Virus record (IMG/VR): IMGVR_UViG_3300023443_000116
Coordinates: 1 to 50,895 of that record
Origin: a virus
Lineage: Duplodnaviria; Caudoviricetes
Direction: 5' to 3' (one strand)
Length of the DNA: 50,895 bases
Shown here: positions 1-50,895 of the stretch, piece after piece
How positions within the stretch are numbered: position 1 is the first letter of the stretch
How the letters are laid out: each line of letters opens with the position of its first letter
Translations under genes and position numbers: made by a program
Notes under the pieces: model-generated
What the model saw: the letters and a program-made list of their open reading frames with translations, nothing else
Told to the model about the DNA's origin: nothing
Database searches by the model: none

Positions 1-144
1 TCTGCGGCGGCTGGCCCCCGTAACTCCCAGCACTCTTCTCGTACCACCATTAGGCGGCACCCCAAAGGTCAAGGGCGAACTAAACAATCCGCGATCCGTT
101 AAATTCACCGCAGCTCTCGGAGTTGCATTGCGTCTCCTGAGTCT
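1..144. repeat. Terminal direct repeat (circular assembly overlap), copy 1
   Basis: 1-144 is identical to 50752-50895, and an ORF reads through the junction, so the unit genome is about 50,751 bp. Confidence 0.97.
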
Positions 145-168
145 TTCTCTTGGCGTATGTCCTGGCAT
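1..168 (-). CDS. Arg-rich 59-aa protein spanning the circular junction (ends at 50740): MPGHTPRERLRRR...ASRRRRRI
   Basis: AGGAGG RBS before the ATG at 168; read manually across the junction; its stop overlaps the next ATG (TAATG). Confidence 0.7.
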   Translation of the reverse strand, partial: MPGHTPRERLRRRNATPRAAVNLTDRGLFSSPLTFGVPPNGGTRRVLGVTGASRRR

Positions 169-607
169 TGTATCCTCCTGTCTGTTTTTTATTATTATTT
201 TTTCAGGATTTTTTTAAATATTTCCTTTTAGTTGTATTTCTGTTTAAATCGAATTTGGTCTCCCAGTGGTTATCAATCCTCATTTTCTATAGGAAAACCG
301 CCATTCCTGTTTTTAAGGACTTACCTACTTGGGGTAGTAAAATGGGTATTTTGGGCCTCATCCCCATCACTAAATGACAAAGCCCCAGCCCCAAGCTCAG
401 TCTCCCTAAACCAAAGTTTTATTAATTCTTCCAGCAAAACCTTCGCATCAGGAGTCAGGTCTTTAAATGTCACAGAGGGTTTCATGTGGTTTCCTTTAGG
501 TAATGCGTGGTTATAGATAAGAAGGTGTGTGACTCAAACACTGATAGGACCCCGATCTCCTAACCCCCGGCACCCCCTGGAATATGGGACCCTTTTTGAA
601 CGCTATT

Positions 608-1006
608 CTATCCAGTGTATAGCCTGGTGTTAGCCTCGCTCGGCATGTTATGGGGTGGTGTGGCTAGTGTTCTGTCTGATAACATAGGGGCATAGCTGGC
701 CTCCTCGTCCATCACAGCGATGATTGTAGAGATTGGGGCATTGAACCACTCACCGGACACTTGGTATCTCTCTAAGCGCGCTAGTACCCTGGCCTCTACC
801 TTCACAGCCTCAGCAGTACGGCAGTAATGAATGAGCTTTAGGTCCTTAATGCCTGAGTTGATCTTGATGTTCCAGAACCTGGCCTTTAAATTCGTGCTGT
901 TACCTACCTTAAATGGCCCGTCAACGTCTCCCATGAGATAAACAAACCCCTCTTGGTAATATTCCATGCAAAGCTGCAAAGCCTCTTCCAGTCTAGGGTT
1001 TATCAT
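608..1006 (-). CDS. GIY-YIG family nuclease (T5orf172/MUG113-like)
   Basis: GFVYLM...FKVGNS..L..R motif, conserved E, and GEWF motif. Confidence 0.8.
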   Translation of the reverse strand: MINPRLEEALQLCMEYYQEGFVYLMGDVDGPFKVGNSTNLKARFWNIKINSGIKDLKLIHYCRTAEAVKVEARVLARLERYQVSGEWFNAPISTIIAVMDEEASYAPMLSDRTLATPPHNMPSEANTRLYTG

Positions 1007-1398
1007 GGTAATATACTTTCAAGGTTATGTTAAATGTTTTTGGTTGGGTGAGTTGCTATCAGGGTTAGAGAGTGTTTGCCTATTTATTGTGCAATGCGTG
1101 TGAAGACAGAAAGACAATGTATAATATTAACTGGATTGTGGTTAATTAACTTAAATCGGGTTAACTCTTAATTAGTGGTGGCTACACCCCTTTGTTATAA
1201 AGCCCTATTAACTTAACCAGTTGGCTTAACTCAAGCTTTACGTCCTCTTGTGTCCAGTATACTTTAATTGTTATTTGCCTGTTATCCCAAGATTTCATGC
1301 TGTCTAATGCCTTTTTTCCCATCCCTTATCCTATCACCCTTTAGCCTTCAATGCAATGGTTGCATTTGACCTTATATCTCATTCTTATGATTTAATGC

Positions 1399-1427
1399 TT
1401 GACAATCAAGTGGTGGTCTATTATATA
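1399..1427 (+). promoter_or_regulatory. Sigma70-type promoter for the small-gene cassette
   Basis: TTGACA-N17-TATATA, then GAGGAG RBS before 1455. Confidence 0.7.
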
Positions 1428-1454
1428 TGTATTACACAATGAGGAGATAAAGAA

Positions 1455-1649
1455 ATGACCCTAGAGCAAATCAAACAAGCCATCGAAGACGGCAAAAATG
1501 TTCATTGGGCTAATTCTGCCTATGACGTTATCCTGGATAATCTGGGTCAATACTTAATCCGTTGTAATTCTAATCAACATTGCATTGGCTTGACGCATCA
1601 AGATGGCGTTACCATGAATGGTTCGGAACGCCAATTTTACGTTGCCTAA
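1455..1649 (+). CDS. Conserved small phage hypothetical protein
   Basis: Strong RBS; first gene after the promoter. Confidence 0.8.
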   Translation: MTLEQIKQAIEDGKNVHWANSAYDVILDNLGQYLIRCNSNQHCIGLTHQDGVTMNGSERQFYVA

Positions 1650-1680
1650 CTTCTATATGTATTAATAAAAGGAAATTAAC

Positions 1681-1965
1681 GTGCTGTCAACAAAAGAAAT
1701 AAACGCATTTAGGAAGGATTTGGCAGACCAAGAACTACCAAATTGGTTTTGGGATAAACACAATTATTCAGGAGTTTGCAAGCAGGCCGTGGGTTATGTC
1801 GTCCTAGTAAAAAAGATTAAAAGGCTAGAAAAAGAATTAGAGACCCACATTATAGGCAAATATGGCAAACGCATTGATCACTCCCACGGATGGAATGATT
1901 GTTTAAGGAAAATCAAATCCTTTATAAATGGAAACCTAACCTCTACTAACCAAAGGAGTAAATAA
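1681..1965 (+). CDS. Hypothetical protein, paralog of 2137..2373
   Basis: RBS AAAGGA; shares MLS.KEI, Y..LV.KIK and CL..IKSFI. Confidence 0.75.
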   Translation: MLSTKEINAFRKDLADQELPNWFWDKHNYSGVCKQAVGYVVLVKKIKRLEKELETHIIGKYGKRIDHSHGWNDCLRKIKSFINGNLTSTNQRSK

Positions 1966-1966
1966 A

Positions 1967-2131
1967 ATGACCAATGTACAGTTCGAAAAAACAAGGCAGC
2001 CAACAAAAAAAGAAAGAAATCTTTACAAAAGGTGGATTAAATATCTTTCTGATTCAAATCTTAACGAAGAAGAAATCAAGAAAAGAGCGTCTACCTATAC
2101 GCTTAACGGCGAAAAACCAGAGTTGGAGTAA
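1967..2131 (+). CDS. Hypothetical 54-aa protein (MTNVQFEKTR...)
   Basis: AAGGAG RBS; fills the gap between neighbours; read manually. Confidence 0.7.
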   Translation: MTNVQFEKTRQPTKKERNLYKRWIKYLSDSNLNEEEIKKRASTYTLNGEKPELE

Positions 2132-2136
2132 ATAAT

Positions 2137-2373
2137 ATGCTATCAATAAAAGAAATAGAAAATATTGGCTTTCGGCTTGATACTTTGCTTTCTCGTAGGG
2201 ACTTGCTTTTGCCAGAGCATACAGCAGAGGTTTATGAAATGGCCAAGGCTTATGTCTCCCTTGTAGAGAAGATTAAAAAAACTAAAGAACCAGTATGTTT
2301 TGATGATTGGTATGAAATTATTGGTTTCCGCAAATGTCTCAAACAAATCAAATCCTTCATAGATGAATCATGA
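2137..2373 (+). CDS. Hypothetical protein, paralog of 1681..1965
   Basis: GGAG RBS; shared motifs. Confidence 0.75.
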   Translation: MLSIKEIENIGFRLDTLLSRRDLLLPEHTAEVYEMAKAYVSLVEKIKKTKEPVCFDDWYEIIGFRKCLKQIKSFIDES

Positions 2374-2451
2374 TAGAATACATAGCCATTCATGCGATAG
2401 CTTTTGTCTTTCTGGTTTTTGCCGTTATTGTTCTGATTATGGTGGTTAGTC

Positions 2452-2637
2452 ATGACTAAGGGCGGCAAAAGAGAGGGCGCAGGGCGTGTCTCTAAATATT
2501 TTCAAGATACTATGGGCATGAGTATTTCTTGGCCCCCTGCCGCTATCCATAAAGCTAAACAAGAGGCCAAGGGAGCGGGGTTGTCTCTAAGCGAATATTT
2601 GTTGATTAAAGTGTTTGGTAAAAAATATCATAGGTGA
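2452..2637 (+). CDS. Small DNA-binding protein (GGxRxGAGR plus ribbon-helix-helix-like)
   Basis: GGKREGAGR motif followed by A...G.SLSEYL. Confidence 0.7.
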   Translation: MTKGGKREGAGRVSKYFQDTMGMSISWPPAAIHKAKQEAKGAGLSLSEYLLIKVFGKKYHR

Positions 2638-2661
2638 AAGGACAATCCGAAATCCTGCATT

Positions 2662-2690
2662 AATTTAACTGATGGATGGATGCTTGTCAA
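2662..2690 (-). promoter_or_regulatory. Sigma70-type promoter just downstream of the putative late activator
   Basis: TTGACA-N17-TAAATT on the minus strand. Confidence 0.6.
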
Positions 2691-2707
2691 TAGTTATTGT
2701 TAAACAA

Positions 2708-3352
2708 TCATTTCCTAAAAGCCCTAGATAATTCTTTAAACCCTGTTTGTATGATAGATATTTCATATTTATCAGCATGTGTTAGCTTACCATAAACCCA
2801 AGGCGGGTCACGGTCATGTGCTACAATATTCATAACACTGGCATAAACCCATTTAGTTACTTTCTTTTCAAACCTCTTTAAAACCTCAACTGCAAACCGT
2901 TGTGAATCCATACAAACAAATTGAATCGGATCGTAAGTCCCTCCTGCTGGCTTGCCAATATCTCTAACATTAGGGTTGGGTTCTCCAAAACCTGCCCAAT
3001 AGATGCGCTGTAAGCTCTCTCCTGCTATGAAGTTGCTTTCTGTGATGTGTTTCCTTGCCTTTAGCCTTAGAAGCGCTGTAGACGTGTCCTGAGGGTTCCC
3101 TGTGTGTCTTACAGGAAGGAATTGAGGGTCTATGTCTGTTCCGTCCACGCTGATTTTCTTACCGTTCATTAAAGCTTTTTTTATCTTGTTGCCAGGAATT
3201 CGCTCCTTGCCTAACTTAACACTTTTTATCCCTCTATCCAATAGCTCCCCTTGGCGTAGTTGTGCGAAGGGCGAAGCTTGGGGCGTTTCCAGAGCGTTTT
3301 TAGGTTCTTCGTAAATGTTTTTGACTTTTCGTTTTCTTCCTGCTCTGCTCAT
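2708..3352 (-). CDS. Putative late transcription regulator (DUF6456-like, Q-like position)
   Basis: L..L.....IT...F.AG..L..IY pattern of alphaproteobacterial phage DUF6456 proteins; last gene of the replication arm. Confidence 0.55.
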   Translation of the reverse strand: MSRAGRKRKVKNIYEEPKNALETPQASPFAQLRQGELLDRGIKSVKLGKERIPGNKIKKALMNGKKISVDGTDIDPQFLPVRHTGNPQDTSTALLRLKARKHITESNFIAGESLQRIYWAGFGEPNPNVRDIGKPAGGTYDPIQFVCMDSQRFAVEVLKRFEKKVTKWVYASVMNIVAHDRDPPWVYGKLTHADKYEISIIQTGFKELSRAFRK

Positions 3353-3624
3353 TTATTAACCTCCAATAGTTCAAATTTAAGGCGGTCTATTCTTTGCTGT
3401 TTTTTGTGGGCTACCTGTTGCCAGTGTTTTACTTCGTCTTGTAGTTCGTAAGCGTAAGTGGCTTGTATGATTAATTTGCCAAGAAATTTCTGGGCTTCGT
3501 CAAGTGGTTTGAACTTTTCTTCGTTTAGGTCGCACAGTTGTTCCCTCATCTCCTCATCTTCGCCTGTAAAAATACGAAGATGAAAAAGCTCCATTGGCTT
3601 GAACATTAATTTCATTTTGGGCAT
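3349..3624 (-). CDS. Hypothetical coiled-coil protein
   Basis: Coupled ORF in the minus-strand operon. Confidence 0.7.
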   Translation of the reverse strand: MPKMKLMFKPMELFHLRIFTGEDEEMREQLCDLNEEKFKPLDEAQKFLGKLIIQATYAYELQDEVKHWQQVAHKKQQRIDRLKFELLEVNK

Positions 3625-3834
3625 TTATTGTCCTTTGGTTAGTGTTGGTTTAACCTCAAGATTCCACAAAATCTTACCCACTCCCGCCACACCCCACGAC
3701 AAGATAAAAATTGTTATGAAGTCTCTCTGCTCTAGGCCTGTTAATGTAAATTCCGATGGAACCAAATGTGAGATCAAAAAAATCGCAGAAAGCACTACGC
3801 CGCCCAGCCCAAAGAATATGCACCACCACCACAT
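3625..3834 (-). CDS. Small two-TM membrane protein
   Basis: Two hydrophobic segments; GGAG RBS. Confidence 0.7.
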   Translation of the reverse strand: MWWWCIFFGLGGVVLSAIFLISHLVPSEFTLTGLEQRDFITIFILSWGVAGVGKILWNLEVKPTLTKGQ

Positions 3835-4107
3835 CTACTCCCCCTTTTGGTTGGTTTTCAGGTGGTATTTCATGGCACAATCTGTCCCGCAAAACGGTTT
3901 ATTATGGCCCAGTGTAAAAAGACCGCCGTGGACCACCTTTCCTACTCGATAAACTATATTCGGCGATGTCCAATAGATGGTTCTTAAGACCTGTTTTTCA
4001 CACGCCACACAAGAACCAAAGCCATAATTATAGCCTTGCGTTCCTGGTTCCAATTCAGGTATCCGCTGGGCAACAGGGCCTTCGTAAAGTTGAAAGTTGC
4101 CTCTCAT
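3835..4107 (-). CDS. Hypothetical Zn-binding protein
   Basis: CxxC and FCxxxC. Confidence 0.65.
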   Translation of the reverse strand: MRGNFQLYEGPVAQRIPELEPGTQGYNYGFGSCVACEKQVLRTIYWTSPNIVYRVGKVVHGGLFTLGHNKPFCGTDCAMKYHLKTNQKGE

Positions 4108-4236
4108 TCTTCCCCCTCTTGGTTAATCATGGCAGAAGGTTTTTTAACCCGCGTAATGTGTGGCTTGTCAGACATTCTCTTTGTTGACAGCCGCCGATAT
4201 TTCTTCGGTTGGCTTTTGCTTTTTCCTTTATTTAAA

Positions 4237-4812
4237 TCAGCCATCGTCTTTATCCTTTGGTGGGGTTATGGGGGGAGACGGGCCTAGTTTGTTTCTGGCA
4301 CCCTTCCCTCCAGGGCAAGGAATATCCATGTACTCCGTAACTATACCCCGTTCTTTTCCGTCATTTGCTTGTGAATGCCACCAACCGCCAAAATACATAA
4401 GGTGGATTCTTAATCCTGTCGGGTCGTCTTCCGTTCGGCAAACATAAAGCCAACCAGTTGGGGGGTGCGTCTCCTTATCGTCCTTATCGTAGGGTTGCCA
4501 TTGAGTTTGCATTGTGTTTTTAATTAACCGAACGACCTGTTCATCCCGCATATCGGCGTGGCTTTTTAAATCCTTCAAACTCCCCATCTTGGCTAAACGT
4601 TTATTAGAAAAGCCTTCACAGAAGTTTACGGCGGCTACTATGCGTTTGGCGTTGGCTTCCTGTAGGGAAAAGGGTTCCTCGTCAAAACCTCCCCATTTCA
4701 CAACTTCTGGCTGGTGCCTTTTTTTGACATCCAAAATTGCAACTGTCTTTGACCCCCTGTGGGAAAACAAGTGCCAAGGCTCTTTAGTGTGTTTTATATC
4801 GTTATTAGTCAT
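4237..4812 (-). CDS. Hypothetical protein (likely start MTNNDIKHT)
   Basis: KHT..PW...EANA.RIVAAVN motif common in phage early proteins; start coupled to the stop of 4809..5009. Confidence 0.7.
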   Translation of the reverse strand: MTNNDIKHTKEPWHLFSHRGSKTVAILDVKKRHQPEVVKWGGFDEEPFSLQEANAKRIVAAVNFCEGFSNKRLAKMGSLKDLKSHADMRDEQVVRLIKNTMQTQWQPYDKDDKETHPPTGWLYVCRTEDDPTGLRIHLMYFGGWWHSQANDGKERGIVTEYMDIPCPGGKGARNKLGPSPPITPPKDKDDG

Positions 4813-5009
4813 GGATAATATCCTCTGATTATTAGCCCCCAGAAGTGGTAAATATGTTTGTATTTGCCGTATCTCTCTGAAAATAAAATAGGTTCTTTGT
4901 CGCGTTTGATTACAAATCCATGGCATTTATTTGCTTCACGGAATAGTGGCCGCCACTGGACGTAAACGCGCGCCCGCTCAAAATAAATCCTCAAACCGTG
5001 CTTACTCAT
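4809..5009 (-). CDS. Hypothetical protein
   Basis: ATGA-coupled ORF; LFSER.G motif. Confidence 0.65.
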   Translation of the reverse strand: MSKHGLRIYFERARVYVQWRPLFREANKCHGFVIKRDKEPILFSERYGKYKHIYHFWGLIIRGYYP

Positions 5010-5311
5010 GTCTCTACCTCTGGGGTTAGGATTTCTTCTTCCAAGGATTTAAATAATGGCGGTGTCGGACTTTTTTTGAATGTCTTGATTAACAGTTTGT
5101 CAGCGTACATTTTGCAAATCCCGTTAATGCCGTCTTTTCTAATGGGTATCAGGGCGTGGAGAAAACTGTCCTCTTTGTTGCATTCCTCTGAATTGTAGTC
5201 CAAGTGCAAATTCCAAACCGGGCAACCCCCCTCCTTGTCTTGGTGAAAGCATTTACAGCAGACGTTTCCCTCGTAATCCATGCCCTCAGTGCCGTTTGAG
5301 AAATACCCCAT
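5006..5311 (-). CDS. Cys-rich hypothetical protein (start MGYFSNGTEG)
   Basis: FSNGTEG...C.KC...CP motif typical of a phage family; coupled start. Confidence 0.7.
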   Translation of the reverse strand: MGYFSNGTEGMDYEGNVCCKCFHQDKEGGCPVWNLHLDYNSEECNKEDSFLHALIPIRKDGINGICKMYADKLLIKTFKKSPTPPLFKSLEEEILTPEVET

Positions 5312-5670
5312 CACTCTTCTCCTACCTCTGGGATGGGCATGTAGTGGGTTACTCTGCCTTTTTGCGCCAAATCCTGCCTTTCGCACCAACTCCATTTGCC
5401 TTTATATTTTATCCAAGCATCAACATGACCAGCCGGAAGCACTAGAACCCATTTACTTTCCTCGTCTGTTTCCATAGGTGGCCACGTTGTTTCGTCCTCT
5501 GGATCAAAAGCCTTTGGTATGGAGTTAAGTAATTGACGTAAGGCGGTTTCCATGAAGTCCACCGGGATAACAAACTCCCCAACAGTATTGGTTGAAATGT
5601 GTTGACGACAAGTGAAATAGCACTTTTCTAAAACTTCCTCGATCTGTTCCCTTGTTAGTGTCCTGTTCAT
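5311..5670 (-). CDS. Hypothetical protein with DUF551-like C-terminus
   Basis: Ends VTHYMPIP; RBS GAGG before MNRTLT. Confidence 0.65.
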   Translation of the reverse strand: MNRTLTREQIEEVLEKCYFTCRQHISTNTVGEFVIPVDFMETALRQLLNSIPKAFDPEDETTWPPMETDEESKWVLVLPAGHVDAWIKYKGKWSWCERQDLAQKGRVTHYMPIPEVGEE

Positions 5671-5984
5671 TGTTTGGGTTCCTCGCCGGTTAAAATTGGC
5701 TTTAGAGATTGTTGTTGGTTTGGCGGGGATAGTTCCCAAAACCACTTCAAATCCTTGCCAAAAATCCTCGGCCTTAAGAAAAACGTTGCATCGTCACCCT
5801 TGTTAAATCCGTGTAACGAGGCCTCACCATATTCCCCAGCCAGCTTGCTTTCAAAGCGTCCTTGAATAGTTAATTCATCCCAAATCTTGCAAACCTTGAC
5901 CCACGGGCTTTCACCGGGCAGGTAAACTTTGGCTGTGTCTCCGATCTCTGGCGGTAGCGGTGCTTCTAGTTTCATGTTCTTCAT
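5667..5984 (-). CDS. Hypothetical protein (start MKNMKLEAP)
   Basis: GESPWV motif; the N-terminal extension in the ORF track overlaps another gene. Confidence 0.6.
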   Translation of the reverse strand: MKNMKLEAPLPPEIGDTAKVYLPGESPWVKVCKIWDELTIQGRFESKLAGEYGEASLHGFNKGDDATFFLRPRIFGKDLKWFWELSPPNQQQSLKPILTGEEPKQ

Positions 5985-6151
5985 CTCTTGTCTCCATTGT
6001 CCTGTTCTTGGCGTTCTTGCTCTTGCCTTTCCTGTTCTCTGATCCAGTCGTTGTAGTAGCCGTCTGAGCCGTGGTTGGGGTCGCCGTAACACATTGAGCA
6101 GGTGCGTTGGCCGTTGGGTATGGAAATGCCACATTGTGAACAGTTACTCAT
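5981..6151 (-). CDS. 56-aa zinc-ribbon protein (MSNCSQCG...CSMCYG)
   Basis: Two CxxC pairs; ATGA coupling at both ends; read manually. Confidence 0.7.
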   Translation of the reverse strand: MSNCSQCGISIPNGQRTCSMCYGDPNHGSDGYYNDWIREQERQEQERQEQDNGDKR

Positions 6152-6426
6152 CCCCCGCCCCCTTTCTTAATGATGGTGTTCACACGACTGCGGAACTCTT
6201 CAAACCCCTGCTTTAGAAATGGGTGGTATCCATCTTCCATCGGCTCTATCTCCCTTATGGCCTCTACTATGTACCCGAGGGACAAAGCATCTCTTACTGC
6301 TCTTTCTGCAAGATCAGGACTTATCCAGTCACCCGGATTGTCTTTCGCAAGAACTCTTTCCGATTCTTCCTTGCTAGTGCGTATTAGATGTGCCTCCAAG
6401 TTTTCGCTCACGCCGCTTCTCCCCAT
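6148..6426 (-). CDS. Hypothetical protein
   Basis: ORF within the operon. Confidence 0.6.
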   Translation of the reverse strand: MGRSGVSENLEAHLIRTSKEESERVLAKDNPGDWISPDLAERAVRDALSLGYIVEAIREIEPMEDGYHPFLKQGFEEFRSRVNTIIKKGGGG

Positions 6427-6531
6427 ATTTCATAAGCTCCGTCAGCGAGTTTCATTTCTCCCCGTGGTGCATCGTACTCCGGGATAAAAGATGATGTGCT
6501 GGGGGCGTTCTGCGGGGTAGTAAATGGGTAT

Positions 6532-7014
6532 CTATATGTCATTTGAACCCCCAAGTAACATCCAAAGTCCATAAAGAGCTATCAATGAAGCTTCTGCCCG
6601 GCCATCGTCCTTCACTCTTGAAAACATACACGAAGCATCCGGGAACAGTTCACAGGCTCTTTCTCTGGCTGTGTCTTTTGAACCTCCTGCAATGCCCATA
6701 ACTTTCTTCCATTTTGGTGGCGTAACCATTGTAACAGGAATTCTTTTGCAAGCAATTATACCTCTCAAGCCGCCGCAGACATAGCCAAACTTGAACATTG
6801 AAGCGGTCCCTTGCCTTGGCATGGCCCCCACCTTCTCGATAAAACAGTGATCTAAATCTGGGAGCAAACTTATATTGGAAGCTGTCTCAGACCAATTTAC
6901 CTCTCTGCCGCGCGACCTCGCCTTGAATGTAGGAATTGAAAACAGTGTAACGGTTTTGCCATTGGTGGCTGCTATTGCTCCGCCGAGGCCGGGGTCTATT
7001 CCTGCTATCCACAT
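6532..7014 (-). CDS. ruvC: RuvC-like Holliday junction resolvase
   Basis: IAGIDPG, IEKV, FKFG, PPKWKK, DGRAEA.LIA motifs. Confidence 0.9.
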   Translation of the reverse strand: MWIAGIDPGLGGAIAATNGKTVTLFSIPTFKARSRGREVNWSETASNISLLPDLDHCFIEKVGAMPRQGTASMFKFGYVCGGLRGIIACKRIPVTMVTPPKWKKVMGIAGGSKDTARERACELFPDASCMFSRVKDDGRAEASLIALYGLWMLLGGSNDI

Positions 7015-7286
7015 TATTTATTGTCCTTGATCATGGCTTTGTAGATGTCTTCCAGAACGAGCTTATCAGCGTCCATTGTTTCTTCCACTAGGCCGCTATC
7101 CTCAAATATCCTAAAGCCAGCTTCTAACATTTCCTCTGTCGGCTCTGCCGGAACAATCATATGGGTTTTGTTGATGAGGCCAAGAGCTTGCTCAAACGGA
7201 ATGTTTATTGCGATGTCTTCTGGCCCGTTTTTAGTTTCATAATCAATCTGCACTTGTCCCATTGCTTGTTTATTATCAACCATCAC
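7014..7286 (-). CDS. Hypothetical protein
   Basis: VP.EPTEEM..AG...IYKAMI phage motif. Confidence 0.7.
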   Translation of the reverse strand: MMVDNKQAMGQVQIDYETKNGPEDIAINIPFEQALGLINKTHMIVPAEPTEEMLEAGFRIFEDSGLVEETMDADKLVLEDIYKAMIKDNK

Positions 7287-7489
7287 ATTTTCCTTCCGTA
7301 AAAAACGCCTTTAGTAATTTTATTCAAGCCAAAAACCAGATTATCTAATTCCATACTTGCTCTGGATGTTCTGTTTTCGCTATCCCGGTGCAATGGAATT
7401 TCACCACCGGCCTCAAACTTTCTGCCGAAGTGTTCGGAGATAGCAAGCAATTTAGCAGTGTCTTTTTCAAATTTAATCCAACCAATCAT
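7283..7489 (-). CDS. Hypothetical protein
   Basis: Coupled ORF. Confidence 0.55.
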   Translation of the reverse strand: MIGWIKFEKDTAKLLAISEHFGRKFEAGGEIPLHRDSENRTSRASMELDNLVFGLNKITKGVFYGRKM

Positions 7490-7911
7490 GCCTCAAACCT
7501 TTCCAAAGTGCCTCTGTAAACCTGAAGGTGAAACTTGTTAGGCTTTTTCCTTCCACTTTCAATCCTTGCTATTGTGTCTGTCCCATATCCTGCTACATCA
7601 GCAAACTCCGCTTGTGTTATGTCAGCGTTTTTCCTTCTTTCAACCAAAGGAACTATCTCAGGAGAAGGTTGATATTTATTTGATAACCTGCGTTTTACTT
7701 TCAATGTTGAAGCCATACTCATTATCGCAGTCCTGCTTCTTCCGTACAGCCGATCAAGTATTGTTGGCCATTTCCCTTCAGGATAAACATCTCTCAAGGT
7801 TTCAATCTCGCTCTCGGACCATTCTATCATTCTTGGGGGTAAACGTGTTGCCCTTTTCTTGGTGAGCAGTTCTAGTCCGCCCCTAAGGTTTTTATATGCG
7901 AAGTCAGTCAT
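7486..7911 (-). CDS. DNA-binding protein: SANT/Myb-like HTH plus XRE HTH
   Basis: WSESE...L...Y...RS..AI, and ITQAEFA...G.....IARIESG. Confidence 0.8.
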   Translation of the reverse strand: MTDFAYKNLRGGLELLTKKRATRLPPRMIEWSESEIETLRDVYPEGKWPTILDRLYGRSRTAIMSMASTLKVKRRLSNKYQPSPEIVPLVERRKNADITQAEFADVAGYGTDTIARIESGRKKPNKFHLQVYRGTLERFEA

Positions 7912-8104
7912 TTTGTTTTCTCCGCAGCCCCATTTTCCTTGCCTTGCCAGAGACAGACCCTCGCGACCTATTTAAAATATCACAAATCTCATTAAACCCA
8001 TATTGCTTCATTCCATAAAGATAAGTTAAATCTTCCTCCTCTTTTTTTAACCAAGGCCAAATTTCATCTTGAGACCAACCACGTCTTTTTTGTGTTTTGT
8101 TCAT
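7904..8104 (-). CDS. GcrA-like/SANT HTH protein
   Basis: W...L..L...G..EI...L.RSRGSV.GKARKMGL. Confidence 0.6.
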   Translation of the reverse strand: MNKTQKRRGWSQDEIWPWLKKEEEDLTYLYGMKQYGFNEICDILNRSRGSVSGKARKMGLRRKQND

Positions 8105-8304
8105 CCCACACTCATCCTGTTGTAAATATTAATCATTGTCTGTTCCTGTGATGTGCCGCCCCCACTCCATAAACGATCCGACTGCGACCCCCATTAAGAA
8201 AAAACCCAAATAGGGAAGCATTTCTTCGTGGCCATCAATCTTGGCCCAAGCCCATAAAATAGCCGATGATGTCATCAAAACCCAAAATCCGGGCGGAAAT
8301 ATTT

Positions 8305-8574
8305 TCATCTATCCTGCTCCTCTTCTATTTTGGGGACCAGATAGTCTTCTTCACTATCAATCTTAAGATTTTCAAATCGAATGGTTATGTCATTTTCAAA
8401 AGTAATATATCCTTCCCGCTCCCCATGACCGCAACAAGCATACTTCACTCCTGGCAATTTTCCCCAACATGCATCGGGTTTAATGAAGTTCCTGGGCTTT
8501 CCACATTGCGAACAAACTAGCGGGTTGTTGTAAATCATAACCATTCCCTCCAAAACCATTTCAGTTGCGTCCAT
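8305..8574 (-). CDS. Cys-rich hypothetical protein
   Basis: CxxCG...DAC.G.LPGV..ACCGHG motif. Confidence 0.7.
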   Translation of the reverse strand: MDATEMVLEGMVMIYNNPLVCSQCGKPRNFIKPDACWGKLPGVKYACCGHGEREGYITFENDITIRFENLKIDSEEDYLVPKIEEEQDR

Positions 8575-8641
8575 ATATATTTTAGAACCACCACAGAACC
8601 TATAAGAATCAAAATCAATTCAAGAATGTTGCGGTCACAAG

Positions 8642-9358
8642 TCATAATGCTTCCAATTGTCTGTCAAAGTCTGATTGTATTACCAACACTTCCGCCGTCC
8701 ACCTTTCCTGGTGCAACCAAGTAGTGGGCAAGGGGATATACTGAACGTCCTTTCCTTTCCAGCTTTTCAAGTGAGCCTTCCAAGAAGCTAATATTACTTC
8801 TGGCTTGGCAACAGAGCAGGCAGATATGAATTTCTTTTCCGCCAAAGTTCTGCTACAATCTTTCCTGATTGAAGGTTCCCAAAATTCGCTTTCAAATAAG
8901 GCTTTTAAACTTTCTTTATATTCTTTCTTTTCTTTAGATATGGTTCTGGTTCTGGATGCTAGAGGTTTGCTAGGATTTTGCTTTAGCAAATCTTTAGTGT
9001 TGCTAGGTGTCTTATCCTTATATTTCAATGCTTTAGCGATACCCCCCTTCTTTCCTGCCTTTTTTCTTTCTAAAATCTTACTTTTAGTTTTGCAAAAAAT
9101 TTGCATTTGTTTTTTCTGAAACCAGCGCCCATTTTTAAGGGTGAAAAACTCAACCAGAATTGCTCTAATATCTTCATGTTTTCCTTTCATCCTCATCTTG
9201 CGTTCCAACCAGATATTGTCATCTGGGATTGAACATCCTGGAGTTTGCCAGCAAATTCTTAAAAGCCTGAAATAAATACCATCCTCCCGTTCATCTAAGT
9301 GAGCCGTTGCAGAGTGATAATCATCTACATAAAGCTCCATGTAGGGCAGTTTCGCCAT
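8642..9358 (-). CDS. Replication initiator, YdaU/DUF1376 family
   Basis: LPYM.LYV.DY...T.HL...E.G.Y.RLL...W N-terminus; YIP.P.TWL.QERW C-terminus. Confidence 0.85.
   Translation of the reverse strand: MAKLPYMELYVDDYHSATAHLDEREDGIYFRLLRICWQTPGCSIPDDNIWLERKMRMKGKHEDIRAILVEFFTLKNGRWFQKKQMQIFCKTKSKILERKKAGKKGGIAKALKYKDKTPSNTKDLLKQNPSKPLASRTRTISKEKKEYKESLKALFESEFWEPSIRKDCSRTLAEKKFISACSVAKPEVILASWKAHLKSWKGKDVQYIPLPTTWLHQERWTAEVLVIQSDFDRQLEAL
8957..9037. repeat. Iteron-like repeats inside the initiator gene (candidate origin)
   Basis: TGCTAG at 8957, 8968 and 9001; TGCTTTAGC at 8979 and 9029; lambda-O-like location. Confidence 0.55.
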
Positions 9359-9363
9359 ATTTT

Positions 9364-10749
9364 TTAAACCGTTTCATTTAAATCATAGAATTTTGTTATC
9401 TTCTTATCAAATCCCAAGGTAACGCTTCCTGTCGGCCCATGACGTTGCTTGCCAATAATTACTTCTGTTTTGCCAGCCACTTGCATTATCTTTTTCTGCC
9501 AGTCCTTGAATTCCTGGGAGCTAGTGTCAGATGGTTTCATGTTTTCCAGATAATATTCAGGACGGTAAACAAACATCACCACATCTGCGTCTTGTTCAAT
9601 AGTTCCGCTTTCTCTCAAGTCAGCAAGTTGTGGGCGCTTGTTGGCCCTGTCTTCTACCTTCCGAGATAGTTGGGACAAGGCCAACACGGGCACCCGTAGT
9701 TCTTTGGCAAGGTTTTTTAATCCGCGCGTTATTTCTGCAATCTCTCCAACCCTATTCTCCCCTTTGGAAAACCGTCCACCAGACATAAGTTGAAGATAGT
9801 CCACAATGATTAACCCAATGTTTTCAATACGCTTTAAACGGCGGCATCGCGCGCGAAGGGCGGCGATAGAAATCCCAGGTGTGTCGTCTATGAATAAAGG
9901 AAGTTGGTGTAGTTTTTGCTGGGCCCTCACTATCTCACGAAACTCTGTGTTGTTAAGCTGTCCTCTCCTTATTCTTTCCGAGGATATTTTGGTTTGCTCT
10001 GCAAGTAATCTGTTGCCTAACTGGTCGCGGGACATTTCAGGAGAACGGAAATCTACAGCAACAGTTCTTGCCGCCGCGAGGGCTATGTTTGTAGCTAAAG
10101 CAGTCTTGCCCATTGCTGGTCTTCCTGCTAATATAATTAAATCGGTTTTATGCAACCCACCAAGGGAATTATTTAACCCTCTCAGTCCTGTTGTAACGCC
10201 CGACAGACCGTTAGGTGACTTCCTTGCTATGCGGGAACCCTCAACACTCTCTTTAAGCGTCTGCGAGAGTTTTACAGACCCTCCTTGAGGGCCATAATCT
10301 GTGGTTTGGAAAAGGCTTTCTTCGGCTTTAGCTACAATATCTTTGGCAGAAACATCAATGTTGTTTTCTTTGGCTGATTTGATAATGCCTTCGCCAATTT
10401 CTATAAGGTCACGTTTGAGTGCAAGGTCATAGATAGTTTGCCCGTAGTCTCCTGGATTAAATGATGTGGGGGCAGATGTAGCAAGACGAACAACATAATT
10501 AAATCCATCAACATCATCTAGCGCGGGGTCGTTTTCAAAATATGGTTTTAGTTTAACAGGGTCTACAGATTGCCCTTTGTTTGTGAGCTTTAATATTCCT
10601 TCGTAAAGGCGTTGGTGAAATGGCTCCCAGAAATGCTCTGGTTTTAAATAGGAAACTCTGTCGGCTGAGTTGTTGTTGACAAGCAAAACGCCCAGCAACG
10701 CCTGTTCCGCCTCAATATTTGACGGCAGTGTATCAGCCTTCACTTCCAT
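9364..10749 (-). CDS. dnaB: Replicative DNA helicase DnaB
   Basis: N-terminal P.NIEAEQALLG; Walker A GRPAMGKT; IIVDYLQL; SQLSR; LRESG.IEQDAD; KQRHGPTG. Confidence 0.97.
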   Translation of the reverse strand: MEVKADTLPSNIEAEQALLGVLLVNNNSADRVSYLKPEHFWEPFHQRLYEGILKLTNKGQSVDPVKLKPYFENDPALDDVDGFNYVVRLATSAPTSFNPGDYGQTIYDLALKRDLIEIGEGIIKSAKENNIDVSAKDIVAKAEESLFQTTDYGPQGGSVKLSQTLKESVEGSRIARKSPNGLSGVTTGLRGLNNSLGGLHKTDLIILAGRPAMGKTALATNIALAAARTVAVDFRSPEMSRDQLGNRLLAEQTKISSERIRRGQLNNTEFREIVRAQQKLHQLPLFIDDTPGISIAALRARCRRLKRIENIGLIIVDYLQLMSGGRFSKGENRVGEIAEITRGLKNLAKELRVPVLALSQLSRKVEDRANKRPQLADLRESGTIEQDADVVMFVYRPEYYLENMKPSDTSSQEFKDWQKKIMQVAGKTEVIIGKQRHGPTGSVTLGFDKKITKFYDLNETV

Positions 10750-10948
10750 TGAATTCCTTTTCAGCAAGTTCAACTTGTTCTATAATGGTGTTAATTCTTT
10801 TAAAAGGATCATACTCTCCACGCTTCCAACGATACCATTGGTCTTCGGAGAAGCCGGAACGCCTGAGTATCTCTCTAAAAGGAAGGCCACAAGCTTTCGC
10901 TCTGACCTCTAATTTTGTGAATTCAACTTTGATAATTTCTTGGTTCAT
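10733..10948 (-). CDS. Cro-like HTH regulator
   Basis: EILRRSG.S..QWYRWKRG...P; first gene of the leftward operon. Confidence 0.7.
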   Translation of the reverse strand: MNQEIIKVEFTKLEVRAKACGLPFREILRRSGFSEDQWYRWKRGEYDPFKRINTIIEQVELAEKEFNGSEG

Positions 10949-10954
10949 GGGTGT

Positions 10955-10983
10955 ACCATAATTTATTTCGATGCAGATTGCAA
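10955..10983 (-). promoter_or_regulatory. Leftward promoter (likely leaderless transcript)
   Basis: TTGCAA-N17-TATGGT with the ATG 7 nt downstream. Confidence 0.6.
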
Positions 10984-10994
10984 GATATTTGTTG

Positions 10995-11022
10995 TTGACA
11001 TTTTTGTATGGGTTGCTATGCT
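10995..11022 (+). promoter_or_regulatory. Rightward promoter (likely leaderless transcript)
   Basis: TTGACA-N16-TATGCT with TG extension; ATG at 11029. Confidence 0.65.
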
Positions 11023-11028
11023 AGAAGG

Positions 11029-11421
11029 ATGATTAAAAAGAAAAAAGAATTTGAGATTAGAGAAGACTACGATGGTTCCGCAGTTTTTGAAATCCACAAT
11101 GATGATGTAGATGAAATAAACTTTAGGATGCTTCCCAAAGGGCAGGTTTATTTTGAGGCTGAACAAGATGGCTGGGAGTATGGGTACACCGCTTCCTTTA
11201 CAATGCCACGAATGGTGGCTGTTGAGTTGGGCAGATGGTTGTTGGCCAACGTCACCGACAAAGCCATGAAAAAACAGGAGGCACACACCCGGAGAGCGTT
11301 AACCGCGTACCACAAAGACCAAAAAGAGAAACAACAAGTTAGGCTTCAAACAGAGGCCCAAGCCGCAGAACTCGCAGACATCAAAGAATTTGAGCGCCTG
11401 AAAGCAAAGTTTAACCAATGA
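11029..11421 (+). CDS. Hypothetical early protein (start MIKKKKEF)
   Basis: First gene of the rightward operon; C-terminal EFERLKAKF motif. Confidence 0.7.
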   Translation: MIKKKKEFEIREDYDGSAVFEIHNDDVDEINFRMLPKGQVYFEAEQDGWEYGYTASFTMPRMVAVELGRWLLANVTDKAMKKQEAHTRRALTAYHKDQKEKQQVRLQTEAQAAELADIKEFERLKAKFNQ

Positions 11422-11449
11422 AAACCATATCCATACAAAGAGAGATAAA

Positions 11450-11725
11450 ATGATTACTAAAAAACAATTCATAGAATGGTTGGAGAGTAAGAAGCCGGGA
11501 GAGTTGGTGGGCGATCTACGTTGTGGAGATGCCTGTCCTATAGCAATTTTTTATAGGAGCCTTGGCCGCGAAGCTTTGGTCGGGCACGAAACTGTTTCCT
11601 TTAATTGGTGGCGTACAGAGACGGAGCTTCCAAAGTGGGCGCAAAATTTTATTAAATCTGCTGATGGGCGTAAGACCAAACAAATCACTGCCAAAACCTG
11701 TCTTAAAATCATGGAAGCATTATGA
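11450..11725 (+). CDS. Hypothetical protein
   Basis: F..WL......VG.....CPIA...LP.WA..FI phage motif. Confidence 0.75.
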   Translation: MITKKQFIEWLESKKPGELVGDLRCGDACPIAIFYRSLGREALVGHETVSFNWWRTETELPKWAQNFIKSADGRKTKQITAKTCLKIMEAL

Positions 11726-11967
11726 AGCAAGTTTCAATTCAAAGAGAGATAGAAACCGAAGGGGCTTATGGCTGTAGGCAAATCATAGTGGAAGTTAATG
11801 CTTCTTTTGAACGTGGCTTGGAACATACTACAGATGACCACCCCGTTGTTCCTTATACTGAAATGACAGAGTTGGAAATACTGGATGATAGCGGCCATGA
11901 TATTACAGAAACTGTCTCGCCAAGCAACCTTAAATGGTTAGAGAAACAAGCTTGGGATGCAATGTAG
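11722..11967 (+). CDS. Acidic hypothetical protein
   Basis: Coupled ORF. Confidence 0.7.
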   Translation: MKQVSIQREIETEGAYGCRQIIVEVNASFERGLEHTTDDHPVVPYTEMTELEILDDSGHDITETVSPSNLKWLEKQAWDAM

Positions 11968-11976
11968 GAGGATAAA

Positions 11977-12153
11977 ATGGAAAGTTTTAACCCACCATCA
12001 TATAAACCTAAAGGAAGACCTCATCAAATATCTTTATGGACCGATATTGAAACGGCAAATAAAATTAGAAAATTAGCAAAAGACAGGAATATGTCTGCTA
12101 GTAAATTTTTAGGTCTGGCTGTCGAATTTGCAATGGAAAATATGGAGAATTAA
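11977..12153 (+). CDS. Ribbon-helix-helix protein, 58 aa (MESFNPPSYK...)
   Basis: AGGAGG RBS; ISLW...KIRKLAKDRNMSASKFL; read manually. Confidence 0.7.
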   Translation: MESFNPPSYKPKGRPHQISLWTDIETANKIRKLAKDRNMSASKFLGLAVEFAMENMEN

Positions 12154-12157
12154 TACG

Positions 12158-12218
12158 ATTAGGGGAGAGGTGTCCTTAACTCCCAAGGGTCCCCCTCGAC
12201 ATGCCTCTCCCCGCTAAT
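12158..12218 (+). ncRNA. Intergenic stem-loop with C/U-rich (anti-SD-like) loops
   Basis: GGGGAGAGG..TGTC pairs with GACA..CCTCTCCCC; inner CCTT-AACTCCC-AAGG. Confidence 0.45.
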
Positions 12219-12400
12219 TACAGGAGAAGATAATGAATGATAGTGAAAGTTGGTGGGAAGTTGTTACTTTCGTTATTTTATGGGCGGCAGTAATTGGAGT
12301 GCTCATTGTAATAGGGATAACGATTAATGAAGTGCGAGATGAGATTTGTAAATATCATCCAGAGGCATTTGAAGAGAGAGGATTTTGTGAGGACTAACTC

Positions 12401-12589
12401 ATGAACACAACATTATTAAAACAAGAGCAAGATAGGATGCAGAAAGAGATTGATTTGATTTTGGAAGTTGTTCTTTCAAATCGAGGAATTATTGTTGAGC
12501 CCGGCGAGGGGAGATATCGCAGAAAAGTGAATAAAAAGCTGGAAGACCTATGGCAATCTAAACAGGAGAAAACCAATGAAAAGAGCTAA
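12401..12589 (+). CDS. Hypothetical protein
   Basis: GAGG RBS. Confidence 0.6.
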   Translation: MNTTLLKQEQDRMQKEIDLILEVVLSNRGIIVEPGEGRYRRKVNKKLEDLWQSKQEKTNEKS

Positions 12590-12767
12590 AGTTGAATTCT
12601 ATGAAGCCAAGAATGGTGAATGGTCTTGGAGATTAAAGGCCCCCAATGGTGAGATAATTGCTGTGCCGGGAGAAACGTTTGTTACTGCCAAGAATGCCGA
12701 GCGTTCATTTACCAATTTAATCAAGTATACCATAGAAGCTTTATCAAGGCATTTGGAGAAGGAATAA
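12576..12767 (+). CDS. YegP/DUF1508 family protein
   Basis: FYEAKNGEWSWRLKAPNGEIIA..GE.F. Confidence 0.85.
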   Translation: MKRAKVEFYEAKNGEWSWRLKAPNGEIIAVPGETFVTAKNAERSFTNLIKYTIEALSRHLEKE

Positions 12768-12771
12768 TTAT

Positions 12772-12852
12772 GGGGCAAGAACCGGTCAGAAAGCTCAGCC
12801 CCGAGGCTGATCGGCACTGGCCCGTAAAACAGGTTGATCACTGGCTTGCCCC
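12772..12852 (+). ncRNA. Candidate multi-stem structured RNA
   Basis: GGGGCAAG/CTTGCCCC outer stem; GGTCAG/CTGGCC and TCAGCC/GGCTGA inner stems. Confidence 0.4.
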
Positions 12853-12863
12853 GCCCTTATTAA

Positions 12864-13085
12864 ATGAAAGGAATTGAAATGAAGAAAGAAAGAGAATTCA
12901 CAGAAAAGCTCAAGGTGTATATCGAAGAAAAAGTATTCTACGAAGTTAAAACAACTCGTAACCGCACGTATAAAGGCAAGGACACAAAGTTTAGTATGGA
13001 GTGTAGTTTTGGTTCGTTTGGTGTCTTTGACAATAAAGAGGATGCTCAGAAGGCCGCGGATTTGTTAATAAATGAAAGGAATTAA
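12864..13085 (+). CDS. Hypothetical protein
   Basis: G.FD.KE.A..AA motif; AAAGGA RBS. Confidence 0.65.
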   Translation: MKGIEMKKEREFTEKLKVYIEEKVFYEVKTTRNRTYKGKDTKFSMECSFGSFGVFDNKEDAQKAADLLINERN

Positions 13086-13259
13086 AGATGGCAGTAGAGA
13101 TAAAGAAACCATGGGAAGATGAAAAACTAGAGGCGTTCAAGATGCTTTGTGAATGTTACCAAAAGGCATTTTGCAAGAAACATCTATATTATTATGATGG
13201 GAAGAAAATAACATCATTGGGCCTACAGGAAAACCCAGACGCAAGTAGTAAGAAATGAA

Positions 13260-13556
13260 ATGCCCACCGGAGAACACGACCTTGAACCAGGATATTATAA
13301 AACTAGGGTGCGCCCGCGAGGGCCCTATGTTCCCGTTAAAGTTTCCATGGAAAGAGGAAAGTTTTGCCGTATCCGCGAGGGTAAGTTATTCTCCCACGTG
13401 GTTCTCAGGTGTAAGTGGTGGCCTAACATGGGTGATGATTTGTTTGAAGAGATTAATCCGTTTGAAGAACGCGGAGCTTTCACAAGATGTATGTTCTTTG
13501 AAGATATAGATGAAGATGAATTTGAATTTATGATGGCAATGAAGGAGTTAGGATAA
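13260..13556 (+). CDS. Conserved hypothetical protein adjacent to the recombinase
   Basis: PGYYK.R....GPYVPV.V motif; coupled to ERF. Confidence 0.7.
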   Translation: MPTGEHDLEPGYYKTRVRPRGPYVPVKVSMERGKFCRIREGKLFSHVVLRCKWWPNMGDDLFEEINPFEERGAFTRCMFFEDIDEDEFEFMMAMKELG

Positions 13557-14308
13557 TGACAGATGAAATTAAAGATAGAACGATTGCAAATGCAAGAGAA
13601 CGAGCATTGGGAAAAGAAGCCGTAGGACCGACTTATATTCCTTTCGGCACCGAATCAAGATTACTAGGTGGCCCCAAACTATTCGCTGCTTTCTCCAAAT
13701 TCCAAGGTGCTGTTGGTAAAATAGGCAGAGCTAGCCAAGGACAAATAGGTCACCAACAATATAAATATGCTCCGCTTGAGGTTGTGGTTGAAGCTATTAA
13801 GAAACCAATGGCAGATAACGGCTTATCATACACACAAATGCTTAGTGAAAACAAGGTGTCAACGTTCCTGTTCCATGAAAGCGGAGAGATATTAGAAAAC
13901 GTCAATATATTTCCTGAATGGGCAATGGAAGATAGCTCTGATCGTGGGGAGCCAATGCAACGTGCCGGGATTAAACATACTTACATGCGGAGGTATGCTT
14001 TGCTTAGTTTAATTGGGCAATCGCCAGATGATGAGGATTCCGATGGTGCTAATAAAAAAGCAACTACAGTGAGTAAGGAAAAGAAAGCTGCTGAGAAGCT
14101 TAGAAAGGATTTGATGGGGTGTACCACCGAAGACGAGTTAGTTGCGCTCTGGGACGCGTCTGAACCAATCCTAGCTGGTATTAAAAAAGTATCCCCGGAT
14201 AAAGCTTACAGGGCTTTGAACAAAGTTTACAATGACCAGCTAAACAACTTACGGCTGCCTGAAGATACTGTTGAGGATATAGGACGGGATGAAGAAGTCG
14301 GCGACTAA
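13556..14308 (+). CDS. erf: ERF family single-strand annealing protein
   Basis: YKYA.L, HESGE, Q..G...TY.RRY.L, D.D.DG motifs. Confidence 0.9.
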   Translation: MTDEIKDRTIANARERALGKEAVGPTYIPFGTESRLLGGPKLFAAFSKFQGAVGKIGRASQGQIGHQQYKYAPLEVVVEAIKKPMADNGLSYTQMLSENKVSTFLFHESGEILENVNIFPEWAMEDSSDRGEPMQRAGIKHTYMRRYALLSLIGQSPDDEDSDGANKKATTVSKEKKAAEKLRKDLMGCTTEDELVALWDASEPILAGIKKVSPDKAYRALNKVYNDQLNNLRLPEDTVEDIGRDEEVGD

Positions 14309-14876
14309 ACTAGAAAAGGCACACCTGACAAGGATAGCTGAAATGGAAACGTGGAAACAAATACCAGGATACGGGGGTCATTACAGGGCCTCATCGCTAG
14401 GGCGAATTAAATCTCTCCCGCGCATAGTTAGGAAACGCCACCAGCATGGGAAAATTATGTCCCAAAAATATGGTGAACAAATATTATTTCCTCAAAAGCC
14501 AGATAGGGACGGGTACTTTCATGTTCATTTGTCAGTTGACGGAGTTAAAATTAACCGCACGGTTCACCGTCTTGTTTTGGAGGCGTTCACGGGGCCACGA
14601 CCAGATGGAATGGAATCTTGCCACAACAACAGCAACCCTACAGACAATCGACCAGAGAATCTAAGGTGGGATACCCACGCTAACAACAACGGTGATCGGT
14701 TAAGACGGGGCAATTATGCAACAGGCGAAAATCACCCGATGTCAAAACTTTCTGACAGGTGTGTTGCCACTATATACAGGAGTGGGTTGAGCGCGAAAGA
14801 GATAGTCCTTAAATATCGCATATCAAAAACACAAGCACACCGAATAATTAACGGCAACCACGGGGCTTTAAGATGA
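14289..14876 (+). CDS. NUMOD4-HNH homing endonuclease fused to a 19-aa Ref-like N-terminus
   Basis: ETWKQIPGY..Y.ASSLGRIKS; VHRLVLEAF; CHNN....DNR.ENL.W.T...N; GENHPMSKL. Confidence 0.92.
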   Translation: MKKSATKLEKAHLTRIAEMETWKQIPGYGGHYRASSLGRIKSLPRIVRKRHQHGKIMSQKYGEQILFPQKPDRDGYFHVHLSVDGVKINRTVHRLVLEAFTGPRPDGMESCHNNSNPTDNRPENLRWDTHANNNGDRLRRGNYATGENHPMSKLSDRCVATIYRSGLSAKEIVLKYRISKTQAHRIINGNHGALR

Positions 14877-15160
14877 AAAAACGCCCGAACAAACTCGAAC
14901 AGTTTCACCTTCAGCGCATAAAGGAAATAGGATGCCTAGCTTGCGGCCAAGTGGCGGTCATACATCACTTGCTCCGCGCACCCAAGAGAAGGTCGTGGCG
15001 TTGGACGGCTCCTTTGTGCGCGAGGCATCATAATATGTCTAATGATAGTGTTCATTTATCTGGGGTGGGAGAGGTAGAGTGGTTCGCATCCAAAGACTAC
15101 CCTGATATTGTTAAATGGGCTGAAGAACAGTGGGAGATTAGCAAGGGGAAATTCGTATGA
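14873..15160 (+). CDS. Ref/DUF968-like HNH nuclease
   Basis: GCLACG...HH......PLC..HH....SVH. Confidence 0.8.
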   Translation: MKKRPNKLEQFHLQRIKEIGCLACGQVAVIHHLLRAPKRRSWRWTAPLCARHHNMSNDSVHLSGVGEVEWFASKDYPDIVKWAEEQWEISKGKFV

Positions 15161-15262
15161 CTTGTTTCACTTTTATTATTCCCTTAGCTGTTTTAGTTTT
15201 CTTGTTAGCTTTTGAGTTAGTTTTCAGAGTGTGGAGAGATGGATTATAATGGAGAATAAGTA

Positions 15263-15472
15263 ATGAAATTTTGCAAAGACTGTAAATATTATCTTAGCGA
15301 AGATGACGACCCATTTTATGCTAAGTGTGGGCATGACAAAGCACAGACAAAATTTGATAGTAGGCACATGGTAAACGGGAGCCCTATAAAAATTGATTAT
15401 AATTATTGCACAGATATGCGCATCTACCGCGATTTGTGCAGTAAAAAAGCAAAACTTTTTGAGGCTAAGTAA
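15263..15472 (+). CDS. Cys-rich hypothetical protein
   Basis: FCKDCKY...C...C...R...C...A..FE motif. Confidence 0.75.
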   Translation: MKFCKDCKYYLSEDDDPFYAKCGHDKAQTKFDSRHMVNGSPIKIDYNYCTDMRIYRDLCSKKAKLFEAK

Positions 15473-15619
15473 TGGAAAGCGCCTACGTTAAATATGAAAT
15501 CAGGATAAACGGCAAGCGAAGCCATGATGTGTCTTGGGAGAACGGTAGCGAAGACCACATACGGTCTAATGTTGCATTGCAGTTTGATGTTCCTGAATCA
15601 GAGATAGAGGTGAGGCGAA

Positions 15620-15826
15620 TTGACTGAAAAACCATATTATATATTGGTCCCGAATAGAAACAATGCATGGTCTGGCATTTTTCAATGGTACAACACAAAC
15701 AAAGAACCTATGGCAGCTTTAGCGGAAGCTACAGCGCTGTATTCAGATGAAACCTACTGGGCGTGGGGCATAAGAATAGGCATAATCAATAATGGAATAC
15801 TAGATTTCAGGTGTTTATATGACTGA
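15620..15826 (+). CDS. Hypothetical protein
   Basis: GAGG RBS; TTG start. Confidence 0.55.
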   Translation: MTEKPYYILVPNRNNAWSGIFQWYNTNKEPMAALAEATALYSDETYWAWGIRIGIINNGILDFRCLYD

Positions 15827-16259
15827 TTTTTATTTCATTAAAAAGCTTGAAGGCTTTGTCCCCTCTGATTCCAACACCCAGGAAAAGGTCAGGAAGTATA
15901 AGCTTGGCAGTATACTCAGATGTGGTAATATCAAAGTTCCTCGCAATCCAAAGTTCCATCGTAAGGGAATGGCCTTGTTGCATTTAGCTTATGAGAACCA
16001 GGATGAATATTCAAGGTTTGAAGATTTCTATAACGTTATGAAAATCCGTGTTGGCTATGTGGATTATATTACCTATCTAGAGAAAACCATAGCAATACCA
16101 AAGTCTTTTGCATTTGATAAAATGGATAATATTAAATTTGAAAAGGTGTATAATGCTTTGCGGGCTGTGATACTTGAGGACGTAATGGAAGGTGTGGACG
16201 CTGGCAGTATGGATAGAGAAGTTCTCAACCGTGTCAGGGAGTTTATGGATGCAAATTAA
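15819..16259 (+). CDS. DUF1367 family protein (NinB-related)
   Basis: PRN.KFHRK..ALL...YEN; PKS.AF.KMD...F...Y. Confidence 0.85.
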   Translation: MTDFYFIKKLEGFVPSDSNTQEKVRKYKLGSILRCGNIKVPRNPKFHRKGMALLHLAYENQDEYSRFEDFYNVMKIRVGYVDYITYLEKTIAIPKSFAFDKMDNIKFEKVYNALRAVILEDVMEGVDAGSMDREVLNRVREFMDAN

Positions 16260-16442
16260 AACCGTAAAAGATTTGATTGATTTCAAAAACATGGGCCGTA
16301 CAGAACGTCCGGGTGGGGAATACTATGAGAAAATATATTATTATGAATATACATTAGAACAATTGGACCCTTTATTTAACTTTGTGGAGAAGATATTAGG
16401 GGAAGGATATTACCGTGACAAGCCAAAGAAAGGAACAGAAAA

Positions 16443-16628
16443 ATGAGAATGTTTTTAGGACTATCAGGCTTGGCAATTGCCTTTCTGACACTAGCTTTTG
16501 AACTGGTCGCCTTTCTTTGGCTGGGCGTTAACGACTTTATAAACCCTTACACGATGTGGGGGTTGCTTGGTTTCCCCCTTGGTTTAGCGGTGGCTTATTT
16601 GGGGGATCAAAAGTGGGTGGGTGAGTGA
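16443..16628 (+). CDS. Small two-TM membrane protein
   Basis: Two hydrophobic segments; RBS. Confidence 0.7.
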   Translation: MRMFLGLSGLAIAFLTLAFELVAFLWLGVNDFINPYTMWGLLGFPLGLAVAYLGDQKWVGE

Positions 16629-16843
16629 TGGGTAAGTGGAACAATACAGAAAATGTTGCAGAGCTTCATAAACAAATTAACACCCTCCAATCCTCCTTAG
16701 AAGCCAGCAGGGAGAGGGAGAAGGAATTGGAGATCGAGGTTAATCATTGGTGGCAAGAGGCAAAAGAGATTTGTGAAAATGAGGGATTAGATTTTACGAT
16801 AGCGAAACCTTACCCTCCAACCACCCAACCAGAGGGTAAGTAA
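16625..16843 (+). CDS. Coiled-coil hypothetical protein
   Basis: Coupled ORF. Confidence 0.65.
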   Translation: MMGKWNNTENVAELHKQINTLQSSLEASREREKELEIEVNHWWQEAKEICENEGLDFTIAKPYPPTTQPEGK

Positions 16844-17176
16844 ATGAGCTTTGATTATTGGAAAGAATGTATTGCCGGGGCGTTTGATGATGTGGGGATA
16901 ACTGCAAACGCGGAACAAATAAAAATCGTAGCGGATTGGGTTGAGGGCGCACACGACAATTTCGGACTTGCAACAGGACTAGACGTTGCTGACCAAAACC
17001 TTGCCGCCAGCCGGGAGCGTAAAATCAAAGAAGCGAAGGCCGAAACCGAACTTGAGAAACAAAAGATACATTGTAGAGAATGTGATGGCAACGGACGAAT
17101 AACCACGCAAGGCCCTTATCATAGTTCAAATTCTGAATGTTGGAAATGTCATGGAGAGGGTCGACACACCCCTTAA
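16844..17176 (+). CDS. Protein with DnaJ-type zinc finger
   Basis: CRECDGNG and CWKCHGEG. Confidence 0.75.
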   Translation: MSFDYWKECIAGAFDDVGITANAEQIKIVADWVEGAHDNFGLATGLDVADQNLAASRERKIKEAKAETELEKQKIHCRECDGNGRITTQGPYHSSNSECWKCHGEGRHTP

Positions 17177-17195
17177 CAAGAAGGAGTAGATAGAT

Positions 17196-17648
17196 ATGAA
17201 GGAAAAAACCTGCAAAATCTGCGGAAAAGTAAAGCCCATTGAGGACTATCACCGTCACAAGCTAATGCTCAGTGGTTATTTAAACCAATGCAAAGTTTGC
17301 ATAAATGCCCGAGCACGCGCACACAGAGCGGCCAACATTGAGGAACTTCGTAAGCGCGACATTTGGCGGAACAAAAACCAGCCCCATCGGCGGAAAGCTA
17401 ATTTCGTCCGATCTAAAAATTGGCTAAAGCGAAACCCTGAAAAAGCTAAGGCCCACGATGCCTTAAATGGTGCGGTCCGAAGTGGACGGATAAAAAGGCT
17501 ACCTTGCGAAATTTGCGGAAGCGGAAAGGTCCACGGCCACCACGAAGACTATTCAAAGCCTCTCGACGTTATTTGGCTTTGCTCAATCCACCACGCGCAA
17601 ATCCACCGGGTCGGCGCAGAAAAGTTACTAGAAGGCCAAAGTAAATGA
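17196..17648 (+). CDS. HNH-like endonuclease
   Basis: K.C..C...K....Y...CK.C; PCEICG...HGHHEDYSKPLDVIWLC..HH. Confidence 0.8.
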   Translation: MKEKTCKICGKVKPIEDYHRHKLMLSGYLNQCKVCINARARAHRAANIEELRKRDIWRNKNQPHRRKANFVRSKNWLKRNPEKAKAHDALNGAVRSGRIKRLPCEICGSGKVHGHHEDYSKPLDVIWLCSIHHAQIHRVGAEKLLEGQSK

Positions 17649-17932
17649 CTAAATATCTTACCGATGCTGAGATTGGTAAAATCATAGCCGAAATAATTGA
17701 TGAAATGCCCGTAGTAAACATGGCTAAATTTGCTTCCCTGCGTGACCAAGCCAAAGCCTACAATACCGTTAAGGCTGAACGGGATGCGCTTTATAAGCTG
17801 ATTATGGAGGCCAAGGCTATTGACAGCACTATTTTTAGTGACGGTCCTAAGATGCGTTCTTTTAAACAAGGCCAAGATTTTACAATCCTGAAACTGAAAG
17901 CCCAAGCTAAAACCATAAGGGGTGAAGGATGA
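17645..17932 (+). CDS. Hypothetical protein
   Basis: Coupled ORF. Confidence 0.65.
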   Translation: MTKYLTDAEIGKIIAEIIDEMPVVNMAKFASLRDQAKAYNTVKAERDALYKLIMEAKAIDSTIFSDGPKMRSFKQGQDFTILKLKAQAKTIRGEG

Positions 17933-18234
17933 TGGCCATACCAAAACAAGCCCAACCCATAGCTGATTATATAAGGGAGAGGACGATTAGACCCTCTATG
18001 GAACAAATAGTATCTGGTTATTGTAATCTGAGAATAGGAGCGGCTCAGTGTTGCCCCATGGGTTTGCTGGAAATCGCCACTCACCCCAGACCCTTTGAAA
18101 GACACCATTTTCGTTGGTTACCAAGCGGGTTTACCAAAAAATCAATTCGGGCTTTTGGAAAATGGTGGGACAGCCAAACCGACCCGCAATCCGCCATGAA
18201 CGCAATCTGGCCAGCAAACCCCATAAGAGGATGA
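17929..18234 (+). CDS. Hypothetical protein
   Basis: CCPMGL...F..WWD....A...IW motif. Confidence 0.65.
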   Translation: MMAIPKQAQPIADYIRERTIRPSMEQIVSGYCNLRIGAAQCCPMGLLEIATHPRPFERHHFRWLPSGFTKKSIRAFGKWWDSQTDPQSAMNAIWPANPIRG

Positions 18235-18238
18235 AACC

Positions 18239-18541
18239 ATGAGTGAAAAATTAAGTGAAGAAACCCTTTTAATTGCACGCCATCTTACGGTTGCTCGTGT
18301 TCAGGATTTGCTTCTAGGAATGATGTTAAGAGCCTCCAATAGTGGCTATTCTATGGATATTTTCGACAAGCGTTTAGGATGGAAACCGGGAAAAATAACA
18401 GAAAAAGTTTATTCAGGGGACATTTCTTTAGATGATCTTTCAGACATTGCGCGGGCCTTTTGTTGCAAGCCAATATACGGGACAGAATCTATAGGCACTG
18501 TTGATTACGACTTCAAAAAGCAAGCGAAGAAAACCCCATGA
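18239..18541 (+). CDS. XRE-like HTH protein
   Basis: RLGW....I.......DISLDDLSDIARAF. Confidence 0.6.
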   Translation: MSEKLSEETLLIARHLTVARVQDLLLGMMLRASNSGYSMDIFDKRLGWKPGKITEKVYSGDISLDDLSDIARAFCCKPIYGTESIGTVDYDFKKQAKKTP

Positions 18542-18667
18542 CCTCATATATTAAGACGATACAGGATAAATAATGTTTGAACTATTAAGCCCAATACAAT
18601 GGTCTATAGGATTCACTTTTTTCCTGTTCTGGCTTATATGGTTGTTGGGGGATAGATAAAGGAGTGT

Positions 18668-18721
18668 GGCCCCGGCACAGTTTGTTGGGTGTTACAGCGA
18701 GGAGGAGAAAGTGCCGAGGCC
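18668..18721 (-). ncRNA. 11-bp stem-loop with a CUCCUCCUC loop
   Basis: GGCCTCGGCAC/GTGCCGGGGCC; the G-U pair favours the minus strand. Confidence 0.45.
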
Positions 18722-18746
18722 GAGGGGAAATTAGAAAGGAAATATA

Positions 18747-18932
18747 ATGAGCATAATGACTTGCATTAAATGTGACCGATATATTGATACCGATTACGAT
18801 GTCGAAGGGATTTGGGTTGATAAAAAAGGAAGCCCATCACATGACGATCCTTGGGACCTTGTTTGCTCTAAATGTGTAGAAAACCATTTCACTCCTGAAC
18901 AAATGGAAGTTTACGATAATGTATATTGGTAA
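18747..18932 (+). CDS. Small Zn-binding protein
   Basis: CxxC twice; AAAGGA RBS. Confidence 0.7.
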   Translation: MSIMTCIKCDRYIDTDYDVEGIWVDKKGSPSHDDPWDLVCSKCVENHFTPEQMEVYDNVYW

Positions 18933-19157
18933 TTATTCTTCTCCGCAGTTAAGGATGTGAAGAGCGTTGTCATCACCGACAGATTCCATGAAATTCTCAA
19001 AGCCTTCAGGCCAGTCTAAATCAGCAAGCCAGTCTTTTGTTTCGTCATCCATGGTGAGAGGTTCATGCCAATAGCATGTCAGATCAGTCTTTACCTTGAT
19101 AGCTCCTGTTATGCCACAGCCGCTTAACAACAAGGATATAAGGATGATTCTAATCAT
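18933..19157 (-). CDS. o-spanin-like lipoprotein (Rz1)
   Basis: Lipobox LLLSGC; additional Cys; end of the lysis cassette. Confidence 0.7.
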   Translation of the reverse strand: MIRIILISLLLSGCGITGAIKVKTDLTCYWHEPLTMDDETKDWLADLDWPEGFENFMESVGDDNALHILNCGEE

Positions 19158-19476
19158 TGATGTTGCATTCATTGGAGTAAACCCTCATTTCATCAACAAC
19201 TTCAAATAGGATATCACCCATGTTAGCATCACCCCACTGGTCAATGTGTCTGGGGTTGTCGCGCTGGTCTTTTTCAAACTCTACCATTCGACTATATTCA
19301 CGTTCAATTTCGTCTGCCCAATGGGGAAGCAAATTTACTATGCGCTCTGACTGGCAATTATCTCTGAGAGTATAGTTAAGTTCTGCACTATAAGCTGTGC
19401 TAAAGCCTATCAAGATGCTCACGGTTAGTGCGTTTCGGAGAATCTTTTCTAATCTTCTTGGCTTTCTTCCTTGCAT
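19150..19476 (-). CDS. Hypothetical protein with signal-peptide-like segment (start uncertain)
   Basis: ALTVSILIGFSTAYSA followed by a soluble domain. Confidence 0.55.
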   Translation of the reverse strand: MQGRKPRRLEKILRNALTVSILIGFSTAYSAELNYTLRDNCQSERIVNLLPHWADEIEREYSRMVEFEKDQRDNPRHIDQWGDANMGDILFEVVDEMRVYSNECNIND

Positions 19477-19606
19477 TGTCTCCCGCCTTCATCTGTTTAA
19501 GTTCAACCTCACGGGCTCCAGTCTTCTTGTCTTCGGACCGTTGTAACCCGCCGAGTATCTTTCCGATAACTCCAAAGAGGTTTTTAAGTAGTCCTATAAA
19601 GCCCAT
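19400..19606 (-). CDS. i-spanin-like protein (Rz)
   Basis: Amphipathic N-terminus plus basic coiled coil; follows the holin. Confidence 0.55.
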   Translation of the reverse strand: MGFIGLLKNLFGVIGKILGGLQRSEDKKTGAREVELKQMKAGDNARKKAKKIRKDSPKRTNREHLDRL

Positions 19607-19776
19607 CAGTCATTGGCCGGTGCAGCATACACACCAATGGCACTTAACAGACCCAGAACAGCAGTTTGGATTTCAGGACCGTCCATACCTTCAGGCAAGA
19701 CACCAAAGTTAATGATTGCGGCCACAATCAAGCCAACGACCATCCCGATAATCTTTGAATATTTTTTCATCGTCAT
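19606..19776 (-). CDS. Holin-like two-TM protein with dual start (MTMKKYSK...GVYAAPAND)
   Basis: Read manually; AGGAG RBS; two TM helices; directly downstream of the endolysin. Confidence 0.7.
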   Translation of the reverse strand: MTMKKYSKIIGMVVGLIVAAIINFGVLPEGMDGPEIQTAVLGLLSAIGVYAAPAND

Positions 19777-19781
19777 TACTC

Positions 19782-20192
19782 CTATTTATATGAATAAATG
19801 ATGGCTGGTAGTTTCGTGTATGCCACCCTCTTATCCAGGTGAAGGAAGGTATCTCCTATTCCTACCGTCCAGTCAAGATACAGGGCCATACGCATTAGTA
19901 AATGTAAGTCCCTGCTGTTTGGCCGTGCAATATCAACCGCACAGCAGTCAGTCTTGTATTTCTTGTTGCCAATCAAGTGGAAGGAGTTCACAGAGGCTTG
20001 GTAACCCCTCCTCAGAAGCCATCTCACCTTTTCCTGTGACCTGCACCCATCTGTAACGATCATGGGCTTGGCATAGCGCTCACGGAGGTTATCCAGTTCT
20101 GTTATAAATCCGGGCTGAAGCTTGACTTCTCCTGTAATAGAATCAGCAAACTCGGCTTCTGTAAAATATTTCTTGTCGCTTAAGTAGGACAC
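19782..20192 (-). CDS. Endolysin, peptidase M15A family
   Basis: YFT..EF; G.RS; S.H.....AVDI; FLHLD.R. Confidence 0.88.
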   Translation of the reverse strand: MSYLSDKKYFTEAEFADSITGEVKLQPGFITELDNLRERYAKPMIVTDGCRSQEKVRWLLRRGYQASVNSFHLIGNKKYKTDCCAVDIARPNSRDLHLLMRMALYLDWTVGIGDTFLHLDKRVAYTKLPAIIYSYK

Positions 20193-20410
20193 TTCTCTTC
20201 CAAAGTCGTTTTTATAAATGGGGCAAGTCTAGCAGAAAAATTCTCACCCTCAGTTTTGAACTTAAAATCAAATTCCATATCACGTTCCTGAGTCGCTAAA
20301 GTGACACCAGAGCCGATAAAATCTCCACGCCAACTTTTGGCAAGATGAAATATTTGATTGTCTAGTTGTGAATTCAGACCATCAGGATATTTTAGTTTGA
20401 CTGTAATCAT
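20180..20410 (-). CDS. Small ferredoxin/ACT-like-fold hypothetical protein
   Basis: GGAG RBS; GSG......RDMEF.F pattern. Confidence 0.6.
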   Translation of the reverse strand: MITVKLKYPDGLNSQLDNQIFHLAKSWRGDFIGSGVTLATQERDMEFDFKFKTEGENFSARLAPFIKTTLEEKCPT

Positions 20411-20421
20411 TATTAATCTCC

Positions 20422-21183
20422 TTATAAGTAGCGCATCATGAATACCGCAGGAAAGAAATCCAGTCTCCCTATTTCAATTCCAGTACCACGCAGGATTGTA
20501 ACACAGTTATTGCTTATCAATCTATAGGGTTGTCCAAGTTTAATGCCCAACATCTTACCGAAATCAGGGGGAGGTTTTATCTGTACCAACCTTCCCTGTT
20601 TTAATATCTTATGTTTAATGGGCCGCTTCTGATAACCGTCAAGACCTCGTTTGAAAAAATAATGCTGCCCAAGGTGAACCACTGCAACGTGAGATGTTGG
20701 GGCTCCTGTGAGCGATATAAATATATCTCGAACATTTTTAGGTTTCCTGAAGAATAAATAGGTGTTTAACGGGCTGTAGAGAGCCGTGGGACGTGATAGG
20801 AAGTTTTTATGTATCATACCAAGCCAAAGTAAAGGAAGGGCTATGTATGGCACTGACAGCGGTAAAAAATAATTCCGGTTAAACCAATAGGCATAACTGG
20901 GGTCATCAGCGTAATAGATAGCAAATTGCAAATATACTCTAGCAAGACCGTCTATAATCTCCATTGAAAGCCAGATCAGGGCAATGATTATCATAAATGG
21001 TTGTTTAATATATTTTAAACAAACCCAGAAAAGAAGAAAAGCCGGAATAATATTATCTAAAATCCCGGCTGTTATTGCAGTATGGAGTTGGGCATAATTC
21101 TCAACAGGAAATAAAAGATATAAGTTTTCTAATCCTATCTGAACTATGATTAGCCCAAGAAGTATTTTAGTCGGGCGGTCCAC
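20422..21183 (-). CDS. Multi-TM membrane protein with C-terminal permuted papain-like (PPPDE/LRAT-type) domain
   Basis: About 4 TM helices, then SHVAVV..G.HY.F and GQPYRLISNNC; likely GTG start at 21183 overlapping the peptide gene. Confidence 0.75.
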   Translation of the reverse strand: MDRPTKILLGLIIVQIGLENLYLLFPVENYAQLHTAITAGILDNIIPAFLLFWVCLKYIKQPFMIIIALIWLSMEIIDGLARVYLQFAIYYADDPSYAYWFNRNYFLPLSVPYIALPLLWLGMIHKNFLSRPTALYSPLNTYLFFRKPKNVRDIFISLTGAPTSHVAVVHLGQHYFFKRGLDGYQKRPIKHKILKQGRLVQIKPPPDFGKMLGIKLGQPYRLISNNCVTILRGTGIEIGRLDFFPAVFMMRYL

Positions 21184-21358
21184 AGCTAGGAGGGCACGTT
21201 GGCGAGTGCAATTGAATTGTCGCCATGTTTCCACAGACTAAGTTTATCCATTCTTCCCATTCCGGGTGAGCCTCCCTTTCGTCTTCGGGATAATGTGCGT
21301 TTTCAAAAGCCTCACAAAGTTTATCAAGAGCTTTCGTTAGTTTTTCATGTCGTGTCAT
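21167..21358 (-). CDS. 63-aa peptide ending SPTCPPSCGPPD (candidate precursor)
   Basis: AAAGGA RBS; own promoter; overlaps the peptidase start. Confidence 0.75.
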   Translation of the reverse strand: MTRHEKLTKALDKLCEAFENAHYPEDEREAHPEWEEWINLVCGNMATIQLHSPTCPPSCGPPD

Positions 21359-21389
21359 TGTTATTATCCTTTCTTAGTTGAGGATTTCT

Positions 21390-21418
21390 ATACTACCGTA
21401 GGTTATGTTATAAAACAA
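21390..21418 (-). promoter_or_regulatory. Candidate promoter for the peptide/peptidase pair
   Basis: TTGTTT-N17-TAGTAT. Confidence 0.45.
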
Positions 21419-21420
21419 CC

Positions 21421-21546
21421 TTTGGTGTAGTTAGAATTGGTGGCGACGCATCTATTCAGGCATCATCCCATGTCCGAGGAGTTGTTACTTACTTAGCTCG
21501 AAAGCTACGCACTATGCCTTATTCGCCAACTTAATGGACCACCAAA
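21421..21546 (-). ncRNA. Candidate structured ncRNA
   Basis: Nested stems TTTGGTG/CACCAAA, TGGCGA/TCGCCA, AGGCAT/ATGCCT and TAGCT-TTCG-AGCTA. Confidence 0.55.
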
Positions 21547-21549
21547 TAT

Positions 21550-21846
21550 CTATACAGACACCTCGGGATTAGTTGACGCACGGAATATGTCCGTTGTTTT
21601 CCCATTGCTGTTTTCAACAATTATCTTGTCAGCACATCCTTCAAATTCCCAAAGAGTGTGGTCCTCTTTCGCATAACAAGCAGTTGTTATATCTATTTGC
21701 TTTATCTTGCCACCATCATTTGCGTCTTTAAAAAAGAATTCTTGACTGCTTGGACTGTCAGAGCCAGCCTCATGGGCACCAGTGTTATAAGAGATGGCTT
21801 CATAAGTCCGTTGTTGGTTAACGCTATAGGCTTTAATCGTAAACAT
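21550..21846 (-). CDS. Conserved hypothetical protein (MFTIK...IIVENSNGKT)
   Basis: AGGAG RBS; recognisable phage family pattern. Confidence 0.75.
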   Translation of the reverse strand: MFTIKAYSVNQQRTYEAISYNTGAHEAGSDSPSSQEFFFKDANDGGKIKQIDITTACYAKEDHTLWEFEGCADKIIVENSNGKTTDIFRASTNPEVSV

Positions 21847-21886
21847 AGTCTTCTCCTTGTTTCTTCTGTTTTCTTGTTTCTAGTTA

Positions 21887-22075
21887 CTATCTCGTCATAC
21901 TCATGAACATCATAGCCAATAAAGCACCTAAAATCAATAATATGATGGAAAGCTTACCATCCATGTGAGCCATCTTCTTTTCAAGTTTGTTAAATTCAAT
22001 AGCCCACGCATCCCAGATTACATCAAAATGCTTGTGCATCGGGCCTTTGGAAAAGTCTGGTTTCTTGAAAGTCAT
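21887..22075 (-). CDS. Coiled-coil plus C-terminal TM protein (XhlA/holin-like)
   Basis: Heptad segment followed by a hydrophobic tail. Confidence 0.65.
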   Translation of the reverse strand: MTFKKPDFSKGPMHKHFDVIWDAWAIEFNKLEKKMAHMDGKLSIILLILGALLAMMFMSMTR

Positions 22076-22083
22076 AAATACTC

Positions 22084-22410
22084 CTAACGTTCACAATTTA
22101 TAGGTGGATAATTAAGCCTGAATAGAATATCAACAAGCTTATCTTGTTCGTCACGGGAAAGTGGAAATCTTTTGATGCACACTTTATCTTTATAAAAACC
22201 GTAGTCTTCTAAATCGAACCGCCGCTGGGTGCGGATTTGTTCCTCTTTAATGGGGTTTACTTCTTGGGCAATAGCACCAGTCAGTTCAGTTTGGGTCGTT
22301 GTGTTCTCATCAATAACCGTTTGAAGCTGGAAGTACCCCAAGATTGCTGCAACAATAACCCCGATACCAACGCCTCCGCCTACCTTTGTTCCTTTGGATA
22401 AAGTCATCAT
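22084..22410 (-). CDS. N-terminal TM protein
   Basis: GGGVGIGVIVAAILGYF; two Cys in the C-terminal part. Confidence 0.65.
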   Translation of the reverse strand: MMTLSKGTKVGGGVGIGVIVAAILGYFQLQTVIDENTTTQTELTGAIAQEVNPIKEEQIRTQRRFDLEDYGFYKDKVCIKRFPLSRDEQDKLVDILFRLNYPPINCER

Positions 22411-22853
22411 GGTACCGGTGCCTCCAGATTAGCCCAGGATACAAGACCGGACCTAGCCGTTCCTGTTCCTGAAACAGTAAAGGTGAATTTCATTCTTAAA
22501 TCTGCGTAATCAGTAATTGAATCCGCCTCAGTTGCAGTAAGGGTTTCGTTTCTTTCTCTCCAGTTTGAAGAGATATTAGTATGAGTTCGCGTTGCCCGCG
22601 TAGTTACATTTTCAATCAGTTCAACCTGTAGAGCCAGTGTCCTCCCAGCATTAGCATTTTTCTTATAGGCATAGTTCAAAACATGACCAAGACTTGTGGT
22701 GGGGTCAGTGATTGTCGTAAGTCCAGCCTCAAAGGTAGCTATCGTAGTTTCTTCCAAAGGAAGGATGTGACTGATGATGAAATCACTGTCATCTCTGGTA
22801 GCTTCATTAATGTCTGTCCAGGTGCCTCCCCAGCCTACCACTACCGTAGCCAT
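22407..22853 (-). CDS. Fibre-tip/jelly-roll-like protein (possible C-terminal part of a split gene)
   Basis: WTDINE...DDSDFI...ITDYADLR; downstream of the fibre gene. Confidence 0.65.
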   Translation of the reverse strand: MATVVVGWGGTWTDINEATRDDSDFIISHILPLEETTIATFEAGLTTITDPTTSLGHVLNYAYKKNANAGRTLALQVELIENVTTRATRTHTNISSNWRERNETLTATEADSITDYADLRMKFTFTVSGTGTARSGLVSWANLEAPVP

Positions 22854-23059
22854 TACTTGATAACTCCAAGGAAGGGACCGGGGCCTTCAAAGAGACTGCC
22901 AGAGCCACCTTGAGAAGACTGATTTTCGCTTACTGTAGTGGTAACGGTTGAAGATGATACTTCTTCATCTGGCCTAGCAAAGGTTGGGACATTAACAGGA
23001 GCCTCCACTGCTTCAGGACGAAGCGAGTTTGATTGTAAAGATGCATATAAATAACTCAT
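22853..23059 (-). CDS. Small fibre-associated protein (possible N-terminal part of a split gene)
   Basis: ATGA-coupled to the fibre gene; FARPD motif. Confidence 0.55.
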   Translation of the reverse strand: MSYLYASLQSNSLRPEAVEAPVNVPTFARPDEEVSSSTVTTTVSENQSSQGGSGSLFEGPGPFLGVIK

Positions 23060-24042
23060 GCTGGATTCAAGTCCCCTCCCATAAGTATCTCAGTCGATGA
23101 AATTTTCTCCCAAGTAATAATTGAAAATTGACCACGGGCAGCAACAGTAGCATTAAAGGCACTTGATAATCGCAAGGTAGTCGAAGTCCCTGCAGTAAAG
23201 GTTAAATTACCAGTGCCCACCTGTCTGCATATTCCGTATTCATTTGTTGTAAATGTGCCAACGGTAAGGGTAAAGGCTCTTGTCGTTGAACCTGTTAGCT
23301 CTACTGCCTTTCCTGCGTCATCTGCAACCAATTCATATGCGATTGATTTTGTAGTAACCCCACGATGACTTTTCTTTGCTGTATCAATTTCGGTAGTAGG
23401 GTCCGAGAGCTGTTCAATAGTCATGCTGGTGGTGCCAACAACAATAGTTCCATCAGTAGTTAGCGCAAACTCAAGTTTGCCATTTAATGTACCTTCTCTT
23501 ACTGCTACCCAGAAACCTAAAGCATCAGCGTCTTCGTCCAAATCCCCTGAACGAGCCCATGCAGAGGCAGAAGCATCGTATATCCCATTCTCAGCACCTG
23601 AAGTCTGGTCTTTAACCAATACCCTATCGCTTGCTACCACGGACACACCATCAATGGTCTGCGCCCCTGAAAGAGTTATATTTGCAGTCGTCGCTGCTCT
23701 CACTGAAGATTTGGCATTAGCCCCTGAAGAGGAAACTGTTGTAATAACATCATCTACAGGGTCATTCGTGAACAGTTCCACACCAGCAGAATCCTTGGCA
23801 ACGAACTTGAATGAACCGCTTCCCCATATATCTACTCTCGCCCCGGCAGTATTCTCCCAGAACCCAGCAGAGTTGCTTATCAAGGGATTGGTGTTAGCAA
23901 TGGATAAGGCTTTGTCAGCAAAGGTCGCCTTGTCTGTCGTGGTGCCGGTGACGTAAGTAAATAACTGTGCTCCTGATAAAGGGACGCCTGTCGTAGCGTT
24001 GGTTATCCTTAAGCCTGGTGCCCAGAGCAGTGAACCCGCCAT
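23056..24042 (-). CDS. Tail spike/fibre with head-binding-type N-terminal domain
   Basis: G.PL.GA.LFTY..GTT...T..D....ANTNP; VRAATTANITLSG.QTIDGV...DRVLVKDQ....NGIY. Confidence 0.85.
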   Translation of the reverse strand: MAGSLLWAPGLRITNATTGVPLSGAQLFTYVTGTTTDKATFADKALSIANTNPLISNSAGFWENTAGARVDIWGSGSFKFVAKDSAGVELFTNDPVDDVITTVSSSGANAKSSVRAATTANITLSGAQTIDGVSVVASDRVLVKDQTSGAENGIYDASASAWARSGDLDEDADALGFWVAVREGTLNGKLEFALTTDGTIVVGTTSMTIEQLSDPTTEIDTAKKSHRGVTTKSIAYELVADDAGKAVELTGSTTRAFTLTVGTFTTNEYGICRQVGTGNLTFTAGTSTTLRLSSAFNATVAARGQFSIITWEKISSTEILMGGDLNPA

Positions 24043-24079
24043 TATGTGTGCTCCCCGTTCTGATTGTGTGAACCTGCCA

Positions 24080-26731
24080 TTATTTACTTTCCTCCATGAG
24101 TTTCTTAAGTGCGGCCACTGATTCTTCAGGCCCTAGCTGCTCGTTCTCTAACATGCTGGCTATGTCTTGAATCGTAAATCCCAGCGTCCCTATTACGAAG
24201 TTCCAAAATTCCCTATCCGCGACCCTTTTTTCATTCACCCTCAAAAGGGTTTCCAGTTTATTGGGATCGCGTAATATTTTTAACATCGCATCGTCTGTAG
24301 CAACAGGAAAGAACCGTTGTGCTACTCTTATCCTGAAACCCTGACGGTCAAGAGGACCAAAGATCATCTTGCGTGTTGCCCCTATTACTCCAGGCTTCTC
24401 TGCCACACCTCTTGTGAAACTAACTGTCCCCTGAACACCGCTGACTTCTGCGAACCTAGCTAATTCATCTAGGTTCGCAATATGCTCTGGGCCAAAGATT
24501 ATTTCAAGTTCTCTACGGGAGTCACCAGTCAATGCTTTCTTGAGTGCTTCAGGGTTACCAGCGGTGTCTTCCATTAACTGTTGCATTCTTACGCCTCTGA
24601 ATGCTTCAGCCTTGTCACCATCAAGAAGCTCCATCATTCTACGGGCGTTGCTGGGGCTACCCTTTGTGGCTTTCACGGCATCTTCAGGGTCGAATCTTCC
24701 TAACTTGTAGACAAATCCAGTGTTGGGGTTTTTGAAACCGTCAGCATCCCCGCCACCTTGAAGCTCTTGAATTAAACGTTTTTCGTTTTTCTCAATTTGA
24801 ATTAATTCGTCTTGTAGTATGCCAGCATCACGAAAACGAACCATTTCTTCAGGGGTATAAACCTGTTCGAGTGCTTTGCGGTTTCTCGCCATCCAAGTTG
24901 CGTGTTTTACGTTCCCTTCCACGACCTGTTCAGTATATAATCCGTCGAATGCTCTTTTGATGTCATCAACTGCATTTAATTGCGGGAAATCCTCGGCTAC
25001 TCTTAGATAATCTCTCAAATCAGCTTCACTTCTGATTATCTTTCTGAAAACAGCATCGTCGGCTATTTTGAAAGTGCCCCTCTTTCTTTGGAGAATTGCA
25101 CCAACTATTCCTTCATCTATTTTTTCTTTGGCCTGTCGCCACAAAGCATCCTGACTTCTTACGGCTGCTGCTATTTCAGGATCAAGGCCTTTAAGAGCGG
25201 TGTCTCGTGCAGTCTGCAATTCGTCTATCAATTCACCTATTAATCTTTTTTCTCGGACCTTTGCTCCGCCAAGCGGGCTCCCTATTAATCTTGATTGTTC
25301 TTTTAAAGCTGATAGTGCCCTTGAGGTTGCAGAGAACGATACGCTGGGTGAATTACCTGCTTTCAAGGCTTCTTTTACAACCGCTCTGTCTTCTGCCGCA
25401 AGTGATGGGAAAATGTCTTCGTTAAGACGGGCTCTCCATCGTTCCCCAACTGCCTTTAATCCTGAGACATTAACTCTTGTCCCCTCTGGGACTCGTGCTA
25501 AAATCTCATCATATTGTTTTTCTAAAATCTCAAACACTTCATCTCTTCCTTGCTGTAGAACACCTCGGATGTTGGCTCCACCTTCTGCACCAGAAATGCC
25601 AGCAAACTCAGATATCTGTTCATTGACCCTACGGGTCTGCTGCACTGTTGATCTGGAAATTTCATCAACACGCCCCAAATATTGTTGCCGAGCTTCATCA
25701 GTGATTTCTCTACCCACTACTATTGGATCAGCACTGCCATCTATTAGATCAGTCCTGAGCCTAGCTTCTGCTGCTTCTTGTCCCACTCCTCTTTCGAGTT
25801 CTCCTGTCGCTACTTCATCAGTTAATTCAGTGGCACGAAGTCTTGGCCCAGTTACTGGCTCTACTTGTGCTAATCTCTGACCTGCTGAAAACTCCACACC
25901 AGCCGCTTCTTCCAAGGGGGCTACCCGCGCTCTACCTGCTGCCAATCCTTCTGCCGTAACTCCTTCTTTGCCTAATCGGCCTAAAGCTCTGCGTTCCGGG
26001 CTGAGAAGACTTCTAACGCCACGACCAACACTTGGTATAGCTGTAAACCCACCTGCCAACGCTGCTTCGGTTGCTGATCTCTTTAAAATTTCGTTTTCTT
26101 CTGGAGTAATTATTCCCTGTTGTTCCAAAAAAGCTAATTGTGCCGCTCTGGCACCTCCTGCACCCGCAGCAGCCCCACCAATCACACCAAGAGGACTTCT
26201 TGTGGCAACTCCTCCTGCTATAGCGCCGACTATTTCACCAGCAATAACAGGGGCCTCAGCAAGAGCAACGGCAAAGTCGGCTTGGTCAAACCCAGCAGGA
26301 TCAAGTGCTTCAAATTGTCCAGTCTCTGGGTTTTTGAAAACAATTTCGCCCTCAAAGTTGCCTATCTGACTTTCGTCGAGAGCAGCGCCGAATTCAATTC
26401 TAAGCTCTCTTTTCACATCATCTAAGCCACCAAGAGCACCAGCCAATCTTGACCGAACACCGCCGCCTTCTGCTGTTTCAACGTTCTGAAGACCTAAATC
26501 CTCTAATTTCTCTGTCCTAGTGGGCCTACGCTCTACAAGCCCAAATCTGCTTTCACGAAAACGTTTTGTTGGCTCTGGAGTTGCCCGTATTTCTTCTCGA
26601 CCTCTGCCAGGAATTTCAACGAATGTACCGCCAAATTTACTCACAGGTTCTTCCTCAGCCAGAACGCCGCCAAACTTACTTATACTGGGATCAGGAATTC
26701 CTTGGAATTCTACGGGGCCTTTATGTGGCAT
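24080..26731 (-). CDS. Large DNA-ejection/internal virion protein
   Basis: 883 aa, helical, Ala/Gly-rich TM-like segment; third gene of the ejection trio. Confidence 0.7.
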   Translation of the reverse strand: MPHKGPVEFQGIPDPSISKFGGVLAEEEPVSKFGGTFVEIPGRGREEIRATPEPTKRFRESRFGLVERRPTRTEKLEDLGLQNVETAEGGGVRSRLAGALGGLDDVKRELRIEFGAALDESQIGNFEGEIVFKNPETGQFEALDPAGFDQADFAVALAEAPVIAGEIVGAIAGGVATRSPLGVIGGAAAGAGGARAAQLAFLEQQGIITPEENEILKRSATEAALAGGFTAIPSVGRGVRSLLSPERRALGRLGKEGVTAEGLAAGRARVAPLEEAAGVEFSAGQRLAQVEPVTGPRLRATELTDEVATGELERGVGQEAAEARLRTDLIDGSADPIVVGREITDEARQQYLGRVDEISRSTVQQTRRVNEQISEFAGISGAEGGANIRGVLQQGRDEVFEILEKQYDEILARVPEGTRVNVSGLKAVGERWRARLNEDIFPSLAAEDRAVVKEALKAGNSPSVSFSATSRALSALKEQSRLIGSPLGGAKVREKRLIGELIDELQTARDTALKGLDPEIAAAVRSQDALWRQAKEKIDEGIVGAILQRKRGTFKIADDAVFRKIIRSEADLRDYLRVAEDFPQLNAVDDIKRAFDGLYTEQVVEGNVKHATWMARNRKALEQVYTPEEMVRFRDAGILQDELIQIEKNEKRLIQELQGGGDADGFKNPNTGFVYKLGRFDPEDAVKATKGSPSNARRMMELLDGDKAEAFRGVRMQQLMEDTAGNPEALKKALTGDSRRELEIIFGPEHIANLDELARFAEVSGVQGTVSFTRGVAEKPGVIGATRKMIFGPLDRQGFRIRVAQRFFPVATDDAMLKILRDPNKLETLLRVNEKRVADREFWNFVIGTLGFTIQDIASMLENEQLGPEESVAALKKLMEESK

Positions 26732-28065
26732 TATCTTTTCTCAAATATTGGGCCATCAGGTGTTTCCCTGAATAAGGTCCCAGGCGGAAGTGCATCAAAC
26801 TCGTCCTGAGTTGTAATTAATTGAGCCTCCTGATCTCTGGTAGTCGCTTCCAAATCAACACCAAAATCTCTAAGAAATTGTTCTCTATTAAATTGTTGAC
26901 GTTGGTCTGCTGGCAAACTCCTCTGTTGAGATTGGAATATAGTCTCGGTTGTGTCTAACGAGAATCGGTCTATTTCATCAAATGCAGCTAACATTTGGCT
27001 TTCACTACCGCTTGTCATTGCGGAAAGTTGTTGGGCTAATCTCGCATCAAAATCTGATGGTCTTGCCCCACCATTGAGCATTACAGCTAAAGCTCCTGTC
27101 AAACGAACCAAATTAGTTTTAAATCCTTGGCTTTCGGCAGCAAATCTACCAAATCTTCCTTCGTCTTCCAAGCGTTTGACAACATCTGGTGAGAAGTCTC
27201 CTTCAAGAAGTTGTCCCGCTTGTTGAAATTGCGATACTATAGTGTCGCCCAACCGTGCAAGAGTCCCCACAATACCAGTTGTTACACCGCCCTCAGCCAA
27301 CTGTTCTCTTAATCTGGCAGTAGTTTTAAGGGTGTTAGCTGTAGATTCTTCTGATTCTCTCAGCCTTATGTTTTCAGTGCCTACTTGAGTTTTTGTTAAA
27401 CCCGTTGGGGATATACCTGCGCCCGGCAAGTCAATATTTGGTGCTCTTGTCGCAATAAATCCTTGAGATTCAAGTCGCCTTGCTTTTTCTGAACCAGGTT
27501 GAGCAGTATCAATCTCTTGTTCTCCAGTGTCTGTAAATCTAATAAAGGGTACGGCCCCTTGGTTTACTTCATCAAATATCGTGGCAATCTTATCAGACTG
27601 AAAAATAAACCCGTTTAATTGTTGTGTGTTTTTTGTGGTAGGGATTTGGTCTTCTGGTATTCCTGCGTCAAGCGCTTGCTGTATAAACGTGTCAGGAATA
27701 GGGCCACCCTCAGGAATACTCTGGTCATCCAAAACAGCCCCAGCTAGACCACTTAATACTCGGGACCTTCGCGCACCAGCAGCCCTCTCCTCTACACTAG
27801 CTTTAACATTGAAATCCAATAAATTTTTACCTGCTTCAGGGTCAAGTCTAAATACCTGCTCTGTCGCTGCTGTTGCCGCCTCATCGTTATCTCCCAATGC
27901 TATGCCTGTAAATTTAGCTATTTCCACTTGTTTTTGTCTATTCTGTCTGAAAGCATTTAAATTTTCCTGCGCTATATCAAAGTTAAGGGCATTGGTTTTG
28001 GCTTGTTGAACCTGGCCAAAGACTCCAGCAATATTTACATCTGTAATGTTAAATGGGCCTGCCAT
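26731..28065 (-). CDS. DNA-ejection protein (P22 gp20-like position)
   Basis: Gln-rich helical protein; G...SD.D motif; synteny. Confidence 0.65.
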   Translation of the reverse strand: MAGPFNITDVNIAGVFGQVQQAKTNALNFDIAQENLNAFRQNRQKQVEIAKFTGIALGDNDEAATAATEQVFRLDPEAGKNLLDFNVKASVEERAAGARRSRVLSGLAGAVLDDQSIPEGGPIPDTFIQQALDAGIPEDQIPTTKNTQQLNGFIFQSDKIATIFDEVNQGAVPFIRFTDTGEQEIDTAQPGSEKARRLESQGFIATRAPNIDLPGAGISPTGLTKTQVGTENIRLRESEESTANTLKTTARLREQLAEGGVTTGIVGTLARLGDTIVSQFQQAGQLLEGDFSPDVVKRLEDEGRFGRFAAESQGFKTNLVRLTGALAVMLNGGARPSDFDARLAQQLSAMTSGSESQMLAAFDEIDRFSLDTTETIFQSQQRSLPADQRQQFNREQFLRDFGVDLEATTRDQEAQLITTQDEFDALPPGTLFRETPDGPIFEKR

Positions 28066-28068
28066 CTA

Positions 28069-28689
28069 TCAACCTCCTGGCGTTGCCGGGTTGAACAAAC
28101 CCTGTTGATTAGCAAGAGCCACAAATAAAGCATTGTTTAATCCGGTGTTAACAGAAGAACCTATATTAGTAGCCTGATTTGCTCTGGCCTGACCTGCGAA
28201 TACGTCTGTTTGCGCCACACCTTGTCCGGTTTGAAGAGCCGCTTTACTGGTAAATGCAGCAGAACTCTGGCCCAACTGAGAAATAGCAAACAAAGGATTA
28301 GTCGCCTGTGCAATATTTGTAGAAGCCAAACCCTGATTAAACCTGAGAGCTTCCTTTATAGCTGCGCCAGAAAGAAAGTTTCCCCTAGCCGCCTGCGCCC
28401 TGCCCAAACCTTGCTCACCCTGCTCTCTCAGGAATTCGATACCAGGAAGCTGTAGTAATTTGCTTGTATCTCCTCCTACAAAAATATCACTCAATAGCCC
28501 CAAGGCACCTGTACCAGCTTCAATAAATGGTTTGTTAAGTTCTACAGCAGTTTCAAAGAACTCGCGTTGAGTTTCTGCTGCCGTAGCAGCGGCTTTCTCC
28601 TGTGCTTTGGCGGCTTTGCTTCCGGTGATGATGCTAGTTGCGGCACCAGCGACTGCTGTTACCCCGGCTACGATTGCTAAAGGAGGCAT
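28069..28689 (-). CDS. DNA-transfer protein (P22 gp7-like)
   Basis: PF...G..AL; PG..F...QG......AARG...SGA..K....F.QGLAS. Confidence 0.8.
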   Translation of the reverse strand: MPPLAIVAGVTAVAGAATSIITGSKAAKAQEKAAATAAETQREFFETAVELNKPFIEAGTGALGLLSDIFVGGDTSKLLQLPGIEFLREQGEQGLGRAQAARGNFLSGAAIKEALRFNQGLASTNIAQATNPLFAISQLGQSSAAFTSKAALQTGQGVAQTDVFAGQARANQATNIGSSVNTGLNNALFVALANQQGLFNPATPGG

Positions 28690-29111
28690 TTCAAATCCTT
28701 AATGTAAAAGTTTCCCATGTTTTCAAATCCTCTTTTTTCATAGAAGTTTTTCGTTGTTTCGGGTTTCATATTGTCCAGTGTGGACATACACAAATAGCAA
28801 TCTCCTAATTGCTTAACAGCTTCATTGTAGACCAAGACCATCCCTCTCGGGCTTCCCCACCAGAACAGTTCATTGGCTATTTTCTCGTTCTCATTCCAAC
28901 ACACCGTTGTTATTACAGCCCCGAAGAAAGCTACTATATCTTCTTCAACAGCAACAATCAGACAGCCGTTCCTAATCAATCCAGCGAGACATCTAATTAT
29001 CGAATTATAATCATATTCTGTTTTCTCAGCATATCTTGTATGTGAATAAAATTCTTTCCCCATTAAAGCCAGTTCAGGTATATCTTCCGGCAGAGCTTTT
29101 CTTACAATCAT
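28677..29111 (-). CDS. GNAT-fold virion assembly protein
   Basis: IRKA...DIP...ELFWW...FYEKRGF. Confidence 0.75.
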   Translation of the reverse strand: MIVRKALPEDIPELALMGKEFYSHTRYAEKTEYDYNSIIRCLAGLIRNGCLIVAVEEDIVAFFGAVITTVCWNENEKIANELFWWGSPRGMVLVYNEAVKQLGDCYLCMSTLDNMKPETTKNFYEKRGFENMGNFYIKDLKCLL

Positions 29112-29869
29112 GAGGTCACTGCTCCAAATATAGTTCCGGTCCCTCCTACGCTTACAGTGTGGCCGCTTTTCTTTATCGCGATACCAGAATTTCCCTTAGC
29201 ACCACCAGTAGCTTGTCCTGCATCCCCGACAGTTCCATCAACTCCTCTGTTGCCACCAGCCCCTCCTGCTCCTGAATCAACATCTGCTGCGCCACCAGCG
29301 CCACCAGTTGTATCTCCTCCAACACTGCCAGGATTTCCTTGTGCTGAAGCTCCTCCTGCTCCGTTACGAGCCCCGCCTCCTCCTCCGCCTCCACTTCTTA
29401 GACCAGTAGAACCTCCGCCACCTCCACCTCCTCCTCCACCACCTGCGGAAATAATACCATTATTAGTGATTGTCCCCGGAACATTATTCGCAGTATTGAA
29501 CCCTATAACATCTTGCCCGTTGCCACCGGGTAATCCATTTTGTGCAGTTGCGGTATCACCTGAACCTCCATCACCACCTCCGCCTCCGAAAGCCCGCAAT
29601 TCAACTGCGTTAGCTATTACAGATGTTAAATTAGACTTCCCGCCATCATTAGGGATAGTTCCAGTTCTAATCAAAGAGACACCAGTGAGAGTGCCATTTT
29701 GAGTAACGTTATAATTAACCGTAAGAATTAAATCATCTGCGCCATTCCATCCATCAGCCGTGGCTAGTCCTCTCCAAGTGTGTTCACCTAAATCAGAGGA
29801 AACTGTAACGGTGTGAGTTGCTACGGGGATAAATGCAGAGGCCAGTATCCCTGGTATTGATGGTATCAT
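29108..29869 (-). CDS. Glycine-rich receptor-binding protein (gp38-adhesin-like polyglycine)
   Basis: GGGGGDGG and ITNNGIISAGGGGGGG motifs. Confidence 0.7.
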   Translation of the reverse strand: MIPSIPGILASAFIPVATHTVTVSSDLGEHTWRGLATADGWNGADDLILTVNYNVTQNGTLTGVSLIRTGTIPNDGGKSNLTSVIANAVELRAFGGGGGDGGSGDTATAQNGLPGGNGQDVIGFNTANNVPGTITNNGIISAGGGGGGGGGGGSTGLRSGGGGGGGARNGAGGASAQGNPGSVGGDTTGGAGGAADVDSGAGGAGGNRGVDGTVGDAGQATGGAKGNSGIAIKKSGHTVSVGGTGTIFGAVTS

Positions 29870-30285
29870 GCTGCTGCCAGATGCCCAATAAGAGATATCT
29901 CAGTTGTAGAAATCTTCTCCCAAGCTATCTGTGACCATTGTTCTTTTGTTTTTGCTGAAAAAGAAGCGGGGAATCTCAAATTAGTTCCTGTTGCAGCAGC
30001 GATAGTAATCTGCCCTGAACCCTGTTGCATTATAATTCCTTGGTCACCCGTGATGTGATTCTTTGCATCCAAGGTAAAAGTTTTAGCAACAGAGCCAGTT
30101 AGGAAGATAGTTTTGCCGCCATCTGTGGTTACAAGAGTATAAGCTGCGGTTTTTTCCGTGCGCCCGCGAGATGATTTTTTCGCTAAATCCGTAGAAGGAT
30201 TGTTTTCAAGTGTATCCCTTACCAGTTGAAACCACTTTATCATGGCAAGCGGATCGTCTGGTGTCGCAGGAGCTATCTTTATCAT
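29866..30285 (-). CDS. Tail needle/adaptor protein
   Basis: W...WF..V N-terminus after the hub gene; C-terminal domain shared with 23056..24042. Confidence 0.6.
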   Translation of the reverse strand: MIKIAPATPDDPLAMIKWFQLVRDTLENNPSTDLAKKSSRGRTEKTAAYTLVTTDGGKTIFLTGSVAKTFTLDAKNHITGDQGIIMQQGSGQITIAAATGTNLRFPASFSAKTKEQWSQIAWEKISTTEISLIGHLAAA

Positions 30286-31631
30286 TCAATCTCAATCCAA
30301 CCTCCGCTTATCCGTCTTGGTGTATTAGAAGATATGGCAAACTCAACATGAACCTGTCTGTCAAGCTGACCGAACTTTCTCAAAATAGCTCTTTTATTAA
30401 ATTCGCCTATTTTCCCGTAACTTACTGTTCTTGGTTGTGACCAGCTTCTTCCGTCTGCTGATACCCTCATCATGACAAACCCCTCATCAGGCCCCTCTCC
30501 AGAATCCAGATCACATTCAATCGAATTGATTGACGCACGTTCACGATTAAGCTGAACAGGAGGAAATCTTACAATCGAGATAACATCTGCCCCGGAATCC
30601 TGAAAAACATCTGGTGAAGCAAAGTAAATCTGGCCCGTTAATCTATCCCCCACCAAAGTCCGGCCAAAAGCTTTGATAACCATCTGACCTGTCCATCTGT
30701 CTCCATCAGTCTCCCAATCGGCCCATAATCCAGTTGCAAGATCATAAACCAGTGTAGCTTCAGGAAAAGACAGAATATAAAATTTCTGGTTCTCATTGTC
30801 CATAAACTGACCGACTGCACTGGACTTTGAAAATCCTGCAATCCTGGTAGCAATAGCAGGAGTAGTTATGCTGACTGGAGTAAAGCCATTAAATCTATAA
30901 ACTATCCCATCATCACCAAGAAAGAATATCGTATTATCTTCCTTTGCTACCGAAAATCTTGCTCCCAATCCTCGCTCAATAACGATATCATTCAAAGGGG
31001 CAAACGGGAAATCAACATCTCCTGAGTTATAGTAAACCTGGATTGTCTTCTCACCAAACAACCATAGCCATCTGTGATTTGATTCTGCCGCTACCAAATC
31101 GTCGGGGTCGCTTTCAGCGGTTGCAAAGTCTAAAGCGTTGTAAGACAAAAAATCCAGTTGAGTTGAAATCTGAAATTTAGCTGAATTTGGTTTTGTTACA
31201 ATTCCGAAGGTATCAAGATAGGTAAACGTAGTGGCTCCCACAAAGGCGTCAGACGTTATCTCTGTTAAATCTGTTGCAGTTGCTACCCAACCACTGTCAT
31301 CAGCGGCTATACCCACCTGTGCGCCGTTCTCGGCCATAGATACAGGACCAGTACCTCTTATATTGCCCAAAAGCGTAGCAACCATGTTTACAACAATATA
31401 AACTCCCAAGCCTGAAACAAGAAATAAATCTCCCCCCATCTTGATAAACCCGCGAATAGGGCCATCCCCAACATTTAACCAATTTGAAAGCATGGGACGG
31501 TTTAAAAGCAATGCAGGACTCTTGGAAGTAGGAGAACCGGGCTCAATATAAAGATTGATTAACTTTTCAACCGTAAATTCCTTACTTTTGCCGTCCGATG
31601 ACTGAATGGATAAAGGTAATCTTCTAGCCAT
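30282..31631 (-). CDS. Tail hub / DNA stabilization protein (P22 gp10-like)
   Basis: INLY.E; GPIRG; ALDFATAES.PD; LFGEKTI..Y.NSG..DFPF; S.DG..W...G.IGE. Confidence 0.9.
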   Translation of the reverse strand: MARRLPLSIQSSDGKSKEFTVEKLINLYIEPGSPTSKSPALLLNRPMLSNWLNVGDGPIRGFIKMGGDLFLVSGLGVYIVVNMVATLLGNIRGTGPVSMAENGAQVGIAADDSGWVATATDLTEITSDAFVGATTFTYLDTFGIVTKPNSAKFQISTQLDFLSYNALDFATAESDPDDLVAAESNHRWLWLFGEKTIQVYYNSGDVDFPFAPLNDIVIERGLGARFSVAKEDNTIFFLGDDGIVYRFNGFTPVSITTPAIATRIAGFSKSSAVGQFMDNENQKFYILSFPEATLVYDLATGLWADWETDGDRWTGQMVIKAFGRTLVGDRLTGQIYFASPDVFQDSGADVISIVRFPPVQLNRERASINSIECDLDSGEGPDEGFVMMRVSADGRSWSQPRTVSYGKIGEFNKRAILRKFGQLDRQVHVEFAISSNTPRRISGGWIEIE

Positions 31632-32304
31632 CTGGCTGCAAGAAGACGGACGCGCCTTCTTCGTCCCACATAGAAACACCTGCTTTCAGTACAGCGGCCC
31701 TTGATACAAGATGATTGGTCAGTCCGCCATATTCATCTCCCAAGAACTCCGCCAGATTATAACTTAAGGCCATAAACCACTCCTGCGGGAAATCGGGACT
31801 GTCAGTCGAAGCATCAAAGTCTTCTATAGACCGCGCAAAAGTAAATTTGAAAGACCCGCTATTTCCTGAAGCTAATGTGGGCCAGACAAAAAGTTTTCCC
31901 GTAGTTAATTGAGGAGTATAGTAGAAGTTAGTGGGTATTCCTGTTGAAGATTTTAGGCTTAATTCAAAGTATTCCTGTCTTGAGTAGTGGTTCATAGGAA
32001 TGTCGCCAGAAGTCTGGGAAAACTGCATATCAATAATTCTCAAAGGTCTTACGGTGAAATTCCCAGAAGGTCCCATGGTATAGGATTCCTGTGATGTTAC
32101 TGCTGTAAGCGTTCCTCTGGTTTCAATCCATAAATCAGTGTCCTTTTGCCAATCCTTTACAAGAATATTCAATGCCTGTGAGCCCCTTACAACCATATCA
32201 GAAGATAACGCTTCACCTTCAGCGCCTATTTTTAATAGAGAAAAGGCCCTTGTAATGATGTCATCTCTTGTCATTGAGAAATCAGTTGAGCCGCTTGTTG
32301 CCAT
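31624..32304 (-). CDS. Head-tail adaptor (P22 gp4 / tail tubular A-like)
   Basis: MATSGS..F...RDDII..A; G.P..FYY; DFPQEW..AL.Y.LA. Confidence 0.85.
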   Translation of the reverse strand: MATSGSTDFSMTRDDIITRAFSLLKIGAEGEALSSDMVVRGSQALNILVKDWQKDTDLWIETRGTLTAVTSQESYTMGPSGNFTVRPLRIIDMQFSQTSGDIPMNHYSRQEYFELSLKSSTGIPTNFYYTPQLTTGKLFVWPTLASGNSGSFKFTFARSIEDFDASTDSPDFPQEWFMALSYNLAEFLGDEYGGLTNHLVSRAAVLKAGVSMWDEEGASVFLQPDG

Positions 32305-33137
32305 TATATCCTCGGATTGTTAACTGTTGAAGTTGTCGTTGAAATATAGTTCCCAGGATTACCACTTTTGTCATACGCTCCCCACAAAAAAAGAGCCGCA
32401 GAAGAATCTCCTACATAAGAAGTCCCTAAATCAGCATCAGTGACCTGGAATACTCCTGTTGTAGCGGTTCCTGTCGTTGAAGGAATGCCTGTAGCAGTAC
32501 AGCGATACCATATATCGTCAAGGATTGTTCTTCGCTCTATCCTTCCCGCCGCAAGAGTAGCTGTTCCTGAGTTGGTAGCAGAACCTACAGACCCATCGCT
32601 CAAGTTAAACCAGACATTTATCCGATTAGAAGAATTACCGGTTTCATAAGCCTTGATTAGTAAAAAGGACCGCGAACCTTTTTTAGCCTCAACACTAACG
32701 GTCAAAGCTGACTGCGGATTTAAAACAGAACTCTGCTCTAAACTGTGTTCGCCATTGGTAATGTCATCGATAAGAGAATCAGCAGTACTCTGGCCATCCG
32801 AAGCCGCTATTGAATCAGCAACAACGGTTGAATTGGTTTTAGTCCAGCTTGCATTATCAAAGGTTTCAGACTGAAGAAACAGATTAACGCCAATAAAGAC
32901 ATCGGCAGGAGGAGGACGTACAGGTTTTACTGATTGTTTGTCTTTCCTTCCTTTCAAAGAAAGCTGAGGGTGTTTTGCCTCCCAGTTGTCTTTATGAACC
33001 CAAAATCCGTCCCAAGTCTTTTTAGCCTCTGATCGGCGCATTTTCTCACCAGTAAGATCATCTATCATCCAATAATCTTGCTTCCTATAATGATCTCCGT
33101 GAGTCAGAGAAGTATCAATTACGGAGCTTTTACTCAT
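32304..33137 (-). CDS. Conserved small virion protein fused to a head-spike/carbohydrate-binding-like domain
   Basis: W.G.WV....WE.KHPQ...RP N-terminus, then NLFLQSETFDNASWTK...WYRC...LWGA. Confidence 0.7.
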   Translation of the reverse strand: MSKSSVIDTSLTHGDHYRKQDYWMIDDLTGEKMRRSEAKKTWDGFWVHKDNWEAKHPQLSLKGRKDKQSVKPVRPPPADVFIGVNLFLQSETFDNASWTKTNSTVVADSIAASDGQSTADSLIDDITNGEHSLEQSSVLNPQSALTVSVEAKKGSRSFLLIKAYETGNSSNRINVWFNLSDGSVGSATNSGTATLAAGRIERRTILDDIWYRCTATGIPSTTGTATTGVFQVTDADLGTSYVGDSSAALFLWGAYDKSGNPGNYISTTTSTVNNPRI

Positions 33138-33640
33138 GACGCTCTCGCAAACTTACCAAAATGTCTCTGTGCGGCTTCAAAATAGGCTATATGAGCTGCT
33201 TCTGGTGTATCAAAGTAGCCAAGATGAATGGGTTTTTGCTGTACCCTGATGCTTGCACGATAGCGCCCACTACGCTTTACAAATGTCACTCCTTTAAACC
33301 CGGTAGTATTATCTGATCTAAGTTTTTGATTGGCCGCGTTTTGTGCTTGATTTGCCTCGCGTAAGTTATTCCAACGATTGTTAAGGCCGTCCCCATCCTT
33401 ATGATCTACGCCTTTTATTGGCCATGTACCTGTCATATAAAAAAACGCAAGACGGTGAGCATAATAAAGAGTGTCATCAATTCTGATTTGAACACGCTGA
33501 CGCTGAAAACCTTTTAAAATAGAACCAGCAATATCTCCGCATCGTGCGCCCCCTCCGCGATTTTTATTCCATACAAAAATTCCAGCATCAGGGTAATATT
33601 CCAGAACTTCTTTCAGTCGTTGCTGAGTTAATCGGCTCAT
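33134..33640 (-). CDS. HNH-AP2 homing endonuclease
   Basis: AHRLAF.YMTG.WP...VDH.DG...NN.W.NLR; SDNTTGFKGV; HLGYFDTPE.A..AY. Confidence 0.93.
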   Translation of the reverse strand: MSRLTQQRLKEVLEYYPDAGIFVWNKNRGGGARCGDIAGSILKGFQRQRVQIRIDDTLYYAHRLAFFYMTGTWPIKGVDHKDGDGLNNRWNNLREANQAQNAANQKLRSDNTTGFKGVTFVKRSGRYRASIRVQQKPIHLGYFDTPEAAHIAYFEAAQRHFGKFARAS

Positions 33641-33657
33641 TTCTTTTCCTTCTTTTT

Positions 33658-33744
33658 TCATTGATGACTTATACTAAGGAATTCTGAGCGTTCTGTAAAC
33701 CAATCGCCATGCGTTAAACTGGTATCTATAGGCCCTCTACTCAT
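33658..33744 (-). pseudogene. Orphaned original 5' end of gene 32304..33137 (MSRGPIDTSLTHGDW...)
   Basis: Encodes IDTSLTHGD, identical to residues 7-15 of the downstream gene. Confidence 0.75.
33671..33699 (-). promoter_or_regulatory. Promoter for the HNH-AP2 gene
   Basis: TTTACA-N17-TAGTAT. Confidence 0.5.
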
Positions 33745-34364
33745 TAGACTTGCAGAACATTGGCACTAAGCGTGGCCCCGGATGAATACGAACTCACCAC
33801 AAACTGAAGACCTTCATGTGAGTTGGTCAGGGTTGTGTTGAGGTCTGCTGTTTTAGATGTAAGGGCTGATATTGCAATCCAGTTAACCGTATCTGTGCCC
33901 TGCACATCTATGAAGGTTTCGTTTACCGTGTAGTTAATCGTGCCACCAATATCTATAGCAATGGTAGTTCCGGTGTGGTTATAGCGGTTCATGGGAACAG
34001 TTTGTGATTTTGCTTCATCGGAAACCCCTGCTGACATATTGGTGCCGATTGAAGCGCTAGAGGCAATTTGAGAAATGGTCTTCCAATATTTCGCAGTTGT
34101 CACTGTGTTGCTTACCGGCGCGGAAATCGTTTCAGTAGTCCCCACGCCAAGTTCGGTTGTCCCTGTAATTGTCAGTGTTGCCGCTGATACATCGGCGGCA
34201 CTTTCAAAATCAATCTTCTGAGCAGTCGGCAAAGAAAGTGTCCCCGAACTTGTCAAAGAACCATTCAAGTTAAGATCACCAGCCGCAGTTAGTGTTTGAT
34301 CCTGTGCAACATTTGTGATTGAAGGGACTTGCAGAATAAAATCAAGCCGTTTATTTCTAGACAT
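33744..34364 (-). CDS. Virion structural protein
   Basis: Beta-rich, Thr/Ser-rich; LTITGT...G....ETI.......V.T..Y.KTI..I. Confidence 0.7.
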   Translation of the reverse strand: MSRNKRLDFILQVPSITNVAQDQTLTAAGDLNLNGSLTSSGTLSLPTAQKIDFESAADVSAATLTITGTTELGVGTTETISAPVSNTVTTAKYWKTISQIASSASIGTNMSAGVSDEAKSQTVPMNRYNHTGTTIAIDIGGTINYTVNETFIDVQGTDTVNWIAISALTSKTADLNTTLTNSHEGLQFVVSSYSSGATLSANVLQV

Positions 34365-34373
34365 ATTTTTCTC

Positions 34374-34706
34374 CTAAGTTACGGCAAAGGTTCCTACATC
34401 GCTAATAAATATATCGGGACCTCCACCGGTATTTTTATAAGTTAAAATTGCTGTATATGTACCGGCAACATCAAGATCGCCGGTCAATATGGTATATTGC
34501 GCCCAAGTATTAGCTGCCAATGTCCCTAAAGGAGTTCCCGTTAGTTCTGATGTCCCCAGAGTAGGAACCCACGTATCGGTTGTTACCGCACCACCTGTCG
34601 CGGTTTTGGTTATTGCGGTTGATAATGATGTGTTTGAGGACATATCAAAAGATGTTGCAAATCTGAAGATAATCCCTTCTTCGCCTACCTTAGCCATTAT
34701 GGACAA
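34374..34706 (-). CDS. BppU-N-like fibre adaptor
   Basis: DMS.....I...QY....GDLDVAGTY motif. Confidence 0.65.
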   Translation of the reverse strand: MSIMAKVGEEGIIFRFATSFDMSSNTSLSTAITKTATGGAVTTDTWVPTLGTSELTGTPLGTLAANTWAQYTILTGDLDVAGTYTAILTYKNTGGGPDIFISDVGTFAVT

Positions 34707-36745
34707 ATCTCCGTTTTAATATAAATTGTTTGTTCTCTCATATCACCCAAGACAACAATATCACTACCGTCTATGGTGGTTGAAACTGTTTCTGTGTCTG
34801 TAATTGTATTTTTGACGTAAATGGTTTCAGTTGTCACATCCATTAAGAGATGGACAAGGTTTGTAATTAACGTAGCCACATATTCAAAGCATCTCACCAC
34901 AATTACGCTGGCAGAACCTATAGCCGTGGCTGCAATGGTGATTAACACCGTTTTAAGCCTGCTCACGGACGCAGTACCGATTCCCGAGGCTGCTATGGTC
35001 TTTTTAACCGTCTTGAGCCGTGACAAGGCTGCTGTGCCGATGCCTGAAGCTGCGATTGTTATTCCTCTTGCCACCTTGAAGGCCGCTGTTCCGACCCCAG
35101 AAGCTGCAATCGTCTTGGGGAATCTGGCAACTCTGCCTAAAACAGCAGTACCAACCCCTGAAGTGGCAATAGTCAAAGCAACTGTTTTTAACCTTCCGAC
35201 AACTGCCGTACCAACGCCAGAAGCGGCGATAGTTAAGGCAACTATCTTTCCTCTTCCAACTGAAGCTGTGCCAACACCTGCTGCTGCAATAGTCTTGGCA
35301 ACCGTTTTAAGTCTTGATAACGCCGCCGTACCAACGCCAGAAGCGGCGATAGTCTTGGGAAACCTAGCAACTCTTGATAATATTGCTGTACCCACGCCCG
35401 TTGCAGCGATTGTAATTGCTCTAGCTACGGTAAAAGCTGCTGTGCCAATACCTGATGCAGTTATAGTAACGAAAGTCTTTTTAACAAAATTAGCAGTACC
35501 AACACCACTTGCAGCTATAGTCTTGCCTACAGTTTTTAATCTTGCCAAAACCGCAGTACCAACTCCTGATGAGGCTATGGTAATAGGAAAAGTTGCCGCT
35601 CCCGCATCTGCCTCTAGCGTTAAGGCCCAAGTGGTATTTGCCCCAAGCGTACCAGAAGTTCCGCCTGTATAGCTGAGACTTAAATCATCACCAGCAACAA
35701 AAGTAACCGTGTTCACAGTGTCTTCAATTAACGAAGTCGAAGCCGCCGTGTGGCTTAAAGTAACAGCAGTATCAACACCATTCTTTCTAAGCGTAAATGT
35801 TGCGTTTCCGGTATAAGAATTTGATAGCGCGTGTATTCTCAGGTTGGAAGCCGTACCATCATACTGCATAGAGTGTTTAATGCGTTCTTCATCGGTATTG
35901 TCGTCCACTTCCCTACCTGATATTGGCCAGAAATGAACCGTTGCACTGGCCGTCCTCGTCCCGGCCACAACTCCTATACAATCCTGCTTTGAGTTGGTGG
36001 AGATAAAAGTCGCTCCACAAGTGGTATACACCGTGGCTCCGCCAGAGCCTTCTATCAATTCCGTTTCGACAGTATCAGCAGCCGAATAGGAAACCGCACT
36101 TCCTGTGTCTTCAAATAATCCAGTAGTAGCTGCTGTTATAACCGCCGATTGTGCTGTGGCCGTTCCGTTTACAGCAACAGACGCAGAACCATTCCCAGAA
36201 GTAGTGTTGGAACTCACAAAAATATAGGTTCTTGTTATAGTCCCGGCAGACCTTAAAAGATGAGTATTTGCAAGCGCGCTATTACTTGGCCCCAAAGTTT
36301 GGTTCATATACTGAAAGTCAGTGCCAGCTATAGCATCACCATTGTTATCAACAACATTTAAAATAAAAACCGTATCGCTTGTAGCGTCAAAAACACATGA
36401 AAAGAATTCAGGAGTTAAGGCTGCTACCGTGATTCCGAAGTTTATTTTATCATTAGCACTAACCGCGTCAGTATTGGTGTTGTCAGTAAATTCTCCCGCG
36501 CCAGTGGGGACAACCGTAATTGAAGTATCGGCAGCTCCGTTTCTGACAGTAACCGCGCTACTAGAACCACCAGCCGCGACCCTGACCCATAAATCAGAGA
36601 GAGTACCAGCCGCACCAATAACGGCCTGCATTTGAGCCTCTGTACTACTACCAACTATACTATGAAAAGCAGCCCCCATCGTAAGAAAAGTGCCATCGTT
36701 ACTGTCATCCGTCTGAGCATAATAAAATAGGGTAGTCTTAGCCAT
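34697..36745 (-). CDS. Long fibre ('rope') protein with N-terminal jelly-roll repeats and 12 tandem ~20-aa repeats
   Basis: (K/I)TIAASG(V/I)GTA..SRLKTV repeated 12 times. Confidence 0.8.
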   Translation of the reverse strand: MAKTTLFYYAQTDDSNDGTFLTMGAAFHSIVGSSTEAQMQAVIGAAGTLSDLWVRVAAGGSSSAVTVRNGAADTSITVVPTGAGEFTDNTNTDAVSANDKINFGITVAALTPEFFSCVFDATSDTVFILNVVDNNGDAIAGTDFQYMNQTLGPSNSALANTHLLRSAGTITRTYIFVSSNTTSGNGSASVAVNGTATAQSAVITAATTGLFEDTGSAVSYSAADTVETELIEGSGGATVYTTCGATFISTNSKQDCIGVVAGTRTASATVHFWPISGREVDDNTDEERIKHSMQYDGTASNLRIHALSNSYTGNATFTLRKNGVDTAVTLSHTAASTSLIEDTVNTVTFVAGDDLSLSYTGGTSGTLGANTTWALTLEADAGAATFPITIASSGVGTAVLARLKTVGKTIAASGVGTANFVKKTFVTITASGIGTAAFTVARAITIAATGVGTAILSRVARFPKTIAASGVGTAALSRLKTVAKTIAAAGVGTASVGRGKIVALTIAASGVGTAVVGRLKTVALTIATSGVGTAVLGRVARFPKTIAASGVGTAAFKVARGITIAASGIGTAALSRLKTVKKTIAASGIGTASVSRLKTVLITIAATAIGSASVIVVRCFEYVATLITNLVHLLMDVTTETIYVKNTITDTETVSTTIDGSDIVVLGDMREQTIYIKTEICP

Positions 36746-37040
36746 TGATCGTCACCGCTAAACCGGCACATAAATTCCTAGCTTGTATCTTCTTGTTGGT
36801 GGGGACAACAATGTTGATTACATTGTCCAGTCTTGCCCAATTAAAGGTTTCATCAGTCAGAATAGCAGCAGCAACCAACCTTCCTTGAGCTATGTTCTTA
36901 TCCTGGTTTTCAATCCAGACCTCAAGACCGCGTTGAATCGTGGTGGCTACACCGTCTTCAGAGGCAGCAAACAAAACCCCTTCATCATCGAAATCTATCT
37001 GTACGGTGTCCATTGTGTCTGGAGTGACCCGAGTAGGCAC
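36738..37040 (-). CDS. Hypothetical fibre-module protein
   Basis: GGAG RBS; overlaps the next start. Confidence 0.65.
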   Translation of the reverse strand: MPTRVTPDTMDTVQIDFDDEGVLFAASEDGVATTIQRGLEVWIENQDKNIAQGRLVAAAILTDETFNWARLDNVINIVVPTNKKIQARNLCAGLAVTING

Positions 37041-37044
37041 ATTA

Positions 37045-37407
37045 TTAACTCCAAGTTAAGGTTATCGTGAAGTCGATTTTATCTCCATTCGCCAACACCT
37101 GCCCGGTAAAGTCTCCCTTAATTACCATATTGCCAGCAGTAGCGGCATCGAATACACCTGCGTTGGTAATGGTTCTTGCAGCCGTAGCGGTCATGGTGGC
37201 AGTTAAAGAGTTGATATTTGCAGATGGTTGAGCTTCTGCTAGATTAACTCTAGATTCGCCACTTTCTGTAAAAAGCGTGGTATCTGTTTTTCCCGCAGTG
37301 CCCGCCCCAGTTCCCCACCCGACTAACCAGTTTGTTGGTGCGGAAGCAGTGCCATCAAAGAAGTCAGCAGCTCGGTCTTCGCCTACGTCTGTCCAAATGT
37401 CAGCCAT
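37045..37407 (-). CDS. Small fibre subunit (chain-fibre bead, gp80-like)
   Basis: GWGTG.......DT.L..E...R; ITNAGVFDAATAGNM....F....L.NGD.I.FT. Confidence 0.75.
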   Translation of the reverse strand: MADIWTDVGEDRAADFFDGTASAPTNWLVGWGTGAGTAGKTDTTLFTESGESRVNLAEAQPSANINSLTATMTATAARTITNAGVFDAATAGNMVIKGDFTGQVLANGDKIDFTITLTWS

Positions 37408-37532
37408 TTTTTTAGTCTCCTAAATTGTTCGTATCGTTTGAGTTGTTTTGGGTTTTCGAACCAACGGTCATATTTCTTTTTATAAATCCGCATCTTTATT
37501 GATGCTATACCTTTGGCTTTTGGCCCGATCAT
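37383..37532 (-). CDS. Basic 49-aa hypothetical protein (MIGPKAKG...)
   Basis: Read manually; ATGA-coupled. Confidence 0.5.
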   Translation of the reverse strand: MIGPKAKGIASIKMRIYKKKYDRWFENPKQLKRYEQFRRLKKWLTFGQT

Positions 37533-37696
37533 TTTATTGCAATACCGCTATTAAGCTTTTTAACCAAAAGTTCGCCTTCAGCAGTTGTCAGGTAAATATC
37601 GTCTATACGTCTTGCTTTTCCATTAGCGTCCAGAAATGTTATATTGACCCTAGCCCTGTCTATTTTAGGGTCGTTCAGTTTTGCATTGTGTTTCAT
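37529..37696 (-). CDS. 55-aa hypothetical protein (MKHNAKLND...)
   Basis: AGGAG RBS; read manually. Confidence 0.6.
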   Translation of the reverse strand: MKHNAKLNDPKIDRARVNITFLDANGKARRIDDIYLTTAEGELLVKKLNSGIAIK

Positions 37697-37705
37697 TTGA
37701 ATCTC

Positions 37706-38143
37706 CTAGGTTAAAATAGGTATAAAATAACCCATAATATTAATAAATATCGTAGCGTCATCAGTTTTAGCGTTGATGAATTTGCCTTCACTTGCTAGTA
37801 TATTTGTCGGCAAAAGTGTCACATCCTCACTTCTGATTAAAGCTTCCTCGAATAGAACTCTGTCTTCTGTTAAGGTAATGTCAGAAGTCCCTTCATAAAT
37901 AACTATGGTGGCGTCTATTGTATTGCTGACAAAGCGCCCTGCCTTGATTCTCATTCCGGTAATAACAAACTGTTTGCCTATTTGCGGTTGATAAAAATTA
38001 AATGCTGTATCAATTACGGATAATGATCGGAATTCTGCGAGATCATAGTCAAAAGGGGCCGTAATGACTTGTCCTACACTGGTTACACATGCTCTGTTCT
38101 TGGTGGCTCCCCTGCCGTCAACAATATGAACCGGACCAGTCAT
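37706..38143 (-). CDS. Virion decoration protein, paralog 3
   Basis: I.DG.G....A.V N-terminus plus beta-sandwich. Confidence 0.7.
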   Translation of the reverse strand: MTGPVHIVDGRGATKNRACVTSVGQVITAPFDYDLAEFRSLSVIDTAFNFYQPQIGKQFVITGMRIKAGRFVSNTIDATIVIYEGTSDITLTEDRVLFEEALIRSEDVTLLPTNILASEGKFINAKTDDATIFINIMGYFIPILT

Positions 38144-38682
38144 TGAAAGTGACCAATAATTGTCACATCACAAGCCGCTACATCGCCTACAAAATCAACT
38201 CCTATAGAATCATTTGTGCCAAGGATTACAGCTCCGTCAAAGTTCACCGCGAGAGGCTGGCCAGTTGCCATTATCTCTCCAGATAAAATAATGCCTCCTT
38301 GCGTGTTGTTTGTTTCATCTCTAATTGCTGTTGCCTCTGCCACATTAGCACTTGAAGCATTAAAGTTTACTCCAGTTATGGCCGTGCCAGTAGGCGTGAC
38401 TTCTGTCGTTGGGAGGTGGATTATAACTCTGGTATCAGTGTCTGTTGATAAAATCACAACATCAATATGTAGCGCTTGAGTTGTTGAAATATTTTTAACC
38501 AGCAAAATTGTATCACCAACAGCAGGATCATAAGTTCCGCTTGCCCAAGAAAAAGCCCTTCCTCTGGTCAAAGAAGCAAATTCACACTCCCCCGTTACAA
38601 CTGCTTTTGTTAAAAGTTGTTTGTCAGTGTTAATCCTGGCAATAACACCAGTACCGCCGCCGTCCTCTATCTGAAATCCCAT
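38140..38682 (-). CDS. Virion decoration protein, paralog 2
   Basis: IEDGGGTG..ARI; LLVKN. Confidence 0.7.
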   Translation of the reverse strand: MGFQIEDGGGTGVIARINTDKQLLTKAVVTGECEFASLTRGRAFSWASGTYDPAVGDTILLVKNISTTQALHIDVVILSTDTDTRVIIHLPTTEVTPTGTAITGVNFNASSANVAEATAIRDETNNTQGGIILSGEIMATGQPLAVNFDGAVILGTNDSIGVDFVGDVAACDVTIIGHFQ

Positions 38683-38685
38683 TTT

Positions 38686-39285
38686 CTAATCCTCATTTGC
38701 CGGGTCATCCAGGTGACAAATGAATGCCGCATAGATTTCCATTGATGTGTTGCTAGGTTGCGGGGTTATCTTGACTCCGATTGTTTTACCTTTCGGCAGA
38801 ACTTCATCTATCGCAGCAAATAACCTGCTATTAGCAGTTTGAAAAATTAGAATATGGTCTTCACCATCCGTTAATGTATCTCCAGTGGCACCTTTAAAAG
38901 CATCAACCGCCAAAGTTTGGCTGCTGCCATAATTCCGGTTGGAATTCATGTCAACGTTAGTAGCACCTGAAACTATAGTGCCAACAGTAGGATTACGGAT
39001 AATGGTAACCATTGGAATGCTGCCAGCACCGCCAATACTAGGCCCCATGCCCACAGCAATAGCTGTAATATGGAAATCCCTCTCTTCGTTGTTCTTAACG
39101 TATAAAACCGGAGTTTGAACTGCGTCAGTTAAAGTTATAACTCCAGTGTTTATGTTATAAGAATTACCGTTCTTAGTGGCGTTGTGGTCAGCGGGAACGT
39201 TAACTGCCTGGACATGCGATCTATTATTCGCATCGACCTTTTGCAGAAACGCTGAACCAGTGCCATCGCGTATCATATCGGGCAT
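38686..39285 (-). CDS. Virion decoration protein, paralog 1
   Basis: IRDGTGS....KVD.NNR; LYVKN. Confidence 0.7.
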   Translation of the reverse strand: MPDMIRDGTGSAFLQKVDANNRSHVQAVNVPADHNATKNGNSYNINTGVITLTDAVQTPVLYVKNNEERDFHITAIAVGMGPSIGGAGSIPMVTIIRNPTVGTIVSGATNVDMNSNRNYGSSQTLAVDAFKGATGDTLTDGEDHILIFQTANSRLFAAIDEVLPKGKTIGVKITPQPSNTSMEIYAAFICHLDDPANED

Positions 39286-39301
39286 TTTCTACCTCTTCTT
39301 G

Positions 39302-39487
39302 TTATATGTCTTCTTTAGTGAAATGATTGTCAGTCAATATCTCCATGTGTAAGTTTAATATTTGTAGTTCCTTTAAAATAGCATTCAAAAGAATCATTGC
39401 GTTATCGTCTTCAACAGGGGTTTCTCCCTTGGTACCTTCGATAGTGCTTTTGGGGCCTAATTTATCTAAACTCATCCCAACACCCAT
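39302..39487 (-). CDS. Small coiled-coil structural protein
   Basis: LLNAILKELQILNLHM. Confidence 0.6.
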   Translation of the reverse strand: MGVGMSLDKLGPKSTIEGTKGETPVEDDNAMILLNAILKELQILNLHMEILTDNHFTKEDI

Positions 39488-39726
39488 ATCCTGTAGGGAA
39501 CGCTAGTACCATCTATAATGATGGTCTTGGCAATAAAATCCAAAGCGAGGGTTTCCGTACTTTTTAATGTCGCGAAATCCTGGGAAGCCTTAAACTTGTA
39601 AGACAAATCATTAGAAGCGTGGTCGTTGGTAATTACTATTCTTCTTGATTTTCTCGCAAATGTTAAGGTGGTTTCAGTTGTTACGGTTGCCTCAAAAGGT
39701 TCAAGGTTCGCGTATGTGGTTTGCAT
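39472..39726 (-). CDS. Small beta-sandwich structural protein
   Basis: IVITND....L...F......TLK..E.L. Confidence 0.65.
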   Translation of the reverse strand: MQTTYANLEPFEATVTTETTLTFARKSRRIVITNDHASNDLSYKFKASQDFATLKSTETLALDFIAKTIIIDGTSVPYRIWVLG

Positions 39727-39759
39727 TTAGATTGCTCATAGGTTGGTTCCTACTTTTTA

Positions 39760-39870
39760 TTATTTTTGTTTTTCTTGGGCCGTCCACCTGTCTCTTTTAG
39801 CCTGAAGCAGGGCGCGTATCTCGTCTAAAAGCTTGATAATTTCATCGCCCTGTTCCTTGGTAAGTGACAT
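39760..39870 (-). CDS. 36-aa hypothetical protein (MSLTKEQGDEIIKLL...)
   Basis: GGAG RBS; read manually. Confidence 0.55.
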   Translation of the reverse strand: MSLTKEQGDEIIKLLDEIRALLQAKRDRWTAQEKQK

Positions 39871-39882
39871 TTAAATCTCCAT

Positions 39883-39909
39883 AAAGAAAGCGAGGCCCGA
39901 AGGCCCCGC
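39883..39909 (-). terminator. Rho-independent terminator
   Basis: GCGGGGCC-TTCG-GGCCTCGC followed by TTTCTTT, directly after the 39917 stop. Confidence 0.8.
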
Positions 39910-39916
39910 GTTATCG

Positions 39917-40876
39917 TTAAACAGCAAGTGCGTCTGCAACTGTATCGACTTCCTGAGAAATAAATACAGCACCGTGGTTAACGGTTTCAACAGCAGTTCC
40001 GCCCTTGGTTGTGCAGTTCATCAAGAGAACATCACCACCTGCGGCGGCTACAACGTCAAGCAACTCTGCCATGGCTGTCCCACCACCCTGGATATCATTC
40101 CAGAACAAACAGTCCTTAAAGATACAGAAGCGGTCAATACCACTAGACCCTATCAGCAAAAGCTGTGGGGTTGTGGCATCACTTCTACCATAAATCAGGC
40201 AACCCTCGAAGACATTCCGGGTTGAAGCCCCGGTAATCTCGATTTCAGCCGAAGCAGCACTCCTTGCAATGGTGTCAAGGCCAATCGCACAATGCTTGAA
40301 GAAATGCTCACCATTGCCGGAACCACCGGTAATTTTGAGTGACCTCATGCTTGCGCTATCAGCACCAGTAGCGTTTCCGCCACCAGCTATATGACAGTTG
40401 ATAAAGACATTCCGTTCCCCAGTAATCTCAACACAAATATTAGCAGCATTCGTGGCGAAATTCTGGAAAAGGTGAAGGTTTTGAAACTGACACCCGCTAC
40501 CGCTTACGGTAAGGATAGGTGTTACATCGCTAGTACCACTCGCCGGTGATATTCTGGCCCTTTGAGCAATAAAGCCCGAAGCCGCGACACCAATTAAGTG
40601 AGTGGCGTTTTTCGACCATGTAATTGTAGCGGTTTCTCTTGCTGTGCCAGAAGTCGCCCCGTTACCCATAAGGTAAACAACATCATTGCGACCTGCGGTA
40701 CAAAGTGAATGAGCTTTGCTTAGAGTCTTCAAAGCTCGTTTTGGTGTTAAGCCGGTATTGCCGTCAGATCCGTCATCTCCATCAACGAAGAAGGATTTAG
40801 AGTCCATGCCGAACAACGGCCCGAGGACGGGCACACCAACAGAGGTAATGCCGCCCGGAAAGTTAGTTAGTCCCAT
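39917..40876 (-). CDS. Capsid-associated beta-helix (pectin-lyase-fold) protein
   Basis: MGLTNFP.GI.S.GVP anchor; FFVD...GSD.N.G..P..A.KT; repeated F.NC.I turns. Confidence 0.8.
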   Translation of the reverse strand: MGLTNFPGGITSVGVPVLGPLFGMDSKSFFVDGDDGSDGNTGLTPKRALKTLSKAHSLCTAGRNDVVYLMGNGATSGTARETATITWSKNATHLIGVAASGFIAQRARISPASGTSDVTPILTVSGSGCQFQNLHLFQNFATNAANICVEITGERNVFINCHIAGGGNATGADSASMRSLKITGGSGNGEHFFKHCAIGLDTIARSAASAEIEITGASTRNVFEGCLIYGRSDATTPQLLLIGSSGIDRFCIFKDCLFWNDIQGGGTAMAELLDVVAAAGGDVLLMNCTTKGGTAVETVNHGAVFISQEVDTVADALAV

Positions 40877-40957
40877 TTTTAGTCTCCTAAGTTAATCGCC
40901 ACAGCCGGAGTAGCCAGGGTTGACTTCCCCATGGCGAAAGTTAGATTTCTTAGTTAT

Positions 40958-41716
40958 TTAAGAAAGGTAGTCTATTGCAGCTTTCAAAGACTCCTTTGAA
41001 TCTCTGAAAAGCCCGAGGCCACGGTTACACTGAGAACAGAGAAGGCCTCTTATTTTTCCTGTCTCATGACAGTGATCTACTGCCAAACTAAAGTGTTCAT
41101 CCTTTTTCTTGCAAATCGCACAGGTTCCGTTTTGCGCAGAATACATTTGCCGATATTGTTTCCCAGTTATTCCAAACCTTCTTTTAAGTTCATATTCCTT
41201 ATGTTTTTCCTTTTTTAAACCTCTAGAGGCTCTTTGAAATCTAGCCTGATAAGTCTTATTATCTTCTCCAGGATGTTTTTCTATTATACTTCGCTTCCAA
41301 ATAAAGTTATTGGGGCCAATGGGCTTTGATTCATCCGCCGCAAAAAGTTTATGTTTTTTAGAAGGTCTTTGACCCACATCAGCAACAAATTGAAGAAAAT
41401 CATTTTGCCATTCAGGGGCTATCTTTTTAATACCTCTGTGGCGATAAAGCCATGACCATGCATTGCCTAAAGGATGTTTGTTAATTGCACCCCAAGAATC
41501 AGGACGAGTCTGCTTGGTATGCCCATGTTTTCTTAATCTTTGACGATGTTTATCACAAAGGCCGTGAGAAACTACATAATCTGTGCAATCAGTTATAGAA
41601 CAGTTGCTTCGCTTACTTCTGTCAACATTGCTTCTTTTCCATCTGCTATAGCAAGCATCACACATGCCTCTAGCGACAATTCTTTTATCTCGTTTGCACG
41701 ATTTACAATTAGACAT
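40958..41716 (-). CDS. Endonuclease VII-type HNH homing endonuclease with N-terminal Zn fingers
   Basis: Q.G.CAIC...LAVDHCHETGKIRGLLC..CN.GLG.F.D. Confidence 0.92.
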   Translation of the reverse strand: MSNCKSCKRDKRIVARGMCDACYSRWKRSNVDRSKRSNCSITDCTDYVVSHGLCDKHRQRLRKHGHTKQTRPDSWGAINKHPLGNAWSWLYRHRGIKKIAPEWQNDFLQFVADVGQRPSKKHKLFAADESKPIGPNNFIWKRSIIEKHPGEDNKTYQARFQRASRGLKKEKHKEYELKRRFGITGKQYRQMYSAQNGTCAICKKKDEHFSLAVDHCHETGKIRGLLCSQCNRGLGLFRDSKESLKAAIDYLS

Positions 41717-41775
41717 AGGCTTCTCCTTAGTTTTTACACTAAGAAGAGCCTACATCAATGGTTGGTTTGTGTCAA
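41716..41775 (-). promoter_or_regulatory. Promoter plus RBS-sequestering hairpin of the Endo VII gene
   Basis: TTGACA-N17-TAGGCT; stem TAGGCTCTTCTTAGT/ACTAAGGAGAAGCCTA hides AAGGAG. Confidence 0.75.
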
Positions 41776-41779
41776 GTGG

Positions 41780-42685
41780 TCACGCGCCCGGGCTTCCGAA
41801 CATCCCGCGCCAGTCTGACCATCCACTTGAATAACGATCATCAGCCTTGGCTTTTGCGTTGCCAGTGTCGAAGTCGTTATCACGCTGGAAGCGCTTTTCC
41901 CTGCGGTTGAAGTGAGTCATACCTTCAGGGGCGTTGGTCTGGATAAAGAAAGCGTCCGTATCCGTCAGGTATGGATTAACCAATATACCTTCAGGGAACG
42001 CGCCAGTTGAACGCAATGCGTTTATAGCGTTGTTAGCGGTATCGTTCTGCAAGATTGATTCCAGAATACGATGAGATTCAAATTCTCCTTCATTCGGGAC
42101 AATCAGCATCTTTGGCTGAATAGCAATGGTCAACCCTTTCGAGTTGGTTGCTTTCCTCGTTTGGATAACGAGGTCCTCCAAAGCCGCTTCTGACAAGTCA
42201 GCAGCAGTAGCGATGTGGTTGGATTGCGTACCGTCATCGGTAATATGAGCTGTTGACAGAAGTTCAACACCGTCAGCACCAGTGAAGTTGGAATCAAACG
42301 CGTTATTTAAATGATTCGCGTGGATTACCTCCTTACCTTGGCGCATCGAGAAAGCTAATCTTCCTGCACGTCTCATGCCTACCTCTTCGTAGAGATCGTC
42401 TTCCATTTCTTCCTCGGTGACAATATAACCAAGAGCATACACGGTATGTGTATAATCCTCGATGTCGCCCTGGAATTCATCTTCATAGGAAACCGAAGCC
42501 CCCTGTGGTTTGATGACAGGAAGGCCGAAGCCTTTGATTTCAGGTACACGCTCAAATGCCTTATTGGATGATTCTATGGCAAAAATCTGAGTCCAAATCT
42601 CAGGCTTTTCATCATATTTTGCACCAAAAAAGGCATGGACTCCCGGCCATAGGGCAACGGGATGATTACCAGTAGTAATTGTCAT
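41780..42685 (-). CDS. Major capsid protein
   Basis: LWPG....FG..Y; YALG..VTEE..EDDLY; G.DGV.L.S..H; DFDTGN.K.KA..RYS.GWSD.RG.FGSPGA. Confidence 0.92.
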   Translation of the reverse strand: MTITTGNHPVALWPGVHAFFGAKYDEKPEIWTQIFAIESSNKAFERVPEIKGFGLPVIKPQGASVSYEDEFQGDIEDYTHTVYALGYIVTEEEMEDDLYEEVGMRRAGRLAFSMRQGKEVIHANHLNNAFDSNFTGADGVELLSTAHITDDGTQSNHIATAADLSEAALEDLVIQTRKATNSKGLTIAIQPKMLIVPNEGEFESHRILESILQNDTANNAINALRSTGAFPEGILVNPYLTDTDAFFIQTNAPEGMTHFNRREKRFQRDNDFDTGNAKAKADDRYSSGWSDWRGMFGSPGA

Positions 42686-42694
42686 ACCTACCTC

Positions 42695-43270
42695 CTATAA
42701 ACCAGTTGTGGATTTAAGTTCATGCTCGTTAAGCATTACAATCCATTGGGCGTTAGTGCCAAGAGCGTTGTTGATAATGGGCGCAATTCTGAGCAATCTC
42801 AGTTGAGCACTAGCTGTGCCCTTTGAAGCATCAGAATCAATTTCCATAGCGGAAAGGCCCGTTACGGCAGACCCCGTACCTGGTATCAAATCAATATTCA
42901 ATCCGGTATCCGTAATGGCTAAAGCACCGCCATCAGAATCTTCCTGAATAATGAAAAGTTGGTAAGGGTCGTCTAATATCCAGACAAAATCAGCCGTCAA
43001 AGCTGGCGAGTGTATCGTGCCTGGAGAGTCTGGGTTTTCTTTCCTGACCCCCATAAAAATACCGCGAATGGGATTATCTGCGTCTGCCTGTTCGACAATC
43101 GGTGTCGAATGTTCGTCAGTATGTGCAGTCCCAGTCGTGGTGACAGCATCTCCGACAAAGAGAGCCTGCCCGTCCAAAACGTCTTTATAGTAAAGGTTTA
43201 ACTGCCCAGTCGTAACATGACCGAGCGCGTTTACAGGTCGAAAACCGCGTGGCGCATCTGCATTTGCCAT
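42695..43270 (-). CDS. Capsid cement/decoration protein
   Basis: MAN.DAP.G.RPV; F.GD.V; DDP...F.IQ; G...TG.S. Confidence 0.8.
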   Translation of the reverse strand: MANADAPRGFRPVNALGHVTTGQLNLYYKDVLDGQALFVGDAVTTTGTAHTDEHSTPIVEQADADNPIRGIFMGVRKENPDSPGTIHSPALTADFVWILDDPYQLFIIQEDSDGGALAITDTGLNIDLIPGTGSAVTGLSAMEIDSDASKGTASAQLRLLRIAPIINNALGTNAQWIVMLNEHELKSTTGL

Positions 43271-43290
43271 GTGTTTTCTCCTAAGTTAAG

Positions 43291-43743
43291 TTATTTTTTA
43301 CCGATCTGTATCCCACTTGGAGGTACATATCGTCTGTCATCAGGACGCTCTTCGTGATGTCCAGTCTTCATTTCGTTTTGAAGAGCCTGGATTCCTTCAG
43401 ATTTTAGTTCCTGAATCGCTTCGTGTCTTTCCGTTACTATTTCCATTAAATATCCTTTTGTTCCGGGGCCTTCTCTCGTCATCCCCATATTGGCTCCCAA
43501 ACGGGAACCCTGAATCTTTCTGGTGGTTTCTTCTTCGCTGTCCACAACGAATTCATAACCTAACCTTTGGAGTTGAGCTATTCTGTCAGGTTTGTCCTTG
43601 ACAAATCTTCTGACATAACCGGGCCGTTGTCTGGCCTGTAACCTGATATTAAGACCGCTGATGTCAGTTTTTCTAAGCTCTTCCTTGTGTTGTTCCTTGG
43701 TTTTCCTTTTTGTGATGATTTTTTTTGTTTCCTTCGGTTTCAT
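43291..43743 (-). CDS. Conserved head-module protein
   Basis: PGYV.R.V.D...RI......GYEFV...YLM.I. Confidence 0.8.
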   Translation of the reverse strand: MKPKETKKIITKRKTKEQHKEELRKTDISGLNIRLQARQRPGYVRRFVKDKPDRIAQLQRLGYEFVVDSEEETTRKIQGSRLGANMGMTREGPGTKGYLMEIVTERHEAIQELKSEGIQALQNEMKTGHHEERPDDRRYVPPSGIQIGKK

Positions 43744-44534
43744 AATGCGTCCTCCATGTCATAAGACCTTTTATAGTCATCCATTGCTAGTTGCTTGTCA
43801 GCGTCAAACCCTTCCGTTCCGGTTTTGCCTGACTTTCCTTTATAGGCGCTGGATTTAGCCATTTTCGTTCCGTAACTTTCCATTGCTTTTTTGAATTCTG
43901 GTTCCATAGTTGCTTTCTTCGGGGCTAGTCGTTGCCCCTCTCCTTCTACAGCAGCAGGCTTTTCTCTTGCCTTGTTGCCAAAGTGTTCGGGATAAATCTT
44001 TGTCATTTCTTCATGCACCATATCGTAAACTGTTTCTATCGGTAATCCTGGGGTTTTTTGAATGATAAGTTTGGCTTCAAAAGCCGCAGACTGCATGACA
44101 TCCTGTCTCTTGTATTCAGGATGCTTCCCCAACCAAGTATTCAAATAGGCGAAATCAGCCGGAGATGTATACGGATCGGGTTCTTCTGCCTGTTTTTCGT
44201 AACCATCAATAGCAGTTTCCAATTTAGCTTCGTCACCTTCGGCAAGAGCCTCTTTAGCTGTTGCCTTAAACTCTTTAAGAGCTTCTGTCTTGGCGCGTTC
44301 ATCTCTGGTTTTATCTTGGGCCTTCATTCTTTCCAGAACGCCACTCAAGGCCTCGAATTGCTCATCCTGTTTTTTAATCTTGTCTGCTTGGATGCGTTCA
44401 GTCTTTGATCTTGATTCCCAAGTATCGGCATCTACCCAGTTTGTTTTATCACCTTTAAATTCACCCTCAGGAACCCAACCATGTTCTCTGGCAGTAACTT
44501 CAGTTTCAGTCTCCGTGTAAGTTTCTTCGTCCAT
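43740..44534 (-). CDS. Scaffolding protein
   Basis: A...GW.P..EF.G....WVDA; acidic coiled coil; position. Confidence 0.8.
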   Translation of the reverse strand: MDEETYTETETEVTAREHGWVPEGEFKGDKTNWVDADTWESRSKTERIQADKIKKQDEQFEALSGVLERMKAQDKTRDERAKTEALKEFKATAKEALAEGDEAKLETAIDGYEKQAEEPDPYTSPADFAYLNTWLGKHPEYKRQDVMQSAAFEAKLIIQKTPGLPIETVYDMVHEEMTKIYPEHFGNKAREKPAAVEGEGQRLAPKKATMEPEFKKAMESYGTKMAKSSAYKGKSGKTGTEGFDADKQLAMDDYKRSYDMEDAL

Positions 44535-44854
44535 TAGTCGCTCCTTTTAATAACTGCAATAACGTCCTCATCAGTGCAGATTTTGTGGTTCTTTTGTTCC
44601 GTGTCTACTATAATCCCGCAGTAGCGGGCGGTAATAACATAATCCCCAGGTTCAGGCATTGGCGCTCCCTTGTTGTATTCAAGAAAGGCTTCCGAACCCA
44701 TTGCAATAATCTTGGCTTTAGTTGAGGCAATATCCTTTTGATCTTTCACCTTTTCTGGGATAATTATCCCTCCTGGTGTCTTTTCTTCGGTTTGCTCCAT
44801 TGCAATCAGCAAATGTGGGCCGATTGGTATAATATCCTTATGATTCAAGTCCAT
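44534..44854 (-). CDS. groES: GroES-like co-chaperonin
   Basis: P.G..LLI...EEKTPGGIIIP...IIAMG...GD.V...RY.G...DVIAVI. Confidence 0.9.
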   Translation of the reverse strand: MDLNHKDIIPIGPHLLIAMEQTEEKTPGGIIIPEKVKDQKDIASTKAKIIAMGSEAFLEYNKGAPMPEPGDYVITARYCGIIVDTEQKNHKICTDEDVIAVIKRSD

Positions 44855-45095
44855 CTCTTTTTGCTTCCTTTACTACTTCTTCCATGCTTTCAATGACATC
44901 TTTGGCGTCCATTGCCCCCACTATATCTTCAATGGCTGCTAAATATTGTTTGTCTGATTTTTTTAAGCCAAGATTCCTATAGGCTTGGTATCTAATTGAT
45001 CGCGCCTTCTCCAGCAGGGACGTTCTGAAGTCCTGCGTCATTGGCAGGTCCAGCCACTCCCGGTGTTCCTCCAGCCACTCCTTTGGTTCTAACAT
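44838..45095 (-). CDS. Small conserved protein following the portal
   Basis: EW...P.TQ.F...L motif. Confidence 0.7.
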   Translation of the reverse strand: MLEPKEWLEEHREWLDLPMTQDFRTSLLEKARSIRYQAYRNLGLKKSDKQYLAAIEDIVGAMDAKDVIESMEEVVKEAKRDGLES

Positions 45096-48036
45096 CTAGC
45101 ACTCCTAGAAAGTTCATGAGCAGCAAGAAGGTCGCTTGCAAACTCCTTGTTGAGGCTCCAGCCTCGGCAGCAGCATTTAATTTGGCTGTCGCATCGGCGA
45201 CCATCTGAATGACCCTGGCCTTTATTTCCATTGTATTTGCGTCTGCCCTTTGCCTGTCGTTTTCCAGACGGGCAATCATTTCCAGAACTTCCGGGTCTGG
45301 TTGAGGCGTAATAATAAGTTCTTCAGGATTCTCTACCCCGATAGCTTCAAAGAATCTCTTGGTGACTTCCTGACCATTTACAAAAGGATTCCCCAACTGA
45401 GACATTAAAATCTCTGCTCTCTTCTGTTTGACAGCATTTGACACCATGTTCGGGTCTGAAACCGGGACCACTGCTATATCATCTCCATAATCAGAACGTG
45501 CTATGGCTTGTGGATTATCAAGAATATCAAAGTATTCCTGATCTGTCAGGAATTTCTGGTTCAACTTATAAAGCAACATCCCCTCTTTCTTCAAAGAACG
45601 GTGTATCCTTTTGTAGATTGCTGTAAAAACCATCTCGCCCTGTTCTATCAGAGCTAAAGTCGTAGTAGGCTGTTGGGCTTGAGGTAATTTTCCCGTAGTA
45701 ACATCCTGAACGCTGGAAATATCTTTAGCAGCGTCTATAAGCAATCCCAGCAACGAAAACAGTACACCGGAAGGGTCGCGTACAGGTAAAGGAAGGATGT
45801 TGTCCCTGAGGCTCCCTACACCCACATCAACGGTTTTAAATTCTCCTATCTTGAAAGCAGTTTCGCCCTTTTTCATGCGGATACCGCGTCCAATAAACCC
45901 CCCGCCTCTATTTGCTAATGTCCCGGCATCAATTAACTGGTTTACCAGAGTATTAACGGATTCATTGATGGGCAACATTAACTGTCCAAAACCCATTCCA
46001 TAAAATCCGCCCTCAGGATCAGGAAGCAGTATATACTTGATATAATATTTAATCGGAACAATCTTGCGGATACGTCTATTGTTTTCATCGCCAGCGAACA
46101 GCATTGTCGTAGAATCAAAGTTGGGGGCAATTCTAACAAGTTCCTGGGATTCTATATGAACGGTTACAATATAAGGCTCGGGGTAACCATCTCCATCCAT
46201 ATCAATTCTTGTGTGCTGTTCGATAAACTCTTCTAGTTCTTCTTCTTCGTCCTTCAACTTTAAATCTACATCCAGCCACAAACCGGATAGTTTTCTTTCC
46301 TCTATCTGATAATGATAAAGATTGAAACATTCGGTGATTCTTGGAGCAACATCAAGAGTTTTAACTTCTCGATTAACAATAACCTGATCGGGCCATAGTA
46401 CCTTGGTTTTGTTTCTGCCCAATTCAGGATCAAAAAATACTTTTCTGAACATACATCCCAAGATAGGAGTAGCATGGAGTATCGTATCTGTCCCGTCCTC
46501 CCATTCTTCCATTTCCTCAAGAAACTGGTAACTCATGTGGTCTGCTATCCTGCTTGCCCGGTCTCTCTTGGCACCAGGAGGAACCTGCCAGACTATCTGA
46601 CCGTTTAAACCTGCTACTATCTGCCCCTGTGCATCAACTTGAGGAATCCCGTCATCAGAGCCTATAACCTTGCCTTTCATTACCTGACGGTTGTTTACAA
46701 TCGCAGGATAGGCTCTGGCAGCAAATTGTATCGCAGCTACCGTGATTAGGGGGTATTTAACGTTACTGTTACCACACCATAAAGCCTTGCCGTTTCTCCT
46801 GACATAAAGCGTGTGATATGGGTTCGTTTCTACACAAGCAACTTCATCATCATATAATATTTTTCTGCGAGAAAGTTTAGAAACCTGAATCCTGTTTTTT
46901 GTACAGATATTAACATTATATCCTTCAAGATGACCCGTTATCTGCCTTCCGTTGATTACCCCTCCGAGTCTTCCCTCCCGCACTGAAAGGCTACCTCGTA
47001 AACCTATTTTTTGACAAATTTCTTGGACATCACCAGCCAAACCTTTTGAAGTTGTGAAGTATGATATTAAATCGGGCTTAACGCCACGCTTGGTTCTGCA
47101 TCCATCACCCAAAATTAAAGTATCCAAAAGGTCACTGAGAAGAGATGTGTTTAAGGACAGGGCGTGTTTGGGTATTCTTTTCTGATTACAAACACCCAGA
47201 TTTCTAAGTTCTTTTTTTAGCATTTCGGGTATTGTCTTTGCGTGGACAATAATGCTCTCGTCGTATTCTTTATATGAAAAGCCACACGCTTCGATGTCTT
47301 GCTTTAATTTCTCATAATTCTCAGGATTCGCTGATTTACTTTGTGCAATAGAAAAACTGCCTTTGCTCAATCCGTAATCTTTAAAGTCGCCGCCAACTGT
47401 AGTATAAGTGTTTCTTGGGTAAAGCGCAGACCCCTCAGAGACAAACCATCCTAAAAATCTCATGTATGCTTTAACAGGAATACCATAAATCTTTCTAGAC
47501 GACTTACCAGACCAGCCAGACGTTAAGGGGATGTACAGGCTATCAAGTCTTCGTTCCAAAAACTCACCGGCTTCAATAAATTTTTGCTTTCCAGATTTGG
47601 TTTCCACTAACATTTTATGATTTGGAGTAACTATTAAATCAATACTTTTGCCGGAAAAATGAACTGCTTCGCCAGCCACATATCTATAGGTTTCAGAAAC
47701 CGGGCAATACTTGGCTGCGCCATCTTCATCTCGACTAAGAACTCTTTCCCCTACCATTACTTCCGCAACAGGTTTCCAACCCTCCTCAGTCAGAACATCT
47801 GTATCAAGCGAATAACAAGCGTTTTTCCATGGCGTTGATTTAGATTCAGCAACCTGTTTTGCCAAATCCATTGCCTCTTCGGACTTTTTCATCCATTCTT
47901 CGTTGGAACTTTCGTCGATTCTGAACTCTTCCAGCACTTTAGTCGAAATCAGCTTTAAATCGTCATCAGGAAGGAGTTGGGCTATATTTGCCTGTCCTAT
48001 TACTGTTTCCAGATCAATTACTTCTTGAAGCGCCAT
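44992..48036 (-). CDS. Portal protein precursor with intein (664 aa after splicing)
   Basis: PW.NA|SNVKYPL...AAIQFAARAYP; NQLIDAGTLAN..GGF; A.YKRIHRSL..E. Confidence 0.93.
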   Translation of the reverse strand: MALQEVIDLETVIGQANIAQLLPDDDLKLISTKVLEEFRIDESSNEEWMKKSEEAMDLAKQVAESKSTPWKNACYSLDTDVLTEEGWKPVAEVMVGERVLSRDEDGAAKYCPVSETYRYVAGEAVHFSGKSIDLIVTPNHKMLVETKSGKQKFIEAGEFLERRLDSLYIPLTSGWSGKSSRKIYGIPVKAYMRFLGWFVSEGSALYPRNTYTTVGGDFKDYGLSKGSFSIAQSKSANPENYEKLKQDIEACGFSYKEYDESIIVHAKTIPEMLKKELRNLGVCNQKRIPKHALSLNTSLLSDLLDTLILGDGCRTKRGVKPDLISYFTTSKGLAGDVQEICQKIGLRGSLSVREGRLGGVINGRQITGHLEGYNVNICTKNRIQVSKLSRRKILYDDEVACVETNPYHTLYVRRNGKALWCGNSNVKYPLITVAAIQFAARAYPAIVNNRQVMKGKVIGSDDGIPQVDAQGQIVAGLNGQIVWQVPPGAKRDRASRIADHMSYQFLEEMEEWEDGTDTILHATPILGCMFRKVFFDPELGRNKTKVLWPDQVIVNREVKTLDVAPRITECFNLYHYQIEERKLSGLWLDVDLKLKDEEEELEEFIEQHTRIDMDGDGYPEPYIVTVHIESQELVRIAPNFDSTTMLFAGDENNRRIRKIVPIKYYIKYILLPDPEGGFYGMGFGQLMLPINESVNTLVNQLIDAGTLANRGGGFIGRGIRMKKGETAFKIGEFKTVDVGVGSLRDNILPLPVRDPSGVLFSLLGLLIDAAKDISSVQDVTTGKLPQAQQPTTTLALIEQGEMVFTAIYKRIHRSLKKEGMLLYKLNQKFLTDQEYFDILDNPQAIARSDYGDDIAVVPVSDPNMVSNAVKQKRAEILMSQLGNPFVNGQEVTKRFFEAIGVENPEELIITPQPDPEVLEMIARLENDRQRADANTMEIKARVIQMVADATAKLNAAAEAGASTRSLQATFLLLMNFLGVLDVRTKGVAGGTPGVAGPANDAGLQNVPAGEGAIN
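46768..47817 (-). mobile_element. Intein with LAGLIDADG homing endonuclease (350 aa)
   Basis: N-terminal CYSLDT.VLT..GWK; block B VTPNHKM; FLGWFVSEG and LILGDG; C-terminal HTLYVRRNGK..WCGN followed by Ser. Confidence 0.95.
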
Positions 48037-48037
48037 A

Positions 48038-49492
48038 TTAATATCCTGTTACCGGTGAAGCGCCTGAAACTTCCTCAAAATGTTCATCTTCGTCCTCCAT
48101 TAAAGCTCTGCTCACAGGATGAGCAAAGGTCAGTGCAAGAGAATCAGAAAAGTCAGGCGATCTTTCACCGCGTTTTCTCATATCCTCTTTGGAATCGAGG
48201 ACAAATCTCATTTTAGTGTCGAAAGAGTATTCAACCACAGTCAAATCCCTTACCAATTCGTCATTATCTGGAATATCAGCATATTTCAGCCATTCCTTCA
48301 TGTCTTCCCAGCAATCACCCCTCATATTGCGATGCAAATCAGGATAACGTGACTTATGAGAACCATTCACCCCGATAATCTTCTCCCGATGGTTGGTATG
48401 GCACAAATAATCGGTAACTCCAGCCCCAATGCCTACATCATCGACAAAAACACAGTCAGGATCATATTTATTAATGAATTGATTGGCTCTCATGCCAACT
48501 TGTTGGGTGTCAAGCCCTTGATGTTCTTCCTGTAACAGGAGTTTAGACCCTTGTCTTAGCGTAAATACCGTTTTATCCTGTCCAAAACGGGCAACATCAA
48601 TTCCTATTACAATAACTTCCCATTTGTAGGCATCTTCGGGTAGACTTCTGTTTTTGGCTTCATCTGCCATTTCTTTGGTGATAAACTGCCGTGTTCCGTG
48701 TTTCGGGAATTCTCCCAAACATCTGACACGATAAAAGTCGGAATCTTCGCCGTACATCTCCCGCCAGTCTGCAAGGAGTTTTTTGTCTACCCTTTTTACG
48801 TTTTCACAGTTTACCGTATGCTGAAGCCAGAATTTCGATTTCTTGTCGTTGGTAAAACACTCATTGAATTCCCCGAGATTTCGGGTCGGGTTACCAAACG
48901 CCATAAGAACCCCACCACCATCAGTCAGTGCCCCTTCGGCTGTTTCCCATATCACTTGGTGAATACCAGAAGCTTCATCAAATACGTAAAGCACTGTTTT
49001 ATCATGTGCGCCCGCCATAGCTTCAGGGTTATTCTCATTCCACGGGATAGCTGTAGCATACCAATCCTCCGGGGATTCCAATGATTTAAGCTGGGTAGCA
49101 GTCCATTCAAACTGGTTACGCACTTGTGGGATAGACCTCCTGTGCCATTTGGCGATTTCTCTCCATAACTTGGTTTTCAGTTGCGAATCTGTGTTCGCAG
49201 TAGCAATTACCTGAATATCAGGGCGCGTTACCAAGAAAAATATAATAATCCAGCACATCATTGCTGTCTTACCGGCTCCATGACCAGACTTGGCGCATAT
49301 TCTTATCGCCCCGCCTTCTCCCAACTGTTTCTCTAATTCTTCTCCCAATTGGATAAGAATTTCCCTCTGCCATTCTTCGGGGCCTTCTTCGTCAGCCAAT
49401 TCCCCTTCGCCCCAACCCCAGACATAGATCACAAATCCATAGGGATCATGGAACAGTTCTAGAAAGTCATCAGCTATCTGACTCATATTCAA
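48038..49492 (-). CDS. terL: Terminase large subunit
   Basis: Walker A SGHGAGKT; Walker B YVFDEAS; GNPTR; IGIDVARFG.D; SPD..D.LALTFA. Confidence 0.97.
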   Translation of the reverse strand: MNMSQIADDFLELFHDPYGFVIYVWGWGEGELADEEGPEEWQREILIQLGEELEKQLGEGGAIRICAKSGHGAGKTAMMCWIIIFFLVTRPDIQVIATANTDSQLKTKLWREIAKWHRRSIPQVRNQFEWTATQLKSLESPEDWYATAIPWNENNPEAMAGAHDKTVLYVFDEASGIHQVIWETAEGALTDGGGVLMAFGNPTRNLGEFNECFTNDKKSKFWLQHTVNCENVKRVDKKLLADWREMYGEDSDFYRVRCLGEFPKHGTRQFITKEMADEAKNRSLPEDAYKWEVIVIGIDVARFGQDKTVFTLRQGSKLLLQEEHQGLDTQQVGMRANQFINKYDPDCVFVDDVGIGAGVTDYLCHTNHREKIIGVNGSHKSRYPDLHRNMRGDCWEDMKEWLKYADIPDNDELVRDLTVVEYSFDTKMRFVLDSKEDMRKRGERSPDFSDSLALTFAHPVSRALMEDEDEHFEEVSGASPVTGY

Positions 49493-49964
49493 TAATCCTT
49501 CCTTCCTCGATAATCCTTGCTTCCTTTAATCTCTGCCGCCCCTCGGTCATATACTCTCGCATTGACTTACCAACCTCAACAACATGTTTGACTTCTCTGT
49601 CCCTAAATTTCGCGTCCAGGTGACCACGGCGGGTTTTTATAATATCGGACTTGATCTTCAAGGCATTAACGTTCTTATCCTTATTGTGGAAAGCAACTTC
49701 AGCCTGATCATAAACATCATCCCATTTGGCATCCCACACGGCTGCTTTGGCTCTTTCAGCCGCAAACCACATTTCCTTGAATTCAGAACTGCCCCAGACA
49801 TTCCGATAAAAAGTTGAAAAGTCTGGGCCTCCGCGCTTGGATAATATAGTTTTTATAGATTTGTCGGAATTTATGTATTCGGAACAGATTTCCGGCAGAA
49901 TTACCTCAAAGTCATATTGGGGACCGCGAAGTTGATAATTTTCATTTACAGGAGTATTGCTCAT
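49470..49964 (-). CDS. terS: Terminase small subunit
   Basis: IC.......SI..I......P...TFY HTH; LK...D..K pattern; upstream of terL. Confidence 0.75.
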   Translation of the reverse strand: MSNTPVNENYQLRGPQYDFEVILPEICSEYINSDKSIKTILSKRGGPDFSTFYRNVWGSSEFKEMWFAAERAKAAVWDAKWDDVYDQAEVAFHNKDKNVNALKIKSDIIKTRRGHLDAKFRDREVKHVVEVGKSMREYMTEGRQRLKEARIIEEGRIIEYESDS

Positions 49965-50275
49965 GTGAAAACTCCGTAAATAGAACCGTCAAAGAAAGAT
50001 TCGCTGTCAGAAGTGGGGGTTCCATTTACTTCTACATCTTTTGTCCATTTGCCAACAGGATTGTTGTAAATAGTTCCATAAATCTGAGGAGTTAGTCTGA
50101 TATTAACAAAGTCTTCATGCCATGGAATGTTCTTACTACAGTCCAGACACCCAGTATTGATCTGGGCAAACATGATAATGCCTTCAATGATGTTTCTTTC
50201 GGGTTCACCTACATGTGGGTAAGTATGTTCTATATCCATAATAATTCCTTTTAAGTAGGGGCCTCCGATATCCAT
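49961..50275 (-). CDS. Hypothetical protein (start may be the second Met, MDIEHT)
   Basis: ORF with CxxC; AAAGGA RBS before the internal Met. Confidence 0.6.
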   Translation of the reverse strand: MDIGGPYLKGIIMDIEHTYPHVGEPERNIIEGIIMFAQINTGCLDCSKNIPWHEDFVNIRLTPQIYGTIYNNPVGKWTKDVEVNGTPTSDSESFFDGSIYGVFT

Positions 50276-50307
50276 GCTTGTTTAAAGTCTTCTTCTGTTG
50301 CTCTCAT

Positions 50308-50458
50308 GGCCGAAGGCCCCGTCAGAGAGAGGTGGGCGGGGACGGTTTCCCTGACCGCTTCACAACCACATCGAGTTTCCAAGAGCGGTGACCTCCACGG
50401 CTTAACCCCCACCATAATAAGGAGGTGCGGTCAAGGAGGGGACCATATAAACCGCACC
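50308..50458 (-). ncRNA. Candidate structured RNA in the late leader, with anti-SD loop
   Basis: GGTGCGGT/ACCGCACC hairpin carrying CCCTCCTT; GGTGGG/CCCACC enclosing ACCGCT/AGCGGT. Confidence 0.45.
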
Positions 50459-50485
50459 ATAATTTCTACTGTGTATCTGCGCCAA

Positions 50486-50611
50486 TCATCTTTTTTTCTT
50501 TCTTCTTTTCTTCCGTAGTTCATTGGCCAATCTAGCCTTCTGTACTTTAGTCAATGGAGACCCTTTTGAAAACAAAAATCTTTGCTGCCTCTTTGTGACT
50601 TTTTTAGGCAT
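50486..50611 (-). CDS. Basic 41-aa protein (MPKKVTKRQQRFLF...KKRRKKKR)
   Basis: Read manually; overlaps the upstream mini-ORF. Confidence 0.65.
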   Translation of the reverse strand: MPKKVTKRQQRFLFSKGSPLTKVQKARLANELRKKRRKKKR

Positions 50612-50645
50612 TGGTCTTTCTGGAACTGCCCTTCTTTAAAGGCAT
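50604..50645 (-). pseudogene. 13-aa mini-ORF MPLKKGSSRKTNA (likely truncated gene start)
   Basis: TAATG-coupled; resembles the MPLKKG.S..T start of common small basic phage proteins. Confidence 0.5.
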
Positions 50646-50740
50646 TATCTTCTCGGTTTTCTCTTAATCTTTCTGATCCGACCCTTGCGGCCAATTTTAA
50701 TCTTTCTCTTCTTGCGTTCTTTAACTGTATGTCTGGGCAT
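50645..50740 (-). CDS. Protamine-like 31-aa protein MPRHTVKERKKRKIKIGRKGRIRKIKRKPRR
   Basis: AAGGAG RBS; TAATG coupling at both ends; 18 of 31 residues are K/R. Confidence 0.75.
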   Translation of the reverse strand: MPRHTVKERKKRKIKIGRKGRIRKIKRKPRR

Positions 50741-50751
50741 TATATTCTCCT

Positions 50752-50895
50752 TCTGCGGCGGCTGGCCCCCGTAACTCCCAGCACTCTTCTCGTACCACCA
50801 TTAGGCGGCACCCCAAAGGTCAAGGGCGAACTAAACAATCCGCGATCCGTTAAATTCACCGCAGCTCTCGGAGTTGCATTGCGTCTCCTGAGTCT
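50752..50895. repeat. Terminal direct repeat, copy 2
   Basis: Identical to 1-144. Confidence 0.97.

What the first reader, a model, noticed from the sequence alone, without database searches (positions are those of the whole stretch)
20422..21418. Candidate phage peptide-processing system: Cys/Pro-tailed precursor plus membrane-bound permuted-papain enzyme
Seen: a candidate promoter (TTGTTT-N17-TAGTAT) and an RBS precede a 63-aa ORF. It has a charged helical N-part and the tail HSPTCPPSCGPPD. Its last codons overlap the GTG of a ~253-aa protein with about 4 TM helices followed by SHVAVV..G.HY.F and Y.L..NNC. Known: His-before-Cys with Y.L..NNC is the catalytic signature of permuted NlpC/P60 enzymes (PPPDE peptidases, LRAT acyltransferases). 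A small precursor coupled to a membrane Cys-peptidase is the layout of AgrD/AgrB-type signalling. Inference: the enzyme cleaves, cyclises or lipidates the CPPSC core at the membrane. The product could be a signal, an exclusion factor or a lysis-timing cue. The pair sits as a self-contained insert just upstream of the endolysin. I do not know of a described equivalent in proteobacterial phages.
Basis: partly seen in the sequence, partly recalled or inferred. Interest (0 to 1): 0.85.

Follow-up and report, generated by a model that had tools for sequence, protein, structure and literature searches.

The report
Phage membrane papain-like protein pair
Just before its cell-bursting genes, this phage encodes a small cysteine-tailed protein coupled to a membrane protein whose inner domain folds like lipid-handling papain-type enzymes; the pair is real and undescribed, but nothing shows that it makes a signalling peptide.

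Summary
On the minus strand a 63-aa acidic, four-Cys ORF (21358..21167) ends in HSPTCPPSCGPPD. It overlaps the GTG (21183) of a 253-aa protein with four membrane helices. The tail is identical in 11 of 12 residues across 4 homologues despite near-saturated synonymous change, so the small gene is real.

An AlphaFold model (pLDDT 89.5) places the C-domain in the circularly permuted NlpC/P60 fold: YiiX Z 9.2, B. cereus 3kw0 Z 8.8, PLAAT3 first in Foldseek. No Pfam, PHROG, NCBIfam or PADLOC model matches either protein.

The signalling reading is not supported:
- The catalytic His occurs in only 8 of 47 family members and looks derived. Only the Cys is invariant.
- The domain is predicted to face the cytoplasm.
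- The tail is invariant, not variable.
- Distant homologues in 64 Vibrio phage records sit at the same place beside the endolysin, but their overlapping small ORF has no Cys.

Best reading (about 0.4): a lysis-module membrane protein doing acyl/thiol chemistry on lipids or on its small partner.

The parts
21167..21358 (-). 63-aa acidic (pI 4.85), four-Cys small protein; no hydrophobic segment
   Evidence: ORF list. Homologues P0056 and P0057 and the L003 ORF. pN/pS about 0.4-0.5 overall. Charge and hydropathy.
21170..21208 (-). Conserved tail HSPTCPPSCGPPD. The core SPTCPPSCG(P/N)PD has 11 of 12 residues invariant in 4 sequences.
   Evidence: Alignment A6. Synonymous third-position changes in the DNA alignment. 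Tail pS 0.61-0.89 against pN 0.09-0.26.
21367..21370 (-). AGGA ribosome-binding site of the small ORF, conserved in L002 and L003
   Evidence: Sequence; DNA alignment A2.
20422..21183 (-). Membrane protein, 253 aa from GTG 21183. The frame is also open from GTG 21234, giving 270 aa; residue numbers here use the 270-aa frame.
   Evidence: ORF list. A GTG lies near the small ORF's end in all three loci, but the upstream extension is in a different relative frame in L003 (offset 2, against 1 in window and L002). The database protein P0010 starts with V at the matching position.
20800..21177 (-). Four transmembrane helices (residues about 20-145), predicted N-in/C-in
   Evidence: Model helices 20-36, 47-76, 79-108 and 112-145. 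Hydropathy peaks and K/R distribution: the N-terminal segment holds 4 K/R in the 270-aa frame but only 1 from V18. Loop 2 holds 2 and the stretch after TM4 holds 6. Loops 1 and 3 hold 0 and 1.
20425..20778 (-). C-terminal domain (residues 153-270) with the circularly permuted NlpC/P60 fold; basic (residues 146-270: pI 10.6)
   Evidence: pLDDT 89.5. YiiX 2if6_B: Z 9.2, rmsd 2.7, 115 aligned. 3kw0_A: Z 8.8, rmsd 3.1, 122 aligned. PLAAT3, YiiX and Aichivirus 2A are the first three Foldseek rows, at E 0.21-0.35.
20689..20691 (-). His182 (in SHVAVV), at the position of the permuted-family catalytic His; present in 8 of 47 family members
   Evidence: Column counts; tree; greedy hhalign puts S181-H182 on YiiX S48-H49.
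20524..20526 (-). Tyr237 (in GQPY), aligned with the signature Tyr115 of YiiX
   Evidence: hhalign. Column counts Y 18, W 13, F 6 of 47. Role of the Tyr from PMC3142127.
20503..20505 (-). Cys244 (in NNC), the only invariant residue of the family (47 of 47); Asn243 in 41 of 47
   Evidence: aligned with YiiX Cys128.
20180..20410 (-). 76-aa ORF between the pair and the endolysin. A homologue is present in L003. L002 has an unrelated 69-aa ORF here, and L003 carries a homologue of that one too.
   Evidence: no family match.
19782..20192 (-). Endolysin (M15-like peptidase); its start overlaps the end of the 76-aa ORF
   Evidence: phrog_894 endolysin, E 1.7e-9.
18933..19776 (-). Rest of the lysis cassette: 56-aa two-helix holin-like protein, 68-aa basic protein, 108-aa protein with an N-terminal membrane helix, and an overlapping 79-aa lipoprotein (LLLSGC).
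   Evidence: ORF list. phrog_1275 Rz-like spanin, E 7.9e-4, for the 79-aa ORF. The holin and inner-spanin labels are my reading of the sequences.

Best explanation
The two genes form a translationally coupled accessory module of the phage's late lysis gene block.

The large protein is anchored in the host cytoplasmic membrane by four helices. It holds a basic, circularly permuted NlpC/P60 (papain-like) domain against the cytoplasmic face. Known members of this fold class carry acyl chains on their Cys as a thioester. They work on phospholipids or lipidated proteins, not on free peptides.

I propose that Cys244 takes part in such acyl/thiol chemistry at the inner leaflet late in infection. In this clade it would be helped by His182 and Tyr237. 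The small acidic protein, made in step with it, would be its partner: either the acceptor of the acyl group on its CPPSC tail, or a regulator that holds the enzyme in check until lysis.

Shown: both genes are real; the fold; the invariant Cys; the linkage in the close clade; the position beside the lysis genes in two unrelated phage groups.

Inferred: the topology, any catalysis, the substrate, the role in lysis, and any contact between the two proteins.
For: Fold:
- Model pLDDT 89.5.
- YiiX Z 9.2 and 3kw0 Z 8.8, each covering the whole C-domain.
- PLAAT3, YiiX, Aichivirus 2A and PLAAT4 are among the first six Foldseek rows.
- LRAT, PPPDE and picornavirus polyproteins appear among viral models.

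Fold class handles lipids:
- A fatty acid is bound in YiiX, and the family has a hydrophobic S1 pocket (PMC3142127).
- Tox-Act1 is a phospholipase (PMC12994826).
- LnsA, which N-acylates lipoproteins, had the same PDB entries as its top HHpred hits (PMC7387801).

Residues: Cys244 in 47 of 47, Asn243 in 41 of 47. S-H, Y and C align with YiiX S48-H49, Y115 and C128.

Topology: K/R lie on the N-terminus, loop 2 and after TM4.

Operon: the genes from the small ORF to the spanins overlap or lie a few bases apart.

Same position beside an endolysin:
- L002 and L003.
- The two Vibrio phage records I read, out of 64 with a match. Their proteins score 117.7 and 108.2 bits against the family profile. 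An endolysin lies nearby in MG592563 (phrog_465, E 3e-33).
- The neighbouring large structural protein is unrelated between window and L002 (E 0.049) and between window and the Vibrio phage (E 1.8).

Coupling:
- A small hydrophilic ORF overlaps the gene's start in both lineages.
- Charges are complementary: small protein pI 4.6-4.95, C-domain pI 10.6.
Against: - The canonical His is missing in 39 of 47 members. On the tree it arises three times within Ser/Thr/Gly lineages. Most of the family cannot be a standard Cys/His enzyme.
- L003's protein lacks His182 and His191 yet keeps the Cys-tail partner.
- No sequence-level membership in any permuted family. Pfam gave no match for the window protein at E <= 1. 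The 47 members matched 8 unrelated families, each in a single member, at E <= 0.1. PF05708 found nothing in the genome at E <= 10. hhalign probability is about 1% or less.
- Foldseek E-values against the PDB are all above 0.001.
- The Vibrio-phage partner has no Cys, so Cys-tail acylation cannot be the family-wide chemistry.
- Topology rests on the positive-inside rule only.
- I could not inspect model coordinates, so the His-Cys distance and the nature of the pocket are unknown.
- Position near lysis genes is only circumstantial evidence for a role in lysis.
Confidence: 0.4

Rival explanations
1. Non-catalytic membrane protein of the lysis or exclusion machinery. The papain-like domain is a pseudoenzyme used as a cytoplasmic docking or sensing domain. 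The small soluble protein is its cytoplasmic regulator, much as T4 RIII binds the cytoplasmic part of holin T (recalled, not from a call). The invariant Cys would serve structure, self-acylation or thiol sensing.
For: - His is absent in 39 of 47 members and is not ancestral on the tree.
- The third triad position aligns with Lys195 rather than an acid.
- Position among small membrane proteins beside holin, endolysin and spanin genes in two phage lineages.
- The small partners are not homologous between lineages, as expected for fast-evolving regulators.
Against: - An absolutely invariant Cys preceded by Asn, plus a conserved aromatic residue seven positions before it, is what an active site leaves behind, not a scaffold.
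- His has appeared three times at exactly the canonical base position.
- A separate 56-aa two-helix holin candidate already follows the endolysin.
- Neither protein matched any PHROG or Pfam family, holin families included.
Confidence: 0.28
2. One reading: an AgrD/AgrB-like or RiPP-like system. The membrane Cys-peptidase cleaves, cyclises or lipidates the CPPSC core, and the product leaves the cell as a signal, exclusion factor or lysis cue.
For: - Small ORF translationally coupled to a membrane protein with a papain-type His/Cys in this clade.
- Two Cys in a strongly conserved tail.
- AgrB's catalytic residues also face the cytoplasm (recalled).
Against: - The fold is permuted NlpC/P60, not AgrB, and neither protein matched any Pfam family at E <= 1.
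- The conserved element is the extreme C-terminus and is invariant across phages that differ by 14-52% overall. Signal peptides and RiPP cores usually vary while leaders are conserved.
- No amphipathic or hydrophobic leader: maximum 19-residue hydropathy is 0.56.
- No exporter or receptor gene was recognised among the neighbours I scanned, 18933-28065.
- The partner in Vibrio phages has no Cys.
- L003's enzyme lacks the His.
- This fold class has a narrow hydrophobic S1 pocket judged unsuitable for peptides (PMC3142127).
Confidence: 0.06
3. The two genes are only operon neighbours. The small protein is an independent metal-binding (for example Cys4 zinc) or redox protein. Its tail is conserved for metal binding, with no functional tie to the membrane protein.
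For: - Each of the 4 homologues has exactly four Cys: two in the helical part and two in the tail.
- C-P-P-S-C-G resembles a zinc-knuckle C-P-x-C-G with one extra residue (my reading).
- Only 3 related phage contigs show the linkage, so it is a single evolutionary observation.
Against: - The start of the membrane gene lies inside the small ORF's last codons in all 3 loci.
- An analogous overlapping small ORF exists in the unrelated Vibrio phages.
- The two N-terminal Cys are not at aligned positions in L003.
Confidence: 0.15

Closest known systems
YaeF/YiiX-like permuted NlpC/P60 proteins (MEROPS C92; PDB 2if6 YiiX, 3kw0 B. cereus)
   Same: Best structural matches over the whole C-domain (Z 9.2 and 8.8). 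Same order of S-H, then G-x-P-Y, then C. Thought to act at membranes on lipid-linked substrates (PMC3142127).
   Different: - No sequence-level match: Pfam PF05708 found nothing and hhalign probability is about 1%.
- YiiX has a cleavable N-terminal signal or lipoprotein-type targeting, not a four-helix anchor.
- Its acidic third residue (Glu64) aligns with Lys195 here.
- His is invariant there but present in only 8 of 47 here.
LRAT / PLAAT (H-rev107) acyltransferase-phospholipases and picornavirus 2A H-box/NC proteins
   Same: PLAAT3 is the first Foldseek row. Aichivirus 2A, PLAAT4 and TIG3 also appear. A viral LRAT and picornavirus polyproteins appear in BFVD. His-then-'NC' motif order. Membrane-tethered with the catalytic domain on the cytosolic face (recalled for PLAATs).
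   Different: All those Foldseek E-values are weak (0.2-1.2). PLAATs have one C-terminal anchor helix, whereas here four N-terminal helices precede the domain. The NCEHF motif is not kept (NNCVT here). Hosts are eukaryotes and their viruses.
LnsA/LnsB lipoprotein N-acylation system of Staphylococcus aureus
   Same: A permuted NlpC/P60 protein works with a polytopic membrane protein to put an acyl chain on a Cys-bearing protein end. LnsA's reported top HHpred hits (2IF6, 3KW0, HRASLS proteins) overlap the set found here (PMC7387801).
   Different: LnsA is secreted and acts outside the membrane, and the two Lns genes are not adjacent. Here the two parts are one polypeptide facing the cytoplasm. 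I ran no direct sequence comparison with LnsA.
Tox-Act1 / TseH type VI effectors (permuted NlpC/P60 phospholipases)
   Same: Permuted core used in a conflict setting to attack bacterial membrane phospholipids. His and Cys are needed for toxicity (PMC12994826).
   Different: Those are soluble, secreted, act in the periplasm and pair with a membrane immunity protein. Here the enzyme itself is the membrane protein and the small partner is soluble and acidic. I did not test for homology.
AgrB/AgrD quorum-sensing peptide maturation
   Same: A small ORF directly upstream of a membrane protein with His and Cys; that is, gene layout only.
   Different: Different fold; no Pfam family matched either protein; no amphipathic leader; an invariant C-terminal tail instead of a variable internal core; no sensor kinase or regulator seen nearby.

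Membership tests
Circularly permuted NlpC/P60 superfamily (YaeF/YiiX, LRAT/PLAAT, PPPDE) | Papain-like alpha+beta core with the Cys-bearing helix after the beta-sheet | tested here: met
   Model pLDDT 89.5. 2if6_B: Z 9.2, rmsd 2.7, 115 aligned over model 153-270. 3kw0_A: Z 8.8, rmsd 3.1, 122 aligned. Helical-bundle rows of similar Z cover only the membrane part.
Circularly permuted NlpC/P60 superfamily | Invariant catalytic Cys at the start of a helix near the C-terminus | tested here: met
   Cys244 in 47 of 47 aligned members and Asn243 in 41 of 47. Aligns with YiiX Cys128.
Circularly permuted NlpC/P60 superfamily | Invariant catalytic His on a beta-strand upstream of the Cys | tested here: inconclusive
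   His182 is present in the window protein and in 8 of 10 close relatives. Family-wide it is present in only 8 of 47: S 26, G 7, T 5, A 1. On the tree His needs three separate changes.
Circularly permuted NlpC/P60 superfamily | Signature Tyr before the Cys; third polar triad residue | tested here: inconclusive
   Tyr237 aligns with YiiX Tyr115. The column holds Y 18, W 13, F 6 of 47. The third position (YiiX Glu64) aligns with Lys195. The paper notes the third residue can be dispensable.
Pfam families Peptidase_C92 (PF05708), LRAT (PF04970), PPPDE (PF05903), NLPC_P60 (PF00877) | Score above the family's gathering threshold | tested here: not met
   The window protein matched no Pfam family at E <= 1. 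None of these four families is among the 8 families, each matched by a single member, at E <= 0.1. PF05708 gave no match in the genome at E <= 10. The accession numbers other than PF05708 are recalled.
Circularly permuted NlpC/P60 superfamily | Hydrophobic S1 pocket and lipid substrate | not testable with these tools
   Needs coordinates or biochemistry.
AgrB/AgrD-type peptide maturation | AgrB-family membrane peptidase | tested here: not met
   The protein matched no Pfam family at E <= 1, AgrB included. The catalytic domain has the NlpC/P60 fold.
AgrB/AgrD-type peptide maturation | Precursor with an amphipathic membrane-binding leader and a variable internal Cys core followed by a removable tail | tested here: not met
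   Maximum 19-residue hydropathy is 0.56. The Cys motif is the extreme C-terminus, with 11 of 12 residues invariant in 4 sequences.
Holins | Match to a known holin family; small size; a charged C-terminus after the last membrane helix | tested here: not met
   The protein matched no PHROG or Pfam family. It has 253 aa with a folded 118-aa C-domain. Hole formation is not testable here.

The most novel reading that the evidence does not exclude
A phage-encoded two-part protein lipidation relay.

The membrane-anchored permuted papain-like domain loads an acyl chain on its invariant Cys, from host phospholipid or an acyl-thioester. It then passes the chain thiol-to-thiol onto the CPPSC tail of the co-translated small protein. 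Thiol-to-thiol transfer would explain why most of the family can do without the His. The acylated small protein would then sit on the inner leaflet and set the time of lysis or block superinfection.

S-acylation of a dedicated substrate by a phage, in a bacterium, would be new chemistry for phage lysis modules.
Probability: 0.12. Interest if true: 0.85.

Novelty: new variant of a known kind. Interest (0 to 1): 0.55.

Why it matters
Phage lysis in Gram-negative hosts is explained by holins, endolysins and spanins. To my knowledge no cytoplasm-facing, lipid-directed papain-like enzyme is described as part of that machinery. Four full-text searches listed no such paper (titles and abstract starts only).

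This family has no Pfam, PHROG, NCBIfam or PADLOC model. It is nevertheless present in at least 64 sequenced Vibrio phage records that can be grown, so it is open to genetics.

If active, it would add a membrane-lipid or protein-acylation step to lysis control. It would also give a natural case of a Cys-only (His-less) permuted NlpC/P60 active site. If inactive, it is a clear case of a pseudoenzyme recruited as a membrane regulator.

Tried and rejected
Programmed frameshift fusing the two ORFs: rejected. The large frame is offset by 1 from the small ORF in window and L002, but by 2 in L003 (coordinates).

Own sigma-70 promoter or self-contained insert: not supported. L002 lacks the 190-nt gap and the 98-aa ORF upstream.

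Known RNA families in 18500-23000: none at E <= 1.

Complex prediction of residues 18-270 with the small protein: verdict 'no answer', score 0.00. This is neither for nor against binding.

First structure run with only 10 sequences gave pLDDT 56.4 and was not used.

Sequence searches that gave nothing:
- Phage GenBank collection by DNA and by protein with the window protein, and with P0028, P0031 and P0021.
- PDB by profile: no papain-like entry at E <= 10.
- ESM Atlas for both proteins.
- Longer fused forms of the C-domain (weak evidence).
- PADLOC and NCBIfam.

Loci I looked for and did not find:
- A1 and P0004 in metagenome contigs.
- P0011, P0012, P0015, P0020 and P0044 in IMG/VR.
- A1 in 185,579 species genomes.
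As a result, linkage of the Cys-tail ORF could be read in only 3 loci of one clade.

The degenerate tail pattern hit 10 IMG/VR stretches. Only 1 (L008, the same contig as L003) encodes the family protein or a short ORF ending in the motif. The other 9 lie in long GC-rich frames.

Rows dropped before the 47-row counts: P0005 and P0006 (truncated close copies), P0013 and P0016 (N-terminal fragments), and P0032, P0047, P0053 and P0054 (profile match ended before or near the Cys). In the printed sequences, P0032, P0047 and P0054 still show N-C and P0047 has a His at the S/H position.

I did not use the look-up of sequencing runs or read laying. Supplements were not opened. Table S3 of PMC12994826 (homologue lists of the permuted clades) might include phage members that I could not see.
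Full report
WHAT IS THERE

The window is a complete 50,895-bp IMG/VR virus record with direct terminal repeats. The finding lies on the minus strand.

- An ATG at 21358, preceded by AGGA, opens a 63-aa ORF that ends in HSPTCPPSCGPPD, with its stop at 21167-21169.
- A second frame is open from GTG 21234 to the stop at 20422-20424 (270 aa; I number residues in this frame).
It gives 253 aa.
- SHVAVVHLGQHYFF is residues 181-194, and YRLISNNC is residues 237-244.

THE SMALL GENE IS REAL

Two other IMG/VR contigs carry a homologue of the large gene: L002 at 75% identity and L003 at 51%. Each has a short ORF overlapping the large gene's start:
- L002: 61 aa ending in SSPTCPPSCGPPD.
- L003: 56 aa ending in SSPTCPPSCGNPD.

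A protein search with the small ORF returned two proteins: P0057, which is L002's ORF, and P0056, a 63-aa protein at 86% identity.

In the four-sequence alignment the last 12 residues are identical at 11 positions, while the helical N-part drops to 48% identity overall. The DNA differs at third codon positions through the tail, including AGC against TCG for one serine. A Nei-Gojobori count across window, L002 and L003 gives tail pS 0.61-0.89 and pN 0.09-0.26. Selection therefore acts on the peptide in the small ORF's frame.

The large frame's upstream extension is not conserved. Its offset from the small ORF is 1 in window and L002 but 2 in L003. This rules out a conserved frameshift fusion and points to a start at the GTG near the small ORF's end. 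The database protein P0010 begins with V at that position. No Shine-Dalgarno sequence precedes this GTG, so translational coupling is the likely mode. That is an inference.

PROMOTER

The scan found 12 promoter-like sites in 19000-22500 against 7.4 +/- 2.7 in shuffles. The -35 part is not conserved in L002 or L003.

From the small ORF down to the spanin genes, the genes overlap or lie a few bases apart. I read the pair as part of the late lysis operon, not as a self-contained insert.

THE FAMILY

Neither protein matches Pfam, PHROGs, PADLOC or NCBIfam. The only row was an F0F1 ATP synthase subunit B model at 14.8 bits against a cut-off of 197.

- A word-based search found 10 proteins at E <= 0.01 among 650 candidates, the window's own included.
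- A full HMMER scan of 1.84 billion representatives with their profile found 47 at E <= 0.001, of which 8 were at E <= 1e-10 and 7 at E <= 1e-30.
- I aligned 47 of the 55 proteins in hand. The eight dropped rows are named under Tried and rejected.
- Across those 47 members, Pfam gave only 8 unrelated families, each matching a single member.
- A profile search of PDB sequences gave no papain-like entry at E <= 10.

FOLD

With 10 sequences the model was poor (pLDDT 56.4). With 47 sequences it reached pLDDT 89.5 and pTM 0.73. It shows helices at 20-36, 47-76, 79-108 and 112-145, then an alpha/beta domain from about residue 153.

An all-against-representatives structural search gave these rows for the C-domain:
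- YiiX (2if6_B): Z 9.2, rmsd 2.7 A, 115 residues, spanning model 153-270.
- The B. cereus 'cysteine peptidase' 3kw0_A: Z 8.8, rmsd 3.1 A, 122 residues.
Other rows of similar Z are helical bundles that cover only residues about 1-182.

Foldseek against the PDB gave no row at E <= 0.001. Its first three rows were PLAAT3 (E 0.21, probability 0.85), YiiX (E 0.35, probability 0.90) and Aichivirus 2A (E 0.35). PLAAT4 and TIG3 ranked lower.

Against viral predicted structures, six rows reached E <= 0.001. These are unnamed or uncultured-phage proteins, the best at E 1e-8. Weaker rows included a giant-virus LRAT, a PPPDE protein and many picornavirus polyproteins.

All the named relatives are circularly permuted NlpC/P60 proteins. 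Per PMC3142127 (abstract and sections 8 and 12 read), these share a Cys/His dyad, a third polar residue and a signature Tyr. They have a hydrophobic S1 pocket, and YiiX holds a bound fatty acid.

hhalign of the family profile against E. coli YiiX is not significant (probability about 1%). Even so, it aligns LGQPY...NNC with YiiX LGKPY(115)...C(128). A greedier run also aligns S181-H182 with S48-H49, and Lys195 with Glu64.

The fold assignment is solid. The residue equivalences are consistent with it but are not proven.

THE ACTIVE SITE IS NOT CANONICAL ACROSS THE FAMILY

Column counts over the 47 rows:

| Position | Residues |
|---|---|
| 244 | C 47 |
| 243 | N 41 |
| 237 | Y 18, W 13, F 6 |
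| 182 | S 26, H 8, G 7, T 5, A 1 |
| 191 | W 18, H 6, Y 6 |

Among the 10 close relatives, P0009 (L003's protein) and P0010 have Thr at 182.

On a maximum-likelihood tree of the C-domains, the six His-bearing rows of the window's clade are nested among Ser, Thr and Gly rows. His needs three separate changes on that tree. Only the Cys is universal.

TOPOLOGY

Hydropathy peaks lie at residues 33, 63, 89 and 132. K/R are distributed as follows:
- N-terminal segment: 4 in the 270-aa frame, 1 from V18.
- Loop 2: 2.
- The 29 residues after TM4: 6.
- Loops 1 and 3: 0 and 1.

This predicts N-in/C-in. The C-domain (20 K/R, 5 D/E, pI 10.6) would lie on the cytoplasmic face. The small protein is acidic (pI 4.85) and has no hydrophobic stretch. 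Both would meet in the cytoplasm.

CONTEXT

Downstream of the pair lie:
- a 76-aa ORF;
- an M15-like endolysin (phrog_894, E 1.7e-9);
- a 56-aa two-helix protein;
- a 68-aa basic protein;
- a 108-aa protein with an N-terminal helix;
- an overlapping 79-aa lipoprotein (phrog_1275, Rz-like spanin, E 7.9e-4).

Upstream are small membrane proteins and a tail-fibre gene (phrog_11518, E 3.2e-30).

L002 and L003 keep the same order, although L003 has a different M15 endolysin (PF08291, E 2e-18). The large structural protein next to the block is unrelated between window and L002 (E 0.049).

Distant family members P0048 and P0034 hit 64 and 63 Vibrio phage records by tblastn. I read 2 of these records:
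- Their proteins match the family profile end to end, at 117.7 and 108.2 bits.
- In MG592563 the gene (NVP1194O_49) follows a 914-aa structural protein and a small membrane protein. It precedes a membrane protein, an endolysin (phrog_465, E 3e-33) and another membrane protein.
- That 914-aa protein is unrelated to the window's 883-aa protein (E 1.8).
- In OQ622096 the gene is not annotated.

The same position beside the lysis genes in two otherwise unrelated phage groups is the strongest hint to function. It is still circumstantial.

THE PARTNER ACROSS LINEAGES

In both Vibrio phages a 51-aa ORF overlaps the family gene's start. It is annotated in OQ622096 as gene0050. It is basic with an acidic patch (pI about 10), has no Cys, and is not alignable with the window's small protein.

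'A small hydrophilic ORF coupled upstream' is therefore shared. 'A Cys/Pro tail' is not.

A degenerate DNA pattern for the tail found 10 IMG/VR stretches. Only the one from L003's own contig encodes the family protein or a short ORF ending in the motif.

HOW IT MOST LIKELY WORKS

I commit, at about 0.4, to a membrane-anchored, cytoplasm-facing permuted papain-like domain that uses its invariant Cys for acyl/thiol chemistry at the inner leaflet late in infection. The small protein would be its co-translated partner, either acyl acceptor or brake.

The precedents are all lipid-directed:
- YiiX with its bound fatty acid.
- Tox-Act1 as a phospholipase.
- LnsA acting with a polytopic membrane protein to acylate a Cys-bearing lipoprotein end. 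Its reported best structural relatives overlap the PDB set found here.

The main rival, at about 0.3, is a pseudoenzyme that serves as a lysis or exclusion regulator. The loss of His in most members favours that rival. The AgrBD-like signal model (about 0.06) has only the gene layout in its favour.

NOVELTY AND LIMITS

Four full-text searches listed no paper on a phage membrane protein of this kind. I saw only titles and abstract starts of those listings. I read passages of PMC10318531, PMC12994826 and PMC7387801.

Earlier notes of this scan hold nothing on this protein elsewhere.

Limits:
- I could not inspect model coordinates.
- Nothing here tests activity, topology or binding.

Noticed in passing
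window 21359-21549 (minus strand): A 190-nt non-coding gap lies between the 98-aa ORF and the small ORF. L003 has a similar gap of about 223 nt, but L002 has only 29 nt and lacks the 98-aa ORF. A stretch ATAGAAATCCTCAAC just upstream of the RBS is largely conserved in all three loci. No Rfam family matched. Another note of this scan (e1-6298718) proposes a structured RNA here.
   Followed up: partly
window 19400-19606 (minus strand); L002 6993-7199: A 68-aa protein with an amphipathic Gly-rich N-terminus and a very basic C-half sits between the holin-like gene and the spanin-like genes. It is nearly identical in L002. No family match. It could be a further lysis factor.
   Followed up: no
L003 6214-6714 against window 19782-20192: The endolysin differs between relatives that share the pair: a clear Peptidase_M15_3 of 166 aa in L003, and a divergent 136-aa M15-like protein in window and L002. 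The 76-aa and 69-aa ORFs between the pair and the endolysin are also swapped. The lysis region is mosaic.
   Followed up: partly
L005 3941-4651 (OQ622096, Vibrio phage 13VV501A): A full-length member of the family (108 bits against the profile) lies in a stretch where the record has no annotated gene.
   Followed up: yes
window 22084-22410 and 21887-22075; L002 4260-4577 and 4581-4832: Two small single-helix membrane proteins upstream of the pair are conserved with it in L002 and L003, although the adjacent large structural gene is unrelated. They may belong to the same lysis or exclusion block.
   Followed up: no
residues 36-37, 55-61 and 88-99 of the membrane protein (window about 20936-21129): The membrane helices of the close clade carry invariant or near-invariant polar residues (GLEN, TAGILDN, W88, D95-G96, R99). 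That is more than a passive anchor would need. They are not conserved in the wider family.
   Followed up: no

Follow-up and report, generated by a model that had tools for sequence, protein, structure and literature searches.

A putative structured RNA cassette found at unrelated gene junctions in uncultivated phages

In type III toxin–antitoxin loci (ToxIN, AbiQ/antiQ and CptIN), the antitoxin RNA consists of tandem direct repeats with units of ~34–36 nt, the RNA gene lies upstream of the toxin gene with a terminator between the two, and the toxins are endoribonucleases of the ToxN/AbiQ/CptN type. Small self-cleaving ribozymes (hammerhead, twister and HDV-like) are scattered in phage genomes, and structured elements such as T7 RNase III sites and T4-type mobile promoter/stem-loop cassettes are found at the junctions of polycistronic mRNAs; these junction elements, usually multi-copy, take the form of simple interrupted hairpins with little sequence conservation, and some are tied to cassette shuffling. 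Rfam additionally holds orphan phage-associated RNA motifs such as drum and skipping-rope. Fremin et al. (2023; PMC10690425) describe the candidate structured RNAs (csRNAs) of IMG/VR viruses, 10,006 motifs in all, 14 of which are directly upstream of large-terminase genes under a 25-nt criterion.

The locus described here lies in IMGVR_UViG_3300023443_000116, a 50,895-bp complete virus record with direct terminal repeats, which is analyzed over its whole length and referred to as the window. An initial annotation of this DNA described a 98-aa ORF followed 3 nt after its stop codon by a nested RNA fold of ~126 nt, and proposed that the two form a ribonucleoprotein, possibly a toxin–antitoxin module, carried as a moron. 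The ORF and the listed stems, including the inner TAGCT-TTCG-AGCTA hairpin, are indeed present at this spacing on the minus strand (Table 1), and the ORF is preceded by a strong Shine–Dalgarno sequence, AAGGAG. The length had to be revised, as the conserved unit spans ~111–115 nt in the window. In this genome, the RNA unit is located in the tail/lysis region, behind the moron gene. The 270-aa ORF downstream, which by eye looks like a membrane protein, matches no Pfam family and no PDB sequence; 10 homologues of its product were found.

Table 1. Features of the locus, numbered from the first nucleotide of the window.
Feature	Position	Strand	Remarks
Accessory block (Shine–Dalgarno sequence, 98-aa ORF, RNA and ~40 nt)	~21391..21886	-	Absent from relative L078
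98-aa ORF (MFTIK...)	21550..21846	-	From the ORF list; stop codon TAG at 21550-21552
Conserved helix-closed structured RNA unit (putative)	21434..21548	-	Matches covariance model R1
P1 5' strand, UUGGUGG	21539..21545	-	Pairs with 21437-21443; starts 4 nt past the ORF stop codon
J1/2 bulge, (U/C)CCAUUAAG	21530..21538	-	8/9 positions invariant
P2 5' strand, UUGGCG	21524..21529	-	Invariant; pairs with 21444-21448
P3 5' strand, AGGCAU	21514..21519	-	Pair col35-col87 is U-A in the window, A-U in L002 and L066
P4 hairpin, UAGCU-UUCG-AGCUA	21494..21507	-	Inside hypervariable segment, columns 36-69
P5 hairpin, UCC-U-CG GACA UG GGA	21466..21480	-	Invariant loop; not listed in the initial annotation
P3 3' strand, AUGCCU	21458..21463	-	Pairs with 21514-21519
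J3/2, GAAUAGAUG	21449..21457	-	Invariant; includes invariant AUG at 21449-21451
P2 3' strand	21444..21448	-	Most variable core part, 2/6 columns invariant
P1 3' strand, CCACCAA	21437..21443	-	Proximal partner, used in 3/3 homologues
Distal CACCAAA	21421..21427	-	Alternative P1 partner, window only
75-nt spacer, RNA unit to next gene	21359..21433	-	Not conserved with L002 except for the ribosome-binding region
63-aa ORF (MTRHEKL...), downstream	21167..21358	-	Conserved in L002 and L078
270-aa ORF, downstream	20422..21234	-	Query for finding related phages

Folding of the window sequence by itself did not confirm that the listed stems exceed chance. Relative to shuffles, the minimum free energy (MFE) of the 138-nt minus strand gave a z-score of 0.00, the plus strand −0.70 and the 115-nt core −0.51; the window and L002 copies, both at about −0.5, fold no better than shuffles, and the copy on L066 reached a modest −1.6. 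Three nested perfect 6-bp stems occurred in 12 of 2000 dinucleotide shuffles, which is rare against the local background, but 17 distinct regions of the same 50.9-kb genome reach an equal level of nesting. Such ordinary folding energy and common stem nesting favor an explanation without RNA function, in which the stretch is exchanged DNA (illegitimate recombination) or a small hairpin mobile DNA, and the stems are fortuitous or act in DNA.

Comparison with other phages lent the element weight. Viral contigs were scanned with five exact or gapped patterns, which returned 63, 2, 2, 9 and 29 stretches; among these, the only real copies were those on L018/L002 and L066. The homologous copies (L002:3305–3420 and L066:3471–3585) are on uncultivated phage contigs, fall in the range of 81–84% identity, and give unit lengths of 115, 116 and 115 nt across the window, L002 and L066. 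Searched with cmsearch, the covariance model scored 120.6 bits in the window (E 7e-28), with the runner-up at 10.6 bits (E 1.6); the unit is single-copy in each of these three records and absent from five related records. The other stretches from the scans were rejected, showing no extended similarity by blastn or by eye, and a model search of 27 loci taken from the scans gave no match at E up to 1. One metagenome scan and one genome scan each hit the same 5,031-bp contig, assigned to an Aquificaceae MAG, which was set aside as a chance match inside a 231-aa ORF. No match was obtained by blastn against GenBank phages, nor by the model, run with default filters and a cutoff of E 1, in 79 loci near TerL relatives of L066 (from the best 80 of 303). 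In the literature searched, the element was undescribed and only general surveys were found.

Known families gave a similar picture. No Rfam 15 family matched anywhere in the window at the gathering score; at E up to 10 over 21100–21900, two weak matches fell inside the ORF (21631–21752) and none on the element, and at E up to 1 none was found in loci L080 to L082, which include the L066 copy. The suggested check against orphan phage motifs such as drum and skipping-rope thus gave no match on the element; it resembles those motifs as a phage-carried structured RNA without an assigned function, and differs from them in matching no Rfam 15 family. ARAGORN found no tRNA or tmRNA gene in the window. 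Based on these comparisons, the putative RNA family looks very rare and new relative to Rfam 15. Like the csRNAs of PMC10690425, it is an intergenic motif of uncultivated phages found by comparison, and the L066 copy is within 25 nt of terL; unlike those csRNAs near terL, the window and L002 copies are not beside that gene.

Within the alignment, 70 of 111 columns (columns 4–114) are invariant, and conservation is uneven: two core blocks are invariant at 28/35 and 27/32 columns, the P4 segment at only 7/34. For the coding ORF next to it, identity is 81%. Between the two genomic contexts, the flanks fall to 63–64% identity, which is background, and homology of the window and L002 with L066 ends exactly at the closing helix P1. 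Uneven conservation within 115 nt, with a core above the level of the neighboring coding sequence, is unexpected for neutral DNA and argues against the reading without RNA function. Some of the ~81% identity seen in these co-occurring phages may stem from recent transfer rather than selection.

The aligned copies suggest a fold closed by the 7-bp helix P1, in which strictly conserved unpaired stretches would separate P1 and the helices P2 and P3, and these would lead to a junction bearing the variable P4 and conserved P5 hairpins. For P1, the annotated TTTGGTG/CACCAAA complementarity does exist (21421–21427/21540–21546), but its distal arm is not conserved in L002 and L066, and the homologues use the proximal CCACCA(A/G) instead; six of the seven pairs are invariant, and the remaining one is U-A, U-G or C-A. 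The TGGCGA/TCGCCA pairing (21441–21446/21523–21528) is likewise present in the window, and its register is lost in the homologues, whereas a shifted P2 fits all three copies. In this shifted P2, two one-sided changes retain pairing, with one mismatch (L002) and one gap (window); in MFE folds of L002 and L066, the P2 5' strand alternatively pairs with GCCGA on the 3' side of P3. The AGGCAT/ATGCCT stem, P3, stands as annotated and passes the compensatory test. It had been predicted from one sequence, with the homologues unseen at the time.

The structure was scored on alignment A2, comprising the three sequences. Pairing was retained in 94.4% of 89 cells and dropped to 26–46% after sliding the 3' partners by 1–3 columns. 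Five pairs changed on both sides, a number matched by 9 of 500 shuffles, and two of these are outside P4, the U-A to A-U exchange in P3 and a U-A (window and L002) to C-G (L066) exchange at col70-col84 in P5. In addition, the G-U pairs (P1 in L002, P2 in the window and L066, and P5 in all) fit only the sense strand of the flanking genes, the orientation in which the unit occurs in both independent contexts; the strand specificity of the G-U pairs and the two compensatory exchanges speak further against an explanation by DNA alone. Most pairs are uninformative, as P1, P3 and P5 are nearly invariant, and the three known copies effectively amount to two contexts with two informative events outside P4, since the window and L002 share sample series and context and count as one evolutionary instance. 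A different hairpin takes the P4 position in L002 (on visual inspection 7 bp, one mismatch included; a 4-bp uninterrupted stem when scored) and again in L066 (9 bp), but retention of a hairpin is weak evidence alone, because 48% of random 34-mers contain a 5-bp hairpin. By complementarity, possible pseudoknots would join CCAU in J1/2 to AUGG on the 3' side of P5, and UCC to GGA; like the alternative fold described below, they gain no covariation support because the columns are invariant.

Six-frame translations of the three copies revealed no shared reading frame. The window copy contains all three kinds of stop codon, and L002 and L066 shift frame relative to each other across P4. Two coding explanations, read-through extension of the ORF and a small ORF spanning the RNA, were thus rejected. 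The anticipated conserved structure downstream of a protein homologue is borne out by the L002 copy, and on comparative grounds the unit has the look of a genuine structured RNA under conservation.

The genomic contexts bear on whether the RNA belongs to the protein. On L002, the unit follows the same 98-aa gene, 3 nt past its stop codon as in the window. On L066, it is between terS and terL and ends 8 nt before the start of terL, the identity of which was confirmed by Pfam; this 4.7-kb fragment, ~10% complete, carries no homologue of the 98-aa protein. The next start lies 75 nt away in the window, 106 nt in L002 and 8 nt in L066, and the following genes (the 63-aa ORF in the window and L002, terL in L066) are unrelated. 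Over the 75-nt spacer, the window and L002 agree at 66% of aligned columns, a background level.

A complete, closely related phage of 48,975 bp (genome G003, locus L078), whose counterpart of the 270-aa neighbor protein is 75% identical, contains neither the 98-aa ORF nor the RNA anywhere; at the corresponding site, the upstream small gene is followed by the 61-aa gene within 29 nt. This comparison bears out the claim of carriage as a moron and supports the ORF and element being a moron-like accessory block. TAGAAA occurs at both block edges (21877–21882 and 21385–21390) and once at the empty site of L078, a weak match given that a 6-mer coincidence is expected roughly 1 time in 10, and TTTATT and TATTAT direct repeats surround inserts in L066 and L082. 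The junction direct repeats measure 6 bp, and no relative offers an empty site in the strict sense for the RNA by itself. Two contigs with a TerL 94% identical to that of L066 lack the RNA as well.

These contexts weigh against the proposed dedicated pair, in which the 98-aa protein would bind or cut the RNA as a ribonucleoprotein, type III-like toxin–antitoxin or anti-competitor module. Adjacency at 3 nt in two of the three RNA-bearing loci, joint presence in the window and L002, and joint absence from G003 are what such a pair would predict, but the window and L002 are a single evolutionary instance, the L066 copy has no protein gene beside it in its fragment, and homology ends at P1 rather than at the ORF. 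The resemblance to type III toxin–antitoxin systems consists of a small protein gene adjoining a noncoding RNA in a mobile context. Unlike in those systems, no tandem repeats are present (Tandem Repeats Finder gave no array over 21100–22100 at a minimum score of 30), the RNA follows the ORF rather than preceding it, no terminator-like site is between or after the two, and one copy of the RNA has no such protein gene beside it.

The protein itself is an acidic orphan. Its pI is 4.72, and its family, from a search among 5.8e9 sequences, consists of three members including itself, all with pI 4.7–5.05, which is unusual for RNA binders; a search among 1.84e9 representatives returned only the self-match. 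The third member, P0003, sits on an 803-bp contig. Neither Pfam, PHROG, NCBIfam nor PADLOC gave a match, so that no ToxN/AbiQ or other defense family was detected, and no PDB sequence fell below E 0.69. The AF2 model (pLDDT 73) is beta-rich; its top fold match is an uncharacterized phage protein in BFVD (E 1.6e-5), and PDB fold matches stay at Z ≤4.2 throughout, with none convincing and no ToxN-type fold among them. A protein-atlas features search scored below 0.9 and provides leads only. An orphan whose fold relatives are only uncharacterized small phage proteins leaves some room for a dedicated pair, which we nonetheless regard as highly improbable. Because the RNA is also found without the 98-aa gene on a 4.7-kb fragment of another phage, our verdict is that the unit is a portable, free-standing cassette, and a role as that gene's dedicated partner is not supported.

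Several observations are compatible with recombination or mobile DNA. At each of the two sites, close relatives are polymorphic for presence of the unit; L002/L018, L066, L078 and L082 share a series prefix in their names; and short direct repeats lie at the junctions (TAGAAA, window versus L078; TTTATT and TATTAT, L066 and L082). A MITE-like element could be imagined, with P1 as a 7-bp inverted repeat and 6-bp junction repeats, but the unit is single-copy per record, numbers three copies in all of the collections scanned, unlike MITE-type repeats, and is sense in both contexts; the “terminal repeat” measures only 7 bp, and repeats as short as those at the junctions could arise by chance. Together with the conservation and compensatory changes above, this makes an absence of RNA function unlikely in our estimation, although it keeps a real share of the probability.

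For a folded unit, the reading that we tentatively prefer, while leaving it somewhat short of probable, is a cis-acting mRNA element at a cistron junction. The unit would be transcribed within a late polycistronic mRNA, co-oriented with its neighbors, because none of the three loci provides it with its own promoter or terminator. In the window, no sigma-70-like promoter is on the element, and the three terminator-like sites of 20900–22500 all fall elsewhere, in agreement with the annotation that the fold is not a terminator; UUUUUAUU trails only the L066 copy. The unit would be exchanged between phages as a whole, with edges that coincide with P1 and independently of the 98-aa protein, and once folded in the cell it may act in cis, setting the fate of the message at the junction. 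Possible routes are the translation start of the following frame, processing and end protection, or both, with corresponding effects on translation or stability.

On the translational route, two mutually exclusive pairings would expose or sequester the invariant AUG. It is paired (CAUU/GAUG) in the MFE folds of L002 and L066 and unpaired in the P2/P3 model. In two of the three copies, this AUG reads into the downstream gene. On L002 it opens 42 codons whose end overlaps the next gene at ATGA, and on L066 it shares the frame of terL and precedes that gene's start by 8 codons. In the window it opens 6 codons, closing 72 nt before the next start, and a translational reading therefore fails for the window itself. 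No Shine–Dalgarno sequence precedes the conserved AUG, though these phages use strong ones. Riboswitch or operator leaders offer a partial parallel, in that a conserved aptamer-like core is closed by a helix and accompanied by a variable peripheral hairpin and alternative AUG pairings; unlike in such leaders, there is no constant downstream gene or spacing, no Shine–Dalgarno sequence before the AUG and no terminator platform. The junction elements of T7 and T4 also differ, as the unit in the window is branched, 115 nt long and single-copy, with long invariant unpaired stretches.

Other modes of action were considered alongside a cis-acting junction element. A new small self-cleaving ribozyme, cutting the polycistronic mRNA at its junction, would account for a helix-bounded, context-independent, sense-oriented unit at intergenic sites, for the long invariant unpaired stretches ((U/C)CCAUUAAG, GAAUAGAUG and the P5 loop) beside a dispensable variable hairpin, and for accessory exchange between phages. 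Known phage ribozymes are likewise compact, helix-closed, accessory units in sense orientation at variable intergenic sites. Unlike those, the unit matches no known class (E up to 10 in the window, up to 1 for L066), and three copies are far below the numbers of known ribozyme classes, so that we give this reading little credence. We are equally skeptical of a stable trans-acting small RNA (a decoy, regulator or anti-defense RNA) that would be cut from the late transcript and shielded by the helix that closes it. The context independence, the helix joining the 5' and 3' ends and the conserved loops would suit such an RNA, as would an accessory distribution, which is often seen for anti-defense genes; against it stand the lack of an own promoter or terminator and a complementarity to the phage genome at chance level, with no antisense match of at least 12 nt elsewhere in the genome and four matches of 11 nt versus ~2.5 expected.

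Taken jointly, a stable trans-acting RNA or ribonucleoprotein, including one with the 98-aa protein, is distinctly unlikely, and a comparably small share is left to explanations outside a cis element, a trans RNA or ribonucleoprotein, a ribozyme and an absence of RNA function. A helix-bounded RNA cassette of a new functional class that passes between phage operons, either a ribozyme of unknown type or an AUG-carrying translational switch with two folds, is slightly less probable again.

If the unit is only exchanged DNA, the finding is an ordinary one. The block illustrates moron-like assembly from a gene and an RNA cassette, and the terS–terL gap of one phage group appears as a host site for interchangeable structured inserts. 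If the fold is real, a compact and tractable orphan RNA would join the short list of those moving between phages without a protein gene. New classes of ribozymes and riboswitches have in the past been found through traits such as strict junction conservation, a dispensable hairpin and helix-defined borders.

All of the stems named in the initial annotation were found exactly as written, the first of them beginning 3 nt past the TAG stop of the 98-aa ORF. The 138-nt minus strand folds with an MFE at the shuffle mean (z 0.00); the z-score is −0.70 when the plus strand is folded and −0.51 when folding is confined to the 115-nt core. Chains of three nested, perfect 6-bp stems were rare in shuffles of the segment (12/2000), but a genome scan placed such three-stem chains in 17 separate regions of the window genome. 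From the window sequence alone, the stem observation is not more than chance. The suggested Rfam check found no family at gathering score anywhere in the window; with the cutoff relaxed to E 10, only two weak matches came up, both within the 98-aa ORF, and ARAGORN detected no tRNA or tmRNA in the window. Judged by sequence comparison, the observation is real: unremarkable alone, it is meaningful through two homologues.

The window record, 50,895 bp long, is complete and carries direct terminal repeats; from ~50 kb down to 19 kb the coding strand is the minus strand. This block holds large tail-region ORFs, an endolysin-like ORF (PHROG 894) and a TerL-like ORF, and because the latter is only 41.7% identical to its best GenBank phage match, a close cultured relative is absent. 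Gene order in the window and in L002, an uncultivated phage contig, is a small upstream gene (62 aa in the window), the 98-aa gene, the RNA element, a 63-aa gene and a 270-aa gene. The 270-aa ORF (window 20422–21234) encodes a conserved phage protein adjoining lysis genes, with no Pfam or PDB-sequence match, 10 homologues that all come from uncultivated sources, and a strongly conserved C-terminal half (48 invariant columns). A second TGGCGA ... TCGCCA inverted repeat, made of the hexamers of the second annotated stem with arms 14 nt apart, lies at window 21200–21225, where the 63-aa and 270-aa ORFs overlap, ~220 nt downstream of the RNA element.

A search of 5.8 billion clustered proteins gave just two relatives of the 98-aa protein, at 78 and 51% identity, and exhaustive HMMER comparison with 1.84 billion representatives added none outside its own cluster. 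The 78% relative is encoded on L002, where the RNA element again follows the stop codon. A pattern scan with an 18-mer of the element gave one further copy, on the 4.7-kb viral contig L066. Other pattern scans of viral contigs returned 63, 2, 9 and 29 stretches, with 1 stretch from metagenome contigs and 1 from genome contigs; all remaining matches were unrelated, as established by inspection, blastn or covariance model, so the RNA family has three known members. A 26-nt stretch 96% identical to helix P5 plus the 3′ part of P3, on a 117-kb viral contig (L040:117–141), shows no similarity further out and was taken as coincidence. The covariance model R1, built from the three-copy alignment, found one copy per record and no other match in the records scanned.

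The three copies were aligned across 117 columns. Standard pairs occupied 94.4% of 89 cells, vs. 26–46% when the 3′ partners were slid by 1–3 columns. Five pairs changed on both sides, a number matched by 9/500 column shuffles, to be read as a control and not as a probability. Two of these changes fall outside the variable hairpin P4: the final P3 pair, U-A in the window, is A-U in L002 and L066, and L066 has C-G as the outer P5 pair where the other two copies have U-A. The annotated AGGCAT/ATGCCT stem corresponds to P3, and since it had been predicted from one sequence, its compensatory change amounts to an independent test passed. The other two annotated stems changed on comparison. The outer stem is present in the window, but its distal CACCAAA occurs only in this phage, the proximal CCACCA(A/G) being common to all three copies; TGGCGA/TCGCCA is likewise present, but its register is not kept in the homologues, and a shifted P2 can form in every copy, at the cost of a mismatch in L002 and a gap in the window.

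Location of the 98-aa ORF in the window and of the RNA helices in the three-copy alignment
Feature	Position	Strand	Remarks
98-aa ORF	21550–21846	minus	from ORF list; non-coding stretch follows
P1	alignment columns 4–10 with 108–114		
P2	alignment columns 20–25 with 102–107		
2-bp extension	alignment columns 28–29 with 96–97		
P3	alignment columns 31–35 with 87–91		
P4	alignment columns 42–46 with 51–55		
P5	alignment columns 70–75 with 80–84		

Conservation varies sharply along the element: invariant columns made up 28/35 and 27/32 of two core blocks vs. 7/34 of the P4 segment; the neighboring coding ORF is 81% identical between the window and L002. Each copy carries a different P4 hairpin. 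Since 48% of random 34-mers form a 5-bp hairpin, just that of L066, with 9 bp, stands out. G-U pairs are compatible only with the strand sense to the flanking genes, and six-frame comparison gave no reading frame common to the three copies on either strand. Support for the fold is limited to an alignment of three copies, in which most helices are invariant and two compensatory changes outside P4 are informative. The element is a conserved, helix-bounded, non-coding unit, present once per record and accessory.

A complete related phage with terminal repeats (L078/G003, 48,975 bp) encodes a 270-aa protein homologue of 75% identity. There, the equivalent upstream gene is separated from a 61-aa gene by 29 nt, and a search of the whole genome found neither the RNA element nor the 98-aa gene. 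Because this relative has the genes 29 nt apart without either component, ORF and RNA together form a ~490-nt accessory block, which agrees with the proposal that they are carried as a moron. TAGAAA occurs at both block edges (window 21877–21882 and 21385–21390) and once at the empty L078 site (~3830), and TTTATT/TATTAT flank inserts before terL in L066 and in L082, a contig of the same terL group; these short junction repeats may reflect microhomology-mediated acquisition, or chance.

In L066 the RNA element lies in the same sense orientation between terS (Sf6-type small terminase, with a hairpin/U-run) and terL, with 8 nt from the end of P1 to the terL start. The position of this start is set by an in-frame TAA 15 nt upstream of it in the 94%-identical L082. 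Similarity between the window and L066 starts and stops at P1, with flanks at background level. The element is missing from two contigs whose TerL is 94% identical to that of L066, one of which, L082, has other helix-closed inserts at the same terS–terL spot. Because the similarity is bounded by P1 and the element is present or absent among relatives, sequence comparison identifies the RNA as a portable unit in its own right, bounded by its closing helix. Mobile or neutral DNA is an unlikely description of the element, as its copy number, orientation and conservation speak against mobile DNA.

The inserts of L082 comprise an 83-nt predicted three-way junction (1230–1312) closed by a stem of 12 bp (MFE −37.1, z −4.94, 0/200 shuffles as good) and a 76-nt element (1371–1446; z −2.4) exactly at the position of the L066 RNA; neither gap element gave an Rfam match at E up to 1. 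The terS–terL gap of this group appears to be a docking site at which structured inserts can replace one another. Directly upstream of terS, and ~450 nt upstream of the RNA cassette, L066 has a GIY-YIG-domain ORF (L066:2467–3018; Pfam E 2.1e-6) that probably encodes a free-standing homing endonuclease. The terL genes begin at ATGTTTAAAAAG (L066:3591, L081:1501 and L082:1501), in none of the three with a Shine-Dalgarno sequence, unlike other L066 genes, which have strong ones.

The 98-aa protein had no Pfam, PHROG, NCBIfam or PADLOC match and no PDB sequence match. Its AlphaFold model is beta-rich (mean pLDDT 73); the best fold matches were uncharacterized small phage proteins (BFVD E 1.6e-5, TM 0.69/0.78), and no PDB fold match exceeded Z 4.2, a level classed as noise by the tool. 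Nothing in sequence or model suggests RNA binding or nuclease activity. The proposed pairing of protein and RNA as a ribonucleoprotein or toxin–antitoxin module was not borne out: the L066 RNA has no protein homologue within its fragment (~10% of a genome), the three homologues are acidic (pI 4.72, 5.05 and 4.98), and the locus contains none of the tandem repeats that a type III antitoxin would need. A dedicated pairing of the RNA with the 98-aa protein is improbable.

The element lies between cistrons in sense orientation. Neither a promoter-like nor a terminator-like site lies on it. A stable trans-acting RNA appears a poor candidate, and a new ribozyme equally so. The leading, tentative reading is a cis-acting mRNA element, which would be transcribed in late mRNA, fold and act at the cistron junction. 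Two details would favor translation or processing, namely tight abutment to coding sequence and an AUG in the invariant junction GAAUAGAUG. In the window and L002, 3 nt past the stop, a terminating ribosome would open P1; in L066, 8 nt before the start, P1 and P2 would overlap the ribosome's landing zone. The junction AUG is in frame with terL in L066, and in L002 it begins a 42-codon frame whose end overlaps the following gene as ATGA. In the MFE folds of L002 and L066 the AUG is paired (CAUU/GAUG) and UUGGC pairs anew with GCCGA, whereas the covariation-supported P2/P3 fold leaves it unpaired, and the two predicted folds could provide switch logic. Against this reading, the window frame runs for 6 codons from the AUG and stops 72 nt before the next start; the AUG has no Shine-Dalgarno sequence ahead of it, in phages that otherwise use strong ones; downstream genes and spacings are not the same among copies; and the alternative pairings fall in invariant columns only, where no covariation signal is possible.

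The RNA element belongs to no Rfam 15 family. The repeats and gene order of type III toxin–antitoxin loci are missing from this locus, the element lacks the defining features of intrinsic terminators, and it is single copy per record, unlike interspersed hairpin repeats. It resembles a riboswitch in its core but differs in having no constant gene association or expression platform. A full-text literature search did not find a description of it. The nearest published category is the candidate structured RNAs predicted from IMG/VR (PMC10690425; 10,006 motifs), 14 of which lie directly upstream of large-terminase genes; the L066 copy fits this terL-upstream description, and the window copy does not. 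On the basis of three copies, and with those motifs compared by description only, the element is best classed with the broad group of orphan structured phage RNAs, as a new and very rare member with unusual, cassette-like mobility.
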